Assembly (NCBI GenBank): GCA_949288145.1
Contig: CASEJD010000175.1
Span: 1-18,277, forward strand
Direction of reading: 5' to 3'
DNA length: 18,277 nucleotides
DNA from: an uncultured Coriobacteriia bacterium
GTDB lineage: Bacteria; Actinomycetota; Coriobacteriia; Coriobacteriales; Eggerthellaceae
Shown: piece by piece, positions 1 to 18,277 of the stretch
How the letters are laid out: every line of letters starts with the position of its first letter
How positions within the stretch are numbered: position 1 is the stretch's first letter
Notes under the pieces: generated by a model
What the model saw: only the letters and a program-made list of their open reading frames with translations
Told to the model about the DNA's origin: nothing
The model's database searches: none
Program-made: the position numbers and the translations under genes

Positions 1-1193
1 AGGTCGCTCACGCGGAACGCGGCCGCTTCGGCGAGCACCTCGTCGAGCACGCGCTCCACCTCGTCTGCCTGCCCCACCTTCCAGCGCGCGAGATTCGACT
101 GCGCGAGCGCGTCCCCCCGCTTGAGCTCGCAGAGCGCGCGCAAAAGCTCAGGCCTGCCGTCAAGCCTGCGGAGCGCGCGCTTCACCGAGCGCGGCGTGGG
201 CGCGATCTCGACATCGTGCATCGCCACCACGGCGAGCACGTCCGCAGTGAAGCGCGCGCTCTTGCGCATCCGGCGCAGCACGCCGCGCGCGAGCGCGACG
301 CTGCGCTGGGGATGGCCGCGGAAGTGCCCGACGCCCTCTTCGTCGACCGTGAGGCACGACGGCTTGCCGAGGTCGTGCAGCAGCGCCGCCCAGCGGACGA
401 GCAGCTCAGGTCGCGCGAGCTCCACCGCCCACGCCGTGTGCTCGTAGGCGTCGTAGCGGTGGTATGGGTTGCGCTGGTCGAGGCCGCGCAAGGGCTCCAG
501 CTCGGGCAGGACCACCGCGATCACGTCGGCGTACCGCATGAGCGCACGGTGCGGACGCTCGCCGAGTAGGATGCCATCGAGCTCATGGGAGATGCGCTCG
601 CCGGAGAGCGCGCGCATGCCGCACGCCTGCCGGCGCAGTGCGGCATCGGTCTTCGGCTCCACCGAGAAGCCCAGCTGCGAGGAGAAGCGGACCGCGCGCA
701 GCACGCGCAGCGCGTCCTCGCGCAAGCGCTCGTCGGGGTCTCCCACCGCGCGGATGGCGCGCGCGTCGATGTCCTCCGCGCCCCCATAAGGATCGAACAT
801 CCCGCGCTGCGGATGGTACGCGAGCGCGTTCATCGTGAAATCGCGACGGGCCAGGTCTTCTTCGATGCTGCTTACGAACGACACGACGTCCGGATGGCGC
901 CCGTCGTGGTACGCGCCGTCAGAGCGGTATGTGGTGACCTCGACGTTGTGCCCGCCCGATCGGACGGTGACGGTGCCGTGCTTCGCTCCCGTCTCAATCA
1001 CCGCGCATCCGCGCGCGGCGAACAGGTCGCGCACCTCCGTCCACCGGGCTGAGGTGGCGACGTCCACGTCTGCCGCAGGACGTCCGAGCAGCGCGTCGCG
1101 CACGAACCCGCCGACGCACCACGCCTCGTGGCCCGCGCCCTCAAGGACGCCGAGCACGGACGCGGCCCATGCGGGAATCTCGATGCCAGCCAA
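1..1193 (-). CDS. cca: CCA-adding enzyme / tRNA nucleotidyltransferase with HD domain; C-terminal end cut by the window edge
   Basis: The minus-strand frame is open from TTG at 1193 to position 1. AGGAGG lies 6 nt upstream of the TTG and an in-frame TGA lies just upstream. It is absent from the ORF track because there is no stop in the window. My translation is LAGIEIPAWAASVLGVLEGAGHEAWCVGGFVRDALLGRPAADVDVAT...EEDLARRDFTMNALAY...AALLHDLGKPS. This shows the GGxVRD...DxD and RRDFTxNA motifs of the PolyA_pol/CCA nucleotidyltransferase head, plus an in-frame HD motif (His codon at 375-377). Confidence 0.85.
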   Translation of the reverse strand, partial: MAGIEIPAWAASVLGVLEGAGHEAWCVGGFVRDALLGRPAADVDVATSARWTEVRDLFAARGCAVIETGAKHGTVTVRSGGHNVEVTTYRSDGAYHDGRHPDVVSFVSSIEEDLARRDFTMNALAYHPQRGMFDPYGGAEDIDARAIRAVGDPDERLREDALRVLRAVRFSSQLGFSVEPKTDAALRRQACGMRALSGERISHELDGILLGERPHRALMRYADVIAVVLPELEPLRGLDQRNPYHRYDAYEHTAWAVELARPELLVRWAALLHDLGKPSCLTVDEEGVGHFRGHPQRSVALARGVLRRMRKSARFTADVLAVVAMHDVEIAPTPRSVKRALRRLDGRPELLRALCELKRGDALAQSNLARWKVGQADEVERVLDEVLAEAAAFRVSD

Positions 1194-1378
1194 GCGGACC
1201 TCCTGTCATGACCGCCGGAATCACAACCACGGCGCACCACGCCACCGTCAGTGCGCGCCCTTACGGGCAATCTCGCAGGAAGCATACCATCCTCATGGCA
1301 TCGTCTCATACTACTTATCACCGTAGGGTATTGCGATAATTTTACATTTCACCTGATAAAAGCAGCTTTTCTTTTGCT
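1194..1378. promoter_or_regulatory. Divergent promoter region between cca (-) and the regulator gene (+)
   Basis: Locally AT-rich stretch at 1320-1378 in a GC-rich background. Plus-strand candidates are TTGCGA (1331-1336), a 17-nt spacer, then TGATAA (1354-1359); alternatively TGcGATAAT (1332-1340). A 13-bp palindrome AAAAGC-A-GCTTTT sits at about 1358-1370. No element is verified. Confidence 0.35.
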
Positions 1379-4045
1379 ATGATAAACACTCCTGCCGCGG
1401 TGGAAAGGGATTGGAACGTCATGGACACGTTCATCCGCTCGTGCGCGTGCGAAGGCCGCAGGCCTCCGGGCGTGCACCCTGCGCGCTGCCTTCCACGCTA
1501 CGGCCTCATGGCCAAGATGATGCAGGATCGTGGGGCGGTCCGCTACATCACGGCGCCGTCGCGCTATGGCAAAAGCTGCGCCGCGTTCGGGTACGCCGAG
1601 GACATCTTCCGCCTCAAGAACGTATTCTGGATTCCCGCCGGAGACCCTCGCTTCCTGCGCGACCTCGACCAGGGCGACCTTGCCGACTACCTGCTCGCCT
1701 CCTCCTCGCGCCCGAGCCTGCTCGTGCTCGATGACCTGCCGCACTTGGAGCTCGAACGAAGCGAGGGCCTCTCTGCCGCACTGGAGATTCTGCTTTCCCG
1801 CGAATGGGAGACGGTGGTCACCGCCCTGCCCTCGCGCGACAACACCGGCTCGCTCGACGTGCCCGTCATGAAGCTCGACGTGGAAGACTTGCTGCTCAGC
1901 GAAGACGAGCATGACAAGCTTGCCTCCCTGCCGCTTGATGCGGGATGCACCAGCTCGCGCATCCCCGGGCTTGCCTGGGCGCCGCCCGAGGAGCGAAGGA
2001 CGTTCCTGGCGCACGTCCTGGAAGAGGACCTTCCCTCGGAACTGCAGTTCGCCCACCTGACCATGCTCGTGCTCGGGCACGGGAGCCTCTCTGACGTAGC
2101 GCGACTGCAGGGTCGAGAAATCGACAGCGTGCTCGCCATCTTGAGCCGGCAGCATCCCTACCTGTGCATCGACCGCGACGCGGGAACGTTCAAGGTCGAA
2201 GGCATCCCCGAGGCGACGGTCCTCGACGCGGTGCGGCCGTGCATGGACCGAGCCGTTCGCGCCGTGCGGGGAGCCACGGTCGACGAATGGGCGTCAAAGA
2301 TGGCGGACCTCCTCGTAGGCCAAGAGCGCGATGCGCGCGCCTGCGACGCCGTGCGCATGCTGTGCTCCTGCTCCACGCGCGAAGCATGGCTGGAGCGCCG
2401 GCAGCGCAAGCTGTCGTTCGATGGATGCCTGCTACCCGCTCAACGGCTTGCCGACTCCATCGTGCGCGTTCGCGCTCGCACGCGCGACGTCGTGCGGGTT
2501 GGAACGGCCTGGCGCCTGCTCGCCCTCGGCGAGGACGAACGAGCGCTCATGGAAGCGCGTGCGGTGGTGGAGGACTTCGAGGCCGAAGACGACGCGCGCC
2601 TTTCTGCGAGCGTCCTTTTGGCCCACTCCCCCGCAGACCGCGCGCAGGCGCTCCCGCTCGTGGTGCGGTTCGCCCGCTGCAGCGCGGTCGACGCGGCGGA
2701 CGGCCTTGCTGCCGCAGAACGCTCATGCAGGCACGCGCTGGAGCTCTGGCATGACGGCCGCGCGTCGGAGAAGGACGCGCACCGCGCGTGCGCCCGCTGG
2801 ATGGCGCTCGCGTTCGCGGCCTCAAGGAACGGCACGGTCAAAGCGCTCGTGACGGCGAAAGAGCAGGCGGAGGCGGCGCAGGACATGAAGGAGCCCGCCG
2901 ACGGGTCGCTCTCGAGCACGCTGCTCGCCATCGCCTTCGACGCCGCCTCCCGGCTGCGCAAGGCAGGCGGGCTCTCCAAAGAGGCCAAGCGCGCCGTGCA
3001 GGACGTCCGCTCGCTTGCCGTGCGGGCTATCGTGCGGGCATCGCACAGCGGCCGCCCAGACGCGTACACCTTGCGCTTGGTGGACAAAAGCGCGCTGTCC
3101 GTCTCGTCGCTGCTGAAGTCGGGCGCCGACGCGGCCTACCTCGAGCGCTTGCGCGAGCTGGAGGAGGACCTGGCGGCGCAGCGCGCAGCGCACGCCAAGG
3201 AGCGGGCGCGACGCCCGCACGGGAGGACCGACGCCGCGCGCGCCTCCGCGCCGTCCGTCCCGCAGCTGCGCCTGAAGTTCTTCGGCGGCATGGAGGCTTA
3301 CGTGGGCGCGCGCCTGGTCGACCCCGCGCTGTTCAGGCGACAGAAGGTGCAGACGCTCGCGACGCTGCTCGCCATCGCACGCGGTCGGGAGGTGGGAATC
3401 GACCATCTGGTCGACACGCTGTGGCCCGCGTCCACCGCATCGCGGGCGCGGAACAACTTCTACAGCACCTGGTCGTTGCTCAAGCGAGCGCTCGAGGTGG
3501 CGCCGAAGGACTGCCCCTACCTCGTGCGGTTGCAGAACAGCTGCCGCATGGAGGCGTCGCTCGTCACCACCGACGTCGACGAGTTCCTCTCGCTGTGCGA
3601 CAAGCTGCAATTCTCCACGCCGGACTCGGCGCTCTTGCCCGCCATGTTCTCGCGCCTTGACGAGCTCTACTCGGGCGACCTGCTGCCGAGCGAGCGCGAG
3701 AACCCGAGCATCGTGGCGTACCGCAGCGAGCTCAAAGCGCGCCTTGTCGACGCCTTGTTGGCGGCATCGGCGCGGGCGCACGACGCGAGCGAGAGCGTCG
3801 TGGCGCTGCAGGCGGCACGCACGGCGTTGCGCCACGACGAAGGACGCGAAGACGCCTACGACGCGCTCATGCGCGCGCAGACGGCAGCCGGCCAGCGCTC
3901 CGGCGCCATGGAGACGTTCTTCCAATGCCGGCGCTACCTGAACGAGTCGCTCGGCATCGACCCCTCGCAGCGGACCTCCGCGCTCTACCAACGCCTGCTC
4001 GACGAGGAGGCTCCCGCCGGCGAGCAGCTGCGGCTGCCCATTTAG
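1379..4045 (+). CDS. Large transcriptional regulator: N-terminal P-loop (STAND/AAA-like) NTPase, helical middle region, C-terminal SARP-type winged-helix DNA-binding domain + BTAD
   Basis: 888-aa ORF. Walker A-like APSRYGKS is at nt 1568-1576 and Walker B-like LLVLDD at about nt 1715-1735. The C-terminal third (from about nt 3263) reads LRLKFFGGMEAYVGARLVDPALFRRQKVQTLATLLAIARGREVGIDHLVDTLWP...NNFYSTWSLLKRAL, an OmpR/SARP wHTH pattern. It continues with VDEF...LDELYSGDLLP...HDEGREDAYDALMRAQTAAGQRSGAMETFFQCRRYLNESLGIDPSQRTSALYQRLL, a BTAD pattern. The start is uncertain: ATG 1379 has no SD, ATG 1421 is preceded by GAAAGGGA about 11 nt upstream, and ATG 1508 is also possible. Confidence 0.8.
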   Translation: MINTPAAVERDWNVMDTFIRSCACEGRRPPGVHPARCLPRYGLMAKMMQDRGAVRYITAPSRYGKSCAAFGYAEDIFRLKNVFWIPAGDPRFLRDLDQGDLADYLLASSSRPSLLVLDDLPHLELERSEGLSAALEILLSREWETVVTALPSRDNTGSLDVPVMKLDVEDLLLSEDEHDKLASLPLDAGCTSSRIPGLAWAPPEERRTFLAHVLEEDLPSELQFAHLTMLVLGHGSLSDVARLQGREIDSVLAILSRQHPYLCIDRDAGTFKVEGIPEATVLDAVRPCMDRAVRAVRGATVDEWASKMADLLVGQERDARACDAVRMLCSCSTREAWLERRQRKLSFDGCLLPAQRLADSIVRVRARTRDVVRVGTAWRLLALGEDERALMEARAVVEDFEAEDDARLSASVLLAHSPADRAQALPLVVRFARCSAVDAADGLAAAERSCRHALELWHDGRASEKDAHRACARWMALAFAASRNGTVKALVTAKEQAEAAQDMKEPADGSLSSTLLAIAFDAASRLRKAGGLSKEAKRAVQDVRSLAVRAIVRASHSGRPDAYTLRLVDKSALSVSSLLKSGADAAYLERLRELEEDLAAQRAAHAKERARRPHGRTDAARASAPSVPQLRLKFFGGMEAYVGARLVDPALFRRQKVQTLATLLAIARGREVGIDHLVDTLWPASTASRARNNFYSTWSLLKRALEVAPKDCPYLVRLQNSCRMEASLVTTDVDEFLSLCDKLQFSTPDSALLPAMFSRLDELYSGDLLPSERENPSIVAYRSELKARLVDALLAASARAHDASESVVALQAARTALRHDEGREDAYDALMRAQTAAGQRSGAMETFFQCRRYLNESLGIDPSQRTSALYQRLLDEEAPAGEQLRLPI

Positions 4046-4105
4046 TGCACGCGTCAGCCAGCACGGCGCTTCGGGACGCACGACGGCCCGGGAGCGGAAT
4101 GAACT

Positions 4106-4157
4106 GCCTCCCATTTCTTGGACTAGAAGTAAAGTCCTCGAGATGGGAGGCTTTTTC
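4106..4157 (+). terminator. Rho-independent terminator downstream of the regulator gene, in the convergent gap with the MFS gene
   Basis: GCCTCCCATTTCTTGGACT (4106-4124), an 8-nt loop, then AGTCCTCGAGATGGGAGGC (to 4151). The stem is 19 bp with 3 mismatches and is followed by TTTTT (4152-4156) on the + strand. Confidence 0.6.
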
Positions 4158-4185
4158 ATGACCATTTACGGCGAGACGGCGCTTG

Positions 4186-5502
4186 CTACGCCTGGCCCGC
4201 CTTCACCTGCTGGGCAAGGCGCTTTGCCGCCGGCTCGGAGGCCAGCAGCAACGCCAGCATGGCGACGCCGCCCACCGCGCACGCGACCCACATGGGCGCG
4301 AACGACAGGAACGCGTCGAACACGCGGCCGGAGACGATCGTTCCGATGGCGTAGCCGAGCATCTGCAGGCTCGTGAGCCAGCCGGTGACCTTGCCAATCT
4401 CGCCGGCGCCGAAGAGCTTCGCCGCCACGAGCGGCGGCGCCACCGTGCCCATGCACGTGCCGATGCCGAAGAAGAACGCCGAGCCCATCGGGGCGATGTC
4501 GGTGGTCGGGAAGCACATGCAGATCAGGCCGGCGATGCAGCATGCGCTGCCCATGATGACGCCCGCGCGCACGCCGAAGCGGTCGTAGACCGCGCCGGTA
4601 CCGATCTTCGCGATGATGACGACCACCATGTTGAACGAGAAGAAGATGCTCGCGAACGCGGCGTCGTGCCCGCCGGTGACCACCGTCTGCCCGTCCATCG
4701 TGACCGCCGTGATGTTGGTGATGGCGTTCGGAATAGCGGCGCCGTTCAGGATGCCCATGACGAAGAAGCCCGCCACGACGAGGAAGAACGAGTAGTGCTT
4801 TCGCACGACCTTCCACGGCACGTCGACGTCGGCGGTCTCATTGACCTTCGCCGCGCCACCGGAGGAGTCCTTAGCGCCGGCGGTGGCGCCCACGCCGTAG
4901 GGCTCCAGACCCTTCACCGCCGGGCGGCTGTAGAACGTGGCGACCGTGATGGGGAACGCCAGGATGAAGCAGACGGCTGCGAGCACCATGAAGGCGGTGC
5001 GCCAGCCCGTCGAGACGATGAGGCCGCTGATGATCGGCGAGAGCACCGCGCCGCCGAAGCCCGAGCCCGACAGCGCGAGCGCCACAGCAAGGCCGCGTTT
5101 CTTCACGAACCAGTTCGTGACGACGATGGAGATGAGCAGGCGCGTGCCCGCGATGACGACCAGGCCGTCGATCGCGAAAAACAGCATGAGCTGCCACAGC
5201 TCGCTCACCTGCGAGAAGCCCACGAGCACGAGCGCCGTGACAACGACGGAGAACCCGCCGAGCACGCGGCCCGGGAACTTGTCCACCACGCCGCCGATGA
5301 CGAGCGCGCCCACGATGGACACGAGCGTCGACAGCGAGTTGGCGGTGTTGTAGTCGCCCACCGTGATACCGAGGTCGGAGACGATGTGCGGCTGGAACAG
5401 CGACATGCCGTTCACCATGGCTGTGTAGCACGTTGCCATGATGAAGAAGCCTGCAGCGACGACCCACCATCCGAAGAACGGCCGTTTAGCCTTCGCGTTC
5501 AT
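4186..5502 (-). CDS. MFS transporter (12-TM type; substrate unknown)
   Basis: 438-aa ORF that is hydrophobic throughout. MFS loop motifs GGVVDKFPGRVLG (TM2-3) and YDRFGVRAG (TM8-9) are present. GGAGG (5509-5513) lies 6 nt upstream of ATG 5502. Only 30 nt separate it from the upstream M20 gene, so the two are probably co-transcribed. Confidence 0.85.
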   Translation of the reverse strand: MNAKAKRPFFGWWVVAAGFFIMATCYTAMVNGMSLFQPHIVSDLGITVGDYNTANSLSTLVSIVGALVIGGVVDKFPGRVLGGFSVVVTALVLVGFSQVSELWQLMLFFAIDGLVVIAGTRLLISIVVTNWFVKKRGLAVALALSGSGFGGAVLSPIISGLIVSTGWRTAFMVLAAVCFILAFPITVATFYSRPAVKGLEPYGVGATAGAKDSSGGAAKVNETADVDVPWKVVRKHYSFFLVVAGFFVMGILNGAAIPNAITNITAVTMDGQTVVTGGHDAAFASIFFSFNMVVVIIAKIGTGAVYDRFGVRAGVIMGSACCIAGLICMCFPTTDIAPMGSAFFFGIGTCMGTVAPPLVAAKLFGAGEIGKVTGWLTSLQMLGYAIGTIVSGRVFDAFLSFAPMWVACAVGGVAMLALLLASEPAAKRLAQQVKAGQA

Positions 5503-5532
5503 GTTTGTCCTCCCCTTCTTTCGCAGGTCCCG

Positions 5533-6753
5533 CTAGCGGGCGTGCAGGTTGAGCCAGCGGACGGCGCTGCACGCGTAGAGCGCGGCGCCCATCCACAGGA
5601 CGTCCTCGTCGATGACCATGCGCGGGTTGTGGTGCGGCGCCATGCTGGGGCCGCCCGCGCCGAGCAGGATGTAGGCGCTCGGCACCTCCTCGCTCACGTG
5701 GCCGAAGTCCTCCGTGCCCTGCATGGGCACGCCTTGCTTCACGCCGCTCACCCCGGCGACCGCCTCGAAGGCGGGCATGAGGCTCACGAGCAGCTCTTCG
5801 TTGTTGAAGGCGATCGGGCAGTTGAAGACGCTCAATCGGTAGTCCGCGCGCCATGCCTTCACGTAATGGTCGATGATCTCAGGGATGCGCTCGAGCACGT
5901 GCGATCGCGCCACGACGTCGCGACTGCGCAGGCCGAAGTGCATCTCGGCGGTGTCCGGCAGCACGTTGGAGGCGTTGCCGGCCTTCATGACGCCGCAGGA
6001 GAGCGTGGTGGGCGTGCCCGGGGCGATCTCGCGCGTCATGAACAGGTTGATGGCCTCGTAGACCTGGTTCGCCACCATGAGCGGGTCGATGCACTGGTGC
6101 GGCGCCGACGTGTGGCCGCCGCGCCCCTGGATGTGCAGGGCGAACGTGTCGAGCGAGGAGCTCGTGACGCCCGGCGTGTAGACGACCATGCCCTTCGGCT
6201 CCGTCGACATGATATGGAGCGCGAAGGCGGCGTCGACGTGCGGGTCCTCCAGCAGCCCATCCTCGATCATGGTGCGCGCGCCGTAACCAAGCTCCTCACC
6301 CGGCTGGAACATGAGCTTCACCGTGCCCTTGAGCTCGGATTCGCGGCGCTTCAAGATCTGCGCCGCCGAAAGCAGCATGGCGGCATGGGTGTCGTGGCCG
6401 CAGAGGTGGCTGCACGGGCGTTGCGAGCGGAACGGCAGGTCGTTCTCCTCCACGATGGGCAGCGCGTCGTAGTCAGCGCGCAGCAGGATGCACGGCGCCC
6501 CAGACCCGATGGTGGCCACGATGCCCGTCGAGTGCTCCATGCGCGGGAAGCCCATGTCCACGTACTTCTGGGTCAGGTCCTCGCGCATGACGCCGCACGG
6601 ATGCCACGGGATGCCCATCTCGTCAAGGCGCCCTGCCACGTAAGCGGCCGTCTCCGGCAGGTCCATGCCCACTTCGGGAATTTGATGCAGGCGCCTGCGG
6701 TCTGCCACGACGACGTCTTGCAGATCGCGCGCCTCCTGCACGAGCTCTTTCAC
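5533..6753 (-). CDS. M20D-family amidohydrolase (N-acyl-amino acid / hippurate-hydrolase-like metallopeptidase)
   Basis: The ORF-track protein contains RRLHQIPE, ALLRADYDALP, CGHDTH, MFQPGEE and GRGGHTSAPH, which are typical M20D (AmhX/HipO/ILR1-like) blocks. The track ORF runs to 6813. I place the start at GTG 6753 (VKELVQEARDL...) because GGGGAG (6757-6762) sits just upstream. Confidence 0.85.
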   Translation of the reverse strand: MKELVQEARDLQDVVVADRRRLHQIPEVGMDLPETAAYVAGRLDEMGIPWHPCGVMREDLTQKYVDMGFPRMEHSTGIVATIGSGAPCILLRADYDALPIVEENDLPFRSQRPCSHLCGHDTHAAMLLSAAQILKRRESELKGTVKLMFQPGEELGYGARTMIEDGLLEDPHVDAAFALHIMSTEPKGMVVYTPGVTSSSLDTFALHIQGRGGHTSAPHQCIDPLMVANQVYEAINLFMTREIAPGTPTTLSCGVMKAGNASNVLPDTAEMHFGLRSRDVVARSHVLERIPEIIDHYVKAWRADYRLSVFNCPIAFNNEELLVSLMPAFEAVAGVSGVKQGVPMQGTEDFGHVSEEVPSAYILLGAGGPSMAPHHNPRMVIDEDVLWMGAALYACSAVRWLNLHAR

Positions 6754-7139
6754 AGTCTCCCCTTTCGGAACGCCGACCCCCTGACACCGGCGTCCAGGTC
6801 TCTTCGATATCACTTTGAAAGCATCAGTATGCGCCCCTTTTACAAAAAAATGGCGAAAAATGTACCGATTATTTCTTTGAGCGTGCCAGATTTTTCTCGA
6901 ATCGCACGGAAATCACGCTCGTGCGCGCTGTCGGGACGCGTCCCGGGCGTCAGCATGCGCGTCGCCCAAACCAGCATGCACGCCGAACGACGGCAGAGCG
7001 CAACCCGCCGCGCGCCCGTGCTACCGCGCGCGTTGCCGGGGAGTTCGGTTCGTGCAACAATGGCCGAGAAGCCGCGATGCGGCAGCGCCGGAGCGCCCAC
7101 GAGGCGCCCCTCCCGGCGGTTTGGAGAGGAGCACAGCAC
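6754..7139. promoter_or_regulatory. 386-nt divergent intergenic/regulatory region between the M20-MFS operon (-) and the amidohydrolase gene (+)
   Basis: AT-rich core at about 6800-6900. It carries two AAAAATG direct repeats 10 nt apart (6846-6852 and 6856-6862) followed by GATTAT (6867-6872). A GC-rich stretch follows at about 6920-7139 with the palindrome CGGGACGCGTCCCG (6932-6945) and a hairpin at 7086-7118 just before SD GGAGAGGAG (7123-7131). Confidence 0.4.
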
Positions 7140-8780
7140 ATGACACCTGACGGTAGCTTGTTCGTCGTGAACGCGAACGTGTTCACCGCGGACGAAGAGA
7201 ACCCGCACGCGGACGCCTTCATCGTCGAGGACGGACGCATTTCCTGGATCGGCACCGAGGCCGATGCGCCGGCGTGCGACCTGCCGCGCCTTGACGCGAA
7301 GGGCGCGCGCGTGATCCCCGGCTTCGTGGACGCGCACATGCACCCCGTCATGCTGGCGGAGATGAACACGCAGATCGCGGCGCTGCCGCCTGCCGTCCAC
7401 TCCATCGAGGAGCTCGTGGCCGCCGTGGCCGAGCGCCGCGCGGCGGAGGGCTTCGATCCCGAGCACGATTGGATCGAGGGCTGGGGCTACGACGAGGCGA
7501 AGTTCACCGAGCACCGCTCGCCCACCCGATGGGACCTCGACCGCGGCTGCTCCGACGCGCCGGTGTGCATCCTGCGCGCGTGCGCCCACGTGCGCTGCGT
7601 GAACAGCAAGGCGCTCGAGCTCGCGGGCATCACGCGCGACACGCCCGATCCGGACGGCGGCGTCATCGAGCGCGACGAGAACGGCGAGCCCACCGGCGTG
7701 CTGCGCGAGAACGCCCGCAACCTGGTGACGGCCGTCATGCCCGAGACGAGCACCGAAGAGACCGCCCAGCAGCTCGTCGAACTGGGCCGGCTGCTGTCCT
7801 CCCAGGGCATCGTGGCGGTCACCGACATGGGCGCCCTGGACGACACCGACAACATGCCCATCATCAAGCGCGCCATCGAGCTCGGCTTCGAGCAGGAAGT
7901 GGGCGTCTACTACATGTGGGACCACTGGATGGACAAGCCGGGCTTCGACGTCACGCCCGCCGACATGGACCGCGGCAACCAGGCGTTCGTGTGCGGCCTC
8001 AAGCTCATCGGCGACGGCAGCATCTCGGGCCAGACGGCCTGGATGGACGAGCCGTTCCTGAAACCTGACGGCACGCCGCGCGACGACGCCGACGCCTGCG
8101 GTCTTCCTGTCTGCAGCGACAAGGAGACCACGACGGCCATCGAGTTCTGCAAGGCGCACCACTGCCAGCTCTCGCTGCACGCCATGGGCGGGCGAGCCAT
8201 CGAGCGCATGCTCGACTTCGTGGAGGACGAGAAGCCCTGGACCGACGGCGACGCGCCGTACCTGCGCTTCGAGCACGTGACGCTGCCCTCCGACCGCAGC
8301 GTGCAGCGCGTGGTCGAGAAGGGCATCGGCATCGCGAGCCAGCCCATCTTCCCCTACGCCGAGATCGAGGCGTACCTGGGCAACCTCGGCCACGAGCGCA
8401 CGCGCCGCTGCTACGCCTATCGCTCGCTGCTCGACGCCGGCGTGCGCCTGTGCTTCTCCACCGACGCGCCGGCCACGTCGTGGGCCGTGCCGTCCGACCC
8501 GTTCCCGTGCATCAAGGGCGCCGTCACGCGCCACGCCTACGAGGGCACGGACTTCGGCGAGGACGAGGCCGTGGACGTTGAGACCGCGGTGACGCTCTAC
8601 ACCCGCGAGGCCGCCCGCATGGCCGGCTTCGATGGGCTGGGCGTGCTGAAACCGGGCGCGAAGGGCAGCTTCGCCGTGCTCGACCGCGACATCTTCTCCG
8701 TGCCCGCCGACGAGATCGACCAGGTGCGGGTGCAGGCCACCTACGTGCGCGGCACCTGCGTGTACGAGCGCGAAGCCTAA
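7140..8780 (+). CDS. Metal-dependent amidohydrolase, YtcJ-like (Amidohydro_3 family)
   Basis: [38 protein letters not shown]...[11 protein letters not shown] (HxH metal site)...[19 protein letters not shown]...[11 protein letters not shown]...RFEHVTL...FSTDAP. ATG 7140 is preceded by GGAGAGGAG. The upstream in-frame extension to 6921 in the track has no family-like sequence. Confidence 0.85.
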
Positions 8781-8807
8781 CCGACCGCGATAGACCGCGA
8801 AACCACG

Positions 8808-8840
8808 GCGGCCCCCGACGAGAGCATCGTCGGGGGCCGC
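8808..8840. terminator. Bidirectional GC-rich terminator hairpin between convergent amidohydrolase (+) and thiD (-)
   Basis: GCGGCCCCCGACGA (8808-8821), loop GAGCA, then TCGTCGGGGGCCGC (8827-8840). This is a perfect 14-bp stem. GTTTCG follows on the + strand and a GGTTTCG-type tail follows on the - strand. Confidence 0.65.
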
Positions 8841-8875
8841 GTTTCGTCAGGGACTCCGAGCACGCTGGGCGCACC

Positions 8876-9664
8876 CTACGCGCCGTACTCCCACATATGG
8901 TTGAGCGGGCCGTTCCCGCGGCCCATGCGCAAATCGTGCGCTATGGCGCCGGTGACATAGCGCTTGGCGCGGCGGACCGCCTCCTCCACGGGAAGCCCCT
9001 GCGCAAGCCCGCACGCGATGGCCGAAGAGAGCGTGCAGCCGGTGCCGTGCGTGTCTTTCGTGTCGATGCGCTCGCTGCGCAGCCAGAGCTCGAAGCCGTC
9101 AGGCTTCACGAGCACGTCGTTCGCGTCGGCGGTGCCGTGGCCGCCCTTCACGAGGACCGCGCTGCCGCACGCCTCGGCGATGGCACGCGCCGCCTCGACC
9201 ATGCCTGCCTCGTCCGCGATGCGCCTGCCCGCCAGAATCTCCGCCTCGGGGATGTTGGGCGTGACGACGCTCGCCAGCGGCAGGAGCTCGCTTTTGAGCG
9301 CGCCGAGCGCGTCGTCCGCCATGAGGCGCGATCCCGACGTGGCCACCATGACCGGATCGACCACCACCCGCTCGGCACCGTGCGCGCGCAAACCCTCCGC
9401 GATGGCGCGGATGATCGCCGCCGACGAGACCATGCCAATCTTCACGGCGTCGGGGCGGATGTCGTCGAAGACGGCGTCGATCTGCTGGCGCACGAACTCG
9501 GGCGTCGCCTCGAGCACCCCCGTCACGCCGAGCGTGTTCTGCGCCGTGAGCGCCGTGATGGCGGTCTCCGCGAACAGCCGGTGCGCGGAGATGGTCTTGA
9601 TGTCCGCTTGGATGCCCGCCCCACCGCTCGAGTCGGACCCTGCGATGCTGAGCACTGCCCGCAT
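8876..9664 (-). CDS. thiD: Hydroxymethylpyrimidine/phosphomethylpyrimidine kinase
   Basis: MRAVLSIAGSDSSGGAGIQADIKT...VVDPVMVATSG...LVKGGH...DTHGTGCTLSSAIA are canonical ThiD blocks. ATG 9664 is preceded by AAGGAG, which overlaps the thiC stop codon (9676-9678). The track ORF extension to 9844 lies inside thiC and is rejected. Confidence 0.9.
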   Translation of the reverse strand: MRAVLSIAGSDSSGGAGIQADIKTISAHRLFAETAITALTAQNTLGVTGVLEATPEFVRQQIDAVFDDIRPDAVKIGMVSSAAIIRAIAEGLRAHGAERVVVDPVMVATSGSRLMADDALGALKSELLPLASVVTPNIPEAEILAGRRIADEAGMVEAARAIAEACGSAVLVKGGHGTADANDVLVKPDGFELWLRSERIDTKDTHGTGCTLSSAIACGLAQGLPVEEAVRRAKRYVTGAIAHDLRMGRGNGPLNHMWEYGA

Positions 9665-9675
9665 GCCTGCGCTCC

Positions 9676-10974
9676 TTACTCGTTGTCCAGGTCGATGACC
9701 AGGCCGTCCATGATGGTGTTCACCGTGCGCATGGCGCACATCTTGCCGCACATGGTGCACGTGCCCTCGTTGGACGGCGGCGCGCTCTCGAAATAGCGGC
9801 GCGGCTTCACCGGGTCGATGGCAAGGTCGAACATCTCCTCCCACGCCACGCGACGGCGGGCGTCGCTCATGCGGTTGTCCACGTCGCGCGTGCCCGGGAC
9901 GCCCTTGGCGATGTCGGCGGCGTGCGCGGCGATCTTCACCGCCACGAGCCCCTCGCGCACGTCGTCCACGTCAGGCAGGCGCAAATGCTCCGCCGGCGTG
10001 ACGTAGCAGAGGAAGTCGGCACCAGAGGAGGCGGCGACGGCACCGCCGATGGCTGCCGTGATATGGTCGTAACCGGGCGCGATGTCGGTCACGAGCGGGC
10101 CGAGCACGTAGAACGGCGCATTGTGGCACAGGCGCTTCTCCAGCTTCATGTTGGCCGCGATCTCGTCGAGGGCCATGTGTCCCGGGCCTTCCACCATGAC
10201 CTGCACGCCAGCGTCCCACGCGCGCTTCGTGAGCTTGCCGATCTCGATGAGCTCGGCGATCTGGGACGCGTCGCTGGCGTCGTAGCCCGAGCCCGGGCGC
10301 ATGGCGTCGCCGATGGATATGGTCACGTCGTGCTCGTGCAGGATCTCCAGCACACGGTCGTAATGCTCGTAGAACGGGTTCTCGTTGCCCGTGGCCTCCA
10401 TCCAGGCGAAGATGAGCGACCCGCCGCGCGAGACGATGTTCGTCAGGCGACCGGTCTCCTTGAACGACTCGATGACGCGACGGTTCATGCCAGCGTGCAC
10501 GGTCACGAAGTCCACACCGTCCTCGGCGTGCGCGCGGATGACGTCGAGGAAGTCCTCCGCCGTGATGTCGACGAGCGCCTTCTCGAGGTAGCCGATGGCG
10601 TCGTACATGGGCACGGTGCCAATCATAGCCGACGAGCGCTCCACGAGCGCGCGGCGGAACTGCTGCGTCTTGCCGTGGTTCGACAGGTCCATGATGGCCT
10701 CGGCGCCCAGCTCGAGCGCAACGTCCACCTTGCGCCATTCCTCATCCTCGTCCATAAGGTCGCCCGAGATGCCCAGGTTCACGTTCACCTTCGTGCGCAG
10801 CCCTTCGCCCACGCCCTCGGGCGAGAGCGAGGCGTGGTGCACGTTCGCCGGGATGGCGATGCGCCCGGCGGCGACCCCGGCGCGAATGAACTCTTCCGAA
10901 CGGCCTTCCTTCTCCGCGACCGCTTTCATCTGGGGCGTGACGATGCCCGCGCGCGCAGCGTCCATCTGCGTCAT
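9676..10974 (-). CDS. thiC: Phosphomethylpyrimidine synthase (radical SAM)
   Basis: [24 protein letters not shown]...VNVNLGIS...TVHAG...IVSRGGS...C-terminal [11 protein letters not shown] Fe-S motif. ATG 10974 is preceded by GAAGGGAG. An alternative ATG at 10995 would lie inside the riboswitch. Confidence 0.92.
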
Positions 10975-10977
10975 GGC

Positions 10978-11078
10978 GACTCCCTTCGTTGGCATTACCC
11001 GTTTCAGGTTCCAAGGGTCGAGGCGATACGGCGCCTCCTCTCAGCCTGCCCGGCGGCACGTAGCCGACTCCGCACGAG
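10978..11078 (-). promoter_or_regulatory. TPP (THI-box) riboswitch in the thiC 5' leader
   Basis: The minus-strand RNA reads GGCUACGUGCCGCCGGGCAGGCUGAGAGGAGGCGCCGUAUCGCCUCGACCCUUGGAACCUGAAACGGGUAAUGCCAACGAAGGGAGUCGCC-AUG. It contains the conserved GCUGAGA, ACCCUUnGAACCUGA, GGUAAUGCC and CGAAGGGA blocks in the correct order. The 3' block overlaps the thiC SD, which suggests translational control. The ends are approximate. Confidence 0.85.
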
Positions 11079-11144
11079 AGCGTCGAAACGGCGCACCGCG
11101 CGAAGCTCGCGCCGCGCGCAAGCTCCCCTGCAAACATGTCGCAC

Positions 11145-11150
11145 ATTATA
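11145..11150 (-). promoter_or_regulatory. Candidate -10 box (TATAAT) for the thiC-thiD transcript
   Basis: Perfect TATAAT on the minus strand, about 65 nt upstream of the riboswitch core and downstream of the 11221-11256 terminator. No convincing -35 element. Confidence 0.35.
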
Positions 11151-11220
11151 TGCCGCTCCTTGCAGGCGGGCCCGTCGTTTCGCGAAACGAATGGTATTAC
11201 CGCGCGGAAGGCCCTTTGGC

Positions 11221-11256
11221 ATAAAAAAGAGAAAGGGGCGTACCCCTTTCTCTTTA
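11221..11256 (-). terminator. Rho-independent terminator ending the small-ORF transcript and insulating the thiC promoter
   Basis: AGAGAAAGGGG (11228-11238), loop CGTA, then CCCCTTTCTCT (11243-11253). This is a perfect 11-bp stem. On the minus strand it is followed by a U6 tract (A-run 11223-11228 on +). It lies 15 nt past the stop of the 94-aa ORF. Confidence 0.75.
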
Positions 11257-11268
11257 TCGGCTCGCTCG

Positions 11269-11553
11269 CTAATGCAGAGGCCTGTCGGGTTTGTTTCGAG
11301 GAGACAAGCTCGGGTCGATGATCATGTTCGTGTACGGAGCTCCGCACCAACGGCAGGGGTTCGTGACTATCCGCTGGAGCGCGGCATCGTCGTAGGCGTA
11401 GAAAATGTTGCGGCATTTTTTGCAGTACACGCCATAGTAATCACGGTAGGTGTTCCAGCCACCCGACGCTTCGTCAAGCTGCTCATCGGGAATCTCGGGG
11501 CTCTCGGGGACGGCAGGCTCGAAATCGTTGCTGTTCAACTGCTTGTCAGTCAT
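11269..11553 (-). CDS. Small Cys-rich protein (94 aa): acidic N-terminal segment ending in SGG, then a CxxC-x20-CxxC zinc-ribbon-like core; hypothetical
   Basis: The ORF has AAGGAG (11560-11565) 6 nt upstream of ATG 11553, and a terminator follows it. Sequence: MTDKQLNSNDFEPAVPESPEIPDEQLDEASGG|WNTYRDYYGVYCKKCRNIFYAYDDAALQRIVTNPCRWCGAPY... It is a paralogue of the neighbouring 75-aa ORF. Confidence 0.7.
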   Translation of the reverse strand: MTDKQLNSNDFEPAVPESPEIPDEQLDEASGGWNTYRDYYGVYCKKCRNIFYAYDDAALQRIVTNPCRWCGAPYTNMIIDPSLSPRNKPDRPLH

Positions 11554-11648
11554 GCCAATCTCCTTTCATCGTGTTGCTCCCAATTGGATCGAGGACCATG
11601 CCCGGCATCGTCTGAGGCGTGGTCCGCGCACCTCGGTCAGCGCCTTGT

Positions 11649-11876
11649 TTAACGCTCTTCGCGGTAACCGGCTCGTTCCGCACGAATCCTCGCGTCGCAC
11701 TCTCTGCAGAACCACGGCGGCTCGGACATCATGGACGTCTCGCACATGTAATCAGCGCCGCACTTGGAGCATTTGACGTGCCAGACCTGCGCCACAAGCC
11801 TTCCGCCCGACACCTGAGAGAGATCGTCGTTATGCAGGCGCTCGACGCCCTCGGACACGCGCTTGTTGTCTTCCAT
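11649..11876 (-). CDS. Small Cys-rich protein (75 aa): N-terminal segment ending in LSQVSGG, then a CxxC...CxxC zinc-ribbon-like core; hypothetical
   Basis: AGGAGG (11882-11887) lies 5 nt upstream of ATG 11876. Sequence: MEDNKRVSEGVERLHNDDLSQVSGG|RLVAQVWHVKCSKCGADYMCETSMMSEPPWFCRECDARIRAERAGYREER. It has the same architecture as the 94-aa ORF downstream. Confidence 0.65.
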   Translation of the reverse strand: MEDNKRVSEGVERLHNDDLSQVSGGRLVAQVWHVKCSKCGADYMCETSMMSEPPWFCRECDARIRAERAGYREER

Positions 11877-12010
11877 TGCTTCCTCCTTCGGCTGCCTGCG
11901 CCTCCCCTTGTCGAGGTGAGACGCTGTGCTGATGCCTTCATGATTCGCTCAACAACAGGAGGCAGGGTGCATCAAACGAACGAATGCAGGACTGAGGGAA
12001 TGAATGCGGA

Positions 12011-12631
12011 TCAGCGCAGCGGGTAGAAGATGTAGAGCGAGCCTTCCTCGACGCCAATGCGGACAGGCTCGCCTTGGAGTTCGTTGGAAAGGCCGAGCGA
12101 CGTGCGGTTCGTGAGCTCCACGTCGTCCAGGGAATACTTCATGCCGGACTCGAGAACGCCTGTGACCCGGTCGTTGGCGGCGAAGACGGAGACGGTGCCC
12201 GCCTCCACGCCGTCGGGCAGCTCGAAGACGTCGGGCCCGGTCAGCACGCGCACGGCGAAATCGTCGCCGATGCCGGTGATGTAAGGGCCCTTCTCGGAAA
12301 ACTTCGCGAACAGCTGCAAGTTCGCGACCGTGTGGTCAAGGCGCGCCGAGAGACCGCCGTAGACGTAGACCTCGTCGGCATGGCGCGCGAGCGCGCGCTC
12401 CAGCGCGAGCTCCATGTCGCTTTTGTCCTTCTCCTTCGGGAAGCGCGCGATGCGCGGGAAGCGCGGCACGTAGCCCAGGGAGTCGAAATCGCCCATGACC
12501 ACATCGGGCTTCACGCCGATCGCCTCAAGGTGCGCGAACCCGCGGTCGACCGCGATCACGTAGTCGAAGCTGCGGCGCAGGAAATCATCGGCGTTGAAGT
12601 CGACGGCGCCCACCAGCGCGCACGTTTTCAT
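12011..12631 (-). CDS. thiN: Thiamine pyrophosphokinase
   Basis: MKTCALVGAVDFNADDF...YVIAVDRGFAHLEAIGVKPDVVMGDFDS...KEKDKSDMELAL...VYVYGGLSARLDHTVANL...GMKYSL...SNE are TPK catalytic and thiamin-binding domain blocks. ATG 12631 is preceded by AGGGGAG. The track extension to 12856 is rejected. Confidence 0.85.
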   Translation of the reverse strand: MKTCALVGAVDFNADDFLRRSFDYVIAVDRGFAHLEAIGVKPDVVMGDFDSLGYVPRFPRIARFPKEKDKSDMELALERALARHADEVYVYGGLSARLDHTVANLQLFAKFSEKGPYITGIGDDFAVRVLTGPDVFELPDGVEAGTVSVFAANDRVTGVLESGMKYSLDDVELTNRTSLGLSNELQGEPVRIGVEEGSLYIFYPLR

Positions 12632-12807
12632 GGTCGCTCCCCTCTCGTCGTGACATCCACGCCGCCCCGCGGACGACGCGCATTCCGGCAGGATACCATA
12701 GCGCGCTGCGCGGCAACGCGCCGCGGCGCTGCGCGCACGGTTCGGCGCGACTGCACGCCAGCGAACGGCGGTGTGCATGCGCGCACGCCAATCCGCCCCA
12801 GAACGTG

Positions 12808-12838
12808 CGAAAGCCCGGCTGTGCGGGCCGGGCTTTCG
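12808..12838 (-). terminator. Candidate U-tract-less terminator hairpin downstream of rpmE
   Basis: CGAAAGCCCGGC (12808-12819), a 7-nt loop, then GCCGGGCTTTCG (12827-12838). This is a perfect 12-bp stem about 90 nt after the rpmE stop. There is no U tract on either strand, so its function is uncertain. Confidence 0.45.
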
Positions 12839-12925
12839 ACAATGCGCGTGTTTCACCGGAATTGCGGTGTCACCAACGTTCGACGGGAAGCGCCCGCCCC
12901 GCCGTTGGCAGCGGGATGCGGAATG

Positions 12926-13396
12926 CTACTCCGCAGCGGTCTCCTCAGCAGGAGCCTCGGTGGCCTCGGCGGCCTCGGCCTCGACAGCCTCCTCAGCCGG
13001 AGCCTCAGCCTCGGCGGCAGCGGCCTCCTCGGCGGCCTTCGCAGCCTCGACCTCAGCCTTGGCAGCGTACTGAGCGGCGCGCTCGGCCTTCGCAGCGGCC
13101 TTCGCCTCGCGCTCGGCCTTGCGAGCAGCTTCCTTGGCGGCGGCGGCTTCCTTGGCAGCGGCCTTCTTGGCGGCCTCGCGAGCAGCGACGGTCTCGCGGG
13201 CGGCACCGAACTTGTCGGCGAAGCGCTGGACGCGTCCGCCGGTGTCGATCAGCTTCTGGGTGCCCGTGAAGAACGGATGGCAGGCATTGCAGATGTCAAT
13301 GCGCAGCTCCGGCTTCGTGGAGCGGGTCTGGAACGTGTTGCCGCACGTGCAGCGCACGGTGCAGTCAACGTACTCCGGATGGATGCCTTTTTTCAT
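12926..13396 (-). CDS. rpmE: 50S ribosomal protein L31 (Zn-ribbon C+ type) with a 92-aa Ala/Glu/Lys-rich C-terminal extension
   Basis: [64 protein letters not shown] is a canonical 64-aa L31 with the Cys pairs intact. The same frame continues for 92 more residues before TAG at 12926-12928. AAGGAG lies upstream of ATG 13396. Confidence 0.9.
12929..13204 (-). repeat. Low-complexity GC-rich coding repeats (GCC/GCG/GAG/AAG codons) encoding the L31 tail
   Basis: Reiterated gcctcggc / gccttcgcagc / gcggcctc strings on the + strand. Translation: [92 protein letters not shown]. Confidence 0.6.
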
Positions 13397-13466
13397 GGTT
13401 GCTATCTCCTTCAGATAGTGCCTTGGTTTCCGACCAAGGCATAACACAAGCCTTTGCACTATACCA
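13397..13466 (-). promoter_or_regulatory. rpmE promoter (extended -10 TGGTATAGT) and structured 5' leader, a possible L31 ribosomal-protein leader
   Basis: Read on the minus strand: TGG-TATAGT (13458-13466). An 8-bp hairpin GCCUUGGU-CGGAA-ACCAAGGC follows at 13420-13440. A second hairpin, CUAUCU-GAAGG-AGAUAG (13402-13418), holds the SD AAGGAG in its loop and 3' arm. Confidence 0.45.
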
Positions 13467-13511
13467 CAGCACCTACGCTGCGGTATGGGAGTTTTTATGG
13501 AAGGACCGCTC

Positions 13512-15551
13512 CTACTTGAACTGCGACGGATGCTTCGAGAAGAAGTCGAAGCGCGGCGGCAGCTCGCGGACAAGGTGGCCGCCCTGCTCCAACTCAGCGG
13601 CGCCGCACAGCTCTTCCATGCTGTCGAAGTCGTAGTTCCAGCTGAAGAAGTCGCCGAATTCGAAATTAAGGTAGTCGCACACGCGCTCGGCGCCCGTCGG
13701 GACCACAGGGTGCATGAGCAGCGTCACGATGCGCAGCAGGTAGAAGCTGTCGAGCAGCACCTGGCGGCGCGCCTCGCGGGCGCCCTCCTCGTCGCCTTCG
13801 TGCTCCTTCTCCACCGCGCGGATGCCCTCGCTCCAGTACTTGTTCGCCCAGCGGATGAAGTCGTCCATGATCGACATGACGGTGTGCAGCTCCACGCGAT
13901 GCATGGTCTGCTCGTAGTCGGACATGACGGCCAGCGCGCGCTCGCGCACGCCCTCCGAGACCGGGCCAATGGGCATGAGGCGGTCGAAGTTCTTCTGCGC
14001 CTCGTAGAAGCAGCTGCGCGCCAGGCGGTTGTAGACGTTGGTGAGCAGCGCGCCCTCTTTGAGCACCGGATCGGCCACGCGCGGGTCGTCGCGCTTGGAC
14101 TCGTCGGGGTCGTACGGCTTCGGCTTAAAGCCCACGGATTTCTGGTCCAAGCCGAGCGCCAGGAAGTGCGCGCGCAGTTGCTCGGCGGTGTAGTGGTCCA
14201 GCAGCTCGTCCGCCGTCGGCGGCTTCACGGAGCCCGACGAGGACGCCTTCTTGTCGTGGAACAGGATATGGTGGTTCGCCACGAGCTTCGTTTGGCGCAA
14301 CGGCGTGTCGGTCTGCTCCGGCTTCAAGATGTCCGTGCCCGAAAGCGCCTCGATGATGGCGGTCTGCGCCACACCGTAGAAGTACAGGTTGTCCTGGCCG
14401 ATGAACTGGTAGACCTGGGCGTCCTCGGAGCACCAGAAATCGCGCCAGCTGCCGCGCGGCAGGCCCATCTTGTCGTTGACCGCCATGGTGAACGACATGG
14501 GCGCCCACAGGCTCTCAGGCCAGCACCACACCGTAAGGCCGGAAAGCCCTTCGATCTCGGGGACCTTCACGCCCCACTCGATGTTGCCGGAGATACGGAA
14601 GGGCACGAGCGCCTTGCCGGTGCGGAAGCGGATGCCCGCCTTCGAGAGCACCTCGCGCGCGAAATCGCGGTCTTCGATGGTCTTGAACTCCACCTCGAAG
14701 CTGGCCTTGCCCTTCTCGGCCTCGCGGAAGCTGTGGCGCGGCAGGTCGCCGGCGATGGCGCGGTAGTCTTCGTACGCCTCGTTCTTGATGTAGATGACCG
14801 GCGGGACGAGGAACTCCTTGATCGTGTTCGAGACGATGGGGCGCACGTCCGGGTCGGCGGCGAGCTCGTCGGCGTAGCCGCGCAAGAACTCGGAGAACGC
14901 CGGCAGGTCGAAGTACCAGTTTTCCACCGGACGCATCTCGGGCGTCGTGCCCGTGAGCGAGGACTTCGGCGCGATGAGGTCCTCGGGCGCGTACTGGTGG
15001 CCGAGGTCGCACTCGTCGGCGTAGGCGTGCTCGCTCTTGCAGCCCTGGACCGGGCAGCGGCCCACCACCTGGCGGCCGTTCAGGAACGTGCCCGCCTCGG
15101 GGTCGTAGAACTGCAGGGTCGCACGACGCTGCAGATGCCCGCTCTCGTAAAGGCGCTGGATGATGACCTCGCTGATGAGCTGGTGCACCTCGCCGCAGTA
15201 GCCGATGCCGCTGCCCTCGTAGATGTCGAGCGAGATGCCGTAGGAATCGAGCGTGGCCTTCTGCAGGTCATGGTTGCGCTGGACGTAGTCCGCGATGTCG
15301 CCTTCGAACTCCCCCGCCTCGACGAGCTTGCGGTAGCCCTCGTTGATGGGCGAGCCGAAGCAGTCGGTGCCGCTGATGAAGCGCACGTTCTCGGCGCCAA
15401 TGCGGTCGCGCAGGAAGCGCGCGAAGCAGTCGGCGGGCACGAACACGCCGCCCACGTGCCCGAAGTGCAGCGGCTTGTTGCCGTAGGGCATGCCTGCGGT
15501 GACGATAGCCCGCTCGGGCCAGACGACGGGGTTATTTGACGATGCTGCCAT
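13512..15551 (-). CDS. metG: Methionine--tRNA ligase (divergent class I aaRS)
   Basis: [21 protein letters not shown] (HIGH-type motif), [11 protein letters not shown], Zn-knuckle region [27 protein letters not shown]-position loop [10 protein letters not shown], and an anticodon-domain W motif (RWANKYWSE). The track starts at TTG 15560. I prefer ATG 15551, which has AAGGAG 10 nt upstream. It overlaps the end of sppA by 20 nt. Confidence 0.85.
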
Positions 15552-16701
15552 CCGTATCAAGCTCCTTCAATGCTTCCAAGACGTCCGATTCATCGGACGA
15601 GTTCTCCCAACTCAAAAGGTCGTCGAGGGCCGAAGACTCCTCCTCGAGCGTGACGACGTCGTACGACTCGCCCGCGCCGCCAAGCTCCGCGGCCTTCGCG
15701 CACGCGTCCTCCAGGGTGCCTAGCTCGTCGGCCAGGCCGTTCTCCACCGCGTCGATGCCGGTGAACGTCAGGCCGGTGGCCAGCGCGCGCACGTCCTCGA
15801 TGTCCATGCCGCGGCCTTCGGCAACCGTCTCGAGGAAAGTCTCGTTGATCTGGTCGACCGTGTGCTGGTAGCTCGCGCGCTCCTCGTCGGTGAGGGGGCG
15901 CGTTCCGTAGCTCGAGTCCTTGCTCTCGGCGGACGTGATGTTCTCGATGTCGATGCCGAGCTTCTCGTAGAGGCCGGACAAGTCCGTCACCTGCATGGCG
16001 GTGCCGATGGACCCGATGGCGGTGCTCTTCGCGGTGTAGATCCAGTCCGCCTGCGACGAGATCTCGTATGCCGCGCTGGCGTTCATGGACGCGCTCGAGA
16101 CGACGACCGGCTTCGAGAAGTCCTTCACGTACGCAGCCATCTCCTCGCCCGCAGTTGCCGTGCCGCCGCCAGAATCGACGCGCAAGACGACCGCCTTGAT
16201 GTCAGGGTCCTCCTCCGCCTCGTCGAGCAGAGCCTTCAACCCTTCGGGAGAGCACGCCGACCCGTCGTACTGGATGGTGCCGGACAGGTTGATGACCGCG
16301 ATGGTGGGGCCGGTCGTGGCGACCGGCGACGAGCTTTCGAGCGACGTGCCGAGCGACGTGACGCCGCTGAACGCGTTCGAGCACGAGAACATGCCGAACA
16401 TGAGCGCAATGAACAGCAAGATCACGGCCACGAGGGCGACGATCCACCCCCGGCGCGGCTGCTGCTGGGGCACGGCGTACGCGGCTCCGGGATAGCCGGC
16501 CACGGGCTGCTGCGGCTGCACCGGCGGTTGCTGCTGCGCCTGGTGAGCTTGCGATTGCGGCTGCTGCGGGGCCTGTTGCTGCGGGGCCTGCTGCGGCTGC
16601 TGTGGGGCTTGCGGTTGCGGCTGCTGTGGCTGCTGCCATGCGTGCTGTTGCCAATCGTCCTGCCGCACGGCGCCTCCTTTCGATCTTCGGCTCCTCTTCA
16701 T
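15532..16701 (-). CDS. sppA: Signal peptide peptidase SppA (S49, 36K type) with a Gln/Pro-rich N-terminal tail and one TM helix
   Basis: TM segment WIVALVAVILLFIALMFGMF. S49 blocks IAVINLSGTI..., KAVVLRVDSGGGTATA, VVSSASMNASAAYEISSQADWIYTAKSTAIGSIG. The start is either ATG 16701 (no SD) or GTG 16668, which has AAAGGAGG 4 nt upstream. Confidence 0.85.
   Translation of the reverse strand: MKRSRRSKGGAVRQDDWQQHAWQQPQQPQPQAPQQPQQAPQQQAPQQPQSQAHQAQQQPPVQPQQPVAGYPGAAYAVPQQQPRRGWIVALVAVILLFIALMFGMFSCSNAFSGVTSLGTSLESSSPVATTGPTIAVINLSGTIQYDGSACSPEGLKALLDEAEEDPDIKAVVLRVDSGGGTATAGEEMAAYVKDFSKPVVVSSASMNASAAYEISSQADWIYTAKSTAIGSIGTAMQVTDLSGLYEKLGIDIENITSAESKDSSYGTRPLTDEERASYQHTVDQINETFLETVAEGRGMDIEDVRALATGLTFTGIDAVENGLADELGTLEDACAKAAELGGAGESYDVVTLEEESSALDDLLSWENSSDESDVLEALKELDTDGSIVK
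16476..16653 (-). repeat. Imperfect in-frame tandem repeats (CAG/CCG-rich) encoding the SppA Q/P-rich tail
   Basis: An example is the pair of adjacent 15-nt units ctgctgcggggcctg (16561-16575) and ttgctgcggggcctg (16576-16590). Surrounding variants include gcggctgctg and ggcttgcggttgcgg. Protein: WQQHAWQQPQQPQPQAPQQPQQAPQQQAPQQPQSQAHQAQQQPPVQPQQP. Confidence 0.6.
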
Positions 16702-16807
16702 GCGAGAGGACCGCGCCCATCGTGCGGGCGCGGCCCCCTATTATACGGTCTTGCACTGCGCGCGAGCCGGGCATTCGCCCATTCGCGCCGAAACTCCAGC
16801 AGGCTCT
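16702..16807 (-). promoter_or_regulatory. rho-sppA intergenic region: candidate -10 TATAAT and a GC hairpin (rho terminator or sppA leader element)
   Basis: Perfect TATAAT on the minus strand at 16740-16745 with no good -35. Hairpin CCGCGCCC-7 nt-GGGCGCGG at 16711-16733, with no U tract. The roles are not resolved. Confidence 0.3.
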
Positions 16808-18277
16808 TTACAGCGCGAAGCCGTCTTCGCCGCGATGGCCGGCTTGCGCCTTCTTGGCCGTGCGCAGCAAGAACTCCTGGTTGGTCTCGGTCTGCTTGAT
16901 GGACTTGATGAGCGTGTCCATGGCGCGCTCGGTGTTGTTCATGTTCGACAGGATGCGGCGGACCGCCCAGATGAGCGGCGCCTCCTGCGGGTCGAGCAGC
17001 AGGTCCTCTTTGCGCGTGCCCGACTGGATAGGGTCGATGGCCGGGAAGATGCGGCGGTCGGCCAGGTTGCGGTCGAGACGCAGCTCCATGTTGCCCGTGC
17101 CCTTGAACTCCTCGAAGATGACCTCGTCCATCTTCGACCCCGTGTCGATAAGCGCGGAGGCGAGGATGGTGAGGCTGCCGCCGTGCTCGATATTGCGCGC
17201 GGCGCCCAGGAAGCGCTTCGGCGGGTAGAGCGCGGTGGAGTCCACGCCGCCGGAGAGGATACGGCCGCTGGCGGGCTGCGCCAGGTTGTACGCGCGCGCC
17301 AGGCGCGTGATGCTGTCGAGCAGGATGACGACGTCCTCGCCGCACTCAACGAGGCGCTTTGCGCGCTCGACGACCATCTCGGCGACGGCGATGTGGTTCT
17401 CGCACGGCATGTCGAACGTGGAGGAGATGACCTCGCCCTTGATGGAGCGCTGCATGTCGGTGACCTCTTCGGGACGCTCGTCGACGAGCAGGCACATGAG
17501 GTGCACTTCCGGGTTGTTCGCCGTGATGGCGGCGGCGATGTCCTTCAGGATGGTGGTCTTACCGGCCTTCGGCGGAGAGACGATCAGGCCGCGCTGGCCT
17601 TTGCCGATGGGCGCCGTCAGGTCGATCACGCGAGCCGTGACCGTGTTCTTGCCATGCTCCATGAGCAAGCGCTGGTCCGGGTAGACCGGCGTGAGGTCGG
17701 CGAAGCGGGGACGGTGCCCCAGCTCTTCGAGCGGCGTGCCGTTGACCGTGAGCAGCGTCTGGACGGCGGCGAACTTCTCGTTGTCGCGCTTCGGGCGCAG
17801 CTGGCCGCGCAGGCAGTCTCCCTTGCGCAGGCCGTTGCGACGGATCATGGCGGCGCTCACGTACGCGTCGTGCTCGCTCGGAAGGTAGCCCTGCGTGCGC
17901 AGGAAGCCGTAACCGTCGGGCATGGTGTCGAGGATGCCCTCGACCTCGATGAAGCCTTCGGCCTGCATGCTGGCGGCGAACACCGCCTCGACGAGCTCGG
18001 CCTTCTTGAGGCCGGCGACGTCCAGCTCGAGCTCCGCCGCCTTCTCGCGCAGCTCCGCCACTTTGAGCGCGGCGAGCTCTTCGCGCGTGACGCTCGGACG
18101 GACCTCGCGGTTGCCGCCGCCCTGGTGCTGGCGGCGCTGACGGCGCTGGCCGTCGCGGTCGCGGCGGTCTTGGCGATCGTGCTGTTGGCCTTTGGCGCCC
18201 TTGCGCTCGCGCGGCGTGCGCTCGGGGCGCTGACGGCGCTTACGTCCCTCATCGGATTCGGCGTGCTGCTCGGCGGA
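16808..18277 (-). CDS. rho: Transcription termination factor Rho; N-terminus probably lies beyond the window edge
   Basis: Helix-bundle motif ELAALKVAELREKAAELELDVAGLKKAELVEAV. CSD-like GFIEVEGILDTMPDGYGFLR. Walker A PPKAGKTTIL. Also LLVDERPEEV and ARNIEHGGSLTILASAL. The track starts at GTG 18061, but that Val sits inside the conserved LK-V-AEL motif. The same frame stays open for all 72 codons up to 18277, encoding an Arg/Gln/Asp-rich segment. Confidence 0.9.
   Translation of the reverse strand, partial: SAEQHAESDEGRKRRQRPERTPRERKGAKGQQHDRQDRRDRDGQRRQRRQHQGGGNREVRPSVTREELAALKVAELREKAAELELDVAGLKKAELVEAVFAASMQAEGFIEVEGILDTMPDGYGFLRTQGYLPSEHDAYVSAAMIRRNGLRKGDCLRGQLRPKRDNEKFAAVQTLLTVNGTPLEELGHRPRFADLTPVYPDQRLLMEHGKNTVTARVIDLTAPIGKGQRGLIVSPPKAGKTTILKDIAAAITANNPEVHLMCLLVDERPEEVTDMQRSIKGEVISSTFDMPCENHIAVAEMVVERAKRLVECGEDVVILLDSITRLARAYNLAQPASGRILSGGVDSTALYPPKRFLGAARNIEHGGSLTILASALIDTGSKMDEVIFEEFKGTGNMELRLDRNLADRRIFPAIDPIQSGTRKEDLLLDPQEAPLIWAVRRILSNMNNTERAMDTLIKSIKQTETNQEFLLRTAKKAQAGHRGEDGFAL

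Follow-up and report, generated by a model that had tools for sequence, protein, structure and literature searches.

Class II bacteriocins and peptide pheromones (lactococcins, plantaricin A, ComC) are substrates of ABC exporters with a C39 peptidase, e.g., of PCAT1/CtA. CxxCG knuckles and rubredoxin-like folds are typical of cytoplasmic metal-binding domains. The first-pass annotation of an 18,277-nucleotide stretch of DNA (contig CASEJD010000175.1, referred to as the window) had drawn attention to two adjacent small ORFs, here ORF1 and ORF2, in which an N-terminus resembling the leaders of the former precedes Cys knuckles like those of the latter. The source genome belongs to a chicken-gut Eggerthellaceae bacterium.

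Like the double-glycine peptides of TIGR01847, the products of both ORFs have leaders that end in GG after 25 and 32 residues (average there ~24), with hydrophobic residues at positions -4, -7, and -12 (in ORF1 also at -15) and acidic residues in between. The genes are likewise small, arranged in tandem, and equipped with a Shine-Dalgarno site each. A relative, peptide 3 of locus L017, matches the Lactococcin leader model (4e-4), and that locus encodes a two-component system alongside an immunity-type ABC transporter. Unlike the hydrophobic, cationic, or amphipathic helices of TIGR01847 peptides, the cores of ORF1 and ORF2 are two-knuckle Cys modules of 50–62 aa; furthermore, both proteins stay below the curated HMM cutoff, and neither a C39 exporter nor an immunity gene was found nearby.

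Nif11/NHLP precursors (TIGR03798; prochlorosins; PMC2887384) have a 13-residue GG box of the same type, a single locus for several diverse cores, and precursors that may lie apart from the enzymes. In sister genomes, precursors with Nif11-like leaders, one of them with two knuckles, occur at the locus of ORF1 and ORF2. In contrast, the leaders of ORF1 and ORF2 are short and lack the ~70-aa Nif11 domain, and their cores are long and conserved among orthologues instead of short and hypervariable.

Sactipeptides (SkfA/SkfB) and ranthipeptides (SCIFF/CteB, PapA/PapB) share with the pair Cys-rich cores after a Gly-Gly-type junction, and a radical SAM/SPASM enzyme, with SkfB as nearest solved relative, stands beside members of the group in the loci L016, L027, and L026. 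However, this enzyme fits no curated maturase family, the window contains no such enzyme, and the Cys residues of ORF1 and ORF2 form paired CxxC(G) knuckles of the metal-binding type and are not spaced donor Cys. Zinc-ribbon and rubredoxin proteins (Zn_Ribbon_1, Lar family, rubredoxin) resemble the cores in the two CxxC knuckles and the predicted β-hairpin and are the top structural matches, but no model reaches its threshold for ORF1 or ORF2, and the weakly matching models and structures have neither a double-glycine leader nor a link to RiPP loci. Searches of the full-text literature brought up no account of zinc-ribbon peptides with a GG leader or of this Eggerthellaceae cluster.

Results

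Gene pair and expression signals

Two minus-strand ORFs of 75 and 94 aa, their GG codons, core lengths, and Shine-Dalgarno sites were confirmed from the sequence as annotated in the first pass. The features of the pair are as follows.

11877-12010, minus strand: thiN-to-ORF1 intergenic region, presumed promoter and 5' UTR
11881-11889, minus strand: ORF1 Shine-Dalgarno site GAAGGAGGA, 4 nt before the ATG; kept in L001 and L027 (there before precursor 1)
11649-11876, minus strand: ORF1, 75 aa; leader of residues 1-25 (11802-11876), ending in RLHNDDLSQVSGG
11652-11801, minus strand: ORF1 core, 50 aa; knuckles CSKC and CREC, then a basic C-terminal helix
11554-11648, minus strand: ORF1-ORF2 spacer, 95 nt
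11559-11566, minus strand: ORF2 Shine-Dalgarno site AAAGGAGA; GGAG core kept in all ORF2 loci
11269-11553, minus strand: ORF2, 94 aa; leader of residues 1-32 (11458-11553), ending in EIPDEQLDEASGG
11272-11457, minus strand: ORF2 core, 62 aa; starts with WNTYR, knuckles CKKC and CRWCGAP, Pro-rich tail at the end
11802-11807 (ORF1) and 11458-11463 (ORF2), minus strand: GG codons, read from the sequence
11222-11248, minus strand: intrinsic terminator of the pair, stem AAGGGG-tacg-CCCCTT, then CTCTTTTTT

Neither leader contains Cys; both are acidic, with net charges of -3 (ORF1) and -8 (ORF2). Hypothetical cleavage after GG would leave the 50- and 62-aa cores, in which the knuckles are spaced CSKC-17-CREC and CKKC-19-CRWC, respectively. 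The terminator that had been proposed to close the pair was found as a stem-loop with T-run at 11232-11248 (minus strand), right after the ORF2 stop. Since a scan of the region for such structures gave 2 sites against 1.6 expected, its credibility rests on this placement; a terminator-like hairpin follows ORF2 in its other genomic contexts as well. No E. coli-type sigma-70 promoter was found upstream of ORF1 in a scan with a model that is uninformative for this phylum.

The housekeeping neighbors thiN and rpmE were identified as before, and thiC was added to them. A thiamine-related function was rejected, since downstream of the terminator thiC is equipped with a TPP riboswitch of its own, and ORF1 and ORF2 occupy unrelated loci in other genomes.

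ORF1 and ORF2 are genuine coding genes under purifying selection. Compared to relatives at dS 0.4–0.6, dN/dS was ~0.10–0.12 overall (ORF1 ~0.10, ORF2 ~0.11), with 0.18–0.29 in the leader and 0.03–0.08 in the core (ORF2 core 0.03–0.07). Long chance ORFs are plentiful in high-GC DNA, and neither ORF has a family annotation; however, spurious ORFs within GC-rich intergenic DNA are already refuted by a substitution pattern with dN/dS ~0.1 and have a practically negligible probability. Moreover, Shine-Dalgarno sites and terminator are conserved, the reading frame is retained in distant relatives (49–57% identity), and homologues number in the hundreds among metagenome sequences and span at least four genomic contexts. 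The ORFs, Shine-Dalgarno sites, and terminator are intact both in the window and in L013, an independent metagenome contig with 99.99% identity. Elsewhere in metagenomes, both genes also turn up as several independently frameshifted alleles, a recurrence that suggests the behavior of dispensable accessory genes. The slippery T-run in ORF2 carries an interruption in the window (ATTTTCTAC vs. ATTTTTTAC). Viral contigs and plasmids contained no relatives, and phage or plasmid cargo was therefore rejected.

Leader box

Before GG, the ORF1 leader has V at -4, L at -7, L at -12, and V at -15, and the ORF2 leader A/V at -4, L at -7, and I at -12. These hydrophobic positions are conserved among the relatives of each gene. 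In six ORF1 relatives, GG and C36, C39, C57, and C60 were invariant, and a fifth Cys (C45) varied. Among ORF2 relatives (49–89% identity), L26 (-7), G31, G32, W33 (+1), N34 (+2), and all four Cys were invariant, while the N-terminal part of the leader varied in length. Loss of GG with retention of the Cys knuckles, named earlier as the outcome that would speak for plain zinc-ribbon proteins, was not seen; GG and L(-7) persist down to 49% identity.

A strict pattern of hydrophobic residues at -15, -12, -7, and -4 followed by GG was matched 16 times in 152,000 six-frame residues, with 4.6 matches expected. It is position, conservation, and context that bear the weight, not this motif. TIGR01847 aligned exactly to residues 12-25 of ORF1 with 12.2 bits (cutoff 15.7, E 0.25) and had no match in ORF2; the Nif11 leader domain of ~70 aa (TIGR03798/PF07862) matched neither protein. 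A 13-residue box before GG is common to TIGR01847, NHLP, and Nif11 leaders in a published logo (PMC2887384). Against this logo and 18 cluster-associated leaders, the match of ORF2 was clear and that of ORF1 weaker. A 14-residue leader HMM trained only on precursors adjoining LanM or the radical SAM enzyme gave its highest ranks among 1244 six-frame segments to the peptides of L017 and the ORF2 family; ORF1 was not detected by this Nif11-type model.

The two ORFs had also been described as tandem paralogues. Their architecture is indeed shared, but homology between them is only weakly supported: BLASTP gave an E-value of 0.02, and hhalign a probability of 54% (E 1.3e-4) that covers the leader end and the first knuckle only.

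Cores

No model of Pfam, NCBIfam, PHROGs, or PADLOC reached its threshold with ORF1 or ORF2, and the PDB provided no family, with sequence profile matches at the level of weak zinc-ribbon noise (E ≥ 0.05). The weak Pfam, NCBIfam, and PDB matches were zinc ribbons throughout, the best curated one being PF13240 with 14.8 bits (cutoff 25). In the AF2 model of ORF2 the core reached a pLDDT of 81–86 and the leader was disordered; Foldseek placed rubredoxins and MCM zinc ribbons on top for this core, with a rubredoxin probability of up to 0.96 at non-significant E-values (≥0.1). The model of ORF1 (pLDDT 54) was too poor for use. The zinc-ribbon character ascribed to the cores in the first pass is supported but not proven by these predictions. 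A HMMER search of 1.84 billion representatives with an ORF2 profile returned just five small relatives, all with the GG box, and neither a leaderless homologue nor an annotated family.

Recurrent plan of GG leader and two knuckles

Ten peptides compared, at least eight of them otherwise dissimilar, share one plan: a Cys-free acidic leader, GG, 9–21 aa, CxxC, 17–26 aa, and CxxC. Invariant positions are limited to GG and the four Cys; the leaders follow the consensus ELSDExLDxVSGG. Two of the peptides are encoded just upstream of a radical SAM/SPASM enzyme and three beside an immunity-type ABC transporter with a two-component system. The latter are the three tandem peptides of L017, where they accompany a response regulator, an ABC ATPase, two six-TM permeases, and a histidine kinase. 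In L026, a radical SAM enzyme (64% identical) is closely preceded, across a single small intervening gene, by a precursor that ends GG|...CPKCGG...CEDCGW.

Sister loci at the thiN-thiC site

In the loci L016 and L027 (the latter from Aveggerthella), the thiN-thiC site contains three precursors with Nif11-like leaders, the radical SAM/SPASM enzyme, a further GG/two-knuckle gene (ORF-X), and ORF2, followed by thiC. ORF2 is the last gene of this radical SAM cluster, 0.4 kb downstream of the enzyme. The L016 precursors scored 19–29 bits on TIGR03798 (cutoff 32.3). In a third lineage (L029/L030), ORF1 heads an array of Nif11-leader precursors in the order thiN, ORF1, precursor 1, precursor 2. A composite of both arrangements would read thiN, ORF1, three Nif11-leader GG precursors, radical SAM/SPASM enzyme, ORF-X, ORF2, thiC.

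The window contains a version of this locus without the radical SAM cluster interior, ORF1 being directly joined to ORF2. L027 is collinear with the window on both flanks, and the sole difference lies between thiN and ORF2. The region upstream of ORF1 (11877-12010) aligned, up to the start codon, as homologous to the region before the first Nif11-leader precursor of L027; BLAST collinearity here joins window 11883-12643 to L027 6403-7164. At the site of the ORF1-ORF2 spacer, sister genomes have either precursors, enzyme, and ORF-X (~2.8 kb) or a three-gene regulator/deaminase insert. The middle of the spacer (11555-11630) had no homologue in any fetched locus, and neither homology nor repeats indicative of a deletion scar were found in the spacer. 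The neighboring precursors of L027 are degenerating: Cys residues are replaced by Arg, and the leaders have suffered deletions.

In Aphodovivens-type genomes, the genes between ORF1 and ORF2 are regulators and a deaminase and not RiPP enzymes, and intact copies of the pair occur with no radical SAM enzyme adjacent. Given this arrangement, the two genes may already have been in place when the radical SAM cluster inserted between them. In many genomes, ORF1 or ORF2 neighbors HTH regulators, a deaminase, and HipBA.

Modification and export machinery

The radical SAM/SPASM enzyme of L016 and L027 has 469 aa and SkfB as best PDB relative (4.8e-11); it matched no curated maturase equivalog, and Pfam revealed no RRE or PqqD domain in its N-terminal 97 residues. 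Its family has more than 1000 members. GG-leader precursors adjoined its members in each of four further contexts examined, and LanM in three of the four. No C39 peptidase ABC exporter was found in the window or in any of the 31 fetched loci, nor did any ORF1 or ORF2 context include a C39 exporter or immunity gene within 10 kb. As noted in the first pass, the window itself holds no exporter, immunity gene, or modification enzyme; the radical SAM/SPASM enzyme encoded near ORF2 in L016 and L027 is absent. Unless this enzyme is encoded elsewhere in the source genome, the peptides probably do not undergo its modification there. Precursors of this kind can lie far from maturase and export genes (PMC2887384).

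Discussion

As ORF1 and ORF2 are placed around a radical SAM peptide-modification cluster at the same site in sister genomes, they are most likely orphan precursors of an undescribed type of processed peptide. We assign a probability of roughly 0.55 to this interpretation, according to which both are intact genes for precursor-type peptides composed of a disordered acidic GG leader and a two-knuckle mini-protein core, and belong to a loose superfamily of such peptides in RiPP- and bacteriocin-type loci of the Eggerthellaceae and beyond. The core unit built on the two CxxC knuckles is predicted to be zinc-ribbon- or rubredoxin-like. The leader box would serve as the handle for a leader-dependent enzyme encoded elsewhere, which would be a C39-type peptidase/exporter, perhaps with a maturase in addition. 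The Cys-knuckle core would then be set free by cleavage after GG, and its Cys may bind metal or form disulfides or crosslinks. In the window, expression of the pair would depend on the regulatory region that serves the first precursor of Aveggerthella. Several points argue against a precursor. The CxxCG knuckles and rubredoxin-like prediction, the failure of the Nif11-type leader HMM to detect ORF1, and the non-RiPP genes bracketed in Aphodovivens-type genomes are among them. Among orthologues the cores are more conserved than the leaders, which is the opposite of hypervariable RiPP cores and fits a folded protein; moreover, C39 exporter and immunity genes are not nearby, and TIGR01847 stays below cutoff (ORF1) or is absent (ORF2).

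The main rival, which we regard as possible but considerably less probable, is that ORF1 and ORF2 are cytoplasmic small zinc-ribbon or rubredoxin-like proteins with an intracellular role, e.g., as metal-binding adaptors or regulators, in which the acidic tail is disordered, SGG is a linker, and the likeness to RiPP precursors and their neighborhood is incidental. Two CxxC knuckles 17–19 residues apart and partly of the CxxCG type, the compact predicted core of ORF2 with its rubredoxin and MCM zinc-ribbon matches, and weak database hits restricted to zinc ribbons all fit such proteins, as do the stronger constraint on the core, the lack of a nearby exporter or maturase in the window, and the HTH regulators, deaminase, and HipBA as neighbors in many genomes. 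A linker, however, would not hold L(-7), a hydrophobic -4, GG, and the junction GG|WN fixed across 49–89% identity. The same 13-residue box also precedes at least eight unrelated cores and ends Nif11-domain leaders adjoining LanM or radical SAM enzymes, ORF1 sits in the slot and behind the regulatory region of a RiPP precursor, and the recurrent frameshift alleles argue against a housekeeping role. Between a new precursor class and plain zinc proteins, the two options weighed in the first pass, the conserved GG, the recurrent box, and the RiPP-type sister loci now favor the precursors.

It is still more doubtful that the genes are stranded, i.e., functionless relics awaiting decay after deletion of the cluster interior and its maturase in this lineage. 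The window lacks the ~2.8 kb interior that is present in L027 and begun in L029, frameshifted alleles of both genes are common in other genomes without a nearby radical SAM cluster, and the L027 precursors are decaying; but the ORFs, Shine-Dalgarno sites, and terminator are intact in the window and in L013, the T-run of ORF2 is interrupted in the window, and Aphodovivens-type genomes keep intact copies with no radical SAM enzyme adjacent. Furthermore, the event itself may be a deletion in the window lineage or an insertion elsewhere.

A further step, which we propose only tentatively and consider rather unlikely, is that the GG-leader two-knuckle peptides form an undescribed class of RiPPs or exported peptides whose core is itself a mini-protein of the metal-binding type, CxxC(G)...CxxC(G). 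Candidate members are ORF1, ORF2, ORF-X, precursor 3 of L016, the terminal module of L026, and the L017 trio. In such a class, the knuckle Cys might be crosslinked by the uncharacterized radical SAM/SPASM clade, which often partners LanM; alternatively, release of the core might yield a metallopeptide that captures metal or serves in redox functions, or a disulfide-locked antimicrobial. The short-leader members ORF1 and ORF2 would be serviced in trans.

If ORF1 and ORF2 are precursors, double-glycine leaders would also process folded mini-proteins of the zinc-ribbon type in gut Actinomycetota, and a large radical SAM/SPASM clade of uncharacterized chemistry would gain a set of substrates. The pair would also illustrate how orphan precursor genes, unannotated and flanked by housekeeping genes, can persist; enzyme-first, cluster-based genome mining would miss ORF1 and ORF2 because no biosynthetic enzyme lies in their vicinity. 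With its three versions (window, L016/L027, and L029/L030), the thiN-thiC locus offers a natural comparison for the dependence of these genes on a maturase.

Gene pair and surroundings

The first-pass annotation had described two small minus-strand genes, each behind a strong Shine-Dalgarno site, with an intrinsic terminator closing the pair. Sizes, Shine-Dalgarno sites and terminator, a GC-rich hairpin plus T-run just 3' of the ORF2 stop, were all borne out.

11649-11876, minus strand, ORF1, 75 aa
11269-11553, minus strand, ORF2, 94 aa
11222-11248, terminator hairpin and T-run, directly after the ORF2 stop
10964-11139, minus strand, TPP riboswitch of thiC, beyond the terminator and upstream of thiC
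12926-13396 and 13406-13440, minus strand, rpmE (L31, protein start MKKGIHPEY) and L31-Coriobacteria leader

In the window, thiN lies upstream and thiC-thiD downstream of the pair. The TPP riboswitch scored 46.2 bits (E 1.3e-7) against an Rfam gathering score of 54.3, so default thresholds pass it over; a divergent Coriobacteriia variant, or one bearing an insert, is the probable explanation. As thiC has its own riboswitch past the terminator, ORF1-ORF2 forms a separate unit, and no sequence-based tie to thiamine metabolism was found at the locus. The window stems from a member of the Coriobacteriia, and the leader RNA immediately upstream of rpmE is of the L31-Coriobacteria type. The rpmE product (~156 aa) has an Ala/Glu/Lys-rich C-terminal extension of ~85 aa; presumably, canonical L31 likeness is confined to its first ~70 residues. 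The nearest genome matches of the window were the chicken-gut Eggerthellaceae MAGs Ca. Aveggerthella stercoripullorum and Ca. Aphodovivens avicola.

Conservation and family assignment

Judged by their sequences, ORF1 and ORF2 are real genes. Against relatives at a synonymous divergence of 0.4-0.6, dN/dS was ~0.10 for ORF1 and ~0.11 for ORF2, with 0.03-0.08 in the cores versus 0.18-0.29 in the leaders (the Cys-free acidic N-termini through GG). A word-based search of 5.8 billion proteins returned solely close, unnamed relatives, all from metagenomes or MAGs, and three further ORF2 relatives, more distant at 49-57% identity, came from exhaustive HMMER against 1.84 billion representatives. Invariant among ORF2 relatives, counted from the putative cleavage site, were L(-7), G(-2), G(-1), W(+1), N(+2), four Cys and the TxPC..CGAP knuckle (CxxC motif); among ORF1 relatives, GG and C36/C39/C57/C60 were invariant, and the fifth Cys, C45, varied.

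All matches of ORF1 and ORF2 in Pfam, NCBIfam, PHROGs, PADLOC and PDB were sub-threshold, and no family there claims either protein. Those matches were zinc ribbons and, for ORF1, the bacteriocin-type double-glycine signal TIGR01847, on residues 12-25 at 12.2 bits under a cutoff of 15.7. The two proteins had been called paralogous: the architecture is common to both, but homology is weak (hhalign 54%, E 1.3e-4) and covers the leader end and first knuckle only. From shallow alignments, AlphaFold2 predicted a disordered ORF2 leader and a compact core (pLDDT 81-86 at residues 41-80), whose top structural matches were rubredoxins and MCM zinc ribbons with non-significant E-values; the ORF1 model was unusable. 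When an origin from phage, plasmids or defence systems was tested, nothing supported it.

A recurring leader and two-knuckle architecture

Related loci were scanned for small ORFs in which two CxxC motifs follow a GG box (the ~13 residues before GG). At least six further proteins with unrelated cores share this plan.

L016, ORF-X (next to a radical SAM/SPASM enzyme) and precursor 3
L017, three tandem genes
L026, 2992-3732, polyprecursor of 246 aa with four leader-like modules ending EEVTGG, EDVVGG, EEVRGG and DNVAGG; its terminal module is the member

In the common plan, a Cys-free acidic leader ends in GG; the first CxxC comes after another 9-21 residues, the second after a further 17-26, and 4-24 residues form the tail. 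Joint alignment left just GG and the four Cys as invariant positions, with the leader box ELSDExLDxVSGG as the best-conserved stretch. A 14-residue leader HMM, trained only on precursors adjoining LanM or a radical SAM enzyme, ranked the ORF2 family and the L017 peptides top among 1244 six-frame segments; ORF1 was not picked up. The ORF1 leader fits the classical -15, -12, -7, -4, GG pattern, which alone is not rare (16 found versus 4.6 expected). In L026, the two-knuckle core follows the fourth GG box, and a single small gene separates the polyprecursor from the radical SAM/SPASM gene just downstream.

Radical SAM and bacteriocin-type neighbours

In Aveggerthella (L016 and the longer L027), ORF2 closes a same-strand array of precursors 1-3, a radical SAM/SPASM enzyme, ORF-X and ORF2. 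Precursors 1-3 have Nif11-like GG leaders and Cys-rich cores. The enzyme (469 aa) falls outside every curated maturase family; of its relatives with a solved structure, SkfB, a sactipeptide enzyme, is the best. The clade of the 469-aa enzyme (>1000 sequences), of which no characterisation was found in the literature search or four profile libraries, adjoins GG-leader precursors in all four further contexts examined, three of which (L018, L019, L023-L025) also encode a LanM lanthipeptide synthetase. This suggests hybrid lanthipeptide/radical-SAM products. There, the radical SAM/SPASM gene lies directly downstream of LanM with 1-7 Nif11-leader precursors, in Clostridia-like contigs and the Coriobacteriia MAG GCA_018368455.1; no exporter was found within 10 kb.

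In L017, from an uncultured Eggerthellaceae MAG, positions 12225-18511 look like a bacteriocin-type island: a response regulator, an ABC ATPase, two six-TM permeases and a histidine kinase precede the three GG/two-knuckle genes, a layout like that of lantibiotic immunity and regulation modules, and one leader matches the Lactococcin family at 4e-4. The island also holds one opposite-strand, acidic GG-leader peptide without knuckles, and its GC content is 0.55-0.59 versus 0.64-0.73 in the genes flanking both sides.

Versions of the locus

L027 and the window are collinear (rho-metG-rpmE-thiN on one side, thiC-thiD on the other; 81-88% identity), and differ only in the thiN-ORF2 interval. The 134 nt downstream of thiN are homologous right to a start codon, which opens ORF1 in the window and precursor 1 in L027. 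Metagenome contigs L029 and L030 carry thiN, ORF1 (79% identical), terminator and palindrome, precursor 1 and precursor 2. Combined with L016/L027, these arrangements yield the putative composite order thiN / ORF1 / precursors 1-3 / radical SAM/SPASM enzyme / ORF-X / ORF2 / thiC. The version without this interior occurs in the window and in L013, an independent contig (99.99% identity); its 95-nt ORF1-ORF2 spacer had no homologue among fetched loci.

L016 1-57 and 3595-3614; L027 10304-10323; L029 1511-1567; L030 693-749, near-perfect 57-nt palindrome or half-copy
L001-L012 (e.g., L001 7043-10186), genes bracketed by ORF1/ORF2 in Aphodovivens-type genomes: XRE-HTH/Zn_ribbon_2/TipAS regulator, second XRE regulator, deaminase

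The palindrome (AAAGGGACGGGGTAAATGGGCGGGG...CCCCGCCCATTTACCCCGTCCCTTT) lies between ORF1 and precursor 1, with a half-copy after the ORF2 stop; both are gene-cassette borders, and the palindrome, absent from the window, possibly represents a REP- or MITE-like element with a part in the rearrangements. In Aphodovivens-type genomes, ORF1 and ORF2 flank three other genes at another location. The deaminase there is a 225-aa cytidine-deaminase-fold protein, and the annotation of the TipAS domain is antibiotic recognition. Some genomes have HipBA or the L017 island inserted just 3' of ORF2, which marks this site as a recombination hot spot. ORF1 and ORF2 act as bookends around variable inserts, so the radical SAM linkage is not universal.

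Frameshift alleles are frequent and independent in metagenomes. In ORF2, two different lesions affect one T-run (window 11401-11406, codons N-I-F-Y; T6 at the homologous positions of L001, L004 and L017): a T5 run, or loss of the following A, cuts the protein to 60-61 aa, and these alleles recur in many independent contigs. The run is broken in the window (TTTTC). ORF1 carries several independent lesions at different sites (P0008-P0012). Such alleles fit dispensable, bacteriocin-like accessory genes.

Nature of the peptides

The best-supported reading of these comparisons is that ORF1 and ORF2 encode precursor-type peptides, putatively double-glycine-leader RiPP or bacteriocin precursors, whose processing and export are putative, as are their modification and any metal binding. 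The GG box would be the recognition handle of a leader attached to a Cys-knuckle mini-protein, and a double-glycine (C39-type) peptidase/exporter encoded elsewhere would process both peptides. Chief among the rival readings is a zinc-ribbon protein that stays in the cytoplasm and has an acidic tail. It is kept viable by a core that is under strong constraint and apparently folded, by the CxxCG knuckle signature and by the lack of an exporter: no C39 exporter is present in the window, as the first-pass annotation had seen, or in any fetched locus. Relatives that kept the Cys and lost GG would have spoken for SGG as just a linker; none was seen for ORF1 or ORF2. Possibly both genes are stranded relics, which is compatible with the precursor reading; as precursors, the pair would be orphans left from a RiPP-type locus.

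As had been supposed, no described family in the literature or the four profile libraries searched joins a double-glycine leader with a two-knuckle zinc-ribbon core. The window itself would hold orphan precursors only; the comparative evidence on ORF1 and ORF2 holds together and makes predictions that can be put to a direct test.
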